Shown: piece after piece, positions 1-64,000 of the stretch
Position numbering within the stretch: the stretch's first letter is position 1
Layout: each line of letters opens with the position of its first letter
Source of the DNA: Azolla caroliniana
Taxonomy: Eukaryota; Plantae; Polypodiophyta
Direction of reading: 5' to 3'
Assembly (NCBI GenBank): GCA_043228905.1
Contig: JBHGNT010000012.1
Coordinates: 18,414,001-18,478,000, forward strand
Length of the DNA: 64,000 nt
Notes under the pieces: model-generated
What the model saw: the letters and a program-made list of their open reading frames with translations, nothing else
What the model was told of the DNA's origin: nothing
Database searches by the model: none
Made by a program: the position numbers and the translations under genes

Positions 1-281
1 GATAAATAGAATTATTAGGAGGGACGGATCCGGTAGTTGTAACCGATCCGGATCCGAAGACCAACAAATATTGTGCTTCTAGATTATTATATCCCTTATT
101 TCATGGATTTATTATTCGTTTCCCTTATATTTGTACTTCTTAGATTATTACATGAATGATAACCTCTTACGTGACTGTTCATGAATGTTTTTGCCTTTGT
201 CATTTTTATCCTTTCTCCACTCATTTCACATTCAATTATACTATTTATAAAAAATGTGCTTTTTTAATAATTCCTTGGCAG

Positions 282-3200
282 GTGCACTATACTATTTCAG
301 ATGAAATATCAAAGGATGATCCCTCATCACTGAGGGGATCTCCTTGGGAGCTGCGGCTTGCTACCAAAATTCTACGAGAAAGGTCACTTCAGTCTTAGTA
401 AATGCCTCATATTTAATTCCGCATAATTATGAAATATTCTAAAGTAAATATGCCTATGTAACATAGGGCAAAAGCAGCTGATTCAACTTGGTATCAATTG
501 ATCAGAATTCTGCCAAATTCGTTAAGATTGCCACTGTTTTTCTCAGAATCAGTGAGTAGATACGCATCATGTTTTTTAGAATCCACCTCATGTTTGGAAT
601 GGCAATGGCTTTCATTCCTGAAGAGTATCATGTTAAGTATTATTGAATAACATCTTTCATTATCTATAGGAGCTCAAAAATTCTGAAGATGATTCTTTAA
701 TAAGTGAGGTACGGGCATTAAGAATCTTTGCAGAAAGGTCATTCAATGTGCTCTATCAGGACGAGACAGCTGGGGCTGATTTTAATAATTTTGGTAAGAT
801 TCTTAGCTATCATAAAGTTTTAGTTTGGGTTTGATGATGCCATACAAGAAAGAGAACGTCTAATTAGTAACCACAAATGTGTTAAATTGTAGTGTGTGTG
901 GTAATGGGTACATGTTAGGAGCTTTATGTAACCCGGAGTTGTGTCTTTGAACTTTGAATACAGACAAGAATAAGTCTGTGTGTGTCTACAGAGTCTATCT
1001 GTCACACACACACACTCAGTAGATGGGTTCTTGTGAGCATTAGGCTAAGTCATCTGATTCTACATAGACACTGCAGCAGATTTGCTCCCCATCATCTCTG
1101 CTGAAGCTCGATACATGACCTTTGAAGCTGAATACAGAAACTATCTGAGCCTTGACGTGCACCATGAAGTTGTGGATTCACCTTGTGGATTCATCTAGAG
1201 CATTGGGCTCGGCCATTGGTCTTGAGCAAATATTAGCCTTGACATTTACTCTCGAGGATTGAACTTGGACGTTTGAATCAAAGACCTGACTCGAGTATTT
1301 GTGATTGTTCTGCTCACTGAACAATTCTTTAGGCACTCAACACATACCTGGGATGGCATTGGCATCAGAATTTATGACTATGTGTCAAACGAGTATGATG
1401 GATTGAACCTCAATTTCTTGAAGGAGCAGATGTAGGACTATCTCATCATGAAAGGACAGATAGATCCAATTGAAAAAGAATTTGCACCTGTCGAGTATGA
1501 ATCTACAGAATGGTCAAAACTTGATTGGCTAGTTATTTGAATGCATTGAATCATCTTACTTCATAGTACACTCATGTATGACAACTCACAACCTGTGACA
1601 GACACTATCAGACACCGATGAAATGAAAGCTGCTTCCACAAAGATGATACAATGGGTGCAAATTCCCAATGAAATCATCATCTCAGAGTTGTACTATTAC
1701 AATGGATACTTTAAAAGCTTTTTTTCTTTATGCATGGTATGTTGCTTTTGTGGTAAGACTGAACGTTATGACTTGCAGCGTGGGCATTGGCTTTGGTGTA
1801 TGCTTTCGCATGCAGAGCAGAGTATCCACAACATAAAGGGAAACTGAATACCAAAAATTCTCATTTGTTAATACCCTTTCTTGGCTCTCCTACAGATCCC
1901 TCATCCATAGGAGGTTCGTATGTACTTTGAAAAACTCATTTTGCAGAATTGTTTTCAGATTGTGTTCTTTCTAATTGATTAAATATTTAATCAGCTTCTA
2001 TTGAGGTTGATGGAGAGAGATTGAAGCTGGTTATGGGGAGAAAAGCCGTTCAAGGCAGTCCTTTACACTGTAATATTGAAACAAAAACATCAGGAACTTC
2101 TTTTCTGTTTCATGGTAACCCTTGTTCACAATCATGGTGAAACCAATTTCTTTAATTCGGATTATCATTTTTAATTTGTTTTTGAAGTGTTATAGTATAT
2201 CAGGCTTTGTTCCTGCTACTATTCTTCCGCATGATGATGTAAAAGTATTCAAAAATCTGGAGGTATGCGCTAATTTTAGAGTGTTTCTAATATTGTTTCC
2301 TTGAACTGAATTTCATTCTATTTTGATATTCTTGTTATCTCAAAGAATGTTTTTAACAGCACATATCTGATATAGTTTGTGGGATATGCTACCATGATTC
2401 ACAAATGTCCTCCATTTTTAGGATTCAAATCTTAGTATTAAATGATATTGAATCAGAAAGTTAATCTATCCCAAAGATTACAGATGTTCACAAATTACAC
2501 AAAATGAGAAGTATGGACACAGTAAGGATATAATTATGTTAAGCAGAAAGCAATACTAGATATGCACTCTCTCACATCTCATACAGTAGTACATGGCTTC
2601 AACTATTGTAATTGTAGTGCACAAATGGTTAGAGCCATCCACTATGTCTCTTACTAAGAAGATAATTTTCTGTTCTTTATGTTGCATATTCTCTTCTCTG
2701 CTTACTATCACCCACTCCCCTTCGTCTTTATCAGTCTTCACAGGTATAGCCATACTGATAGTACTATATGTTGACGACCTCTGGATAAAACTACAATTAC
2801 GGTGTTTGATACCACTCAAGCTTGTGCACTGAGATCAAAACCGGAATTCTTCTTGCATGAGGAAGAGCTGGCATACATTTGATCGTACATATACATGGGA
2901 TAAATATACTCCAGGCATAGGTTCTCTCTATAGGACAATCATGATGGACTCAGCATACCATTGTGCCAATCCTCAAGAGTGGAGACCCCATGATGCCAAG
3001 CAACTATAGGACAATCATGATTGGCCATTATTTGACTAAACTATATGGGTCGATTCTAGAATCAAAATTGAGTATATGTGCAGAGCGGAATGGTTGCCGT
3101 TCAGTTGGATAGGCAGGCTTTCGGAAGGGGTTCACAACTTGGATGACATATTGACCCTCCGGACCCTTATAGAGGAGGGCAGAGCCCATAATAAGAGGAT

Positions 3201-6200
3201 TTATTGCTGCTTTGTGTATTTCTGAAAAGCCTTTCGACACTGTGCCACGTGCTCGGCTTATGTAGCGGCTAGAAGCCCTTGGTGTTCCTACAGATATGCA
3301 ATGGGGAATCTTTGCTCTTTATGAATCTGTGTCAGGAAAAGTACGGTCTTCCAATGGTTTGTCAGAGACGATGGCTAGCACAATCGGAGTGAAGCAAGGA
3401 TGCCCACTATCACCCACTCTCTTCGGTCTCTATATAGGTGAGGTATCACATTGCAAAGAGAGATTCGGGGGTTCGGGAACACGCCTAGCAGTTATAGCTA
3501 TACAAACATTACTATATGCTGATGATATTGTGATGATTTCTGACTCTCCGGAGGAACTACAAAGACATCTAAATGCCTTAAAACTATTTTGTACGGAAAA
3601 AGGTTTGTCAATCAACATGGAACTAAAATGATGGTGTTTAACACCAATCAAGCGTGGGTAACAAGATCAGAACCAGAATTCTTCTTGGGAGAGGAAAAGG
3701 TGGAATACACATGCTCCTACACATACTTAGGAGTAACATTTATGTGGCATAGGTTCTCCTTACGGGAGGCTGCTTGTGCCCGACTTTCTCGTGGATATGC
3801 AACCCTTGGTGCTCTCGAGAGACAATGTGCACATTTGCAGTTCCAAGATGGCCCACTATAAGACACACTTCTTACACACATCGGAGGATGGATTCATCAT
3901 CAGGCCACCTTATATGGACATACATCTATCCTATGCATTGCGCAGTGTGAAGGGCAGTTTTGAAGTTCATCACATCAGTTACAGATTGAGGTAGGCAGAT
4001 ATACACGAATACCTCTAGAAGAAAGAATTTGCCAATTGTGTCATCAAGGAGTGGAATCCGAAGAACACTATATTTGTCACTATAGTGTCTTTTATGAAAT
4101 CAGCGGGAGATATCATTGCCTCTTTAAAAAAGGCTTTGGCCTGCTACGCAAGGTAATGGAATATGAGGACCGATAGTGCCTAGGACTTTTCTTGCTAGAG
4201 CTCAAGAGACATCGGGAAAAGTTGTTGAAGAATACAGCCACACAAGCTCATCCACAAAGAACAATCACTACTTTCTTTAATCCTATCACTCCTACTAATG
4301 CTACAAGCCAATCAAGGGATACACTAATGGGCTCCCGACCAGGATATACACAAAAGTTGTCGTGCACGTAGGCCCTGGCCCCATGGACCACAACCTCAAA
4401 ACCCTTGTCATCGACAAATAAAAGCCATTATCTCCCACCATCGCAGATGCTTCCCCCGCTTTGGAGGCCTTTCCATTCTGGACTGACCTATGCTAGAGAT
4501 CTTTTGAAGACAAAAGTTACAATATATCTAACTTGAGAATCTCACATGTGCCGAAAACCAGTTTCCCTCATCTCTTTTTATCTTCTTTACTTTTATATTA
4601 CGGAGTAATATTTATTTTATTTTGATTTGTTGTTCTCAAAGATGAGACACCACTTAAGATGTAATCTCTTGTTTGGTCTTATATGCCATTTTAGCCTCTT
4701 AAAAGACGTTAATATATCTTTCTTTCTATGGAAGGCTGCATGTGCTCACATTTATCATGGATAAGCAGCCCTTGATGCCCTTGACAAGACCACCTGCACA
4801 TATGCAGGTCTAAGAATCGCAAACTAAATTGTGGTTGTTTGATACTCTTGTGGCACTGACTCTTTTGCATGAAGTAGAAATTTGGGGCTTGGGCCTTCAA
4901 AGGGCCCATACTTGGACAAATTTGTAGATATCTTTAGACTCAATGATTACCCACATGATAAGGTGCAAAGTGTTTGGGCCACATGATATAATGACAGGCA
5001 ATATTTTGATCAAGATTAGTATCTAATGAATTTAGGAGCTCCCAAAGCAAAGCTACTCAAGACTGCACTTATGTCATCGAAACAGCTGGCTGAACATGGA
5101 GATAATTATTGTTGGTATGCTGAAAGGCTTTCGTGTGATAGTGCAGCTGAAGACCTCTTCATACAAGTTAGAAGAATGTAAAAAGATATATTAACGTCTT
5201 TTAAGAGGCCAAAATGGCCTATAAGACTAAACATGAGATTACATCTTAAGTGTTGTCTCGTCTTTGAGAACAAGAGATCAAAATAAAATAGATATTACTC
5301 AGTAAATACAAAAGTACATAAGATAAAAAGAGACGAGGGAATCTGGTCTTCGGCACATGTCTATTGAAGAGAGGCAAATATGCATACAGGTCTATTGAAG
5401 GATGGATCTACCAAATTTGCCTTACTTATAGAGGGAAGGAGGCAAATGTGCATACAAGTCTATTGAAGAACAGATCTACCAATTGTGCCTTATGAAAGTG
5501 GGGGGATTGGAGGAGGATCATGTTTTCGATTGTCCATTTTTATGAAATAAGAGGAGGATATTGCTGCCTCTTTAGACAAGGCTTTGGCATACTACGCAAA
5601 GTAATGAAATATGGAGATCAATGGGTCTTAGGACAGTTTCTTTCTAGAACTCAAAATGCATAGGAAGAAGTTGTTGAAGGACAACAATACAACCACAACT
5701 GCTGATCAACAAAGAACAATAACAGCTTCCTTTACCTCCATCACTCCTCATGCCACAAGTGAATCAAAGGCTAGAAAAGTAGGGCCTTGACCACAACGCT
5801 CAAAAGAGGCTACAATAGATTGGGAATAATAGTTTGTTGTGCACATGCATCTAGATGATGACCCTGTCATGCTTATTATTGAAAATAAAGGTCATTCTCA
5901 CTAGAATCCAAAGGTGGTTCCCTTGCTTCAGAGGTCTCTTTATCTTGCTGAATCATTCCATCTTGGAGATATTTTGAAGGTAGGAGTTTCTGTCCATCTA
6001 TGCTTATTAGAGACATGAACTAATGTAAGCATAAAATAAGGATAAAAGATAGATCTAGATAGAAAGGAGAGAGAGAAAGAAGGGTGCTGATCCACCAGAC
6101 CACCCCCGAGCGAAGGGATCGAGACGAACTCGAGCCTCGATCGGCGTCCCATACCACCGCCGTGGCGTTGAGTCGTACCTGGTGCTGGCGCGCTCGCTAC

Positions 6201-9200
6201 AAGAGTTGACCCACCACAAGACAGAGTCTCGACATAGTCAACCAGATGATCAAATGAGGGTAGTTAGGCCTCTTATTTATAGCGATACCCAAGGCCCCCA
6301 GGCAAGTTCACACTTGGCCTAATGGGTTGTCTCAATCCCGAGGATTAAAAGTAATCCTCCCCTTCTTTACACTCTCGTTTAACCCTCACACTTATCTACG
6401 TGTATAGAATACTACGGTAAATTCTCACCACGGGATATTATATGGTCATGCCCGTAACAATGCTCAAGATTTTAAGTGCTTAGCTAACGAGATTCTCTGA
6501 CAACCTAGGTAGTTATACTAACTTAGTCTTTCTTATTTTGGTTTTTTGCTTCTCAAAGATATTACAATATTTTAAGATGTAATCTCTCATTTAATATCAT
6601 AAACCATTTTGTCTTCATGCAGAGATTAGTATATCTTTTTGCTCTCTTTCTGTCGTGTGTAAAATATGAAACAAAAATTGATAACAAATACTAGAATGAT
6701 AAAATGTACATTAGGATGATTAAATCTAATATTTCCAAGAGTTTGTATTGTCAACCACATAAAGCTTGATTCAGCTTGAATTGGCCAAATTTCCTTTTGC
6801 AGTCAAGGCTGATATGGTTCTAGGCCATGTCACGTCGAAGGATGGCATTATCATTAACCAGCAAAATACAGGGTTTAGTGGAAGTCTGTACCCTAATGTA
6901 GTGAAATTTAGTCATTTTCATGGCAAAGTTCAATGCCAGAGTACCCTATGTTTGGAACTTGGAGACGGACCTGACATTTCTGCGTCTTATGATTTGGGTC
7001 ACTTGGGCCATCACCTAGTTGGCAATTACTGCCCCCTGTGTTTGTGCGTGACATTACCTTGCTGATTCTGAGTGTAACATTGTCTTGATCACTGATGACT
7101 GCTGCCACTTAGAAGAATAGGTTTTCATAACGTTATATAAATTTGCAATCTAAATTCATTGGACTCCTTTGGAATACATCTACTTTTCAAAGAGGAACTG
7201 AAATTCCTAGACATGGCTCAGGTGCACTTGTTCTGGATGGACCTTGCATTATCCTCTATTTCTGTTTGCAATATGATACTGGGTTAACTTTTCTAAAATA
7301 TTTACTCCAGCTCCATCTCTGACTGCAGGATGTTGTGGACTGGTATTATCCAACCTATGGAGAACATATGCGGCTCAGTAAAGATTCGTTGATGAAGTCA
7401 ATCAGATCTGCATTAAGAATGCTTGATGAGCATTTAAATCAGAACACTCTTGTCGATCGAGTTGCTTCTGTAGCAGGGAGAGAGTATTCTGTGGGGATTG
7501 ATCAATATATTGGTGCACATATGATATGTGCCTTGTATTTTCTCTTCCATTTTGATATTGGGCAGCATAAGACACAAGGTTTAGTTGATGATATGACTGG
7601 TACAGGCCTGGAATCCATATACAACAGTTTCATGATTGGCAATCAAAGCATGATTTTTGGTGGAATAGATGTTTCTGTCTGCAGAGGTAGAACTCCACAT
7701 GCCATTGATAATGATGACATGAAAATACGAATGCTCGTTTCTATGGCCTTGAAGAAACGCCTCTGTGATATCTTGCATAGTTCAGCTACAGAACTGGAAG
7801 AGGATGAAGTGCTTTTAATGGCAAGTTTGTCGGAAGGTTTTACTGAAGAATGTGGAAGCCATCTATGTGAGACATGCCAGTGGCAAACTGAGGAATTGAG
7901 TCTTAATGATTATCTGGGAGTTCAATTACGTGTTAAAAGAAAGAAGATTCTTCATGAGGTTCTACTTGCATTACCATTTATTAATAACGTGGATGAGTGT
8001 GGATGTGCTGAGTCAGCCAAGAATCTAGATATCCTTGATGTGCCTCATACAGATAGCAGTGAAGAGGTACATATAATGAAAAGGTTCATCTTGAATTTTG
8101 AGTGAGAAGCCTTTTCATTACCCAGCTAACATTTGTTTGAATTTCCATGTTCTAGTTTCTGAATTGGTGCAGAATACAAGGTGCACAAATATCAGATAAA
8201 TTGGCAGTTGTACACTTCACCGAGGTTTCAAATCTGACTGATTCTAGAAGTGCTGTACGGGGAGTGCAGGCTGTTGAAGACATTGAACAAGGGGAGACAA
8301 TCTGTATTTTGCCGGTATGTAAACTTGTTGCTTTGTTATAAAATCAATGCTGTTTAAAACCTCTAGATTGGCTTCTGCAAAGAGATTGAATACAATTCTG
8401 AAGCGTATTCTTACTTGCCCAAGATTCATCTCTAATTGAGTTATTTCCTATATTTCTTTAAGCTAATATTGATATTGAAGGTTGGGTTGGCTAATTACGT
8501 TTTATATTAAGGATTAATGGTGTATTAAACTATTGATCTTTGTTATGAGTGGAGTTCTGAATATCGTTTTTGGAGTCTTGATGAGAAACCATCAAAGAAG
8601 AGAGAACAGATTATTTCCTTAAGTGTCCTGCAAAACGAGAAATTAAAGAGCATCCGCCAGTTTACATGAAGTATAGCCAAGCTTAGGTGCTGGTTGCAAG
8701 ATATCATTGTCCATAGAGCCCAAACTCCAACCTGTGTTAAAAGGCAGCCAGTGGGGCAAATAGCCCTACGGATATGGCCCAAATATGAAATGGGAAGGTT
8801 TGATACAAATAGAGTGGTTGCTGTATATCATGGTTTGAAGGGCCCAAACCAAACTCATGTGAAAAGGTGGTGGAAAGGAAAGAGATATTTGAAACTACAT
8901 GAGAATCCTTGATACCAATGGAGTAATGGAACTGGGGCAAACCAAATACTGTTGATACAAAAAAACACAACTTCAGAAACAAAAAAGCAGGGTTAGAAAA
9001 GTAATAGTGGTGCACTGTTTACATTTTGATTGATTTTATAACTGTGCTTGTGTGCTGTGTTGTTGTAGTTGAAAATGGGCCTCTTTAAGAAGGATTCATC
9101 CCGTCTTGGTGGTGCTGACAGTTGGCACTTGGCTGCAGCAAACCTCCTTCATGAAAAGTAAATTTCATGTTAAGTGTTAATACAAGATAGCATGCATCAT

Positions 9201-11803
9201 GATTTTATAGGTTGTAATAGTAGATTGTCACATATGAGTATTTGCAGGGCGATTGGAACCAAGTCAAAATGGGCAAACTACATATCAGTTCTTCCCAAAG
9301 AAATACAGACACCTATATACCTGGCACCAAATGTGTGTATATGTAATTCTATAGACAGTCAGTTTGTTTGTTTTCATTGTTTGACAGATTGAGATATTTG
9401 AGCCACTCTAATTTTCTTACAGGAATTGAAAGAGGTCCAATGGTGGCCACTGCTACGTGAACTCATTCAAGTGCGACGAGCCATGAAGTTGAGCTTTAGT
9501 CAGCTCAAGGGGAAAGAACTAGGGGATGCAAGTTTTGAGGAATATAGTAGGGCCATTCTGGTTTAGTACATGATTTCTTTTGCACATGAATATTGTATTC
9601 AGAAAGCATACCATCTTTCAAACCATGTGCAGGATGGGCAGCTACCATGGTTCATAGTCGAGCATTCACTCTACCTGTGGAGGATGATGATGAGTATGCT
9701 CCATATGTGTTAATGCCATTTATGGACATGATAAATCACCATTATGGATATCAGGTGAGTCTCAGGCTACATGACATATAATCAGATATTTAAATAGAGT
9801 AAAACAATACCCATAACATGTGGGGTAATTACCAGATTAACTCTAATGTTTGAGATATTAAGAGAATACGCTGTTGTGGTTATAAATTCTGTACATAGGC
9901 GTATTGTACTAACTTTCAAAAATATAGGCGTCATTCTCTGAAATGTCTAAAATATTAGTGATATCTTGGTATTTATCCCAAATTTTGTCAATTTATTTAT
10001 ATACTCATAAATCAAAGCATTAACTCTGGTTTTTTTAATGACTTATATTGTAGGCTGACTGGATGTCTGTACCTGTAAGCGAAGGAAAACTTGAGATAGT
10101 TGCAAAAAAACGTGTTAATCGGGGACAGCAACTTTTTGCGTCTTTTGGTCCACGTTCAAATGATAATCTTTTCCTTTATTATGGTAATATTTCTGAACAG
10201 ACTATGCATGAGGAAAATTTATTCTCATGAATATAAAATCAAAACCAGATAATTTGTTATGTTTTCCTAACTTTTACTAGAGGATGCATGAGCTTGTGGG
10301 ACAAACCTTGCATTACATTGTGATTGATCCCGGACTCAGGAAGCTATGTTTTGCGTAGTGAGGAAGCAATGAAATTGTTCTATAGGAAGAAGAAGCTTTC
10401 AGAAGTTATGAAAAGTTATGTAACTGTTGAGTAGAACCAAGAACTGGAAACTTTGAGGAAACAGTGAAACATCCCTCTCAAGTGTCCTTCTAGCTGTTGG
10501 AGTTTTGTAGGTCTGATTACCAGAGGAAAATAAGAATAAATGGCAGATACACATGCATTCGTGTTGATAAATGTATTAGGTCGAAATTGAAAAGGTCTGG
10601 CACTAAGTATTTCCAATTTCAAAGTACAATGATTTATTTTAAACAAAAGATAATGGAGAGAAATATTGCAGCTAGGTTAGTTGGATATGTCTGTCTCAAG
10701 TATGCTTTAGCTTTATTGTTCATGCAGCAATGGGAAGCCAACTATTCATTAGAGAATTGTAAATAGTATTTAATGTTACATGTATTGTTGGGAAGTATCT
10801 CATTGGCTGTTTTCCAATTTCCAAATTATTCATAGTTTTTGGCTAGTCATGGGGAGGAGTCTTTTCGATGCTTTTGTCATAAGAATGGAAATTTAATTTA
10901 TAGGCCAAAAAGTATACATTGCTATATCCCTTTGAATCACACAATAATACTTTGTTTTGAATTTTAAACTTTTGAAGGATTTGTTCTGGAAAACAATCCG
11001 TTCGACACAGCAGAAATATTTGCATCATTTCAGGTCTTTATCTTGATTTATTGTTTGATAATAAAGAGAATGGTAGCTTCAGACTGACAATCCTCTTTAT
11101 GCAGAATGCAGTTCACTGGTTCACAGCCCTATGGCAAGCAAAATGTGGCATCCTCTCTACGCTAAAAGAAAAGGAACAATGCAAATTGAAACAAAATGAG
11201 CTTAAATGGGTGATATCCCAACAAGCAATAGAAGATTACTCTGCCGGTGTGACAGAACAGAGACCAGAGTGGTGGACTCTTGTGAATATGTGGGCTGATT
11301 ATGGCTATGAATATATGCAATTTCAGCCAAGTCCATCCATTTATGTGGGTGGTATAGTAGATCCAACCCTTCTTGTTGCATTAGAGGCAGTTGCAAAATC
11401 TCTAGTACCCGAGACCATTGATGCATTTGGAGAATGTAAAGGTGGATCTTGTGATTTTAGTAACATCACAGAATCCTATCTGGGTGATTTCTTTGCGTGT
11501 ATTCACGACACTCAATGGGTTGGTTCTAGATGGTCTCTACATTCGTCACTTTGTTCTAACCTCGTGTCTCGAGCATTCTCATCCATTGAGGATCGGTTAT
11601 TGTATGCCAAGTATATGGTCAAGGTTGGTCTGTCTCTTCGTTGTGTTGAAATATTGAACTCAATGCCAACGACACTTGAAGAGGATGGACTGCTTCTCAA
11701 AACGTCTACTGATGCAAGCATGCATGTACAATTGGCTCGACAATATAGATACATAAAGAAGTTATTCATTAAACAATTTATTGGAGTATCTGAAAACTTA
11801 TAA
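282..11803 (+). CDS. Tandem double SET-domain protein, Rubisco LSMT/SETD3/SETD6-like (SET + substrate-binding domain, twice); 5' end lies outside the window
   Basis: Exons joined in frame via GT..AG: 282-382, 467-551, 670-793, 1779-1913, 1995-2114, 2204-2262, 7329-8066, 8156-8314, 9069-9157, 9248-9332, 9423-9546, 9633-9754, 10054-10183, 10978-11033, 11105-11803 (TAA). Module 2 motifs: FLNWC..G..IS.KL, RGVQAVEDI..GE, SKWANYISVLP, WAATMVHSRAF, LMPFMDMINH, FGPRSNDNLFLYYGF..ENNPFD, PTTLEED.LLL. Module 1 has matching but degenerate motifs: WELRLATKILRE, STWYQLIRILP, WALALV, FLFHGF, ATELEEDEVLL. Confidence 0.85.
880..1650 (+). mobile_element. Degenerate Ty1/copia fragment (LTR/PBS/gag start) in a SET-gene intron
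   Basis: PBS-like TTGGCATCAGA near 1359, followed by gag-like EYDGLNLNFLKEQM*DYLIMKGQIDPIE with an in-frame stop. Boundaries are approximate. Confidence 0.5.
2990..4721 (+). mobile_element. 5'-truncated, frameshifted non-LTR retrotransposon (RTE-like LINE): RT plus 3' end
   Basis: RT motifs QAGFR, GVKQGCPLSPTLFGLYI, LLYADDIV and YTYLGV; C-terminal ERICQLC...ESEEHYICH. Multiple stops and frameshifts. Confidence 0.85.
5182..5360 (-). mobile_element. Antisense copy of the same LINE 3' end
   Basis: Reverse complement of 4544-4721, e.g. AAAAGATATATTAACGTCTTTTAAGAGG versus CCTCTTAAAAGACGTTAATATATCTT. Confidence 0.8.
5400..6640 (+). mobile_element. Second, more decayed 3' fragment of the same LINE family, split by a solo LTR
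   Basis: 5520-5760 parallels 4060-4300 (TTTTATGAAAT..GGAGGATATTGCTGCCTCTTTAG..AAGGCTTTGGC). The 3' tail resumes at about 6490-6640 (TTAAGATGTAATCTCT). Confidence 0.7.
6005..6459. mobile_element. Solo LTR (455 bp) with 5-bp TSD
   Basis: Ends are TATTAG (decayed TG) and TAACA, flanked by ATGCT at 6000-6004 and 6460-6464. The interior is GC-richer than the flanks and has a minus-strand TATAAATA near 6274-6281. Confidence 0.7.
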
Positions 11804-11819
11804 ATATCAATGACGAGAA

Positions 11820-11935
11820 AGGTGAACGCCAAAATATTGTTGTGTATAATAAAGCCCAAAGGTTGCACGTGCATAACAAGGCCCAAAATTTGCATGTGTA
11901 TAACAAATCCCAAATTTTGCATGAGGAACAAAGCC
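11820..11935. repeat. Short tandem repeat (about 27 bp x 4) just downstream of the SET gene stop
   Basis: Recurring A(A/G)GCCCAAAA.TTTGCATGTGTATAAC-like units. Confidence 0.6.
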
Positions 11936-12449
11936 TATGCTTGGTTTTCTGCTAACAAGAAAAGTGTGCAAGGATACTGAAGTGGAGTAATATTTTAGCT
12001 CCCTGTCATGTGATGGGATAATCCATGTTTTGTAAGTTGAGAGGTTGTGGTCAGTAGTTTAGATCATGATTTATTCATATCTCTTTGAAATGCTCAAAGT
12101 TGATACTCGTTAACTACTTGATGTGTAATACAAGTTTGTTTTTAGGCTTGACATTGCCTATACAACACACTAAATAAATTGAAATGAGACATGCATTGTA
12201 TTCTTAGACAAATAAGTTCCGTTCCTACATAGTAGTAGATCAAGAACTCGGTTCTTTGTAAAACTTGATGTGGATGGTAGGAAGTCCTCATAGAAGATGT
12301 GACTTTGAATGCATGTATTCTTGAAGGGGGTATTTACATGCATTAGAGAGATCCAACAAATCTTATAACAAACCCCTATGGAGCAATCAAAGTCTCTATC
12401 TAGTTAAACCCACAAGACAGTAAAATTTGGAAGGGGGAGAATAATTTGG

Positions 12450-15400
12450 AGTAGAGCCTTTTTGGAATGGATGCACATCACATTCTAAAGGATCTATTGG
12501 CATGTGTCTGTGTGCACATACAAATTTTACATACACAAGTATACTTGATGTTTTCGTACACTATGAAGGGGATCAAAATTAGTGAGATCGACCATGCAAT
12601 TGAAAGCAAAAATGGATGCCTACCTTGACGTTGACAATCATACCCATGGCATTCCAAGCTCTAAGATTTGTTCCCATGTTGCAAATGGAGTTATCAATGA
12701 AGAAATAAAAGATTGAGAAGAGTGGATTAAGGGTGCTCAATTGCATCGATCACCCCCGAGCGAAGGACATGAGATACACATAAAACATTGTAAATGTTAC
12801 ATACCATCAAATACTATTATGCTATACCTTGCTTGTTGAATAACGTATCCAAAATAAGAGACCTTGGCCTCAACAATAGAGCCTTGACAATGTCTCAAGA
12901 TGTTATAATGAAGGGGGTGGTTAGTTCCCTTTATATAGCCCAACACCTAAGGCTCCTATATCACTAGGTGTTCCCGCCAGACATAGGTTAACCAATGATT
13001 TTTGAGAGAAGTGGGAAAAGAGCACTAGGTTTCTCTGTTGGAAAGGAGTCTCCATGGCTATTGACTTGGTACCAACATGGGATTTAAACATAGTTCGGGC
13101 ACTCGGAGAAGGGGCTTTGTTCTTTGAACAACTTAGCAAATCAACCACCTAGACCTTCACCAATCCAAGGGGATTTTTATAGGCGGGGCAGGACGCCATC
13201 TCGTGACAATGTGTCGTAGATCATGACGTGATTGTCATTATTGGATAAGCACATTGTGGGGTGGGGAGCGTGCATTTTAGTCCCAAAGTGTGAAATGTAG
13301 GAAACCTTTGTAATTCTTGACTTGGATGACTGCAATGAGCAATTAAAGGATTTGATGGGTCAACATCATGTTGCTTAGGAACCTTCACATAATCAATCAA
13401 GTTGGCCTCGAGATTATTTTCGGTCACTGCCCATATCTTACCTTCAAGTGTTTCGTAGACAATTTGCTTATTGGGACAACATTGGTGCAATTGCCAAGCA
13501 ATGTATGATTGCACATAGCAAACATGTCATTTACATCCCAATGGCTAAAGGCCTCAAGGAGGAAGAAAGACCCATTGTGGAAATTGACGGACATGTCATG
13601 AACTCCAAAGAAGCCGAGAACACTTCCATTAAGACTATAATAGTTCAGGCTCCTAGAGCAACAGAGGGCATCATGAGTTTTAAGACACCACCCAAACAAC
13701 CATGGTCAAGACCAAGTAACAAACTAACAAGAGAACCAATGACATACTGCCATTGCAGATAGTAACATGTGAGAAGACACGCAAACCACAAGAAATGGGT
13801 CATCATCCATGGTGTACTACTCATAGAAGGAACAAAAAAGAATAAAGATGCCCTGGGGTGTGTCCGTAAAACATCAACGAAAGAACAAAGTTAGCACATA
13901 CGAGATGCACAGTTCTGGTCACCTGCACGCATGCATTCCTACATCTTGATGATGGACCCATTTAACTCCATAGTTGGCCCTACCCTAAAACCCTAAACCT
14001 TCATGCTTTGGCATCCAATCAAACTTCATGATTTGCGAGTGCTAGAGGAAATGTTTTGATTCCGTGATGAGACATATACATAGACATTGCCGAAGCAAAT
14101 ACTTTGTGTGTAAAAGCAAGCCACATATTGGAGAAGCAGATAATGTGTGAAAGCAAGCAACCATATCACATGACATTATATTCCTCATATTTGTAAAATT
14201 GTCCCCCAATTTGAAATCCAAGGGCGGGAGATTCTCCATCGCCTCAATAGTTTTGGTTTCTCTGATCTTCATCATCATACTGTTTTTATGTTAGTAAAAA
14301 ATTTGGACAGTGCATTCTTGTTTTGATCTGTTGTAGAGAAATGAACCAACCTTCATAAAATGCTTCTCTTTCCTGGAGGGTTTAGGAGATGCCACTGAAG
14401 TTGCTTACTGCTTCAAAAGGACAGGTTTTGATTCAAACACTCATGGATTCTTGGTCCATAATTTCGAAATTTTGCTGGAAATTCACTTTCTTACCCGATA
14501 TTTATCTATCTATCTCTGCAGTGATTCATTCCATTCCATTATAATAAGCATTTCTTTCACATTATTACTAGCATTGCCGATTTTGAAGGCAGCAATTGTC
14601 ATGACAAACAAGTCCATTTCAGCCGCTTTGGGACTTGCCACACCTTACACTGACTAAACTCTTCTCATTTGTAAATTCTTGAAACCACATATTGTTAATA
14701 AGCCATTATTAGTATCTTTATTGCGCATCTACAATCTCGACTGTGATGCAGACTCTCCTACATTACTACAAGTCATGCTCTTGTTTTATGGCACATTCTT
14801 TGCCAAAATAGTGTCATATCTACCAGCCTTCGACCAACGGAGCAAGGAACGGTAAAGTTCTGAGAAGTGTAACCTTAAATTCATCTACAAACAACTTCGA
14901 CTCATCATGTATTGATGCGTTTTCCTCGGATCCAATCATGTGTTGTCTTGCAAAATATGTACAAAGCTTGCCCATCATGTGTTGTCTCGCAAAATATGTA
15001 CAAAGATTGCATGTTAAAGGATGTGTTAACATCATGAATATAATGTGCCGGATATATATGAGGTTTTACATATACCAAACCTACTTGTCTATTGGCATGT
15101 TTTGATCTTGTTCAGTGTGACCTTGCCACATAAAACAATTCGAAACACAGAATTGTGACCTGGGGTAGCCCAAAAACAAAGATATGCATAGGAAGATAAG
15201 AGTGGTGGGGAAAATAGTGGTATTTTCTGTATGCAAAACATCCAACTAGCTTGCTTTCAAAGTTTATCGCTAATGATGAGTGGCAGTAAGGTTCGAACAT
15301 AAACTAATATGAATGGAGATCAACAAGCTCACGGACTTGTCGATTTTAATGTGATGGCAAGCTCATCCTCAAATTGAAGTGGGAATTGATACGAGTGACC

Positions 15401-16400
15401 AATCACTGAACTATATAGCCAGCGACAAGATGACCACTGGAATGGACAAGATGACCACTGGAATGGGGACAATCTATATTATTGAAATGTTGGAGTATTG
15501 GATGACCATTGACACCATCTACTTGATGGGGGTGAGTCATGGTTCTCAGTTAGGAGTTGAACGAGAGATGGGAGGTAGGATGGATTCGAGCAAGTCCAGC
15601 TTATCATCTATACGATGGTATAACAGAATTGAGCTTCATGGGGCATGTTGGAGTAAATCGTAGCGAAACCACACACTCGTGTGAACACCTTTTATTTTGT
15701 TGGAGATTATGTGCCCTTGTTATAAGTGTATGAAGAGGTACTTTTTGTATTAAGTGTACAGTAGATATAACAAAGTAGTTAAGGATTCTTTGTGAAGTAT
15801 GTCAAATAAAAATGTTTTCCTCTCCTACATTGATGCAAGGCACAATAAATAGTGGACCTTAGATCACTCTAAGAGGATGGCCTTGAACACATGCATTCCT
15901 ACATCTTGATGACCTTAGATCACTCTTAGATGATGGATTCCTTGAACCCATGCATTCCTACACCTTGATGACCATAGATCACTCTTAGATGATTGATTCC
16001 TTGAACTCATGTGCATTCCTACATCTTGATAATAGACCAAGGTGATGCCTCCATAGCTAGTCAGGCACATTTGATGAAGCACCGGAAGTGTTGGTTATGC
16101 GAGCTTTGGCATCACATTGAACATCGTGTTTGTGGTTATGTGAGTTCCGGAAATCTTGGTTTCGTGATAAGACATATACATAGACACACATACAAAGCCA
16201 CACACACGTCATAAGGAAGAACATTATATAAGGAAGCCAGATAGTGTGTGAAAGCAAGCATAACCATATCACATCACATTCCACATATTTGAAAATTTGT
16301 CCCCAAATTTGAAATTCAAGGGTGGGGGGTTCTCCATCGCTTGAATCGTTTCTTTGATCATCATCATCATCATCATCATCATGGGAATTTCAGGTTCAGG
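12450..16400 (-). mobile_element. Highly decayed transposon-like relic with an internal duplication (family uncertain)
   Basis: No intact ORF. Block 13930-14280 is repeated at about 15990-16380. Cys/His-rich broken minus-strand frames, e.g. CNLCTYF...KLFVDEF and IMSCD..ACFH. Confidence 0.3.
15855..16030. repeat. Tandem repeat, about 56-60 bp x 3
   Basis: GACCTTAGATCACTCTTAGA...CCTTGAAC..ATGCATTCCTACATCTTGAT occurs three times. Confidence 0.85.
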
Positions 16401-17330
16401 AAAGATTCCAAGGATTTGAGCAATAATGGATGCAATGTGTCAGTCACAATGTCATGGATCATGGCAGTCTATGTAGTGATTGATCACCATGGATTCGGTA
16501 ATACAAAGAAGGAAATAGAAGCATGTTTTTTCATGAGCTTCTGGGACATGGTAGGATAAACCTATTCCTGAGAAAACTGTCAGGGTTGGGAGGAAAGCTT
16601 AGATCCAAAAACATGTGGAAATGTGTCTCTTAGAAATTTAGGAAAGAAAGAGTGTTGAGAAAACAGATTGTCGTTAGGAAGAAGAAGCTGTGTTGAAGGA
16701 GTCAATGCAACCCTCAAGTTTAATGTTGGGGATGGTTGGTTCATTTGCCTCACCATAACCTGAGGATACTAAGAAACTGAGTTTTTGGTGGAAACGAAAG
16801 AGAACCTAAAAATGTAGAGTATTGAATTTACCTTAGTGATCAATGTGAAAAAGAGCGATACAACAAATAGTTACTGATACAGGGAGATTGACTCAATCGT
16901 CCTACCATCCAACAAGAAATTACTAAAAAACATTACATATGTGGAAAATTGTGACTTAGGAGGATTACATAAAGTGCCAAGCCTTTGCAAGCTCTCTTGT
17001 TCATAAAATTGTCTAAATTATACGGCGCACTAATTTCATGTAATCGCATTTCTGCTCAACATGTGAGCTTCTCATACAATGGGGCTTCAGATTTTTCAAG
17101 AAGTAATCGTAATCACATACCCCATATACTTCATGAACAAATAATTATAAATGTTAGATTGAGAGTCGGAGACAAAGAGATCATAAGCAAGTTAATTGTC
17201 GAGACATACGATTTGTTAATGAATGATCATCGGATTAGAAGCCAAAAGATATAAGATGGTAGCAAATCATTAGTTACAATGCTAGATGCTTAAGAGTCAA
17301 GTAATGAAAGAAACTTCATCAAATAATGAA

Positions 17331-17924
17331 CTATCTTCGATTAATGATCTTGTAATTGTTGGATTTAATGCTGTCGAGCGGCGGCAAACTCCTTAAATTC
17401 ATTTCCTGCCTTTGGGTAGTGGTAATCATGCCCCTATGCTGTTGTAGTTGCTTCTTTTCCTTCGAAGAAGATAATGCAGCAGCGATCCGCATCCGACGGA
17501 GTATATTGGGTTTGGCATTCCTCCATTTCCTAAGTGTATGTTGCTGCTTGTGGTGATGATGACCCGATTGCGATTGCGGGCGCGGTAGTTCTTCTGGCCG
17601 GAGGAGGCAAATGGTGCGTTGCCTCTTCGCCAAAAGCTCTCGCTCGTAACCTACAGCGAGCTTCCGCTTGGTTCTTTGAATCTTCTCTTCATAGCTGCTG
17701 CTGCTGTGATGGTGGAGGAGCTTCTTCCAGGCAGAGATGAGGGCTTTGGCGAGGGAGGCGATGGCGGGAGAAGGGTGTTTGGTCAATTCGTAGGTGGTCT
17801 TGCCGATGCAGGTGTCTCTGAGAATGTAGGCATCCTTGTGGAGCAGGATGAGTGGCTGAAGCTTCTGTAGGAGGTCCACCAAGATTGGAGCAGAAGTCTG
17901 GGGTGGACCTGCAGCATGCTTCAT
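17331..17924 (-). CDS. Intronless MED26b/c-like protein (TFIIS N-terminal/LW domain), divergent; 197 aa from ATG 17924 (ORF open to 18089)
   Basis: LVDLLQKLQ...ILRDTCIGKTTYELTKHPSPAIASLAKALISAWKKL matches TFIIS-N. EEKIQRTKRKLAVGYERELLAKRQRTICLL matches the plant MED26b/c C-terminal motif (KL..TKRKL...Y.....AK.QRTI). The start codon is uncertain. Confidence 0.7.
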   Translation of the reverse strand: MKHAAGPPQTSAPILVDLLQKLQPLILLHKDAYILRDTCIGKTTYELTKHPSPAIASLAKALISAWKKLLHHHSSSSYEEKIQRTKRKLAVGYERELLAKRQRTICLLRPEELPRPQSQSGHHHHKQQHTLRKWRNAKPNILRRMRIAAALSSSKEKKQLQQHRGMITTTQRQEMNLRSLPPLDSIKSNNYKIINRR

Positions 17925-18065
17925 TATTTGCTGCTCAATTGCTGTAACCTCTTGGTTTAGAGGTTCGGTTCGGTTCAAACCAAACCGAACCGTTGCCGAT
18001 TGACAGCAATGGAGGAGGAGGAGCAATGGAGGGTTGGTAGGTGCATATCCATAGAATAGATTGGA

Positions 18066-18525
18066 TTTGATGGAATGCAATGGACGCAAAGGAGAGAGAG
18101 AGAGAGAGAGAGAGAGGTGGTGCTTTTTTTTTTGGAGAATAGTAGGCTGGTAAGGCCGAATTCGGGAATTAGGGTTAGGGTTAGGGTTAGGGGTTTGCAG
18201 GATTTAATGGTGCTAGATGGGCTGGAATGGAATGGACGCAGGGCTGAGGGATTGAGGGAGAGAGCTTGTGGTGCTTTTTTTTTTGGAGAATAGTTGGCTG
18301 GTAAGGCCGAATTCGGGAATTAGGGTTAGGGTTAGAGTTAGGGTTAGGGTTAGGGGTTTGCAGGATTTAATGGTGCTAGATGGGCTGGGATGGAATGGAC
18401 GCAGGGCTGAGGGATTGAGGGAAAGAGCTTGTGGTGCTTTTTCTGAGAATAGGAGGAGGCTTTTAAGAATGAATTCGGGAATTAGGGTTAGGGTTAGGGT
18501 TAGGGTTAGGGGTTTGCAGGATTTA
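18066..18525. repeat. Tandem array of about 3 units of about 160 bp, each containing (TTAGGG)3-5
   Basis: Unit TGGAATGGACGCA...GAATTCGGGAA(TTAGGG)nGTTTGCAGGATTTAA starts at about 18070, 18228 and 18391. Confidence 0.85.
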
Positions 18526-18716
18526 AAATTGGGGGGAGGGGCCAAATGTTCCAAACGCATTTACCATTTGCGTTTGGCCCAATTAGTTTGCGTTTTGGCC
18601 CAATTTAAAATCATTTGCGTCTCCACCTGAGTTTGAGTTTGAGTTTGAGTTTGACACGTGGGAGGTCTTGTCTGATCGCAAGGCCAGCCTTGGACCCAAT
18701 GATTGCTTGCCACGTG

Positions 18717-19743
18717 TAACAATCGGCAACGGTTCCGTTTGAACCGAACCGAACCGCTAAACCGCGGTTTAACAGTTTCAACGGTTCGGTTCACGTTTAG
18801 GTTTTTATTAACGGCTCGGTTCAGTTTCAACAATCAAAAATCGCGGTTCAAACGGTTTAACGATTTTTATTTTTATTTATTTTAAAATTTTTAAAAAATT
18901 GTTTTTAAACAATCTTTTCATTTTTAGACCTTATTCTCACATTTTAGCAACATCTTAAAAAAAAAATTAAAAAAAATATTATAAATTATAAATTATGAAG
19001 ACGGTGGCTAAGAAGGGAACGATTTCATCAGTTGCAAAGTTGGCGAGTGCTTGATATTTCCAGCTCATGGATTTTATGCTACTCCTCATATTGTATTTGT
19101 TTGGAGCATTGGCAAAGGAAAACCCTTCAACTGGTTCACTTGGAAATGGGTGGTAACAAGCAGCATGACTGAGGTGGAAAGAGGAGGCATTAGGTTTGTG
19201 TTTACAGACGTTGGAATTTGATGGTAACCAAATGTGGAAAGAGGAAGCAAGATGATGATTGATGTGTTTACAGACATGCATAAGGAACGTGGTTTTCTTG
19301 AAGAAGCACAGAATGTATGATCAACTTCAAAACTGAGATGTAGAGGCATGGAATACATTGTTCTCTACCTTGGAAGCTTGTGGTAGCAATATGGAATAGC
19401 TTGGAAGCTGTTTATAGAATAATTTTCAGATTAGTTGTCTATTTTCCTCTATTTTGGAGTTCAAAGTTTTGTTTCCTCAACCATCATCTTATAAAGACGA
19501 GTATGGGGAAAATTTTGTATGCTGTAGTTTTTATGACTTTTCTAAAAACTAATAGAAGTATATTTTCTTTTGGAAAATTTGACCTATGTTGAAAACCGAA
19601 ACCGAACCACGAAACCGCGGTTTAACGGTTTGTGGTTTGGTTCGGTTCGGTTCAGGTTTCAAAAAGTTTAAACGGTTCGGTCCCAAACTGGTTCAGTTTG
19701 GACCCTCTAAAACCGAACCGAACCGAACCGTTGCCGATTGTTA
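18717..19743. mobile_element. Non-autonomous hAT-type element (1027 bp) with about 0.6 kb of extra internal sequence
   Basis: TIRs TAACAATCGGCAACGGTTC / GAACCGTTGCCGATTGTTA. Perfect 8-bp TSD GCCACGTG at 18709-18716 and 19744-19751. Subterminal AACCG repeats. Confidence 0.9.
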
Positions 19744-20139
19744 GCCACGTGGAGCCACCTGAGCCGTGCCGTTTTCTGATGTCCGGACAAAAGAATAAAA
19801 TAAAATGGGAAAAGAATATATAGAACGCAAAATGTTTCTTTTGGTGTTTTTCTTTTCATCATTTAGTCCTGAGTTTTTAATTTATTTTTTAAGTTTTTAT
19901 GTCTGAAATGAATCAATACAAAAAGTAAGACAAAGGAGAGGTTTTCCGTGTATGTATGTGTGTATCAGTATCTATGTTATGTATGTATGTATGTATGTAT
20001 GTATGTGTATATGTATGTTATGTATGTATCAGCAGATCAGCAGCTCAAAAGGGGAAAGAATTTGGATTTGAAGAATATAGTTAAAAAGGCCATTTTGGTT
20101 TTAGTCCATGAAAATTTCTTTTGTACATGAATTTGTGAG

Positions 20140-20985
20140 CTAAAATATCATGTCTGTAACTTCCCAAGTTTTATGCTTTTTAAGCTAAATATTGTTCAAG
20201 CAGCAAATGGGAAGCCAAGCATCCATCCATTCATCAGAGAATTGTAAACAGTATTTAATGAGTATCTCATTGGTTGTAATCCGATTTCCAAATTCTTTCA
20301 TAGTATGTATTTGGCTAGTCATGGGGGAATAAATGGCCTTTTTCTGGATGCTTTTGTTAGTAAGACTTGAAATGCAATTTATAGGTTTAAAAAAGAGAGT
20401 ATATAGTGCTAGAATTAAAACTGGTTCTAGAATCACACAGCAGAAATATTTGCATCATTTCAGGTTTGTATCTCGATCTATCATTGTTTGATAATAAAGA
20501 CTCAGAGAATGATAGCAGCTTCAGATTGGCAATCAATCCTCTTTATGCAGAATGAATGCAGTTAGTTGACTGGTTCACAGCCCTATTGCAAAGCAAAATG
20601 TGTTCATCCTCTCTACCCTAAAAGAAGAGGAGGAATGCAAATCGAAAGAGAATGAGCTTAAATGGGTGCTATCCCAAGGAACAAGAGAAGAGTACATGTG
20701 GTGGACTATTGTCAACATTTGGGCTGATTATGGCTATGAATGTGGGTGGTATAGTATATCCAACCCTTCTTGTTTGCATTTAGAGGTAGTTGCAAAGTCT
20801 CTAATACCCCATTATATTGGATGTAATTTGGTGAATCTTGTGATTATATTAACATCACAGAATCCTATTTGGGCGATTCGATTTGAGACACCCCATTGGT
20901 TAGTTCTAGAAGTTGGTCTCTCCACATTCTTTGAGACACTTTGCTCTAACTAGGCTCGTGTCTCTCTCGAGCATTCTCATCCATA
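20140..20985 (+). pseudogene. Decayed partial genomic duplicate of the SET gene 3' region (copy of about 10690-11585)
   Basis: Shares intron and exon sequence, e.g. ACACAGCAGAAATATTTGCATCATTTCAGGT and ILSTLKE.E.CK.K.NELKWV.SQ / WWT.VN.WADYGYE. Contains deletions and frameshifts. Confidence 0.85.
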
Positions 20986-22566
20986 GCATATGCCTGTTAC
21001 ATCCAATAAGCTTGCCAAGTCTCATTCATCTCTCCTTGAAGTAGTACTCGAATAGATTTGCACACAAATGGTAGTCATTCTGAACATTGCTTGCAAGTTG
21101 TAGGTTGTCCAAAACCTCCATCTACTTTGGTGGTGGAGAGGTTGACTTTAGGGTTTGCTCAGTTCGCGTAAGGGATCACCAAAGGTGGAAGCAAAGAAGA
21201 GTGTTAACCTAATCAAATCCCTAATCTTCTCACACACAATACACTAAGTCAATGTATCTTTTTAGTTAAATAACTCTTCAGTAGCCTCACATCTTTCCTT
21301 ATTCATGTCACTTGTGGTCCAATTGAAGTAGCACACAAATGTTCATGCGACAATGTGAAAGTGAATGGCAACTTTCGATGTTCAAGAACTTTACTAATGA
21401 ATGTCTCCATCAAGAGTGCACACTTTGATGATGATAGAAATTCAAGAATAGTTTAATCTATTTAAATACGAAGCATTGTATTGAGCAAGATGGGCTCTAA
21501 CATGTATTAATATAGTAATGGTGATTGTTTGTTTGTTTGTGTGTGTGTGTGTGATCATTTGCGGGGGAGTTGCACCTTAAAATTGAACTTTATTTTTGTG
21601 AAAACTCAAAAGAAATATAAACCATGAAATGTGTACAATAATTTGCTACTCAAAAGAATAGAAAGTTTCGAGGTACATTGAGCTTTGGGTTTCCTTAAGA
21701 TACGAACAAAACAATGTACTATTCTCCATGTTGAAGCAAGATGGAGGAACTGTTGTGCATTACAAAACATATGTGGTGGAGCAGAATCAACATATGTACC
21801 TAATTGACACTTTGTAAAGCCAAAGCTTTGTCTTGAAGTTTTAATGTAAGAGATAGCTCTAAAATTAGCCTAAAGGCTTGTGCCCCATTATATGAGTTGA
21901 TGGATTACCCACTTTGATGACAATTCAAAGTTTAATTCTCATATTTGATGAAGGGTGTGAAGCATTTAGAAACAAATAGTTGTGGATAATGTGATTACGC
22001 CTTTACACACTAAGAGTATGATAAAAGCTCCCAAATTAGCCTAAATGTTTAGGAGTCATTATTGCAATTCCCCATTGCAAGTGTCTGTCGTGGAAATTCA
22101 AAGTTCAATAGTCATATTTGCCCACGGATGTTTGAGTATATAAAGACAAATGATGAGACTAAACATCTAAACAAGTGATTGTAATTTACATTAACATGCA
22201 TGCATTGCATTACTGTACATAAACTCAAGGATTGACAATTCATCCTCCAAAGGACGTTGCATGGTTTTGACATGCATACAACATTACACATATAGTCTAA
22301 GGACATAACTCCATTACAACATTTTGAAAAATGTGGCATTGAATGAGCCAGATATATTGTTTGCATATTCATGTTTTGATGTTACTATTAACTTTATTAG
22401 AACTCATTACTATTGAATGTATATCTGTCTTTTAATTTAGTTAATAACCTCATGGTTTTATGGGTTGCATGAAACCATGTTTACGTAAAATTTCATCGCC
22501 ATTTAATGTTTACAAGATGACTTGCATTTTTCATTTATTTTTCTCCATTTTGTTATCAATTGCTTT

Positions 22567-25500
22567 TCATGTATGAGTATTTTCTCCTCTTAAGATCTCC
22601 AACTCTCCAATTTCATTGTTGTTTTCATTGTTGTTTAATGGGCTGCTGGAACAAAACCAACTAATAATAGGCCAAACACCACTGCGGGCAACAAGAATGA
22701 TGACTGCATACATGCCACCTGCTTGAGCAAGGGTTTGAAGCAACCGATAAAAAAAGGTGGTGTGCGAGATGACGATGCAAAAGCTTGGATTGCACAGCTC
22801 CATATATCGGGTCCAATTTACAAACATTCTTAATCCCAACCCCTGTGGTAAGTCTTCCACATCCTTATAATTCGACCTTGCATCTTTCAGAACATTCTAG
22901 AGGCCAACATATCCTCGATTAACTTTCACCATTCAACTTTAAGTAAATTGGAAGCAGAAACTTTGATTCTAGACATTAACATTATGTTATGCATATTATG
23001 TTATCAAGAGAATTCTACATCTAATATGATTACAATCTAATAGTTTTGGGTAGTGTAAATGCGTCTTACAAAAGGGAATTCTACACATTAACATTATGTT
23101 ATGCATGTTATATTATCAAAAGAATTCTACATCTAATATTATTACAATCTAATAGTTTTGGGTAATGTAAACGCTTCGTACAAAAGAGAATAAATCAAAT
23201 TCAACAAGTTGTGTGCCTTCCTAAGAATTTATCAAGATGCAATGAGAATTTAAAATAGATTTTACACACTTAAAACTTTCATTTTGGAATTCTTGTACAG
23301 ATTTATTGTGCAGGAGTTCATGGATTGCAATATGGACTTGCATATGCATGTGTATAAATTCCAATTATCAAATTATAGATTTGATGTATGTGTATATCAT
23401 TTGAAGCAAGAGTTTACTGTAAAACAGAATCATGTGATACGCAAAATATTGCTCATTAATTTACTTCATATGATATTATATCATTTTGGTTTTTGTTCTT
23501 TAATATTTCATAGACTTCATAAAATTACCTTGCTTACATTCCAAAAGTCCAACACTGAGCTGGAAGTATTAATTCGGAATTGACTTGCCATTTTTGTTAT
23601 TAAGGCTGCCACTGTTAATGTTCGATTATCAACATTTGCCGTACCATTAGGCCCTAATGTCCGTGATGTGGCAGCCATTATGGTCCCTATCATAGAAAAA
23701 TAGTGGACAACCATTAAAAGAAATCAGGGAACACGTCAAATTGAACATGTATTATATGCATCTTTCCAATTATAATGAAATTGTCATTATAAATAGCAAT
23801 GGTTCTTTGTATCTCTGCTAGTCCAGAAAGGTTTTACCTTCAATCTCTTTACCCACATCATCATAAAGAGTGGCAAAGCTTAACAAATTTGCAGTAAACA
23901 TATTTGTGTGTGCAACATCATCTGCACACAGTGTGTAGTCCATCACACTGTGACATGTATCCCCAGACTTATCTACCAAACCCAATCAAAGTCATTTCTG
24001 GTTTATTTGTGAAATAAATTTACTCTGTTTGAACCAATTAATATGAGATATTACCTCCGCAAAACTCATTAGCTACACCAGCATAGTTTGTCTTTGTATC
24101 AATGGGCAGTTGTTGAATCATGACGATGCCGTGAACATTCATAATCTTAGCAAGTAATAAGGCCAATACTTATCATTGTTTCAAATACAAATCAGTAATG
24201 CAACATTTTCACAAAATGTACACTAGTTTAACAGTGAGCAGACAACCAATTTAATACATCAGTCGGGTGGGTTTCTCCCAACATTACCAAATCTCTCTAG
24301 CCCTATAGTGGTGCTAGCTATGGTCTGTTTGTGAGGCTGTCTTTGCAACTCTGCCTTATTGGTCGGGTATATTGAAGTGGTTTCTGAACTACTCTTTGGT
24401 TGTCATGCATATTTTATATATGTTCTTTCATAGCCTACTGTAATTCCTGAATTTACCTAAGGATTTCAACCTTATCGGTTCCAACATCTAATGATTAATA
24501 CTTATATACTTTCCAAATAGCAGCTACTCATGGTTTAAATGTTTCTGAAATTTTGGTTTCTCCTTAGTTAATTTGCGTTATTTCTTTTGTAATGGAGACT
24601 TTGCCCTTGTTTCCAACCTAGGAAGGACAGAAGCCTTGGTAGAAATCTCGCTAAGGTGTGTGTGATATGTATGCAATGGAAGACGCCGAGGAGCAGAACT
24701 AATTAATAAGAGACAAGGGGAAGCAAGAATAATCTCTGATAAAAAAGAAGCCCCAACCATACCAAGAAATCGAAAGGAAGCTGAACACTCTCGGTTAAAA
24801 GAACATAAGAGGAAGACAGCTGAAAGCTCCAGGAGGTTCTGTCTGAGAATATGGCAACTATAGTGTCTTTCTATGAGGGAAGAGGAAGACAGGTGATGTA
24901 TACTTTTAAGCCCCATTGATGGTTCGTAGTGACAATGGAAAAATAATAGGCATTGATCAAAGGCTGCTTATAACTGGCAGCCTGCTCTTGCCAGTCCTGA
25001 GGTGGAGAACAAAGAGGCATAATCACTGGCTGATACATATCTCAAAAAAGAAAGCACAACAGATTATAAAGGCGGAAAATCTGCCTCTACAATTAAACAT
25101 TAAACACATCTTGATTTTCCCGTGTGTAAATACTTTAATGACTCCCTTCATGTATCTACTATTTTCCAAGCTTTACATTTTCTAGTGGAGAAACAGAAAC
25201 TTTTTACACCAAATTATGCATTCAGGAACCACTTATATAAAGACATTAAGATTCATGGGGGAAGATTAAACCTATGCTCTCTTATAACTTTTCGATGTTT
25301 CTCTACATGGCATCAACGATTTCACATTCACCAAAAGAAAGAGTAATGGGTGAGTAAGGATTACAGAAAAGCTACTCCTTAATCTCTCAGATAAATGAAA
25401 ACATATAAAATCCATAACCCTCAAACATAGATAGATAGCTAACTAATGCGCGACCACATTTTTGTATGTGAGATTTTATAAAAAGTGTTTAAATTAGAAT

Positions 25501-25996
25501 TCATCGATTCCTACATAAGGGTATAAAAAATGTCAAACCTGTTGAGGGTAAAGAAGGTAGAATGTAGTGTAAGAGCACCAGCTGTTTTCAGGTTCGGAGC
25601 AAGGGCAGATGAAGGGGAGATGCGAGTCATTCGAGATCGTTGTGAGGCCACGGGTGACCAAGACCGAGAGTTTGGCAGTAACATCAATGCCTGTCTTCAA
25701 GTCTGTTCGAATACTGGGTTGTCGAAGGGCAAGCGTGAGAGTTGCCGCAAGAAAAGCAAATACAACTAGTACAACCAGAAGCAGTCTTGCTATCCGCCGG
25801 TATTTCTGTGTAACCTGCGCTTCAGTCCAGCTGCAACCAAAATCAAAGAGAATGAGAGGAAAGATAATCTCAAACGAGATCACAATCATGCAAAAAATGA
25901 AACAAAATATTTCTTCTCTACATCCTAAAAAGAGACTTTCATTAGACGTCCCAAAAACATTAGTCAATTTCCCATCAGCTTGCTCTACAAATACAA

Positions 25997-26031
<35 letters not shown>

Positions 26032-26620
26032 TGATGTTGCGTTCAAATCGATCCTAGTAATGGATGAGCTTCGTATCAATAAAGTTCTGGATTCAAGTCT
26101 CCAGGAATGGATTTGAGACCCAAGCACATCAACCACTTGAATTTGCTGGAAAATAAATTTGTCACATTTCATATCTTCTCCCCCCCCCCCCCCCATCCAT
26201 CTCCAAACCCTTTCAAATGTATAGATTTGGGAGACATGAAAACTGAAGGCAGAGTATCCCAGGATATCTCCAAACAAATAACTCGGCATTCATAAAACTT
26301 GAAATGATTACAGAGAACTAGAGAAAACCAGGAATCGCAAAAAAAAATGGAGCGAGAAAGAAAGAAAGATATATTAACGTCTTCTAAGGCCAAATTTGGC
26401 CCATGAGACAATTGATTTACAACAAAAATAGGGTATTTACCCATTCAGCGAAAGAAAAAATAAAATCAAAATAAAATAAAATAGAGCTAAAGCTAAATGG
26501 TTCTAGTAATAAAAAAAAAACATGTTCTACAGTTAAAAAAACATATTGAGAGAGAGAGAGAGAGAGAGCGTACTCGAAATCGTGGATTACAGTGGCTGTA
26601 AACTTATGAAGGCGGTCCAT
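22567..26620 (-). CDS. Uncharacterised 347-aa two-transmembrane protein with a large Cys-rich loop
   Basis: Exons 26620-26574, 25830-25539, 24145-24055, 23972-23838, 23686-23538 and 22896-22567 are all GT..AG and phase-compatible (1044 nt, ending in TGA). TM1 is IARLLLVVLVVFAFLAATLTLAL; TM2 is LLQTLAQAGGMYAVIILVA..VWPIISWF. An additional exon in the 1.4-kb intron cannot be excluded. Confidence 0.8.
22974..23190. repeat. Intronic tandem duplication, about 112 bp x 2
   Basis: ACATTAACATTATGTTATGCAT...GAATTCTACATCTAATAT..TTACAATCTAATAGTTTTGGGTA occurs twice. Confidence 0.85.
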
Positions 26621-27633
26621 CCATCACCCCCTGCAATCTTCTGTTTTTTCTTCCGGATTGTTCTACATACGTTTCTGTCTGTTGCAGAGAAGGAGTACAA
26701 AGACATATATACTGTAAAATGTGTGTTCACGAAGTAAAAAAAATAAAATAAAATATGTCTTGCGTTAAAACAAAGACAACCAACACCACGCCACAATGCA
26801 CAATGCTTCCCTCCTTAACCGGTTTATTGGTTCGGTTCAGGCTTGAGCCTCCTTAACCGGTTTGGCAAGGCTCAAGCCGAACCGAGCCATTTAGGGTTTA
26901 GGGTTGAGGGCTCGACCAATGAGTCAATAGAAATTGTGCATGGGTCCTAAATTCTAGACCACTTTGAAAAGGCATTGTTTTCGGATAATGAGTAATTGTA
27001 TTGAAATAGAAATAATAGTATAAGCAACTATTATATAAATTAATACAATAATGTAAAGGATAAAAGTTTTATAATGGTGGCTAACTAACCTTAACTTCTT
27101 GTTTGAGCCTATCTAGTCCAGAGAATCTCTTATTCTTAATGCACCATGGTGTGAGTTTATGTTGAGTCAAGTTGTTGATATAGTTATTTATCCATTGATG
27201 GCATGATTGTTTATTCCCATTTCACACCCAAGATAGTTTGATGTTATGTAGTTGCGCACGCTGGTTTTAATCTAAAAAAGAAGAATGTTTGTTTGATGAA
27301 GTTTAAGCTCGGATTCGTTGCCAAAACTCATGTATGATTGTATGCGCCAACCCTAAATGTGCATTGATAATTGGATTTCACACACTAACCAACAAGATTA
27401 GTCATATGGTACACCAAATGAACAATGTTTTGAGACCCAACTCATCCAAATGCTCTCCCAATCTTGCAATCATAGGGGGAGACTATTTGGCCTTAGCCTT
27501 AATTCGAAATTTTACTTTACAATGTGCAATGTTGATATTTTGTCTTTTAGGAATCATCCTATCCACACTATTTGTCCCATTAAATGGCGCTTGGAAAAAG
27601 GCACTTGGTTAGGTATTACAACTTCCTTGCGTC

Positions 27634-27938
27634 TAAGAATCGGCAATGGATTCGGCTCAAGCCAGAACCAAACTGTTAAACAATTTGGTTAGACTTGAGC
27701 TTCCTTAACTAGTTTGAGCTCGGTTTGGGATGGCTCAAGCCGAACCAAACCAAATTCCAAACTGGTTAAGGCTTGTACAGCGTGGCTAAACCATTTTAGG
27801 CTTAACCGATTTGGCTAAACCAATTAACCTTAACCAGTTTAGGAATCGATTCAATTCAAGTTTGGAAACTCCCAAACCAGTTAAAGGCTTAACCAATTTG
27901 GTTTCAACAAGGCCAAACCGAACCGTTCTCAATCCCTA
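27634..27938. mobile_element. hAT-type MITE (305 bp)
   Basis: Ends TAAGAATCGGCAATGG / CCGTTCTCAATCCCTA, with a near-perfect 8-bp TSD CTTGCGTC / CTTGCATC. Related AACCG-rich fragments lie at about 26810-26900 and 28170-28450. Confidence 0.7.
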
Positions 27939-28609
27939 CTTGCATCCTTTGCAACTAAGTATGCACACAAATGGTAAGTAAACATAGCCTTAGGCTAGGT
28001 TCAAGTGATATACTCTTCCTTCGTAACATAATCACGCACCTTGTCGGCTCAATAACTACAAATGTGGTTTGCATTGAAATTACGAAGAAGCTCATTTACA
28101 ACCCAATGCGTGTATGGATTTCTGTGACCAATGTATCTCGATATGACATTTGTTGCAAGAGTGCTTGTGACCCAAACCAGGTAAGGCTTAATCGGCTTAG
28201 GTAAAGCGGTTCCTAAACCGGTGTAGCCTGAACCGGTTCGGTTCAAGTTTGGAAACTCCCAAACCGATTAAGGGCCTAACCGGTTTAGGCTTTAATCAGC
28301 TTAGGTGAAGCGGTCCCGAAACCGATGTAGCTTGAACCGGTTTGGTTCAAGTTTGGAAACTCCCGAACCGATTAAGGGCTCAACCCGGTTTGGTTTGGAC
28401 AAGGCCGAACCAGGTAAAGCCGAAACCGAACCGTTGCCAACGATTCGTAGGACTTAAACATAATGGGTTGGTTGGTTTCGGTCTTCAGAGGTTATTAGGT
28501 AGTGAGTGTGAAAAGGGCCCGAATGGGTGGGCAAATGGGAACACGCGAGGGGAGCCGTTTACACCAGTCCCTTCAAATTTGTCAGTTACGTTGTTATTAT
28601 GTCATATTT

Positions 28610-28652
28610 ATTATACATACATACATACATACATACATACCTCCCCAGAAAA

Positions 28653-28699
<47 letters not shown>

Positions 28700-28950
28700 C
28701 TCTCGTTCGCTCGCGCTCTCTGTATTTCATTGCATGCATTGAGAGAGAGAGAGAGAGAGTATTTATTATACATACATACATACATACTTACATACTTCCA
28801 TACATACATACATAACACACATACATACATACATACCTCCACAGAAAACGACTCTCTCTCTCTCTCTCTCTCTCTGTGTCTCTCGTTCGCTCGCGCTCTC
28901 TGTATTGCATTGCATGCATTGAGAGATAGAGAGAGAGAGAGAGAGAGCCG
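28610..28950. repeat. Duplicated composite microsatellite (TACA)n-(TC)n-spacer-(GA)n upstream of the PNRC-motif gene
   Basis: Two copies of about 180 bp, each with the core TGTGTCTCTCGTTCGCTCGCGCTCTCTGTATT.CATTGCATGCATTGAGAG. Confidence 0.85.
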
Positions 28951-29025
28951 CAGACGGAAACGGCTTGATTTTGCGGCTTGGCTTGCGGCTTGGCCCACGT
29001 TCCGCCGTTCTTTCTCTGCTTTCTG

Positions 29026-29197
29026 ATGGGAACCGCCGTTCTTTCTCCTCAAGATTGCCTGCCATCGCCTCCTCCTCCTCCTCTTCCTCCTCCGCAGAAG
29101 AAGAAGAACAGGCGATTCTACTCCGCCGCCATTCCTAGCACCACCAATTCGCTACCTGCTATTGCCGCTGCGAAGCTACACCAACATCTTCTTAATC

Positions 29198-29230
<33 letters not shown>

Positions 29231-30216
29231 TGCTTGCGTATCGCTTGCCTGGTTTTGCCACCGATTCTTCAAATGCTCCGCGAGGTCTAGCATTCCCGAA
29301 ATCTGGTTTCCATGGCGGATTGCTTCCTTTACCAGACAACAGTCTCCTTGGATCTGTACATTCTCAACATTCTTTCTTTGCTAATGCGCAGTTGCCGCTT
29401 TGTGCAGAGTTTCCATCTCCTTGTTCCCTCCAGCATAGCAGTTACCAGAGATGCCCGCTGCAAGCGTCGTTTTTACCTCCTGCACCCCCTCTCTCTTCTA
29501 TTTCTTTTTCTGACTTGATCTCCCCGGGCAATACAAATCGAAATAGTTGCAGGTCTTCTATTATCCGATCATCAATCCATGGCAGTCTGCCACAGGAATC
29601 AGCCTATCCAAAGTCTCAGGTGAAAAGTTCCCATTCTCATGCCTGCAAAAATAAGATGCGAAACCAAAGCTTTCACCCGAGGAAGAGAACGCATTATATA
29701 GACGTTGAGACTGCGAAATGTAACTCGAAGCCGTCAAAGAGAGAGTCGATCCACAGCGAGTATGACGGTACAGAAGTTTATAGGAAAACCGAACCAGATC
29801 GTAATAGACGTTCAAAGGAAAACACGCACAGTAATAGAAGAATTAAGACATCAAACCATGTGAATGACAGGGAAATGTCGTCAGGTTGTAATCCTTCTCG
29901 AAGTTTAGAGGACGTGAAAGAAATTAGCTGCGATGAAGATGCGCTGTCAGAGAAAAGTAGCAGCAGCGAAGAGAGGTGGGCCGGGCCTTCCTTCTTCAAC
30001 TCTCCACCCCCGAGCTCCCTTCCATTGCCGACCTTCTCCATCATCAAGACGTCCACAGTTTCCTGTGATGATCAATATTTCCATGAGAGTCTTGAACACA
30101 AACATGCATTCCCCTCGCCAGAAGTAATTTTATCAGGAAATGTACCAGATGCTGTCTCTGCAACCAAAATTTTGAGAAAACTTCTGAATATGGATCCCCT
30201 AAGGTCTGTATCTTAA
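29026..30216 (+). CDS. Intronless, largely low-complexity plant protein with a PNRC/Edc1-like motif (396 aa)
   Basis: N-terminal MGTAVLSPQDCL, poly-Pro and poly-His tracts, WAGPSFFNSPPPSSLPLPTF, and C-terminal ATKILRKLLNMD. These three blocks are typical of a conserved plant family of PNRC-motif proteins. Confidence 0.85.
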
Positions 30217-33200
30217 AACTACAGGTCTGTTTTCCAAATTTGATTCTTTTGTTAAAACTAAGTTTCTCTCACTGCTATTCAAACGGTTCATGAGCTTACG
30301 ACTTTCTGTATGCAACACATCAAACATCGGTCTTTCTTCTACTGCTCATCCAACCGAAACCACTCTGTACGCTACTATAAAATCCTGATGTGTTCTGCCT
30401 AACAATTATGTTTTGTTAATCCTGCTCTCTGCTAGTCAATTTAACGCACATTCCGGTCACTTTTGGAAAGCTGACTGTCTTTCACTAATTGTAAGGCTTT
30501 CTACTGTATTTCATCAAATCTGCAGCATTGTCAGTGTACCTTTCGTCAAATCAGACACACAATATTTTGTATCCGCCTTCCGTCAAACTTACAGCTTTCT
30601 GCATTTGCCTTTCATCAAAACCTGCACCCTTCTTCTGTGCCTTTCTTAATCGGCCTTTCATCAAACGTGAATTCTACTGTTCAAACTTAACACTATGCTC
30701 CGCAAACATAGAAATGGATCTACAGTAACTTTGTATTGCTGCAGCTCTTGATGTGCGTGCTGTCTTAGGCGAGGAAGCTACTGAATTCACAAGTCATATG
30801 GCATGTTTCGAGCTGCCGTGCTTTATGCAATTGATCTAACTCTGTTGAACACTACTGTAGAGATAGATAGTAATTTATGGTATACTGATATATTGTTTAC
30901 TGTAGGTGATGATGATGCTTCCTGTCCTAAATGCGTCCCTCATCCACCATTTCGGATCTCAGCTTACCTTCTCTATGGCATTACCATCAAAATGGATGGA
31001 TTGATCTTCCACAGACTACTAAAAAGTGGGATTCGTGAAAGTAGATGACACATGTACATTGTAGATATATACAGATTGTTCTAAACAAGCAATGATAAGA
31101 GGCAGAGGGGATGCTTCCTGCTGAATTTAGAAGGAACAGGCATTTCAGCAAGGAACAAACAAATTTTCTGCTTTCTGATAACATGGTGGTTTTTGAAAAG
31201 CCTGTTTCAGAGGTGGATCCTCACTCGACTCACTCATTCATCATTTACTCCTATTTTCAACCGTTGTAGCGCATAGATATATAGCGCCAGTATCTCGAGA
31301 AGTAGTCGTGGAAAAGCACTACAGCCCCAAGCTGGATTGAGATTTATAGTTAGTGCTATCATTAGATCACCGTCATTTCATTTCATTTCATGGAAACCTT
31401 CTACAGCAGATTAGCCTTGTTATTCTGCTCCTTCTTCCACTGCATCTTCATATCGACAACAGAAAAGCGTTACTCCATGGATTTTTGTGGCCAATGAGTT
31501 TAATATACAAGATGAAGAAAATATTTAAATCATTTACATATTTAGTTTTCCATAAAGTCTAATGTTTCGTCCTGTTGTGATCAAGTAATCAATGAAGGAT
31601 ATGATATTTTAGGGAATTGGTGTGTCCTTCAAGTAATCAGTGAAGGATATGATATTTTATTCTGAATGATATCTATTTGCTACCAAATAATAATTAGGGG
31701 GTAGCAAGGGTTTAAGCTTTTAATAAAAGGAAACACATATGTACAACGAAATAGATCTTTGCCGAAATGATATTATTATCATCATTCACTTGCAGGTTTG
31801 AATAGATTGCAATTTGCAATAATTGTGTTGGCCGGATTGAAATATATATATATATATATACCTATTGTTTAGACGCTATTTAGCAGGTTAGATCGATCAT
31901 TATAGCCGGCTGTGTTAGAATACAGATACGACAATATATTAACCTGGTAAAAAAAACAAGCCTATGATATGCACTTTTACTAGTCTACATTGATCTGATG
32001 ATGCAGATTGCACATGAATCCCAAAGTATATACTCTAAAGTTTAAACCATCCATTGCATAGATCACCTTTTTTTACCCCTAAGTATTTTTACTGCTGCAG
32101 ATAGACACCAGCCTAAAACCTCTATGACAGATGTGTCCTAATTAGTGTGCTTCTTGCGGATTGTGTACATATTGTGAAATATTGCCTCCAGAATTGTTGC
32201 TGTCCATTTAAATTGATGTGTTTTATTGCCATTATCTATTGGGAGTATTGAATGTGTGAGAATTTTAAAAAAACATAGAGTCTTGACCCTTGAGGGTACA
32301 AAGGTGGTGGCTTTACTTCAACATTGTATGTTTTCTCCATTCCAAAGAGTTTGATCTTTTGTAGTGAGACTATGGCCTAGTGAGTTAGTCTATGTTTCGT
32401 AATCACTTGACACAACGAGATTTTTGTTGACCCCAGTAGATTGCAGAGATGATAACCACCATTGTGTTTGCATGTGTGACCATGTGGACTTGGACCTTTA
32501 CATCTAAACAAATGCACAATCAATCATCATAACCTCAAATTGGAGTTGGACCTACATTCTTTAGGTGTAAGGAAATTGGAGAATCCGGTCACATTAGAAC
32601 CAAACTCATATAATGGACTTGGCTAGAGTTTCAATTGAGAATGAATACGGTTATTTTGATAATCAAGCCACAAAATTAGCGTTCTTTATAAAGTGGGGGT
32701 TGGGGTCTTCTTATCCCCCTTCAGGTCATAAAGGAAAGCGAGTTGACTCAAGTAAGAGTTTTTTAGATCATGAAATGGACACGTAGGGACTCGGGAGTAC
32801 ATATGCAAACCTTGGAGTACACCCAATAACCACCACCAAATCAAATCAGCATTTCTTTCCGAGTAAGCATGACATATGCGAGCGATGTGTAATATGAGTT
32901 CTCCCTCGAGTTTTGATACAATGTCAAGGTATGTGTAGTGTGTTTTGATAATTTGGGCAACCGACTACTAGCATTCCCTTTTGGTAGGCGAGACTTGTCA
33001 CTTTTGATCGATGGATGATATAAATTCATGCCACAATACACAAAGGAAAGAAGAAGAAAGGGTAAAGAGGTATAAGATTTGGTGAAGAATGAATGAATGA
33101 ATGAACGAACGAACGAATAGAATAGAATAGAATAGAATGAATGGACAGCCAGCCTAGTTAGTTAACTGTTATAGAGAAGAAGAAGAAGAGAATTGCATTC

Positions 33201-34064
33201 GTATTCGTTGGCATTCGAATGGGAGCCCACACGAATGCGAATATGACAATCTATGAATTATTATATAGACTATATGTATAGTATATGCTGAATGATGGAA
33301 AGGAAAGTCACGGGACGACAAAAAACTAACCCCTGCCCTAACCTAATTAACAGCTTCCATTCCCATTCCCATTCTCTCGCCCATCCATCGCTGTCTCTCC
33401 CTCTGTCTGTCTCTCCGCGGGATTGAGCTTTGCTTTGGTTGATTCTCGACATTCGCTTCTTCCTCTCATCTCGCCGGGTACCATCTCTCTCTCTCTCTCT
33501 CATGGGCTTTGCCTATTCTCTATCGGCGCTAATGCCTTCCAGCAAAAAGAGGAGAAGGGAAACAAAACAAAAAAACCGAAATTGAAGAAAAAGAAAGAAA
33601 GAAAGAAAGAAATATCAAGGGATAGCAAATCAGGGTTGGGTACCATGCTCTGTTTATATGATGATGATGATGATGAATGGTATTTGATGATGATGATAAT
33701 GAATGGTATTTGATGATGATACCTGCATCTAACCGTAATGGGGTTGCAACAAATTCTCTGGAATCAACTTGAACATGTTAAATCTCTAACAGACATTGTC
33801 AGCATTAGCATCATTTGAAGTTGTATTCCAGTTTTGTAGATTTTTCTTCACTTCTGCCTTTTCCGCTTAAGGCTTCTGCTCTCCTAATCCCTCTTATTGT
33901 CGATGGCACTGTATTTTTTTAGCACCAACAAAATAATTGGGATTGCCTGACTCTTTTGTTTTTTATCTCAACTGCATCCATGCAAATCACCTACTTTCCA
34001 GGATGTTTAGATAATGTTAAGCCCTCCCTGGTGTTCCTGCAGGGGTTGATCCTGAAGCTAAGTT

Positions 34065-37000
34065 ATGGAGAAAAAACCAAAGAGAAATGGCAGCTGCAAT
34101 GAAGAAAGTATTGTCAAACTACAGACAAAGAATCCTAAAGTCAGCCCGTTAAAGCTTCCATTAGGGAACTCTCGGATGGCTGTCCTCAGAGGTTTATAGC
34201 TAATCATGTGTATATTTATATTATAAGTTCTTTCAGCATTGTATTACATCTTAAACTCATTACATATGCACATAGAAAAGTCTCTCCAGTGATCATTGGG
34301 ATTGAAATAAACAGTCTAGCAATTTTAAGAGTATGATCCATATATTTTCTTGACAAAAGATCTATAATTAACAGATAAGCATTGGGATAACTGTCCTTGG
34401 ATTGTGACACAGGATTTGGGGGTAGCCTTGCTGAGAATGCTCAAACGTCACGACCTACTCAGAATGTACGGTCTTTGAAGAAAATTTTACATGTAGTTTT
34501 CAGATAAAGTAAAGTGGCATTAATTGTATGATCACTGTTCGGCAGTTTGAAGAGGAAGGGATCTCCCATCATGCTTATACTGATCGTGGCTCATATAGGA
34601 AAAGCTCCTCGACAAATCACTCTGGGAAGTGTGAAGTAAGACACCCATTTATTACGGATACTATTCTATGAAGGCATGCTATATGTAAAACAAAATCAAG
34701 AAGGCCTGCTTGCATTTCTCATATTTCTGATATCTGTGTTCAAAGCACATTTCTGACAAAAAGTGTTCCCATAAGGTACAATTTTAAGTTGGGGATTTGC
34801 TTCTGGTATTGAACTTCAATATCACTTTCCTTATGCTATTTGTAACGCTTGATTAGTCCAATTGACTCAAAGACCACCTACAGGCAGAAAATCTTTTCGA
34901 TTTTATGAATGGGTATCACAGCAGAAATACTTTTAAACTTGACATTGAGCATCTGAAGGGAAATGATGTGCTTAGAAACCAGCTTAATTGTGTTGCTCAA
35001 ATGGCTGTGCAGAAAACGAAGGACCCTAGTCTTTCGAGCTCATCGGGTGTTTCAATGACTTCTGAAAGTAAGTTTTTAGGGCTGACACTAAAAAGTATGC
35101 GGCACATAGTAGATAAGATATGTATTTTGGCCAATATCTGAGTTTTTTCTTGATTCAAATTTAATAGCAGCTTTAAAGGAGTATGGGAATCATCTCACTG
35201 GATATGAGCGTAATGAAATCAAGGCATACTCCGAAATCTATTTTATGGGCACAAATAGCCGAAAGCTTCAACCTTGCAATATCCCGGGCCCATGTAATTA
35301 CGGTTGGTAAAACAGTAACATTTACTTTCACATTCTTCATTCATTATCATCATTAACATAATGGGAAACTCCTCCTATGGAAATGGTGAGCTAAATCTGC
35401 CCAGAGTCAACATACCCTGAGAGCATCTGTGATCCTTATGTTGCATATGTTAAAAATGTTACTGTCACAATGTAGTGAACCAACTCTATATTTTCATTGT
35501 CCCAGGATTTGATGATGAGCGAGGTGATTATACTATTGTTGAACATGATCATATTGCTTATCGCTTTGAAATTCTTGGAATATTGGGAAAGGGGAGTTTT
35601 GGGCAAGTAGTCAAATGTAGGGATCACAAGTGTAAGGTTCTCAGAGCAATTAAACTTATTAGAAATAAGAAAAGGTTTCATCAACAAGCGCTTGTTGAAG
35701 TGAGGATCTTACATCATCTAAGGAAGAAGGTAAGATTTTGCTCCAATCATCTTTATCAGATTAAATTAGTAGATTATATTTTTTCTGATCATAAACGAAT
35801 GGAGCCCAACCAAGTAAGGCTTCAGCACTGAAATCTTGCAAGTGGCGTTTTATAGTTAACTGTTATAAACTAAAAGTATGGTTATATAACCACCACATCA
35901 TGCAAAAGCAGTTCCCAAGTTTTAGAAAATATACATTTTAGAAAATGCTGGTCTACGTTTGTCGATGCTCAATAATGGGAGAATCTCTAAATACCGTAAG
36001 AGAACACTAAAAATATGCATGATCAGAATCATAGTCTCATGTATAATATTATTCCTTGTTTACCCAAGTATTAAAAGATCCCAAAAAGAGACGTTGATGA
36101 AAACAATAAAGTGGCTCTAGGATTTTAGCAAGCTAGTATAATTGATAAGACACGGTATAGGTTTCATGCCACTTTCTTTCTTTTTTTTAGCATGAAATTG
36201 AAAGTTTAAGCTCTATAAATTTCATCATTTGAGAAATTCTTTAGAAGGTTTATATATGGATGATATTGATAGTACGTTATAATTATAGAGACAAGGACTT
36301 TTTCCACCTAACTTACTGCAATCTGATATCTAAGTATCTTTATTTTCTGATCTTTCAATATCATTAACCGTTTGGATCTATTAGTATTGACATCTAGTAG
36401 TTTGTGGAAGGTTTTTGCAGGCTGAAGAAGAAGATGTTAGCCATAGTGTTGTAACTATACATGAGAGCTTTTATTTTCGTGGTCATTTGTGCATTTCATT
36501 CTCTCTTCATGACATCAGTTTGTATGAGCTCATGAAAAGAAACAATTTTCGGGGAATAAGCTTGGTACTCATTAAAAGCTTTGCTGTGCAACTCTTAACA
36601 ACACTTAAATTCTTGCGAAGCCTCCATGTTATTCATTGTGATTTGAAACCTGAGAACGTCTTGTTACAACATCCATCCATGTCAAAAATCAAAGTGATTG
36701 ATTTTGGATCGAGTTGCTTCGATCATGAAAGAAGTATGTTGTACAACCTGGAATTCAAACGGATTTTAAATAATTTCTAGGTTCTTGGTATTAATGTTTA
36801 TGTGCTACAGTTTTCTTCTTTCACCACCCTATTTTAAATACTGTCTTCTGAGGTCATGTGCATGTGTACATGCATGAATATGTGTGGAGAGACAGGATTA
36901 ACACATTTCATTTCATTCTTTCCTAATATTTTGCCTATCTTTGTATTGAATTATTTTGTTTTTTCATTCTTTCCTAGTCTTTTGCATATCTTTATCTGAC

Positions 37001-38951
37001 TTGTTTTCTTTTATGCATGTAGAAATGCTTTAGGAGTAAGGATTTCAATTTAACTAATTAATGCTCTGGGATCTCTATGCTGCAGTTTATACCTACATAC
37101 AAAGCCGATTTTATCGCTCTCCAGAAGTGATACTAGGTATTTTTGAGCAAGTCTCTTCGTATTTTTGCAAATGAACACACATGCATCTGGTATTTAAGTT
37201 CGTCACCCATTATTGGAACCTTATACAATTGTAAGTGTCGTCTTCTCTGGTCTTTGGAGTGAAAGCTTCCTTCAGCTTTAAGCAGCAGCAATCGGACATT
37301 GATTGCATCGGCTGAATTCTACCTTATCACTGGGTCTCCATTCAAGAAAGGGCGTCTATGAGTGCTCATAATATTTCGAAGCACCAGTGAAAACTTTTGT
37401 TTGGCCTCTGGATATAATTCCTATCAAACATCTTTAAACGTGGGTCTACCTGATCTGCCAATGAAGTGAGAAGGTTTTCAAAACCTGAGACTTGATTGAT
37501 ATGTACACTTTTCAGTGCATTTAACAAGCAATCCTGACATGGTTTGTATTGGTGGGTTATAACTAGCAAGTGATGATGCATGATATGATTTTTGCAATCT
37601 AACATTGTAGCTCTCATAGGTTTCTATGACTTGGGAAGGCATCATTGTGAGCTTCAGTAATATAAATTTGGCTTTTGAGTTTGTGTGTGGTGCATAGTGC
37701 ATACTTCCCCTATGGTGGCCTATGTATGCTATGCATGAATAACACAAATTAACTTACCTTTATAGAGAATAGAAAGATTGTCTCTCTCATGCCAAAAAAC
37801 AGAGATATATCCGCTTTAATTTGACAGGCATACCATATGACTCCATGATTGATATTTGGAGTTTTGGATGCATCCTGTCAGAGCTCTATACAGGTAATGA
37901 TGTCCAGACACCAATGATGGCTTGGTCAAACGCATTATTAATGTAATGAGCTTAACGTTATTGCCTATTGCAGGATATCCATTGTTTCCTGGGGAAAATG
38001 AAGTAGAGCAACTAGGCTGCATGATGGAGATTCTTGGAATTCCACCTTCTAGTGTTCTTGAGCAGGCTATGCGGAAGAAAATGTTTTTTGGTGAGTTTCT
38101 TTGTCATTTGGATTCCTGTTTTATGGATTATTACATGTGGTATTTTCCACTTTTGAGCTCTTTAAGTGCTCAATGAAATACAGATAGCAACAGCAATCCT
38201 AGGATTTTGGCCAACTCGTCAGGAAGGAAACATTACCCGGGATCCAAGGATTTGGGAAGTGTGATCTTGTGTAAAGATGCTCATTTTCTCCATTTCCTTC
38301 AGTGCTGTTTGCAATGGGACAAGAATCAAAGAGCAGGGCCTGATGAGCTGCTTCAGCATCCATGGATCCTTGGAGTGAGTCAACATGATAGTAGTAACTT
38401 TGGTCTCATGTGATAACAAATATGAATGTAATCATGGTACCTCTTTTTCCAATGTTCTTAGTGCTTTACTGGTTGGTCATTTCCTTCAAATCATTGTTTT
38501 GTAGGTTTTCATCATCATATTCATAAAAAAGGATATATCCATGGTGCTCTAAATTAAATAGAAGCTTCAGCCAAGCAAGAATATGTAAATGCTAATGTAT
38601 TCTTTGTTGCCAGGAGTCAACTGATGTGGCAGTACAGATACCACTCCATCCAGCCAACCAGGACACAAGTAAAAGAAGGCATGTTATCCTCTCTTATCCT
38701 AAGCATTACGAATTCTAAGCAGCCATTGTTTTCAGGTTCAGAGTTTTAGGGTTTCACACTTAACCCTAAGTTTTAGCAAATGGCTCATTTGAAACATCCG
38801 GTTTCTGTTTCCTTGATGAGACAGGTCAATGAAGACTTCCGACACATCATCGAGATCCTTAAAGCAATCAAAAGAGACCACCTCGGGACAGATTAAACCA
38901 ATGACATCTCCATCGAACATGCAGAATGTTGACCATGTAAACACAAGTTGA
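34065..38951 (+). CDS. DYRK2: Dual-specificity tyrosine-regulated kinase, class 2 (DYRK2/3/4-like)
   Basis: Exons 34065-34191, 34413-34465, 34546-34635, 34884-35067, 35168-35302, 35506-35729, 36421-36733, 37086-37136, 37828-37893, 37974-38090, 38184-38374. The 3' tail exons are uncertain (about 38614-38678 and 38825-38951). Motifs: DH box [71 protein letters not shown]. Confidence 0.92.
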
Positions 38952-39789
38952 TCATTCATCTGTATTACCCGAACCAAACAAGCGCCATGAAGAAATTCCG
39001 GAACTGAAGGAATGAACCAATGCGAAATCACCATTCAAACTCCCTGGGTAATTTTTTTCTAGGTTGTTGACCTTCATAGTTGCCCTGGATACAAATAGAT
39101 CAAAGATTAACCAAGATGGTTCATGCCAACTGTTGGCTTTAGTGATGAGGCCATTGTTTCTAGGGCAATGATTGTCTTTTATAGCAAATATTCCAGGGAG
39201 GTTCAAATCTCTATTGAAGAAAGCTTTTGAATATTTTAAAGCTTTTGGAGGCATTACTAGCTTGGCTATGATCTTGTTGAGATCATTATCTCACAAAATT
39301 TGTTCTGCATTTAACTCCAATCAGGATCCTTAAATTCTGTAATGCTGGGGTTTATAAGCTAATTTTACCAATGGTTTCTGAATACCTTCGTTTTGGAGCG
39401 CATCTCAAAGTTATGGAAAATATCTATTGGCACACTGTGTGTCGTATTTGGACAAGCCAGTTTTGGTTCTCCGAGATTTTGATCCGCGTTTGTGGGAGTT
39501 ACTTTTCCTTTTGGGATGCACCAACACATATCTACACAGCTGATAACCGAGGGATACAGATGTACAAACTTTAATATGGGAGATTATTCTCCCAGGATAC
39601 ATACAAGCTCATGCAGTACGAATCTTAATGTTTGTAAAATTGCTCATTAAGAAAATATGATTCCAATGTATTTTAAAGGTTGCTGGGTTGCAATTGGATC
39701 TTGGGTTTTAAAGAAATGTCAACATTTCCTTTTGAACTGAGTTTTCCCATGGTCGTGATTTGACTTGGATACAAAGTACATTAGGGAGA

Positions 39790-40120
39790 ACGCAAAAATA
39801 AGAAAGTTCTACTGGATACCAATAAATGATGTCCATTTGAGACCACGAAATAAAAATCATGTACAAAACATAATTGAAGCACTTATCTACTCAATATGTG
39901 CCAAAATAAGAAAGCTTTACTGGATACCAATAAATGATGCCCATTTGAGACCACGAAATAAAAATCATGTACAAAAACATAATTGAAGCACTTATCTACT
40001 CAATATGTGCCAAAATAAGAAAGCTCAACTGGATACCATTTATATGATGTCCATTTGAGGCCACGTAATAAAAACCATGTACAAAATCATAATTGAAGCA
40101 CTTCTCTGCTCAATCTGTGG
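39790..40120. repeat. Tandem repeat, about 109 bp x 3, between the convergent DYRK and UBC genes
   Basis: CAAAATAAGAAAG...ACTGGATACCA...CCATTTGAG.CCACG.AATAAAAA.CATGTACAAAA..CATAATTGAAGCACTT occurs three times. Confidence 0.9.
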
Positions 40121-41071
40121 CATAGATCTCATCTATTTGAGGCACGTCAAGGTCAGATAAAGACATTAATAGGAGGATACATACAGCTAACTGAGTGGCA
40201 GTAATAACCCAAATCTTGATCTATCCTTCACAAACATACATTAAGAGATGAATAGGGGCTTACAACAAATTGAAAGAGTAACAATCCACTTCTTGATGTT
40301 AAATGGAATAACAATAGTTCACATATTGAGATCTTTGCATACTCAACTATGTTACACTTCACTCTCTCCCACATGTGAAAACTTGCGAACTATGTGTTAT
40401 TATTTTGACATTATAAAGCATGCATCTCATTATATCATCAAATTAGATACTAAAAAAGTAGGTGAAAGCGAATAAAATTAAGTAAGGAAAGCTTGATTCA
40501 CATCAACATGCTATTGACAAATCCTTGCCACATTCAAAAGTCCTGTAATTGCTTCAGGAATCTATCACATAATGCTATTATCTATATTAAAATAATCAAG
40601 AAAGATACACAGCACCAATAGATTTCTTCCTTAACATTCCCTCCAACACATCCTCAAAAACAGCACTCACTGTTCAAACGTTATCTGAAACCAGTAAATC
40701 ATTTTCAAATATCTATTCAATGTTTCTCATCTTAATACAAATATATACGGAAATTATTGAGAAAATATCCATATTCAACAACTTGAACTAAGCATGAAAG
40801 TCATGAAAAGGAAGATATGAAGAAAATTTTCAATCATAAAATCTAATCTGGAGAAATCTATATTTATATTATATTCTAATGAATCTAATGTTGGATTTAG
40901 TCATTACATGAGTTTTACACAAGAACAATTTGTTTTTAAACACAAGCTGATGAAAATAATTTTCTATGGCCATATATCATAACTATACAGACAGATCCGT
41001 AAATGTATTTACAGTTGGGTTTGTTCCAAAGCACATAGCTGGTCTCCATGGTGAGAGGTAGCATTCTGCTG

Positions 41072-44000
41072 CTAAGGATCAGATGAACCTGCCATTTCCT
41101 CGTCACTTGATTCATACTCAACATCACTCAGCTCAGCATCACTGCTTGTTTCAGCTCCGTTCCGATCAGCTTCAGCTTTTGCATATTTCTCACAATGCTC
41201 TAAGCAGCAAAGAGTTCACAACATTAGACTATAGCTGAAACACTTACGGCATTCGTTAAAAGTCTTACAAAGCTTTGAAAATGCACTTTTAAGTGATCAA
41301 TCTCATAATGCAATAATTGAAATGTATTATGAGTCTTTATATTGACAACTGCGCTATCATATCTTTATACAACAAGTTTTATAAGATAATGGGATAGTGC
41401 AATAAGACAATGTTTAATGAAGTTATCCTCGACCTAAGAGCACAAAGGTGTCTTCACAAATGCAAGCTTGAGCATATATAGTGCTGTAAGGTAATAATGC
41501 CTAATGACATATCCTGGTTATCGAATCACCAGTTTTTCATGTTGTAATTTTGTGAATAGCCTAAAATCAGCCCCATGATTTTTCCACTGACAACGAAATA
41601 TATTAATAAATTGCTGATTCCCTCTAATCCATGTCTTTGGAACACTTTAATATTTGTTATTGGTTTAGTCTAATGTGGAATTGGTGACCGGGGGAACAAC
41701 TACGGACTGTTTAAAACAAAAGCCTCCAAAATAGTAAAATTGCCTTGAGTAATAAAATGATCTTAAAACAAGAGTCCAGCAAAGGGGGAAAGATTTCGCT
41801 GCAAACAATTTTGGCCTGCAAAAGGACAAAATAAGTAAGGTCACTCCCTCAATAATCTATGACCGGATGAAGAGAGCTATCTTTCTTCTCAACAATGTTG
41901 GATCAATCCACTCAAAATAGATACATTTTGCCATTGATCTCTAAATCTTTTTGATAGTCTTACTGGGGTCGAATACTTCATAAAGCTAGATCTTTGTTGT
42001 GCATATAATCTTGTAAAGCTACAAACTACTGTATTTATATCCATTTTCTGGTAGATTTAGACATATTATACAGCTTTCAGACCTCATAACCTTAAGGTGC
42101 ATAGAGAAAGGAAGTCAAAGGTTTGAAGATAAAATAAGATTACACCTCTCTGAACGTGAAGACCAAAATGAGGAAAGCTTCATCCTAAGTCTCAACTAGT
42201 TGAAAAGTTTGAACAAAAAAGGAATTGAATTCTCAGCCAGAGTATGAAAAGCATTAAGAAAGTTAAAACTCTCACTCCTTGTATGCATGAAAAGATAACC
42301 TGATCACCTCCCTAGAAAGGTCCTTTCGATATATTATACAATGTCGACATGGTCTTGGTGTCCACGCAGATTAATGAGTTCTTTCCTTACAATGGAAGGA
42401 TGCTGTTGGTAAAACATTCATCTGGAACCCAAGACTATGGGATTTTCAGCAATAATACTATAGGTATGGAGCTTTCACCTAGGAGTAGTTTGAGCTTATC
42501 CAAAAAATCCTTCACCCAAAAAACGTATGGAAATGATTTAGAAATAGAGTTAGAGGTGATCTGGTATTTCAAGGAGACTCAATTACGCTGATTCTTTTTA
42601 GTCCATTCAAAGAAGTTGGTCGATTTTGTATACAGAGAACATATCTTTCGAATGAAGGAAATATATCTTGTACACTTGAATCGCACGAGAAAATTGACTC
42701 CAGGTCTGGATGGATTAAAGGTTGAGGCTTCGATGACAATAGAACTGTTTCCATGAGAACTTCCGAAACTCCCGCTTCTCTACGGTCACCATGGAATGTA
42801 CCCCACCTAATGATTCTGTCTCTTCCTGGGTCACAGGATTCAACTCATCCACACTCATAAAAATCTGTGGGGTTCCGATACTTATATGAGAGAACTTCGC
42901 CAGGAAAGGATCATAAATGTTGGGTAGTCTCATACTGCAATGAGCCATTGCATTCTTAAAAATCATCAGGTTTCAACAAAAAGTTATTTGACACTGTCTG
43001 TTTATGCAGAGATGGTAGTGACCGAAAACAGAAAAAGGAACTTCAACTACTTGATTCAGTCTATTGGACAACAAGGGTATGGGGCATAGTGGAATGGTGT
43101 TAAGTTATGAACTCAATTGGATTGAACCTGAGATTGGAAATGAACTGAGTGAGTCACTTTTCACCATCTACGTTGTTGATTACACAAAGATACGTGTTTC
43201 TGTTCTGGTTGTATGCCACATTTGCTACCAAAGGAATTCACAATGCATCAGCTTATGAAAAAGAGCAGAAGATCTGTTTTAAAATCAATATTCTTAACTG
43301 ATATAGTCTTTGCTCAAAGGTTTTGATCTTCAAACTTTACGACTTTGGAATCCTAAGACACTCCTAAATATTTCTTGGTTTCAATCTGAATCATGAATAA
43401 TGGACCCCTCTGTCCTGAATTTTACACATCCTTCTTTTGTGGGTGACACTTTCCATTCACTGCTTACTCTCATTGGCCATTAGTGGTTTCATGTAGATTA
43501 GACATTTGTGGTTTCAACAATGTAAGTAACCCCCTCCAAGTGGATCTTCCTCTCCTAGAACATACCTCTTACATGTTGTTCATATTTTGTTTTGTCCCTC
43601 ATCATCAAGGCTGCTGCTTCACCATTCAATGGATCTGCTGGATTTGGATAAAGTAGAAGTTGAGGAAGAAATACTTCAAAAACATTGACAAGATCTGCAA
43701 TAACCAGGAACACACAAATTTCGAAGGATGTTACTATAATACCCACAAAAAATATGTCCAATGTGGCCAAGTCAGAATGTTTACAAAGAAATTCAAACAT
43801 AGGCTACAAGAATATGTTTACCAAACATCGGGCTCCAGGTCTGATTGATTACATCCAAACATACTGACCCTGACCTGTTTCAAACAAGGCACTCTGGCTT
43901 ACATTAGTAGCAAAAACAAAATTTCCCAAATGGCAGACCATTTCAAATTTCCAGGGTTTGACCAAGGGCATCTTGGAAATAACTAAACCTCAGGGGCATT

Positions 44001-45004
44001 GGAGAAATCAAGAAATTCAGATATTTTAAAGATTATTAGTCAGGTGAGGTAACATAGATGCTATGCTTCATATTTTTTACATTTGCACCCATAAATATTA
44101 ATGCAATCTGTAAAAGACGAGTTCATGTGAGAATTCACTTACACTTCGTCAACATTTGGATGAAATATCTTGTTCACAAAACCGATTGATGGAGATTTGT
44201 AAGGATATGCTTCTGGCAGCTCCACTCTAACTTTCCAAACTCCATTTTGGTACGGACCTAAATAACAAATCCAATTGAGACAGTGTGGTGAGGATCAGTA
44301 AAACTGAATCTTACAGGTCAGGTAACCTTATTCCCATAAAAGAGCCCATTGAATGAATTATGTGTTCACACTCTTTTATCAATATTCGATCATTATATGA
44401 GACCAGTGAAACTTCTAAAATGTTCTATTAACCATCAGAATATCAACATTATCATGGTAAGACCAATTCAACCATACAACTGATTGTATTTGATAGTGAA
44501 GCAATCATTGATTACAGCATCCTAGGACAGGAAGAAGGATTTTCCGTAATTATTTTTTGTTTAGGTAGATTTGGAATTGTATAGTAGCATAGAATGTGAT
44601 TTTGATAATTATGTAATTGAGTTCGAGTTATTTCACTATCAATCAGTTACAGTCAGAAAAGCATTGTTCAATGAATCGAATTACAATGTCCCTGGATTGG
44701 TGCACTGGGCAACCCACATATCCATAAACAGATTTCCTGAAGGAAAAAGAATGGTATTGCTTACTGTTAGGAGGGCCATGAAACTCGACTTTGAAATCGT
44801 TCATTCCATCATTTATCATCTCCACCTTGTAATCACTCATCATCCTGCATTGATCCCAAACCGAAAAAGCAGGAAACGCAGATCTGATCAGAACCAAGGA
44901 AAGATCATCTTCGAATGTATTTTTTTCGAAAATAAAAAATTTCCTTTCTCGGCAACATACAGCTTCATCACATCCATGTCTCGCCGCTTGCTGGGGGAGG
45001 ACAT
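41072..45004 (-). CDS. UBC5: Ubiquitin-conjugating enzyme E2, UBE2H / yeast Ubc8 / Arabidopsis UBC4-5-6 group (182 aa)
   Basis: Exons 45004-44961, 44844-44765, 44257-44143, 43874-43822, 43694-43566, 41199-41072. Motifs [65 protein letters not shown], and an acidic tail. Confidence 0.95.
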
Positions 45005-45224
45005 GGCCAAAAAGGAAGAGAAAGAAAAAACAGAGGAGAAGCAAAAAAGACGAAGGATTGTGCGTTTGGATAGTGAGGAAGGTGAGTGGGATCACAGACA
45101 GACAGACAGATTAGGGTTCTGCTTCTGCTTCTTCTGGGCAGGCTGCCTTGCCTGGCTCTCCATGGCGGCCGCGCCGCACCGCACCGCTACAATCAATTCA
45201 CACAGAAACAGAGAGACAGAGAAT

Positions 45225-45355
45225 GAGATACGTATACGTATATGTATATGTATATATCAACATGTGTATGTATATACATACATATACAGATATGTATACA
45301 TATGTATATGTATATGTATACGTATGTCACATGTGTGTATATATGCGCTTCCTTT

Positions 45356-45399
<44 letters not shown>

Positions 45400-45700
45400 T
45401 ACATACATACATACATACATACATACATACATACATGATGATGATGATACATACATACATACATACATACACACATACATGATGATGATGATACATACAT
45501 ACATACATTATGATGATGACACATACATACATACATACATACATACATGATGATGACACATGCATATGTACATATCTGCATACATGATGATGGTGGTGGT
45601 GGTGATGATGATGATACATACATGCATACATACATCATGATGATGATGGCGACGACGACGATAGATAAATACATACATACATGGATGATGATGATGGATC
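45225..45700. repeat. Complex microsatellite (TA/TATG, CA, TACA, GAT) upstream of the UBC gene
   Basis: Runs are directly visible and account for the many low-complexity ORFs in the track. Confidence 0.95.
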
Positions 45701-47409
45701 GGATCAAATCTTTGAGCTTTGGTTTGAGCATCAGTATTTAGGTACATGTGCCTCCCTCCCTCCCTTGTTGATTGTACGTGGAAACGTTAGGTACATATAC
45801 ATATATGTGATATCTTCGAGCAATGGAAACTCTTTGAGCAACTCAATTGCAATCCCCAACTCTCCTTGTCCACAATTTCAATACGTTGACATTGGTCTTC
45901 CGGATATATGCCCTAGACTCATGTACATATATCAATGTTCCTATCTCACGCGCTACCTGATTATAAATGATTAAAAACCTGCCACCCTAATTATTCCAAT
46001 ACTTTGACATTGGTCTTTTGGATACATGTCCTAGACTCATGTATATCAATGTTCCTATCTCGCGTGCTACCCTGGCTATAGATGTTAAAAACCCTTTCAG
46101 CTCTGAAATAAACCCACCACCCTAATGATGTATCGATTGTTTCCTACCTTAGTTATTTGTCAAACTCTTACCCCCGTTCGTTCACCATCTTGCCTTGTGA
46201 TGACCCAAATAATCCCATCATTGCTCATTTTCTTTGCCAAAGCATTTGAGCTATATCTCGTTCCTTCGTTTGATTGCCCATGCATGTGTTTTGATGGACC
46301 AACTTGTAAAGTGGCATCGAATCATTTGAGTACCAGCCTTAATTGTTGTTTTAGTTCGATAAAGAATTTGGCACTAATATTATATTGTCACAAGGAGTGT
46401 GGCACAATGATCTTGTTGTTTTAGTTCGATAAAGAATTTAGCACTAATATTATATTTTCACAAGGAGTGAGGCACAATGATCACATGGAAACTTAACAAT
46501 CTGTTGCATGTATTTAATATAAATATGAATTGTATAATATTGAAACTAATGCAGATCGGTGTAGATCGAGATTGGTTCACTCTTTTACATTTTGCACCTT
46601 CATCGAGTTGAAATCTCTTTCCACACGTGTGTTGTTTCATGCACATTGTACCTCTTTTAAAAATGTCCAAATCAATCCAAAATTATCATAACTGGTATGC
46701 AAATCAAACCATTGAAGTAATCTCACACACATTTCGCGCCTTGATTTTTAGATGTTAAACCATTTTCTTCGAGTGTTAAAACAATTCATTTTTCATGTGC
46801 ATTGCTTTACTACCTAGTGGGTTAATATTTCAAATCGTGGGCCAACTTTATGGGGTGTCTTTGACATATGCATCCCTATGATTAACAAAGTGCAAACTAA
46901 CGGGCATCCGTGGTTGACTTCAATTCTATTGAAATTTAAATTCCAACCTTGTCATTTATGTTTTCAACAAGGGTGACAAACTGACATGTGTTTGATTTTT
47001 AATTTGGTTTTTAATAAGCATGAACATCTTTAGTGCTTGGTAAGTTGTGCACACGAATATTAATTACATACACGAATGCGAACATTAACCATCATACAAT
47101 TTACCACAATCGGGATTTCTACATTGTCATTGGGCGTAATGTTTCGAAAGATGGACCCCATCTTACGATGTGTCTCTAGTCAAACATTAGTATTCATTCC
47201 CATATTTGTCACTCTAAAATGATCCTTATGTTCTTTTTATGGAAACACCAATGGTTTCATTACCAATATGATATCTATATCTCTACCAAGTTCAACTCAA
47301 TTAAAATATATTATATGACATCTTGAACATTTCAAAATAATATCTCAAGTTTCCATAGTAATGAGATCCTACAACAACAACAACATTACAAAGTTGTCAA
47401 AGAAAGGGA

Positions 47410-47620
47410 TAGCTATGGGCCCAATTTCGGCTCGAACCGAATTGAATTGTTAAGCCATGGTTTAACGGTTTATCGATTCCAAAAAAATTTAATGGTTTAG
47501 TTTGGTTTGGATTTTTAATAAATGGTTTGGTTTCAGTTCGGTCTGGTTCTAAAACTTAGGTTTATCGGTTTATAGGTTAAGTGGTTTTCCCTTTCAAACC
47601 CAAACCTTAAAAGTTAATAC
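47410..47620. mobile_element. Truncated hAT-type MITE end, same family as 52748-53247
   Basis: TAGCTATGGGCCCAATTTCGGCTCGAACCG...TAAGCCATGGTTTAACG matches the sequence starting at 52748. Confidence 0.65.
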
Positions 47621-50030
47621 TAAATGAATTGGATCAAGAGAGTGGGTGTTAACTATGCATTTTTTAGGTCTAGAAAGGAGACATTAATGCATCTTCTTGT
47701 CAGCTTGGAATGTGGAAATAAAGTATCATTACAACTCTTCAACTTAATGGTGACTTGGTCATGTTTCCATATTTTATCATTAAACAATAACATAATGCAC
47801 CGGTTTACATTTAAACAAGGTACATCACTCCCAACATGCATGTTCCCTTGTTTTCTTGATATCCTCTTTCTTTCTTTTGGTGATTGCAATTTGCATTTCA
47901 TTGTTAATAATATTTCTAATACATTATGTAAACAATTGACATTTAGATTATTCGTTAGGTTCCATCCCCCAAGGATAAATAGTATCAACACTCCACCACT
48001 CCATAACCAAGTTATGCTATTGGTGGTGGGAACAACCATACTGGTGGTGCTAAGCATCATTTGGGACTTTCATTTTGTAATGTGAGAAAAGAGGCATTCT
48101 TCCAATAGGCAATAAATTTGAGGCATTGCAACACTGCAACATCTGTCTCACCTTTAATTTCCTCATACCGCCCTTTCAAGGTATGCACCATTTGCATCCA
48201 GACATACTATACACTTTCCACTAGATGAACAATAGTATTACCAAACACTTTAGAACACCTAACAGTCCAAATAAACCACATTCTGGTGGTGCATAACAGC
48301 TCCCATACTTCTTGCATTGCCTTTAACAGATAAGGAGCTTCCATATGACTTCGTTGCACCATCATTATCCTTCCTCTTTGAATTCTAATAATTGTGTCAT
48401 TTGGACATGCCTCATATGGCCACATCATTTATGCCACTGTAGCCCATACTACCATACCCCACGAAAAACTGTCATCCATAAACATAAAGCCTAGAATTCG
48501 AAACACTTGTCTCCAAACTTGTTGTGTGGCATGACATTCCCACAAACAATGTTTCAATGTCTCCATTTGGCAACTACAATAGATGCATGCGGTCGGTCTA
48601 GCTGATTGTTGTAGCCATTGGTCGACTGGTAATGTTGTATGCATTACTAGCCATTGGAAGACATTTATTTTCATATCTTGCTTCCATTTCCATATTGTCC
48701 TCCAAAACTTTGCTAGGAATTCAGATGTGACCCCTTGATGGGTCCAAAATTGGCTAGCCCGTGGTGTAGTTCTGCGTTGAGCTGCCAAAATGTGTCGTCC
48801 AATCTTAACTGAGTACTGAAAAAAACCACACCTTTTTTCCGCACGATCAAACGGATCTTTCCACCAAAATTCTCCCAGATCCCATTGCAACCTTATCAAA
48901 GGTTTCTTTTCAAAAACTCTCAATTTCCAATGCTCCTTGACTGCATCAACTTGTGGGTCGATGATCCACTTAGATCCGTCATAAACAAGGACCCTTATTT
49001 TAGAGAATGTAGCATATTGCAAGATCCTTGATTGTATCGTTGCTAACAATCAACAACAGTTCGGTTCGGTTTGAGAGGGTCCAAACCAAACTGTTTTGGA
49101 ACCGAACTGTTTAAAAATATTGAAACCTGAACCAAACCGAACCGAACTGCGAAACTGTTAAACCAAATCGTTAAACATTTTCCAAACCGTTAAACCGTAA
49201 AAACCGTTGTTTTGTGGTTCGGTTTCAGTTTTCAACATAGGTCAAATTTTTAATTTTTTAAAATTTTTAAAATTTTTAAGATGTTCCTAAAATGTGAGAA
49301 TAAGGTCTAAAAATGAAAAGATTGTTTAAAAACAAATTTTAAAATTTTTTAGATTTTTTTAAAAATTGTTACAATTAAAAAAAAAACCGTTAAACCGTTT
49401 AAACCGTGGTTTTTGACTGTTGAAACTAAATCGAACCATTTAAAAAAACCCAAACTTGAACCGAACCGAACCTAACCGTTGAAACCGTTAAACCACGGTT
49501 TCACGGTTTGATTCAGTTCAAACCGAACTGTTGCCGATTGTTAATCGTTGCTCTACATATAATGCCATCTTCCTCCACATCATAGTCTTGACATCGTCTG
49601 CAAGACAAATGTCCCCTTACCCTCACTAGCACTTGAAGCCTCGTAAATGCCCCTTCCCACTTGGGAGGATTAAAGGACCATACCGTAGAGGCTGAGTGCC
49701 CCAAAACTGATTGCACCTGGTTCCACATAATCTGCCCCCCTCTGAAGGAAGAAAAAAATTCTGATCTGTCATTTACATGCAAAGTATGAAAGGATTTCCA
49801 TGCATCAACGAACACTCCTAGCCCTGCATCGAGCTTGGCCCAATCCAATCTCGTACGGGACCCCAACATGTGCCCTGAGGGCAAACATACCAATGGTAGC
49901 TTGACGGTAGGGCAACTTTCTTGTAATAATTGTTTATAACTAATGAAAGGATATTTTCTAGGAAAAAAAAACAATTGACATTTAGACCTTCCTTGGCAAC
50001 AAAAGTAAGGGTGACATGTATGCATTATTA
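47620..50030 (-). mobile_element. L1-type LINE 3' fragment (ORF2 C-terminus, zf-RVT region)
   Basis: FWRTIWKW...KINVFQWLVMH..LPV...CIYCSCQMETLKHCLWEC. GHMLGSRTRLDWAKLD is homologous to about 62670-62720. Interrupted by a MITE. Confidence 0.85.
49044..49543. mobile_element. hAT-type MITE (500 bp), same family as 18717-19743, opposite orientation
   Basis: TIRs TAACAATC.. / ..GCCGATTGTTA. Perfect 8-bp TSD ATCGTTGC at 49036-49043 and 49544-49551. Confidence 0.9.
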
Positions 50031-50729
50031 ACTCGTGGAATCCAATTAGTTTTACTTATTGATCGTTTAAGTACATGATACTACTCATGCACATTCCCCC
50101 TCTTCTGCAAACCTTTCACCACTAGGCTCACTCTTACACATCAACAATTACACTAATTTCACTCATTATTCATGTGTAGGTTGATACACAAAACCCCTCT
50201 CATTGTCTTCATGTATGTGGTAACAGTAACAAACCATGCCTTTAATTATCTATAAGGTCCTCAGTATATCCAAATTCTTTTTTCGCCTTGGGCACCACAT
50301 TTAAAACATCTTGTAACTCACAATTGTATGATATTGTCCCAATAATATTGTGGTATACGTTTGTACCACCTTTTTAGCAAACGCAGGCCTTCATGTTGTG
50401 GTGTACCTTTGTGCCACCTTTTTAGTTAGCGCATGCCTTCATGCATTAGTTGGTAGCCAAACCCACCCAAATGGGTATTTCTATATAAGCTATAAATTAA
50501 GCATGAAGGAAGAAGGAAGTGGCAAGACAGACTAATTTTGATCCTCTCAATGTGCATTTCACATAATGGTGGAGAAGTGAGGTGCAATCTCAATTGCTAG
50601 CCCATTGCCTTGTTCCTCGATAAGGGCGGGGGTAGTTGGTGATGACAACTACCTTAGAAGGATCCATACGGATTCCTTTGCCAGAGATGATGTAGCCAAG
50701 GAAACGTAGGTTGATGCATCCCCATCGAC

Positions 50730-51065
50730 ACTTCTTCCAATGGAGTTAGGTTTGCTCACCCATCCTAACTTTGTCCAACCGTTTAAGTTGCAAAAAGATG
50801 CCTCAAACCAAGGGTTAGGAGTCGTCCTCTTGCAAGCCGATTGCAATGGTCAAGAAACACAGTTGCCTTCATTAGTAGAGCACTTACCCCAACTGAACGA
50901 AACCACTCAAGCACCAAGAAGGAACTACTGCGATCATCTTGTCCTTCTAGTGTTTTCACCCCTACCTTCAAGGCGGATAGGTTACAATGGAGACTAACCA
51001 TCAGCCCTTGCTTTATGTTATCCATAGGGCCCACCCCTTGGGTTGCTTGTTGCGATGGACACTAG
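50730..51065 (+). mobile_element. Ty3/gypsy RNase H fragment
   Basis: LLTHPNFVQPFKLQKDASNQGLGVVLLQ, then a frameshift, then VAFISRALTPTERNHSSTKKELL. Confidence 0.75.
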
Positions 51066-52747
51066 CACAAAGGTACACCACAACATGAAGGCATGTGCTT
51101 GCTAAAAAGGTGGCACAAAGGTACAAGGTTTATGTTCATCTATGAAATCCCTTATTCCATAGTCATGCCATAACATTGATTGTCCAACAAGTGTGTAACA
51201 GTTAAAAGCTTGCAATATTAAATCAATGGGGGAAAACTAGGAATAATTGGTTTACATGGTTTTCTGACTATAAAAGAGATATCTTAGAGTCAAGTAGCCG
51301 AAGTAGTAAATCATTAGAAGCTTAACTACATGATAGCTACATGTTGCGTAAACCTACTAAAGTTGTTGAGTGACACAATTATAACAATCAACCAAATAAT
51401 GGATGAATCATGATGCATACTATTATAATATAGAAATACATTTGTTGTCTCTTTTTCACTACTAAGATTTTAGGTATTGTAACATATTATGTCTTTAAGT
51501 GTGTGCATCATGTAGGTTATGGATAACAAAGTAATCACCAATTGTGCATTTCAACATACACAAGCATAACCCTTGAGGGTGGTAGAAGATAGCACATAAC
51601 AAATATAAACCTCTTTCAATTATATAGTGGTGTGATGAATGAAGGAGATGATTGTCGGGGCTATGCAACTAATACCTACATTGGTCAAGATCACTTCATC
51701 TAGCATGGGGGTGGTAACTTGACTAACTCGATGGTAATAAACAAAGTTTGTAGCTTTACGGTAGATGGGACTCTTGCATATTTGGGTGACATGAGATGGT
51801 TCTTCAAGGGATTCCACTTTGTTGGTGATTTCTTATTCCCGTTTGGACATAAGACAATGGACCTCACTAGCAAAGTCCAATACCAACTCCTGGTAGGCAT
51901 ATTCAATATTTTCCCTCATCTCGATCACTACACCATAAATTAAAACATAGGTCTCCTCTCCATGTTGAATTCAACCTTCCAATTAACTCAAAGAAGGGGA
52001 AGTTCAGCAAAATCTATTTTCCATTCTTGCCAAAATGCTTTTGTGGTCGCTCACAACTAGTCGGCCTATCACCCGCTCATCAATGCTAGAGGCTTGCTCT
52101 TTAAGAAGGTTCTCCAATATCACTCTTGTTTTGGGTGCAACTATTTGTGCCAATAGGGTGGCCAACTTTTTGTCAACATTAGTCGTTGATTCAAATGCAT
52201 CCTGCACAATTCTCCATAGTCTTGGTTCTTGAACAATTATATTGTATACATAAACTATAGTGCCATCAAACATGCAACACAACAAGGTCATGGATTGGAC
52301 CTATTTAGATGCCCACGCCTTTGTTGGCATGAGAACAATATTGATGGTCATGGCCTCTTTATTGGTTAAGGAGACCTTCCCCCAAAATCTTGGAGTAGGT
52401 GCATTCGATTCTATTGTTTCTCCTCCAACACATCAAAATGGGTCCAAACTGAGGTTAGGGAACAATGAGCTACTCCCAATTACCTACTTTTCTATGAACG
52501 ATTGTCTCTAGTAACTTTCATGACATGTTGTTGTTTCCTTTGCCTTGTCTTGCACACTTACTCAATTTATTAGCCATATTTAGGTCTTCACAAGTATTTC
52601 TTAGCACATTGACTTGTCATCACATGTACAAATTCTCACTGGTTGAGGCAGCTTTTCTCCTTGAGTTACCAATCCTTATTTGGCTATCATCTAGTGAACC
52701 CTCTTTTGTCCAAAGTGTTTTAACGGTTTCCATCAACCAAGTGGTGA

Positions 52748-53247
52748 TAACTATGGGCCCGATTTCGGCTCAAACCGAACCGTGCTATTAAGCCATGGTT
52801 TAACGTTTTATCAGTTCCAATATGTATAATTAAATGGTTTTTTGGTTCAATTATTATTAAATAGTTTGGTTCTAAAACTCAAGTTTATTGGTTTAAATGG
52901 TTTCTGGTTAAATTTTTTATGGTTTAATTAATGTTTTTTTATTGATTTAATTAATTTAACTTAAATACTTATTTAATTTAATAGTTTAAATAATGTTTTT
53001 TGTTTATTTATTTAATTATTTTAACAAAAATTCTTATTAATTTAATGTATCTTGTTTATTTTATTTTATTGATTAATTTGACTTAAATATTTAGGTTTAA
53101 ATTTTTTATTAAATGGTTCGGTTTAGTTTTGTCTTTTATCTAAACGATTTGGTTTAAGTGGCTTGAGAGACTATAAACGGTTTGGTTTGGTTAGGTTTCA
53201 AACCAAAGAAACCAAATTGAACGGAAATTGAATTGGGCCCATAGTTA
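52748..53247. mobile_element. AT-rich hAT-type MITE (500 bp)
   Basis: TIRs TAACTATGGGCCC / GGGCCCATAGTTA. The flanking 8-mers AGTGGTGA / GGCGACGA differ only by transitions, consistent with a decayed TSD. Confidence 0.75.
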
Positions 53248-54828
53248 GGCGACGAGAGTCTCATATTATGACACAAGGGACGCTTGTAATGTTGTGTGGT
53301 TATGTGTAGGTTGTGTTCATCTTTTGGTGACTTTATACTTTAGCCATGATGATTTGTGTCATCCCCTTTGATAGTCGATGCTCCTTGAGCTTTTTGATTA
53401 TGTAGCACAACTTTGCGCTAATTGTAGTCATCGATGTTGTTAACAATTCATGGAGAGATGTGAAAGTAGATAATTTTTTAGTCATTAACTTTTCGAAGAA
53501 TGATTAGTAAAGATTATATAACATAACTTTTAGAAGAATGATTAAGTCAAGATATGTCTCAAGAAGACAGGAATAGATGTTTGAATGAAAAATGATTAGT
53601 GTATAGATTTGTATAACTATGAAGATTATTTCTTGGAATGTTCAGGGTCTTGGGGGATCCTTAGGTAAACAATATAAAATATGATTTTGGCAGGAGTTAC
53701 ATAAATGTATAATTGGTCAGGTGGACATAGTGATGTTACAAGAACATCATCATGAAAGATGTAATAAAGTCTATGGCTCGCCATTAACTGGAATTTGGGA
53801 AATGTATTGGGTTCCAACATATGGATAAACATAGATCCAAGGTGGATTATGTATAGCTATTCGTGACATATGGCAAGTAAATATGTTGGATGTAGGGTGT
53901 TGTTAGGAAGAGCACAATATATTATCATTACCTTTTATGCTCTCAATTCTTCTAGAGAATGATTAAAGATGTGGATAGAGTTGCATCGTTCATTGCCAAT
54001 CGTAGATCATTGGTGTGTAGCAAGAGACTTTAGTATAATTGAGGATCCTGATGATAGGAGTGGTGAAGGTGGAGTAACAATGCATGGTTCAGAATTATCT
54101 GCGTGGGGAAAATTTACTATAAGTAGAAGGTTGTTGGATGTCTGGCATTTACCATCCTTTTAAAATTTGTATAATGCCTTAACATTTTCTAGATCGGATA
54201 GAAAATTAAATGGGGAAAATTAATCAAGAATTGATAGAATTTTTGTTGATGATTAAATGGGGGAGTGTTGGCATTTATCCAGGCACGACTTTTTCCAACC
54301 ATGCCCCAATTGTGCTACAAATTAATGATGGGAAAAAACGTAAGCAACAAGGGAGGATGATGATTCCACCATAATTGTTTACAAAAGCCTTAGTTGTTGA
54401 ACAAGTTAAGTATATATGGAGGCAAGCTCTATTGCAAACTAGAAATCTGGAAGATAATGTGGCTTTGGTAGTATTACATATTAGTAGTTTCCTAATTTCT
54501 TGGGCACAAGAGAAAAGGGAAAGATATAGACAAAAAATTATCAGTATGAAACCGTGCCTTGACATTTCCAAGAAAGGGATCCATCATGTGAATGGACGTC
54601 AAATGCTCTACATAATGCAAAATGGGAATTAAGAAATATTGAGGATAACATTGTACAATTTCAATATCAAGCTTGTGTTTCAAAATGGACACAAGTAGGT
54701 GACCAAGTAAACAAAATGTTTTTTTCCCAAGTTGCACTAAAATGGTTAGTAATAGGGATTAAACAACTGAGGAGAGAAGATGGCTGTTCAACAAAAGATG
54801 AGTTGGAAATTGTACAAATTGTTACAAT

Positions 54829-55655
54829 CATAGATTGACATATTCGCATTCGTGGGGCTTGCCCCACGAATCCATACGAATAGGAATACGAATACACCTA
54901 AATATATTCGTTTTTTTTTAATTTTAAAAAAATAAAAAAAATAAAAAATTGTGTTTTAATTACCAGCGAGTAAACAGTGGCCAACAGGAAGTGAGGACGC
55001 CTCACTCTACTCCCTCTGTGTGCTACTTACACCCTCGCCTCCCTCTATATCCTATTCTCGGCCAGAAATTAGGGTTTTGACCGAAAACCCTAATTTCTGT
55101 CATAATCCTAATTTCGACAAAATTTCTTCTTTTTGGCTTGCATCCTCGACTCCCTCTCATGCTCTACCTAATCCTACATCCTGTTGTCCGCTGCAAATTC
55201 AAAGTTTCACTGAAACCCTAAGTTTTGCCAAAGCCCTAATTAATTAATTAACTAATATTTTTCAATGAATTAATTAATGTGTTAATGAATTAAGATATGT
55301 ATTTGTAAATTAATTAATGTATTAGTGAATCAATTAATATTTAAGTGAATTAATTAGTTAATAGTAAATTAATTATTATATTAATGAGTTAATTAATTAT
55401 TGATGTATGTCTGTGTACACATATATGTATGCGTGTGTATATGTATCTACGTATGTGTGTATATATGTATGATGTATCTATGTATGTGTGTGTATATGTA
55501 TATATATGTTTGTGTATGTGTGTATATATTTATGTGTGTATATGTATATGTAAACGAATGGTTTTATAATATTCTTAGGGCCATTTTCTATTCTCGAATA
55601 CCACGAATATTACGGATGTCGAATCTCAAGAATATCACGTATGGGTCAATCTATG
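54829..55655. mobile_element. Non-autonomous hAT-type element (827 bp) inside the LINE
   Basis: TIRs CATAGATTGAC / GTCAATCTATG. Perfect 8-bp TSD GTTACAAT at 54821-54828 and 55656-55663. TATTCG subterminal repeats. Confidence 0.9.
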
Positions 55656-55837
55656 GTTACAATGTACTATACTAAATTGTTGCTTGTTGCAGTTGTTACG
55701 GATTTTGTTCACACAAGTAGGAAATGAATGTGGGATAAAATTAAGCCTACAGCCACAAAGGAAATGGAGGTTGCATTATTAAAACCCTTTGACATTCTGG
55801 AAATACATAATGCACTTAAAGCTTTAAGTCCTACGTC

Positions 55838-56030
55838 TTTTTCTTTTCCCCAAAAAAGGATACTACATTAGTATTAGAAAACATCGTAAGGCTATACATA
55901 CAAGATATACCACAGATCCCCTTTTTTCTAAATTCTAACCATTGGCTTAAATAAATACTTTGGTGTAGAGTAAAACCGCACCACCTTATTAGAAAGCCCG
56001 TCTATAAAATATACGTATGTCCTAGATGAC
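55838..56030 (-). mobile_element. Antisense 3'-end fragment of the same L1 family
   Basis: TTTCTAAATTCTAACCATTGGCTTAAATAAATA... (from 55925) is the reverse complement of about 63895-64000. A T-rich tail sits at the left end. Confidence 0.75.
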
Positions 56031-56848
56031 ATGTGTCCAGGGGAGGATGGAATTACTTTATTGCACATTTTTTCCTCAAATATTGGGAATATATTGGGGA
56101 AGACTTAACGAAAGATTATCAAATAATTTTTTATTCTAAGTGTATGCCTCGTAGTATGGCAATTGGATTGATTTATTTAATACCTAAGAGTGAGGGTATA
56201 TCGAACAATATCAAAAAATGGAAACCAATAACTTTGTTAAATACAATATGTATATAAACGTTTCACAAAAACATTATCATTGAGATTGCAACCTTTGTTA
56301 CATTTCAGGAAAGAAGTATAATGGATAATTTTGTTCTATATTTGGGAGGTTATTGCCTTGGCTCACAAGAAAAAAGAGGAATTAGCTATTTTGCTACTTG
56401 ATTTTGAAACAGCTTATGATCGAGTTGAATGGGATTTCCTTCATGGTACTCTTGTAAGACTTGGTTTTCGCGAGAAATGGGTGATAGGATTGTCTTCTTT
56501 GTACAAATTGCCATGCAGTTATGTTTTGTTAGTGTCACGGATCATAAACTCAAGAAACAACGAAGAAGATAACCAAATGGACAAGAAAGAAGATAGTACT
56601 AAAGGAAAGACTCCATAACTGGTGTTGTTCACCTTGAATTCCTTCAAGGTGAACTCCTCTATTTATACTACATGGCATGCATACTTGTTGCACGCATGTG
56701 AATCTACAATAGAGCATGTAGGTATGCATGCATGTGCCAAGTGTAAATACTACAAGGGAGCAACTATGCACATGATGCTAGCAAAATAATAAGGAACAAT
56801 TACATACATAACTAGTACTAGATATCTTGGTTAACTCATAATAGTAGA

Positions 56849-59800
56849 TTATAACATGGTCGTGTCAAGAGTTCGAATCTTGACATTATCCCCCCTCTTA
56901 CGCCGCCGCCTTCCCAAATCGGCCGCTGGTTTGTGGGGATATCGGTGATGAAAATCTTGGACGACCTCTGGGGCATTTTGTAAATTTGCTGATGGTTCCC
57001 ATGTGGCCTCAGACATGGGGTAACCCCTCCATAGGACGAGGTATTGCAAGTGTTGACGGTGCCAACGCGAGTCAAGGATTTGGTCGACCTCGTATTCCTC
57101 CCCTGTCGTCAATTGCACAGGTGGTGGTGGTGGGGCTTGACGTCCTGGGAGTTGTGAAGCATAATGGGGTTCGAGGAGGGAGACATGAAAAACATCGTGA
57201 ATCCGGAAGTGGGATGGAAGGGCGAGCCGGAAGGCGACGGGATTGATGCACTCGATGATACGGAATGGTCCTAGCTTCTTGTAATCAAGTTTCGCACATG
57301 GACGAGTAGTAGAGATGTGTCGACGTAACAACCAGACCATGTCTCCAACGACAAAGTGTGGAGTTGAAGATCGATGGCGATCAGCCTGCTTCTTGTATCG
57401 TTCATTAGCAAGACTAAGCTCCAAGGATAAATCATGATGTACTTCTTCCAAAATACGGGCACGATCCTCCGCCGAAGGGTTCACGGAAGTGGTAGGAAGG
57501 GAAATGTTGAAGCGAGGATGTAAACCGTAGTTGGCAAAGAAGGGAGTGACGCCAGTCGATGCATGGAGAGAATTATTGTAGGCGAATTCCGCGAGCGAAA
57601 GTAAGTTGACCCAATCATCTTGTTGGTAACTAACCGAGCACCGAAGATACTGCTCAAGGATTTGGTTGACACGCTCCGTTTGCCCGTCAGTTTGGGGGTG
57701 ATAAGCGGAGGACAACTTGATAGAGATGCCTAGAGTTTGTAGCAGGCGCTGCCAGAAGTGAGAGACAAACTGGGGTCCGCGATCCGAGATGACATCATCG
57801 GGGAGTCCATGCAAGCGTACTACATTGTTGAGTAGGAGATGCACCATTCCTTCTCCGGAAATGGTTTTGGAGCATGGAGTGAAGTGAGCCATCTTCGTAA
57901 ACCGATCGACAACGACCAACACCGAGTCATAGCTATTGACCAAGGGTAGATCAGTTATCAGGTCCATAGAGATAGAGGCCCAAGGACGACGAGGACATGG
58001 AAGCGGCTGTAGTAAGCCGTATGGCCGATGATGAATGGCTTTGGAGCGAGCACAAACCTCACAACTCTTTATGTATTCTTTGACCAGCTTCCATGGTTGT
58101 GGCCACCAATACCCCCGAGAGATTAGCTCGAGGGTTTTCGCGACCCCGAAATGACCTGCAAGTGGGTCATCGTGGCATTCCCGCAACACCCGGGTGCGAC
58201 ATGGGCCCTCTGGGACGTATAAGAGATGATCTCGGAACAACAAACCCTCTTGTATGGTGAAGGTGTCAAGATCCTTCCTTTTGGTCGCCTTGGAGGGGTT
58301 TTGCAAACTATCTCGAATCTCGTTGGCGAACGCATCGGTCTTGGATGCATCAGTGATTTGTTGGAGTAAAGAATCATCCTGCAACATACAAGTGGCAAAC
58401 AGATGCAATTGGTCGGGTTTCAACAAACGTCTAGATTGTTGAGCATAAGCAGCATCCCCAGGGCGGAGTGCAAGGTCAGCTCGGCGAGAAAGGGCATCAG
58501 CCTTCCCATGTTGGCCACCAGGTCGAAATACGATCTCAAAATCGTAGTCGGCGAGAAATGTAGACCAACGGGCCTGCCTTCGATTCAAAGTACGAGTGGT
58601 GGAAAAATAAACTAAATTTTTATGATCAGTCACTACCTGGACACGATGTTGTGCGCCGGCCAAGTAGGGTCGCCATTCTTCAAAGGCAGCAATGATAGCA
58701 GCAAGCTCCTTGTCGTAAATGGGATAATTGATTTCAGATGCCGTAAATTTTCGGGAATAGTAAGCCACTGGGTGCATTAGGTTGTTGTCGTCTGCTTGGG
58801 ATAAGATGGCGCCAATGGCAAAGTCAGAGGCATCGGTTTCGACTTGGAAGGGTTTTGTGGGGTCGGCATGTAGCAGCACCGGGGCAGTGATGAATGCGTG
58901 TTTGAGTGAGTCGAACGCATTTTGTGCCTCCGAGGTCCATAAAAATGGAGTGCCTTTATGGGTGAGAGCGATAAGAGGTTGTGCTAGGGTGGAAAACCCC
59001 TTGATGAAGCGACGGTAAAAATTCGCGAAGCCGAGGAAGGATTGCACATCTTTAAGTCGCCTTGGAGTCGCCCACGCCTGAATGACAGAGACCTTCTTCA
59101 TATCCATGGTGATGCCAGTGGGCGAGATGATGTAGCCCAGAAATTCGATCGAGGTACGGTCGAACTCGCATTTCTCGCCTTTGGCATAAAGGCCATGCTC
59201 GCGAAGTTTGGCCAGAACTAATCGGACTTGGCGAGTGTGCTCCTCCATGTTTGGCGAGAAAATGAGAATATCATCGAGGTAAATGACAACAAAAAGATCA
59301 AGATATTCCCGGAAAATATCGTTCATCATATGTTGAAAAACTGCGGGAGCGTTAGTAAGACCAAAAGGCATTACCTTGTATTCGAAATGCCCATACCGTG
59401 TTCGAAATGCGGTTTTCCATTCATCCCCCGGCTTGATGCGTACTAGATTGTACGCGCCACGCAGATCAACTTTGGAGAAGACACGCGCAACTCGGAGCCG
59501 ATCAAGGAGTTCGGGGATCAAAGGTAGCGGATAGCGGTTGCGCACAGTGAGTTTGTTGAGACCTCGGTAATCGACGCATAAGCGTAGAGAGCCATCCTTC
59601 TTCTTCACAAATAAAATGGGGGCCCCGGCTGGTGACTTAGAAGGTTGAATAAAGCCTTTCTCGAGGTTCTCATCAAGATACACACGAAGGGCCTTCAACT
59701 CTGGTGCAGACAACGCATATAGAGGACCAAAGGGTGGACACGCACCTTCTTGAAGATCAATCGGACAGTCGTAGAGCCGGTGTTCAGGCAACCGATCAGC

Positions 59801-60433
59801 ATTACATTTTTCAAATACGTCGGAGAAGTGTTGGTATTTTTCGGGAATAACATGGAGTGTGTTAGAAATGGTGCCACAAACAAACCCATCCTGGACGGAT
59901 GATGGGGTAGTCAATTCGGAGTCGACCGTCTCCGAAGGATAGGAAACTGAATTTACCTTCATACTTTTGCACGAGCATCTTGGCTTGCTAAATGTGATCG
60001 AGCGGTTGCACCAATCCACTATTGGATTGTGCGCCTCCAACCACGTTAGTCCTAAGACGATCGGATGTCGAGGAGATGCGATGAGGTAAAAGGTGAGCTC
60101 CTCTTGGTGTGAGCCCACCCGAAGCCCTAATGGGATTGTAGCTTGAGTAATTGCACCTGACGAGAGGACGCACCCGTCGATGGCTTCAACTGGAATGGGT
60201 TTTGAGAGGCCAACGACAGGTACGCCATGTGCTTGGGCAAACGCGACGTCGATGAAGCAAGAAGATGCCCCAGAATCAAGTAAAGCAACAGACTGAATGG
60301 AACTAGAGTTAAACGAAAGCCATACCTCCAATGTGAAATTGCCTGATGGTCCGGCAATGGAACCAAGAGAATGTGGGCGACGGGAGATGTCCAGTTGCAT
60401 GGCTCCTACTGCAACCGAACGATGTCGTTTTCC
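56849..60433 (-). CDS. pol: Pol: protease-RT-RNase H-integrase-chromodomain, probably expressed by -1 frameshift
   Basis: LLDSGAS, LCVDYRGLN, YLDDILI, ETDASD, H..GH..C..C, DDVISDRGPQF, DGQTERVN, LGPF, and chromodomain YEVDQIL...YLVLWRGY...ATWEP. The ORF ends inside the 3' LTR. Confidence 0.97.
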   Translation of the reverse strand, partial: GKRHRSVAVGAMQLDISRRPHSLGSIAGPSGNFTLEVWLSFNSSSIQSVALLDSGASSCFIDVAFAQAHGVPVVGLSKPIPVEAIDGCVLSSGAITQATIPLGLRVGSHQEELTFYLIASPRHPIVLGLTWLEAHNPIVDWCNRSITFSKPRCSCKSMKVNSVSYPSETVDSELTTPSSVQDGFVCGTISNTLHVIPEKYQHFSDVFEKCNADRLPEHRLYDCPIDLQEGACPPFGPLYALSAPELKALRVYLDENLEKGFIQPSKSPAGAPILFVKKKDGSLRLCVDYRGLNKLTVRNRYPLPLIPELLDRLRVARVFSKVDLRGAYNLVRIKPGDEWKTAFRTRYGHFEYKVMPFGLTNAPAVFQHMMNDIFREYLDLFVVIYLDDILIFSPNMEEHTRQVRLVLAKLREHGLYAKGEKCEFDRTSIEFLGYIISPTGITMDMKKVSVIQAWATPRRLKDVQSFLGFANFYRRFIKGFSTLAQPLIALTHKGTPFLWTSEAQNAFDSLKHAFITAPVLLHADPTKPFQVETDASDFAIGAILSQADDNNLMHPVAYYSRKFTASEINYPIYDKELAAIIAAFEEWRPYLAGAQHRVQVVTDHKNLVYFSTTRTLNRRQARWSTFLADYDFEIVFRPGGQHGKADALSRRADLALRPGDAAYAQQSRRLLKPDQLHLFATCMLQDDSLLQQITDASKTDAFANEIRDSLQNPSKATKRKDLDTFTIQEGLLFRDHLLYVPEGPCRTRVLRECHDDPLAGHFGVAKTLELISRGYWWPQPWKLVKEYIKSCEVCARSKAIHHRPYGLLQPLPCPRRPWASISMDLITDLPLVNSYDSVLVVVDRFTKMAHFTPCSKTISGEGMVHLLLNNVVRLHGLPDDVISDRGPQFVSHFWQRLLQTLGISIKLSSAYHPQTDGQTERVNQILEQYLRCSVSYQQDDWVNLLSLAEFAYNNSLHASTGVTPFFANYGLHPRFNISLPTTSVNPSAEDRARILEEVHHDLSLELSLANERYKKQADRHRSSTPHFVVGDMVWLLRRHISTTRPCAKLDYKKLGPFRIIECINPVAFRLALPSHFRIHDVFHVSLLEPHYASQLPGRQAPPPPPVQLTTGEEYEVDQILDSRWHRQHLQYLVLWRGYPMSEATWEPSANLQNAPEVVQDFHHRYPHKPAADLGRRRRKRGDNVKIRTLDTTML

Positions 60434-61422
60434 GGATGGTGGGGTCCGTTAGCTCTATGGAATTGTGGGCGAGTACTCCTAGGACAATGGCGAACGACAT
60501 GACCGGAGGCGCCACAATACATGCACAAGCCATTAGCCCGCCGAAATTGTCGTTCAGCATCAGTCAATGGTCGAAATCGGGCTTGATCAATTTCCATGGG
60601 GACAGGAGCATCTGCCGAAGTAGGCGAGTGTGAGGATGCTTGGGGTTGTATGACCGGGGCGTGGCGTGGAAGTGAATGAGGTGGGAACCAAGTCCGGCGC
60701 TCTTCTTGGCGAAATTCGAAAAGACGATTGTCACAATGGACTGCTTGTGAAATCGCTTGGGATAACGAGGTGGGCTCCGGAAAGTTTAAGAGAAGATTCT
60801 TGACATTGCTTCGAAGACCGCGCCGAAAGTGATCAGCTAAAGCTTGATCATCCCAATTGACGTCGCATGCTAGTTGTCGAAATTCGGAAGCATAGACCGA
60901 AGTTGCACGTGAACCTTGTTCGAGTGCATAAATCTTGTTAAGAGCTGTACGTCGTCGGTCCGTCTCTCCAAATGTGGCCTCTAACTCGGCGAGGAAGGCG
61001 GGAAAGTCCTCCAATAAAGGTGATGAGGTTTCTACCAATGGTGCAAACCAAGCTTGGGCCGGACCGGAGAGAAGGGTGCCCACAAGGCCGACTTGTCGAA
61101 GACCATCTCCATAACGTTGAGGTTGTAGCCGAATGATAAGTCGAACTTGGTTGATGAACCCTCGGAAACGCGACCTCGTTCCATCAAATTTTTCTGGGAG
61201 GCTAACCTTAGGCTCAAGAAACTGTGACGAAGCTAGGCTAGATGTTGGTAGAAGATCGGGCTCTAGGCTAGGTTGTTGTGGGAGACTAGGGTTCGGGGGT
61301 TGTGAGGATAGGGAGGTACCGACTTGAAGTTCTTGTAAAGAATTTCGAAGAGCTTCATTTTCAAGTTGTAGTTGTCGCAAGGCTACCATTATTTGGCCTA
61401 ACTCACTAGTTGAGTCGGACAT
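60406..61422 (-). CDS. gag: Gag (PEG10/Tcn1-like capsid plus CCHC zinc knuckle)
   Basis: PEKFDG.R..FRGF, LEQG..ATSVYASEF, PVPMEID, CMYCGASGHVVRHC. Confidence 0.95.
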   Translation of the reverse strand: MSDSTSELGQIMVALRQLQLENEALRNSLQELQVGTSLSSQPPNPSLPQQPSLEPDLLPTSSLASSQFLEPKVSLPEKFDGTRSRFRGFINQVRLIIRLQPQRYGDGLRQVGLVGTLLSGPAQAWFAPLVETSSPLLEDFPAFLAELEATFGETDRRRTALNKIYALEQGSRATSVYASEFRQLACDVNWDDQALADHFRRGLRSNVKNLLLNFPEPTSLSQAISQAVHCDNRLFEFRQEERRTWFPPHSLPRHAPVIQPQASSHSPTSADAPVPMEIDQARFRPLTDAERQFRRANGLCMYCGASGHVVRHCPRSTRPQFHRANGPHHPENDIVRLQ

Positions 61423-64000
61423 AGCTATGGCTTATGAGAGGGAGAGCTATGAGGATGGGAAGGTGAACAAACTGTCACGGATCATAAACTCAAGAAACAA
61501 CGAAGAAGATAACCAAATGGACAAGAAAGAAGATAGTACTAAAGGAAAGACTCCATAACTGGTGTTGTTCACCTTGAATTCCTTCAAGGTGAACTCCTCT
61601 ATTTATACTACATGGCATGCATACTTGTTGCACGCATGTGAATCTACAATAGAGCATGTAGGTATGCATGCATGTGCCAAGTGTAAATACTACAAGGGAG
61701 CAACTATGCACATGATGCTAGCAAAATAATAAGGAACAATTACATACATAACTAGTACTAGATATCTTGGTTAACTCATAATAGTAGATTATAACATGGT
61801 CGTGTCAAGAGTTCGAATCTTGACAGTTAGGAGGGGTTAAAGGTGGTGTTTCAAATTTCATTAAGTATACAACAAGGCTACCCACTAGCACCATATCTAT
61901 TTCTATTTTTTGTTGAAGTTATGTGCTTGTTTTTTGTTGGTGAAGATGTTGGATTGAATGGAATAGCTATGCCCCTTGATGGGACAAATGTTCTGGATGT
62001 AGAATTATCTAGATGGTTAGATTACTAATTTGCAAAAATGTAAACAATAGTGCAAACTTTTTGTACTACTTTAGGTGCATCAATTAATTGGAACAAATCA
62101 GTGGGTTTTTGGGTGACATCGAATTCCACTCCACAATGATGTCCTCATCTAGATTTCCGATGGATTCTCAAGGGAAACTCAGTTAGATATTTGGGATGCC
62201 AAGTAGCCTTCAAAATTTCTAGTGGGTAGAGTGATAGTAGTCAATCAAGTTCTTTTGTCTAGTCTTTGGTATATTATGTCACATTGGAGTTTTTTCAGAT
62301 CATGTATGGGACAATTACAAAGATTGATCCGGAATGATTTGTGGTTTGGTAATGATGGAAATCATGCTAGGGCAAAGGTCTCATTACAACAATCCAAAGC
62401 TTTGGTTGCGAAATTGGTGATTGTTACCAGGATCAGAACCTTGGAAACAATTCTTATTATACAAATTGCAAAAGTTTGTCCCCAAATTGGTGGAGATTGG
62501 AGGCCCAATTTTTTATGGATTTTTATGGAACACAACAAGTTGGTTATTTGCTTGGTCTATTCTTAATTCATGGAAAGACGTTTCTCTTGATTTAGTTAAG
62601 AGATTGCCAAAACAAAAACTGAATTCTATGGATGACCCTTGATTTGGAATTCGTATTTTGCTGACAATAGGGGACATATGTTGGGAAGGCATACTCGATG
62701 TGCATGGGCAGAATTAGATTGCAGACCAACACAATCTATAGGTGCATGGACATCATTCCTGTCTACACCTATAGAACGATAATGCTTAATAATATAAGGG
62801 GTAGAAAGACAATATATTATGCGATATAAACCACCCTGTCTAATATTTAGATGCAATTTGGATCTTCTACACATATTGGGTTTATTTACTACATTGGATT
62901 TTTTCATTGGAGTAAAACCCTATATTGGGGAAGAAGTTTGTATGACCTTTGATGTACATGATGATGGTAGGTTAACTTTCACACATAAGGAAACTAATTT
63001 GTTTAGTTTTTTGTTTGCATAAAGAAGTGAGGGTGATTGCAAATGATGGATAAAATTAGGTCTTAGATCTGGATCAACAAAAGGTGAATTACTTTTGAAG
63101 GATATGGATTATGGAAAGGAGACCAATATCTAAATTAACTTGGATCTTGGAGAATTGTATTGAATGGTGTGGATTCAAGATAAGAGAAAACATGTGCCTT
63201 TTTGAAACATTATTTGAAGATTGGTAGGAAAATATTAGGTGCTAGATCATGGAAAGAACAAACCACAAATGCTTTCTAGAGACGAAGTGGACTTTCTCCA
63301 TAACATTTCAAACAAATTTGGCAATGGTTGTGGGTTATAACAATGAGTAGGAAAAATGATTGTTTTTGTTGGTTGTTGGTTCATAGAGCTATACGAATTA
63401 ATGGTTGACGAAAGGGAAATACAAGATGTGCTCTTTTTGTGTGGATCTAGTAGAGACTATTAAGCATTGTTTGTGGAGTTGTGGTTTTGTGATGGAAATA
63501 TGGAAAAGAATGATAACAATGTTAATATCACTATATCCTTGAGAAGTGTATACATGGGAAGCGGTATTATGGGCGGTGGTAAAAGATAAACCAATGGTAT
63601 ACGAACAAGAAGTGGTTGCATATGCTATTGCTATGAGACATGGTTTGATGCAAAAAACATTAATACCTTTGAATCCATAAATAGAGATTGATAAACCTGA
63701 AATATGGCAATTGGTAAGTAGTATCACAATTTGGTATATTTGGGAGGCTCTATGGTTGAAGGTATTTCAAAATGTGATTGAAAGACCTACCCAAATAATT
63801 TTTGGGATTTGGACAGAGATTGTGCATAATCTCAGAGGTTCTTTGAATAATATAAAAGGTAATATGCAACAGGCTGAGCTCGGTTGGAGTTTCATGCCAC
63901 CCGGGACATAAGCATATTTTATAGATGGATTTCTAATAAGGTAGAGTAGTTCTACTCTACACTAGAATATTTATTTAAGCCAATGGTTAGAATTTAGAAA

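What the first reader, a model, noticed from the sequence alone, without database searches (positions are those of the whole stretch)
282..11803. One gene encoding two tandem LSMT-type SET modules, made by intragenic duplication with mirrored exon structure
Seen in sequence: the apparent end of 'gene 1' (ORF 7335-8105) contains a donor GAG|GTACAT at 8067. An 89-bp intron ends at TTCTAG|8156 and joins SEE in frame to FLNWCRIQG, the start of a second SET domain. There is no ATG or promoter space for an independent second gene. Exons mirror between the halves: 467-551 and 9248-9332 are both 85 bp, 670-793 and 9423-9546 are both 124 bp with the same phases, and 59 bp pairs with 56 bp. Established: Rubisco LSMT, SETD3 and SETD6 carry a single SET plus substrate-binding module. 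Inference: an ancient tandem duplication and fusion produced a double-SET protein. Retention of the 89-bp intron would give a module-1-only isoform ending at 8105.
Basis: partly seen in the sequence, partly recalled or inferred. Interest (0 to 1): 0.75.

Follow-up and report, generated by a model that had tools for sequence, protein, structure and literature searches.

The report
Secretory double-SET protein of spore plants
One spliced fern gene, shared with a lycophyte, a moss and liverworts, encodes two SET methyltransferase-type modules in a row behind a predicted signal peptide; the first has lost its catalytic motifs and the second, despite an unusual active-site swap, likely methylates a target inside the secretory pathway.

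Summary
Confirmed and extended. The 8066/8156 splice is in contigs of 4 of 4 runs laid, and the gene has three more exons upstream of the window: 18 exons, 1096 aa, no internal stop. All 7 internal introns of the two halves fall in the same alignment columns. Full-length double orthologues exist in ferns, a lycophyte, a moss and liverworts; conjugating green algae have single-module orthologues of module 2; no named seed-plant orthologue appeared. New points: (1) a predicted signal peptide (9 of 13 doubles), while the closest single relatives end in HDEL/HEEL, pointing to the ER/Golgi lumen; (2) module 1 keeps the fold but lost the RG, SRAF and NH motifs (13 of 13); (3) module 2 keeps them but has Phe at the near-invariant catalytic Tyr (15 of 15 versus Tyr in 111 of 113 relatives). 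The tree rejects a duplication after the algal split, so intragenic duplication versus fusion of old paralogues is unresolved. A moss annotation has the module-1-only retained-intron isoform. Best reading: a lumenal pseudo-SET plus non-canonical SET methyltransferase; activity and substrate untested.

The parts
282..382 (+). Exon 4 of 18 (module 1). Exons 1-3 lie upstream of the window (L004:338-457 with ATG and signal-peptide-like stretch, 1855-2025, 2778-2951)
   Evidence: (loose ends in 4 of 4 runs continue into window 285 onward)
467..551 (+). Exon 5, 85 bp, mirrors 9248-9332
670..793 (+). Exon 6, 124 bp, mirrors 9423-9546
   Evidence: joint to 1780 in X5 (table 5c)
1779..1913 (+). Exon 7: module-1 counterpart of SRAF and NH motifs, both lost; invariant Cys at the pocket-Phe position
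   Evidence: boundary supported by gap-free match to orthologues, joint not displayed
1995..2114 (+). Exon 8: module-1 counterpart of motif IV, degenerate
2204..2262 (+). Exon 9, 59 bp, mirrors 10978-11033
2263..7328 (+). 5066-bp intron with degenerate reverse-transcriptase fragments
   Evidence: joint in 4 of 4 runs; RVT_1 E 7.7e-16 at 3266-3628
7329..8066 (+). Exon 10: helical C-terminal lobe of module 1, with invariant CxxC at 7866-7877
8067..8155 (+). 89-bp phase-0 junction intron; homologous in position to intron 2; retention would stop at 8103-8105
8156..8314 (+). Exon 11: start of module 2, RG motif I
9069..9157 (+). Exon 12
9248..9332 (+). Exon 13, 85 bp
9423..9546 (+). Exon 14, 124 bp
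9633..9754 (+). Exon 15: SRAF and intact NH motif (codons 9734-9739, N796-H797)
10054..10183 (+). Exon 16: motif IV with Phe833 (codon 10144-10146) at the catalytic Tyr position
10978..11033 (+). Exon 17, 56 bp
11105..11803 (+). Exon 18: helical C-terminal lobe of module 2 and stop
   Evidence: (Rubis-subs-bind E 0.0038, under cut-off)

Best explanation
This is one spliced gene for a 1096-residue protein with two LSMT/SETD3-type modules in tandem, predicted to enter the ER/Golgi lumen, where module 2 likely transfers methyl groups from SAM to a secretory-pathway substrate and module 1 likely serves as a non-catalytic binding or regulatory partner. Shown: single gene, exon mirroring, both folds (predicted model), motif states, distribution. 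Inferred: lumenal location (hydrophobic N-terminus, HDEL/HEEL relatives, invariant cysteines); SAM binding by module 2 (RG, NH, YGF kept for the age of land plants); slow or altered chemistry because the catalytic Tyr is Phe; most likely target an amine (lysine-type SRAF pocket) on a secreted or lumenal protein. Origin: duplication of a signal-peptide SET gene at or before the split of conjugating algae and land plants, fixed as one reading frame in the land-plant stem by splicing from a donor in the last exon of copy 1 to the phase-0 acceptor that opens copy 2.
For: Junction in 4 of 4 runs, single contigs of 2257 and 2390 nt running from exon 10 to exon 18; open 1096-aa frame; 12 other full-length doubles at 33-52% identity; 7 of 7 intron positions shared; model halves align to whole SETD3 (42-566, Z 18.9, rmsd 4.7, 383 aligned) and SETD6 (589-1089, Z 18.8, rmsd 5.2, 371 aligned). 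Module 2: RG, SR.F, D..NH, YGF in 13 of 13; module 1: none of RG, SR.F or NH intact in 13; mean identity 52% versus 36%. Hydrophobic N-terminus in 9 of 13 doubles and 2 of 2 algal singles versus 17 of 113 other SET hits; 4 of the nearest single relatives carry both it and HDEL/HEEL, strict HDEL/KDEL 2 of 17 versus 0 of 96; 8 invariant Cys. SAM is imported into the plant Golgi (10.1101/2021.07.06.451061, abstract start).
Against: Phe replaces the catalytic Tyr in 15 of 15; the same change cuts SETD3 kcat about 36-fold and raises KM for SAM about 58-fold (PMC6400499) and abolishes SAM binding in DIM-5 (PMC6684798), so module 2 may be inactive. Signal peptides were scored by a hydropathy window only; 4 of 13 doubles fall under the cut-off (one at 2.25, one 5'-truncated, two Riccia models), and I used the longer isoforms for Ceratopteris, Marchantia and Physcomitrium. 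The doubles have no HDEL/KDEL. N-glycosylation sequons are only modestly above expectation (96 versus 77). The model is of low-moderate confidence (pLDDT 58, pTM 0.49). No substrate evidence at all. Assembled contigs do not prove one molecule end to end.
Confidence: 0.5

Rival explanations
1. Both modules are pseudo-enzymes: the protein is a lumenal or extracellular binding, scaffold or sensor protein, module 2 binding SAM/SAH or a methylated residue without turnover.
For: Tyr-to-Phe at the catalytic position in 15 of 15 versus Tyr in 111 of 113 relatives; equivalent mutants are crippled or dead; module 1 shows the lineage tolerates loss of catalysis.
Against: All other catalytic-site motifs of module 2 are invariant in 15 of 15 across algae to ferns; SETD3 Y313F keeps residual activity.
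Confidence: 0.27
2. Module 2 methylates a non-amine acceptor in the Golgi, for example rhamnose O-3 of arabinogalactan proteins; the Tyr-to-Phe change would reshape the site for it.
For: Predicted secretory location; found in ferns, lycophyte, bryophytes and conjugating algae but not in named angiosperm proteins; 3-O-methylrhamnose occurs in bryophyte, fern and some gymnosperm AGPs, not angiosperms, and its methyltransferase is unknown (10.1101/2025.03.14.643249, passages).
Against: Only a match of distributions; no hornwort or gymnosperm orthologue was identified here although both have the sugar; I know of no SET-fold O-methyltransferase (recalled); that paper proposes DUF579 proteins; the SRAF pocket is lysine-type.
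Confidence: 0.06
3. The protein is not lumenal: the hydrophobic N-terminus anchors it with the SET modules facing the cytosol, or targets it to an organelle, and it methylates cytosolic or organellar proteins as LSMT, SETD3 and SETD6 do.
For: All solved relatives are cytosolic, nuclear or plastid proteins; no predictor of cleavage was run; sequon excess is weak.
Against: Short N-terminal hydrophobic stretch followed by small residues; HDEL/HEEL on 4 close relatives; two-Cys loop in 13 of 13 module 1 and 8 of 14 signal-bearing relatives versus 16 of 80 without, Fisher p 0.007, relatedness not corrected.
Confidence: 0.14
4. Origin rival: module 1 came from a different, Tyr-bearing ER-type paralogue that lay next to the module-2 gene and fused with it, rather than from duplication inside one gene.
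For: M1+M2 clade rejected (p 5e-5); M1 with the HDEL-type algal clade not rejected (p 0.30, named after seeing the tree); module 1 has Tyr in the motif-IV column in 8 of 13; the M1 profile scores P0048 and P0029 (132, 129 bits) above algal module-2 orthologues (121, 113).
Against: M1+M2+algal singles is not rejected either (p 0.08); the M1 profile scores land-plant M2 highest (up to 152 bits); all intron positions are shared; the C-x-F/L-P leader before module 1 sits before the Closterium module-2 orthologue (11 of 15 family rows versus 3 of 113 others); M1 is a long branch (1.08).
Confidence: 0.4
5. Two separate neighbouring genes, with the junction a rare read-through.
For: A stop lies 39 bases past the donor and a module-1-only isoform is annotated in moss.
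Against: Junction in 4 of 4 runs at the depth of neighbouring exons; no usable ATG or polyadenylation hexamer; 12 full-length doubles in other species.
Confidence: 0.02

Closest known systems
Rubisco LSMT (PDB 1mlv, 1ozv, 2h21)
   Same: SET domain with large insertion plus helical C-terminal lobe; Z 17.2-17.3 to module 2; SRAF pocket Phe shared
   Different: Single module, plastid stroma, catalytic Tyr present; here two modules, predicted signal peptide, Phe for Tyr
SETD6 (3qxy) and SETD3 (6jat, 6mbj)
   Same: Same two-lobe fold, Z 18-19 to either half; RG and NH motifs align with module 2
   Different: Single, cytosolic/nuclear; Tyr285/Tyr312-313 present; SETD3 has Asn at the pocket position and methylates histidine
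PAP7/pTAC14 of the plastid RNA polymerase (8qma, 8w9z)
   Same: LSMT-type fold; best phmmer hit of the Spirogloea single, E 1.4e-14
   Different: Plastid, single, Tyr kept
Unnamed signal-peptide SET proteins of streptophyte algae and unlabelled transcriptomes (P0029, P0034, P0038, P0039, P0048)
   Same: Hydrophobic N-terminus, two-Cys loop, top non-family hits
   Different: Single module; 4 end in HDEL/HEEL; motif-IV Tyr kept in 4, Trp in P0048; uncharacterised
Diatom-specific SET methyltransferases proposed for cell-wall proteins (Nemoto et al. 2020, seen only as cited in PMC11554505 and PMC11151724)
   Same: Precedent for SET proteins linked to wall-bound substrates
   Different: Relationship not tested here; their location and activity were not checked in the original paper
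Other tandem LSMT-type proteins P0080, P0140, P0147, P0149
   Same: Two SET cores in one chain
   Different: Motif-IV Tyr visible in both cores; P0080 falls outside the family in the tree on a long branch, the others were not placed; taxa unknown

Membership tests
LSMT/SETD3/SETD6-type SET methyltransferases | SET domain with insertion plus C-terminal helical (Rubis-subs-bind) lobe, module 2 | tested here: met
   Pfam SET over cut-off in 4 of 5 fern orthologues; Z 18.8 to SETD6, 17.3 to LSMT
LSMT/SETD3/SETD6-type SET methyltransferases | Same fold, module 1 | tested here: met
   Model 42-566 on SETD3, Z 18.9, rmsd 4.7, 383 aligned; M2 profile finds 13 of 13 M1 at E 2e-19 or better, no shuffle; Pfam SET itself does not hit module 1
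LSMT/SETD3/SETD6-type SET methyltransferases | SAM-binding RG and NH motifs, module 2 | tested here: met
   13 of 13 doubles and 2 of 2 algal singles
LSMT/SETD3/SETD6-type SET methyltransferases | SAM-binding RG and NH motifs, module 1 | tested here: not met
   No His at the NH position and no RG pair column-wise in 13
LSMT/SETD3/SETD6-type SET methyltransferases | Invariant catalytic Tyr of motif IV, module 2 | tested here: not met
   Phe in 15 of 15; Tyr in 111 of 113 other hits; aligned on SETD3, SETD6 and PAP7 Tyr
LSMT/SETD3/SETD6-type SET methyltransferases | Lysine-type pocket Phe (Asn in SETD3), module 2 | tested here: met
   Phe in 15 of 15; role from PMC6684798 passages
LSMT/SETD3/SETD6-type SET methyltransferases | One module per chain | tested here: not met
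   Two modules in 13 of 13 full-length land-plant proteins
LSMT/SETD3/SETD6-type SET methyltransferases | Plastid, cytosolic or nuclear location | tested here: inconclusive
   Hydropathy and relatives point to the secretory pathway; no localisation data
LSMT/SETD3/SETD6-type SET methyltransferases | SAM-dependent methylation of Lys or His | not testable with these tools
   needs assay
Diatom-specific cell-wall SET methyltransferases | Sequence kinship with the diatom clade | not tested
   no diatom member was identified among the hits

The most novel reading that the evidence does not exclude
A SET-fold enzyme of the Golgi lumen that has left lysine chemistry: a pseudo-SET module holds the substrate and a Tyr-to-Phe SET module methylates a wall glycan, making it the missing rhamnose 3-O-methyltransferase of arabinogalactan proteins in spore-bearing plants, lost in flowering plants.
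Probability: 0.06. Interest if true: 0.9.

Novelty: new variant of a known kind. Interest (0 to 1): 0.62.

Why it matters
SET enzymes are treated as nuclear, cytosolic or organellar. A single-copy family with predicted signal peptides, kept from conjugating algae through ferns and apparently lost in flowering plants, would open SET-type methylation in the plant secretory pathway. It is also a natural test of whether the near-invariant catalytic Tyr is dispensable, and a clean pseudo-enzyme/enzyme tandem. Orthologues in Marchantia (Mp8g03600) and Physcomitrium (LOC112295293) make it directly testable by knockout.

Tried and rejected
No RNA holder is on record for the stretch; the runs used are RNA by the tool's guess. 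Pfam on 9 single exons gave nothing over cut-off. Five of the 14 window introns (382/467, 551/670, 1913/1995, 2114/2204, 11033/11105) were not displayed in the cut table. A phase-0 alternative for the 1913/1995 intron (1921/2006) was considered and dropped because orthologues align without gaps to the phase-1 model. Self-BLAST printed no off-diagonal hit; splitting the halves did. Complex prediction of module 1 with module 2: no answer, score 0.01, alignment not used; not evidence either way. No second copy in the own genome with two exon queries; an HDEL-type paralogue was not found with P0029 as query, which shows nothing. ESM Atlas gave only generic LSMT/SET clusters. P0036 (1746 aa) has one split SET core, not two. 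The first all-against-all alignment timed out and was rerun faster. Paper searches: gene ids, 0 papers; SET+signal peptide+LSMT+Marchantia (41), 'two SET domains' (42), SET+secretory (47), SET+HDEL+ER (86) listed nothing on this family by title or abstract start; Y287F/Y335F search empty (52). Earlier findings: none. Selaginella, hornwort and gymnosperm orthologues were not seen among named hits; unnamed hits could not be assigned, so their absence is not shown.

Full report
Observation. Fifteen window exons with GT..AG introns give an open frame of 941 codons. The 89-bp intron 8067-8155 is phase 0. Contigs of 4 of 4 runs laid (4 of 19 listed; 4 studies; RNA is the tool's guess; they differ from the window by a few percent, so they are relatives) skip it exactly, and two single contigs of 2257 and 2390 nt run from exon 10 to exon 18. 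Eight of the 14 window introns are displayed as joints and a ninth with one letter between; the table was cut. Contigs do not prove one molecule. No usable start or polyadenylation hexamer lies in the gap.

The gene is longer than reported. Upstream DNA holds three more exons. Joints exon 1-2 (X14, X5) and 2-3 (X5) are seen, and exon 3 continues into window 285 onward as a loose end in 4 of 4 runs, across an 8031-bp intron with an integrase-bearing retroelement. The whole gene has 18 exons and encodes 1096 aa with one stop. Two exon queries found one place each in the genome.

Duplication. The halves are 22.6% identical over 452 columns, E 4e-22; 13 of 13 doubles show the internal match. In a protein-only alignment 7 of 7 internal introns coincide, 6 in phase and 1 shifted by a base; the junction intron sits like intron 2, phase 0 just before the first helix of a module (chance about 1.5e-15). 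An AlphaFold model of orthologue P0005 (pLDDT 58, pTM 0.49) aligns each half to whole solved proteins: 42-566 to SETD3 (Z 18.9), 589-1089 to SETD6 (Z 18.8), 588-1092 to LSMT (Z 17.3).

Distribution. Full-length doubles: Pteridium, Adiantum, Ceratopteris, Diphasiastrum, two Riccia, two Marchantia, Calypogeia, Physcomitrium and three unnamed transcripts, one of them 5'-truncated. Single-module orthologues: Closterium P0014 and Spirogloea P0015, with a Mesotaenium fragment. No named seed-plant protein is among the 5, 14 and 9 hits of the three searches; unnamed rows cannot be assigned, and Selaginella, hornworts and gymnosperms were not seen, so loss is likely only for angiosperms (inference from their heavy sampling). 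The window's two modules each fall inside the ferns.

Active sites. I aligned 13 M1, 13 M2, 2 algal singles and 113 others (112 of the 139 hits P0029-P0167 with 380-900 aa, plus P0021). Module 2 keeps RG, SR.F, D..NH and YGF in 15 of 15 but has Phe where 111 of 113 others have Tyr; the position aligns on the Tyr of SETD3, SETD6 and PAP7. SETD3 Y313F has about 36-fold lower kcat and 58-fold higher KM for SAM (PMC6400499, passages); SETD6 Y285A is inactive and DIM-5 Y283F loses SAM binding (PMC6684798, passages). Module 1 lacks RG, SR.F (Cys in 13 of 13) and NH, and evolves faster (36% versus 52% mean identity): a pseudo-SET by inference.

Location. A 12-residue hydropathy window of at least 2.3 in the first 45 residues is present in 9 of 13 doubles and 2 of 2 algal singles, versus 17 of 113 other hits (those of 139 with 350 aa or more and a first Met). 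For three species I used the longest isoform; two of the shorter database models lack the stretch. Six of the first seven such hits by rank carry it, and P0029, P0048 (HDEL), P0038, P0039 (HEEL) have ER-retention-type ends; the doubles have none. Eight Cys are invariant in 13 doubles, including a CxxC in module 1; a two-Cys loop at that place is in 8 of 14 signal-bearing versus 16 of 80 other relatives, but only 4 of 13 M2 and 0 of 2 algal singles. Sequons are 96 against 77 expected, weak. This is a heuristic case for the ER/Golgi lumen or beyond; SAM import into the plant Golgi is reported (10.1101/2021.07.06.451061, abstract start only).

Origin. A 52-row tree (10 of the 13 doubles split in two, 2 algal singles, 30 others picked by hand from the best hits) puts M2 with the algal singles (100/100) and leaves M1 on a long, unresolved branch. 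M1+M2 alone is rejected (p 5e-5); M1+M2+singles (p 0.08) and M1+HDEL-type clade (p 0.30) are not. So the duplication predates the algal split or long-branch pull hides it. Shared introns and the C-x-F/L-P leader also found in Closterium favour duplication within one gene lineage; Tyr in 8 of 13 M1 favours an older paralogue. Either way, fusion by splicing into the phase-0 acceptor in the land-plant stem is the simplest step (inference). Tandem SET cores are not unique: 4 of 14 long hits have two.

Mechanism and rivals. I commit at 0.5 to a lumenal SAM-dependent methyltransferase with module 2 catalytic but non-canonical and module 1 a binding or regulatory partner. Rivals: double pseudo-enzyme 0.27; non-lumenal enzyme 0.14; glycan O-methyltransferase 0.06, prompted by the unexplained 3-O-methylrhamnose of spore-plant AGPs (10.1101/2025.03.14.643249, passages); two genes 0.02.

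Literature. No paper in the held library names the Marchantia, Physcomitrium or Ceratopteris gene ids. The Archaeplastida SET survey (PMC5725981, passages) mentions two SET domains only for a Su(var) class; its supplements were not opened and may list a member. Searches listed nothing on this family by title or abstract start. Diatom wall-linked SET proteins were seen only second-hand (PMC11554505, PMC11151724, passages). bioRxiv supplements were not available. Subscription journals are mostly not searched. Locations of LSMT, SETD3, SETD6 and the meaning of HDEL/HEEL are from my own knowledge.

Verdict. Real, conserved, apparently undescribed variant of the LSMT/SETD family; it works like one in fold and SAM site but fails membership on the catalytic Tyr and on module number. 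Interest 0.62.

Noticed in passing
L002:3016-4746 and 8228-9958 (second arm ends at window 58), intron 3: A retroelement with integrase domains carries a 1731-nt, 100% complementary inverted repeat: an assembly fold-back or a very recent rearrangement inside an expressed gene.
   Followed up: partly
P0029, P0048, P0038, P0039, P0034, P0040, P0036 (hits): A wider clade of single LSMT-type SET proteins with hydrophobic N-termini, four ending in HDEL/HEEL, most with intact catalytic Tyr, in streptophyte algae: candidate canonical ER-lumen methyltransferases, worth their own study.
   Followed up: partly
P0080, P0140, P0147, P0149: Other eukaryotic proteins with two LSMT-type SET cores, apparently a separate origin; taxa unknown.
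   Followed up: partly
P0155 (Gefionella): The only non-family hit with Phe at the catalytic Tyr position also has a hydrophobic N-terminus, on a distant long branch.
   Followed up: no
window 1913/1995 versus 9754/10054: Homologous intron differs by one base in phase between the modules: possible single-base intron sliding.
   Followed up: partly
window 2263-7328: Intron with degenerate reverse-transcriptase fragments and a 124-nt, 92% inverted repeat (4598-4721 / 5182-5305).
   Followed up: partly
L003:1040-5200: An upstream spliced gene that looks like a 3'-5' exonuclease by recall; two exons gave no Pfam hit.
   Followed up: partly
window 56849-61431 (-): Long open gag- and pol-like frames of a Ty3/gypsy-type retrotransposon (341 and 1199 aa; label from reading the sequence).
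   Followed up: no

What the first reader, a model, noticed from the sequence alone, without database searches (positions are those of the whole stretch)
22567..26620. Unrecognised two-TM protein with ion-channel-like (DEG/ENaC/ASIC or P2X-type) architecture in a land plant
Seen in sequence: six exons splice into a 347-aa ORF. It has a short N-terminus, TM1, a loop of about 235 aa with 8 Cys (CPC after TM1, Y..LCNPSFC before TM2) and 5 N-glycosylation sequons (NDS, NGT, NRT, NTS, NWT), a pre-TM2 beta-like stretch, TM2 containing AQAGG, and a short acidic tail. Established: two TMs around a disulfide-rich ectodomain is the subunit plan of trimeric DEG/ENaC/ASIC and P2X channels. DEG/ENaC have a C.P.C motif and a GG in TM2, and flowering plants are not known to have either family. 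Inference: this may be a remote channel or receptor family kept in, or acquired by, non-seed plants. From memory, the CPC / Y..C.P..C / GG pattern resembles uncharacterised proteins from other eukaryotes; this is unverified. The canonical GxS filter and HG motif are not evident. The ORF track does not show the protein because it is split by introns.
Basis: partly seen in the sequence, partly recalled or inferred. Interest (0 to 1): 0.82.

Follow-up and report, generated by a model that had tools for sequence, protein, structure and literature searches.

The report
Unnamed channel-like plant membrane protein family
This spliced plant gene encodes a predicted two-pass membrane protein of an unnamed family found from mosses to some flowering plants; it lacks the signature motifs of animal acid-sensing and ATP-gated channels but likely works in a similar way, as a three-subunit ion channel.

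Summary
The gene is real. Six GT-AG exons give an open 350-aa frame (347 with a nearby donor), and one transcript contig from a related organism bridges introns 1-4. A spliced paralog lies on another contig. The protein belongs to a family with no Pfam entry: 45 hits, with named members in moss, liverworts, fern, Ginkgo and four flowering plants, so it is not confined to non-seed plants. The family conserves six cysteines and a TM2 with small-Gln-x-Gly-Gly spacing like the ASIC gate. It is not a DEG/ENaC or P2X member: HG occurs in 1 of 23 rows, GxS in 1 of 23, YxxxK in 0 of 23. A confident model of a 28%-identical relative shows a half-helical ectodomain with a likely small sheet next to the membrane. 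A distant relative, similar to rotifer clusters, fuses exactly three two-TM units in one chain, hinting at a trimer. Best reading: a trimeric, TM2-lined channel of its own family (0.45); a non-conducting sensor or auxiliary subunit is the main rival. No function was tested.

The parts
26574..26620 (-). Exon 1: ATG and short cytoplasmic N-terminus with conserved Thr8 and Asp14
   Evidence: contig cover; T 14 of 17 and D 16 of 17 non-gap rows
25539..25830 (-). Exon 2: TM1, first ectodomain strand and helix, CPC motif
   Evidence: (joint 24145|25539)
25722..25796 (-). Predicted TM1 (residues 28-52), preceded or opened by invariant Arg27 and Arg31
   Evidence: hydropathy; R 19 of 19 non-gap rows at both; helix 28-55 in stand-in model
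25599..25607 (-). CPC motif (Cys91, Cys93)
   Evidence: 22 of 22 non-gap rows
24055..24145 (-). Exon 3, with invariant Cys142
23838..23972 (-). Exon 4, with conserved Cys150
   Evidence: 21 of 22
23529..23686 (-). Exon 5 (alternative donor 9 nt earlier gives 347 aa); predicted helical ectodomain part
   Evidence: contig covers 23623-23685 only
22567..22896 (-). Exon 6: pre-TM2 block, TM2, short tail, stop
   Evidence: homology; no contig cover
22777..22815 (-). Family signature W-x-x-Y-x-x-x-C-x-P-x-[YF]-C (residues 269-281)
   Evidence: W, C, C 23 of 23; Y 22 of 23
22669..22743 (-). Predicted TM2 (residues 293-317) with small298, Gln299, Gly301-Gly302, small305 and closing Trp-Pro
   Evidence: GG 23 of 23, Q 16 of 23, small 96% at 298 and 305

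Best explanation
The gene encodes a predicted two-pass membrane glycoprotein of an unnamed land-plant-wide family that likely assembles as a trimer and likely forms an ion channel, with TM2 predicted to line the pore. Shown: the spliced gene, its paralog, the family, and the conserved cysteines and TM2 pattern. Predicted on a 28%-identical stand-in: both termini short, and an ectodomain with a helical bundle on top of a small sheet built from the strand after TM1 and the two strands before TM2. Inferred: three TM2 helices cross at the small-x-x-x-Gly positions, with Gln299 at the upper gate. A luminal or apoplastic signal sensed by the variable helical part would pull on the small sheet and open it. 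The ion and the stimulus are not predictable here; a non-selective cation or Ca2+ conductance is more likely than Na+ selectivity, since the GxS filter is missing.
Confidence: 0.45

Rival explanations
1. A non-conducting two-TM sensor or auxiliary subunit that partners another channel, flippase or receptor, in the way of BK beta subunits or CDC50/ALIS proteins (comparison from my own knowledge); the conserved TM2 face would be the partner interface.
For: The same two-TM, disulfide and glycan plan fits. No selectivity-filter motif and no acidic residue near the TM2 end in 22 of 23 rows. The sequence is very divergent between paralogs (20% identity).
Against: No Pfam match to such families at E up to 1 in 21 members. 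A three-unit fusion suits a homo-oligomer better than a 1:1 partner. A polar Gln in mid-TM2 is kept in 16 of 23 rows.
Confidence: 0.3
2. A truly homologous but stripped-down DEG/ENaC: TM1, lower palm, knuckle-like helix and TM2a kept; ball, thumb, HG and GAS lost or replaced.
For: Gate spacing in TM2; strand-helix-strand order before TM2 and a short N-terminal helix before TM1 in the model; ASIC1a, FaNaC1 and similar rows at 10-15% identity. Deg/ENaC genes exist outside animals, in heterokonts and a filasterean relative (PMC10507113, passages).
Against: HG 1 of 23, GxS 1 of 23. No PF00858 hit in any of 21 aligned members or in 12 proteins. The loop is half helical. The TM2 helix is unbroken in the model, with no GAS-type break.
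Confidence: 0.13
3. A membrane-tethered secretory-pathway or cell-wall glycoprotein (scaffold, adhesion or cargo receptor) with no transport role.
For: Many sequons and a variable helical ectodomain; most invariant residues are structural Cys, Trp, Gly, Pro.
Against: A plain anchor would not need an invariant GG and a polar stripe in TM2 while TM1 drifts.
Confidence: 0.1
4. A P2X-type ATP-gated channel kept in early land plants.
For: Two-TM plan; P2X exists in the green alga Ostreococcus (PMC3360091, passages).
Against: YxxxK 0 of 23; six rather than ten conserved Cys (ten is recalled); no PF00864 hit; helical rather than beta-rich loop.
Confidence: 0.02

Closest known systems
DEG/ENaC family (ASIC1, ENaC, FaNaC; Pfam PF00858)
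   Same: Two TMs, short termini, glycosylated disulfide-bonded loop; TM2 spacing small/polar/x/Gly/Gly like the ASIC1 gate; first and last ectodomain strands likely in one membrane-proximal sheet.
   Different: No HG, no GAS belt, no Pfam hit; about 235-aa loop with six conserved Cys; predicted half-helical ectodomain without a recognisable ball or Cys-rich thumb; continuous TM2 in the model.
P2X receptors (Pfam PF00864)
   Same: Two-TM subunit plan, similar length, disulfides and glycans; known from green algae.
   Different: No YxxxK, fewer conserved Cys, no Pfam hit, helical rather than beta-rich loop.
PAC/TMEM206 proton-activated chloride channel (from my own knowledge)
   Same: About 350 aa, two TMs, trimeric channel with ASIC-like plan but without HG or GAS: a precedent for such a channel outside DEG/ENaC.
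   Different: PAC has a beta-rich ectodomain (recalled); no sequence link was found here.
Uncharacterised rotifer-type two-TM repeat proteins (P0042; ESM Atlas clusters)
   Same: TM1-strand-helix-CPC block and Y-x-x-x-C-x-P-x-x-C-TM2-GG block.
   Different: About 420 aa per unit with more Cys, can be fused three in a chain; themselves of unknown function; separate clade from all 28 plant-type rows.

Membership tests
DEG/ENaC | Two TMs around a large Cys-rich extracellular loop | tested here: met
   orientation inferred from sequons and Cys
DEG/ENaC | Match to Pfam ASC PF00858 | tested here: not met
   0 of 21 members at E up to 1; 0 of 12 proteins; window exons 0 of 5
DEG/ENaC | His-Gly motif before TM1 | tested here: not met
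   1 of 23 rows, none in the window protein; feature from PMC10148893, PMC7308080 passages
DEG/ENaC | Gly-Ala-Ser (G/S-x-S) belt in TM2 | tested here: not met
   1 of 23 rows; equivalent positions 309-311 are aliphatic
DEG/ENaC | Upper gate spacing Gly432/Asp433/Gly436 | tested here: inconclusive
   small298 96%, Gln299 16 of 23, Gly302 23 of 23; similar spacing, but a generic packing pattern could give it
DEG/ENaC | Palm, ball, thumb, finger, knuckle ectodomain fold | tested here: inconclusive
DEG/ENaC | Trimer; amiloride-sensitive Na+ current | not testable with these tools
   needs biochemistry and electrophysiology; indirect hint from a three-unit fusion
P2X | Match to Pfam PF00864 | tested here: not met
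P2X | YxxxK motif after TM2 | tested here: not met
   0 of 23 rows; feature from PMC3360091 passage
P2X | Ten conserved ectodomain Cys (number recalled) | tested here: not met
   six conserved
P2X | Beta-rich ectodomain fold | tested here: inconclusive
   model half helical; fold searches give no verdict
P2X | ATP gating | not testable with these tools
   needs electrophysiology

The most novel reading that the evidence does not exclude
A fourth class of trimeric two-TM ion channel beside DEG/ENaC, P2X and PAC. It shares a DEG/ENaC-like gate module but carries a new helical sensor domain, is kept from liverworts and mosses to magnoliids, palms and an early eudicot, and is related to rotifer-type proteins that fuse the whole trimer into one chain: an unrecognised ligand- or pH-gated conductance of plant membranes.
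Probability: 0.3. Interest if true: 0.9.

Novelty: new variant of a known kind. Interest (0 to 1): 0.68.

Why it matters
Plants respond to extracellular ATP, pH and mechanical cues with ion fluxes, yet higher plants are reported to lack P2X (PMC3360091, passage), and the Deg/ENaC survey I read names no plant members (PMC10507113: 'plant' 0 occurrences in the main text). A conserved, unannotated channel-like family with single named members in Marchantia (MPTK1_1g26520) and Ceratodon is directly testable by knockout and oocyte recording. Even if it is not a channel, it is a land-plant-wide membrane family with a confidently predicted ectodomain that has no clear solved relative.

Full report
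Observation. The gene lies on the minus strand in six exons, 26620-26574, 25830-25539, 24145-24055, 23972-23838, 23686-23529 and 22896-22567. All five introns are GT..AG and the frame is open for 350 residues. Hydropathy gives a strong TM1 (about 28-52) and a weaker TM2 (about 293-317), with 8 loop cysteines and 6 sequons. One contig of run X2 (guessed RNA, related organism) has joints exactly at introns 2, 3 and 4 and continues across intron 1. Indels in coding exons are multiples of three in 4 of 4 cases and those upstream of the ATG in 0 of 2. The gene is real.

Own genome. Three searches with the last exon or with family members found two loci, the window gene and one on contig C4; this is a lower bound. 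The paralog has four exons, all three joints seen in both runs laid, and encodes 362 residues, 20% identical to the window protein, with its first two introns at matching places and phases. The window copy evolves fast: end branch 1.63 against a median of 0.68, and 13 of 28 listed differences to the X2 contig fall on third codon positions (p=0.10).

Family. A profile of the two last exons found 45 proteins at E up to 0.001 among 1.84 billion representatives; an alignment search added four. Of 30 proteins looked up, 10 carry an organism name and all 10 are land plants: Ceratodon, Marchantia (MPTK1_1g26520), Calypogeia, Pteridium, Ginkgo (two), Magnolia, Aristolochia, Tetracentron and Elaeis. 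All are annotated as hypothetical or unnamed. In 23 near-full-length rows (the window protein and 22 hits; fragments left out) six cysteines, the pre-TM2 Trp and Tyr, the TM2 Gly-Gly and a closing Trp-Pro are invariant or nearly so. No member matches a Pfam family near its cut-off. The tree does not place the window row with support; its nearest rows are the group that holds the fern protein. The lineage of this genome was not determined.

Beyond plants. Hit P0042 (1275 aa, taxon unrecorded, E 1.9e-4) consists of exactly three complete units, each with TM1, CPC, the pre-TM2 cysteine block and TM2 with GG (HHalign 65% on the last block). The ESM Atlas gives rotifer clusters of 410-652 aa as nearest neighbours of a plant member (0.93-0.94; recognition score under the tool's mark, so moderate evidence). 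A natural three-unit chain is the best hint at stoichiometry, but it is one cluster.

Mechanism. TM1 is uniformly hydrophobic and variable. TM2 is more conserved and has a polar and small-residue stripe (p=0.046 in one window, 0.086 in another); the last-exon search biases this conservation upward. Positions 298 (small, 96%), 299 (Gln 16 of 23) and 302 (Gly 23 of 23) repeat the spacing of the chicken ASIC1 gate, Gly432, Asp433 and Gly436 (PMC7308080 and PMC10148893, passages). With the two-TM plan, the likely sheet linking both TMs and the three-unit fusion, I infer a trimeric channel lined by TM2 and gated through the helical ectodomain (0.45). Ion and stimulus are unknown. The main rival is a non-conducting sensor or auxiliary subunit (0.30).

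Membership. HG before TM1 is in 1 of 23 rows, a G/S-x-S belt in 1 of 23, the P2X YxxxK in 0 of 23, and neither PF00858 nor PF00864 matches. It should not be filed as DEG/ENaC or P2X; remote homology of the gate module with DEG/ENaC stays open (0.13). Deg/ENaC genes outside animals are reported for heterokonts and a filasterean relative (PMC10507113, passages) and P2X for Ostreococcus but not Arabidopsis (PMC3360091, passages). I read passages of five papers, no whole texts and no supplements; ten searches showed no listing that describes this family, and the Marchantia identifier occurs in 0 papers.

Verdict. A confirmed gene of an undescribed land-plant-wide two-TM family, channel-like in plan and in TM2 but with its own predicted ectodomain. 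Interest 0.68; about 0.9 if channel activity is shown.

Noticed in passing
L003:5011-7527 (G000 contig C4): Four-exon paralog, 362 aa, all three introns confirmed by contigs of two runs; its TM2 has Glu where most members have Gln, closer to the ASIC gate Asp. Possible heteromer partner.
   Followed up: yes
window 56849-61431 (-): Ty3/gypsy-type LTR retrotransposon with open gag and pol frames (protease, RT, RNase H, integrase, chromodomain).
   Followed up: partly
window 35454-36780 (+): Protein kinase exons (PF00069); DYRK-like by recalled motifs, not tested.
   Followed up: partly
window 22973-23190: Two-copy tandem repeat of about 115 bp inside intron 5, seen in the sequence.
   Followed up: no
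window 26350-26430, 26820-26890 and 27640-27900: Short repeated or palindromic elements in intron 1 and upstream of the gene; many unrelated contigs lie on 26350-26430. Possibly MITE-like.
   Followed up: no
window 17331-18203 (-) and 28969-30216 (+): Single long ORFs with a TFIIS/Med26 helical domain and a C-terminal PNRC motif respectively.
   Followed up: partly
P0036 (unnamed 82-kb contig): Shortest full-length family member (282 aa), longest branch in the tree; no match in viral contigs or phages. Source unknown.
   Followed up: partly
ESM Atlas: Ciliate-rich clusters with PF27811 (Y80K_N) appear as weak look-alikes (0.81-0.82); lead only.
   Followed up: no
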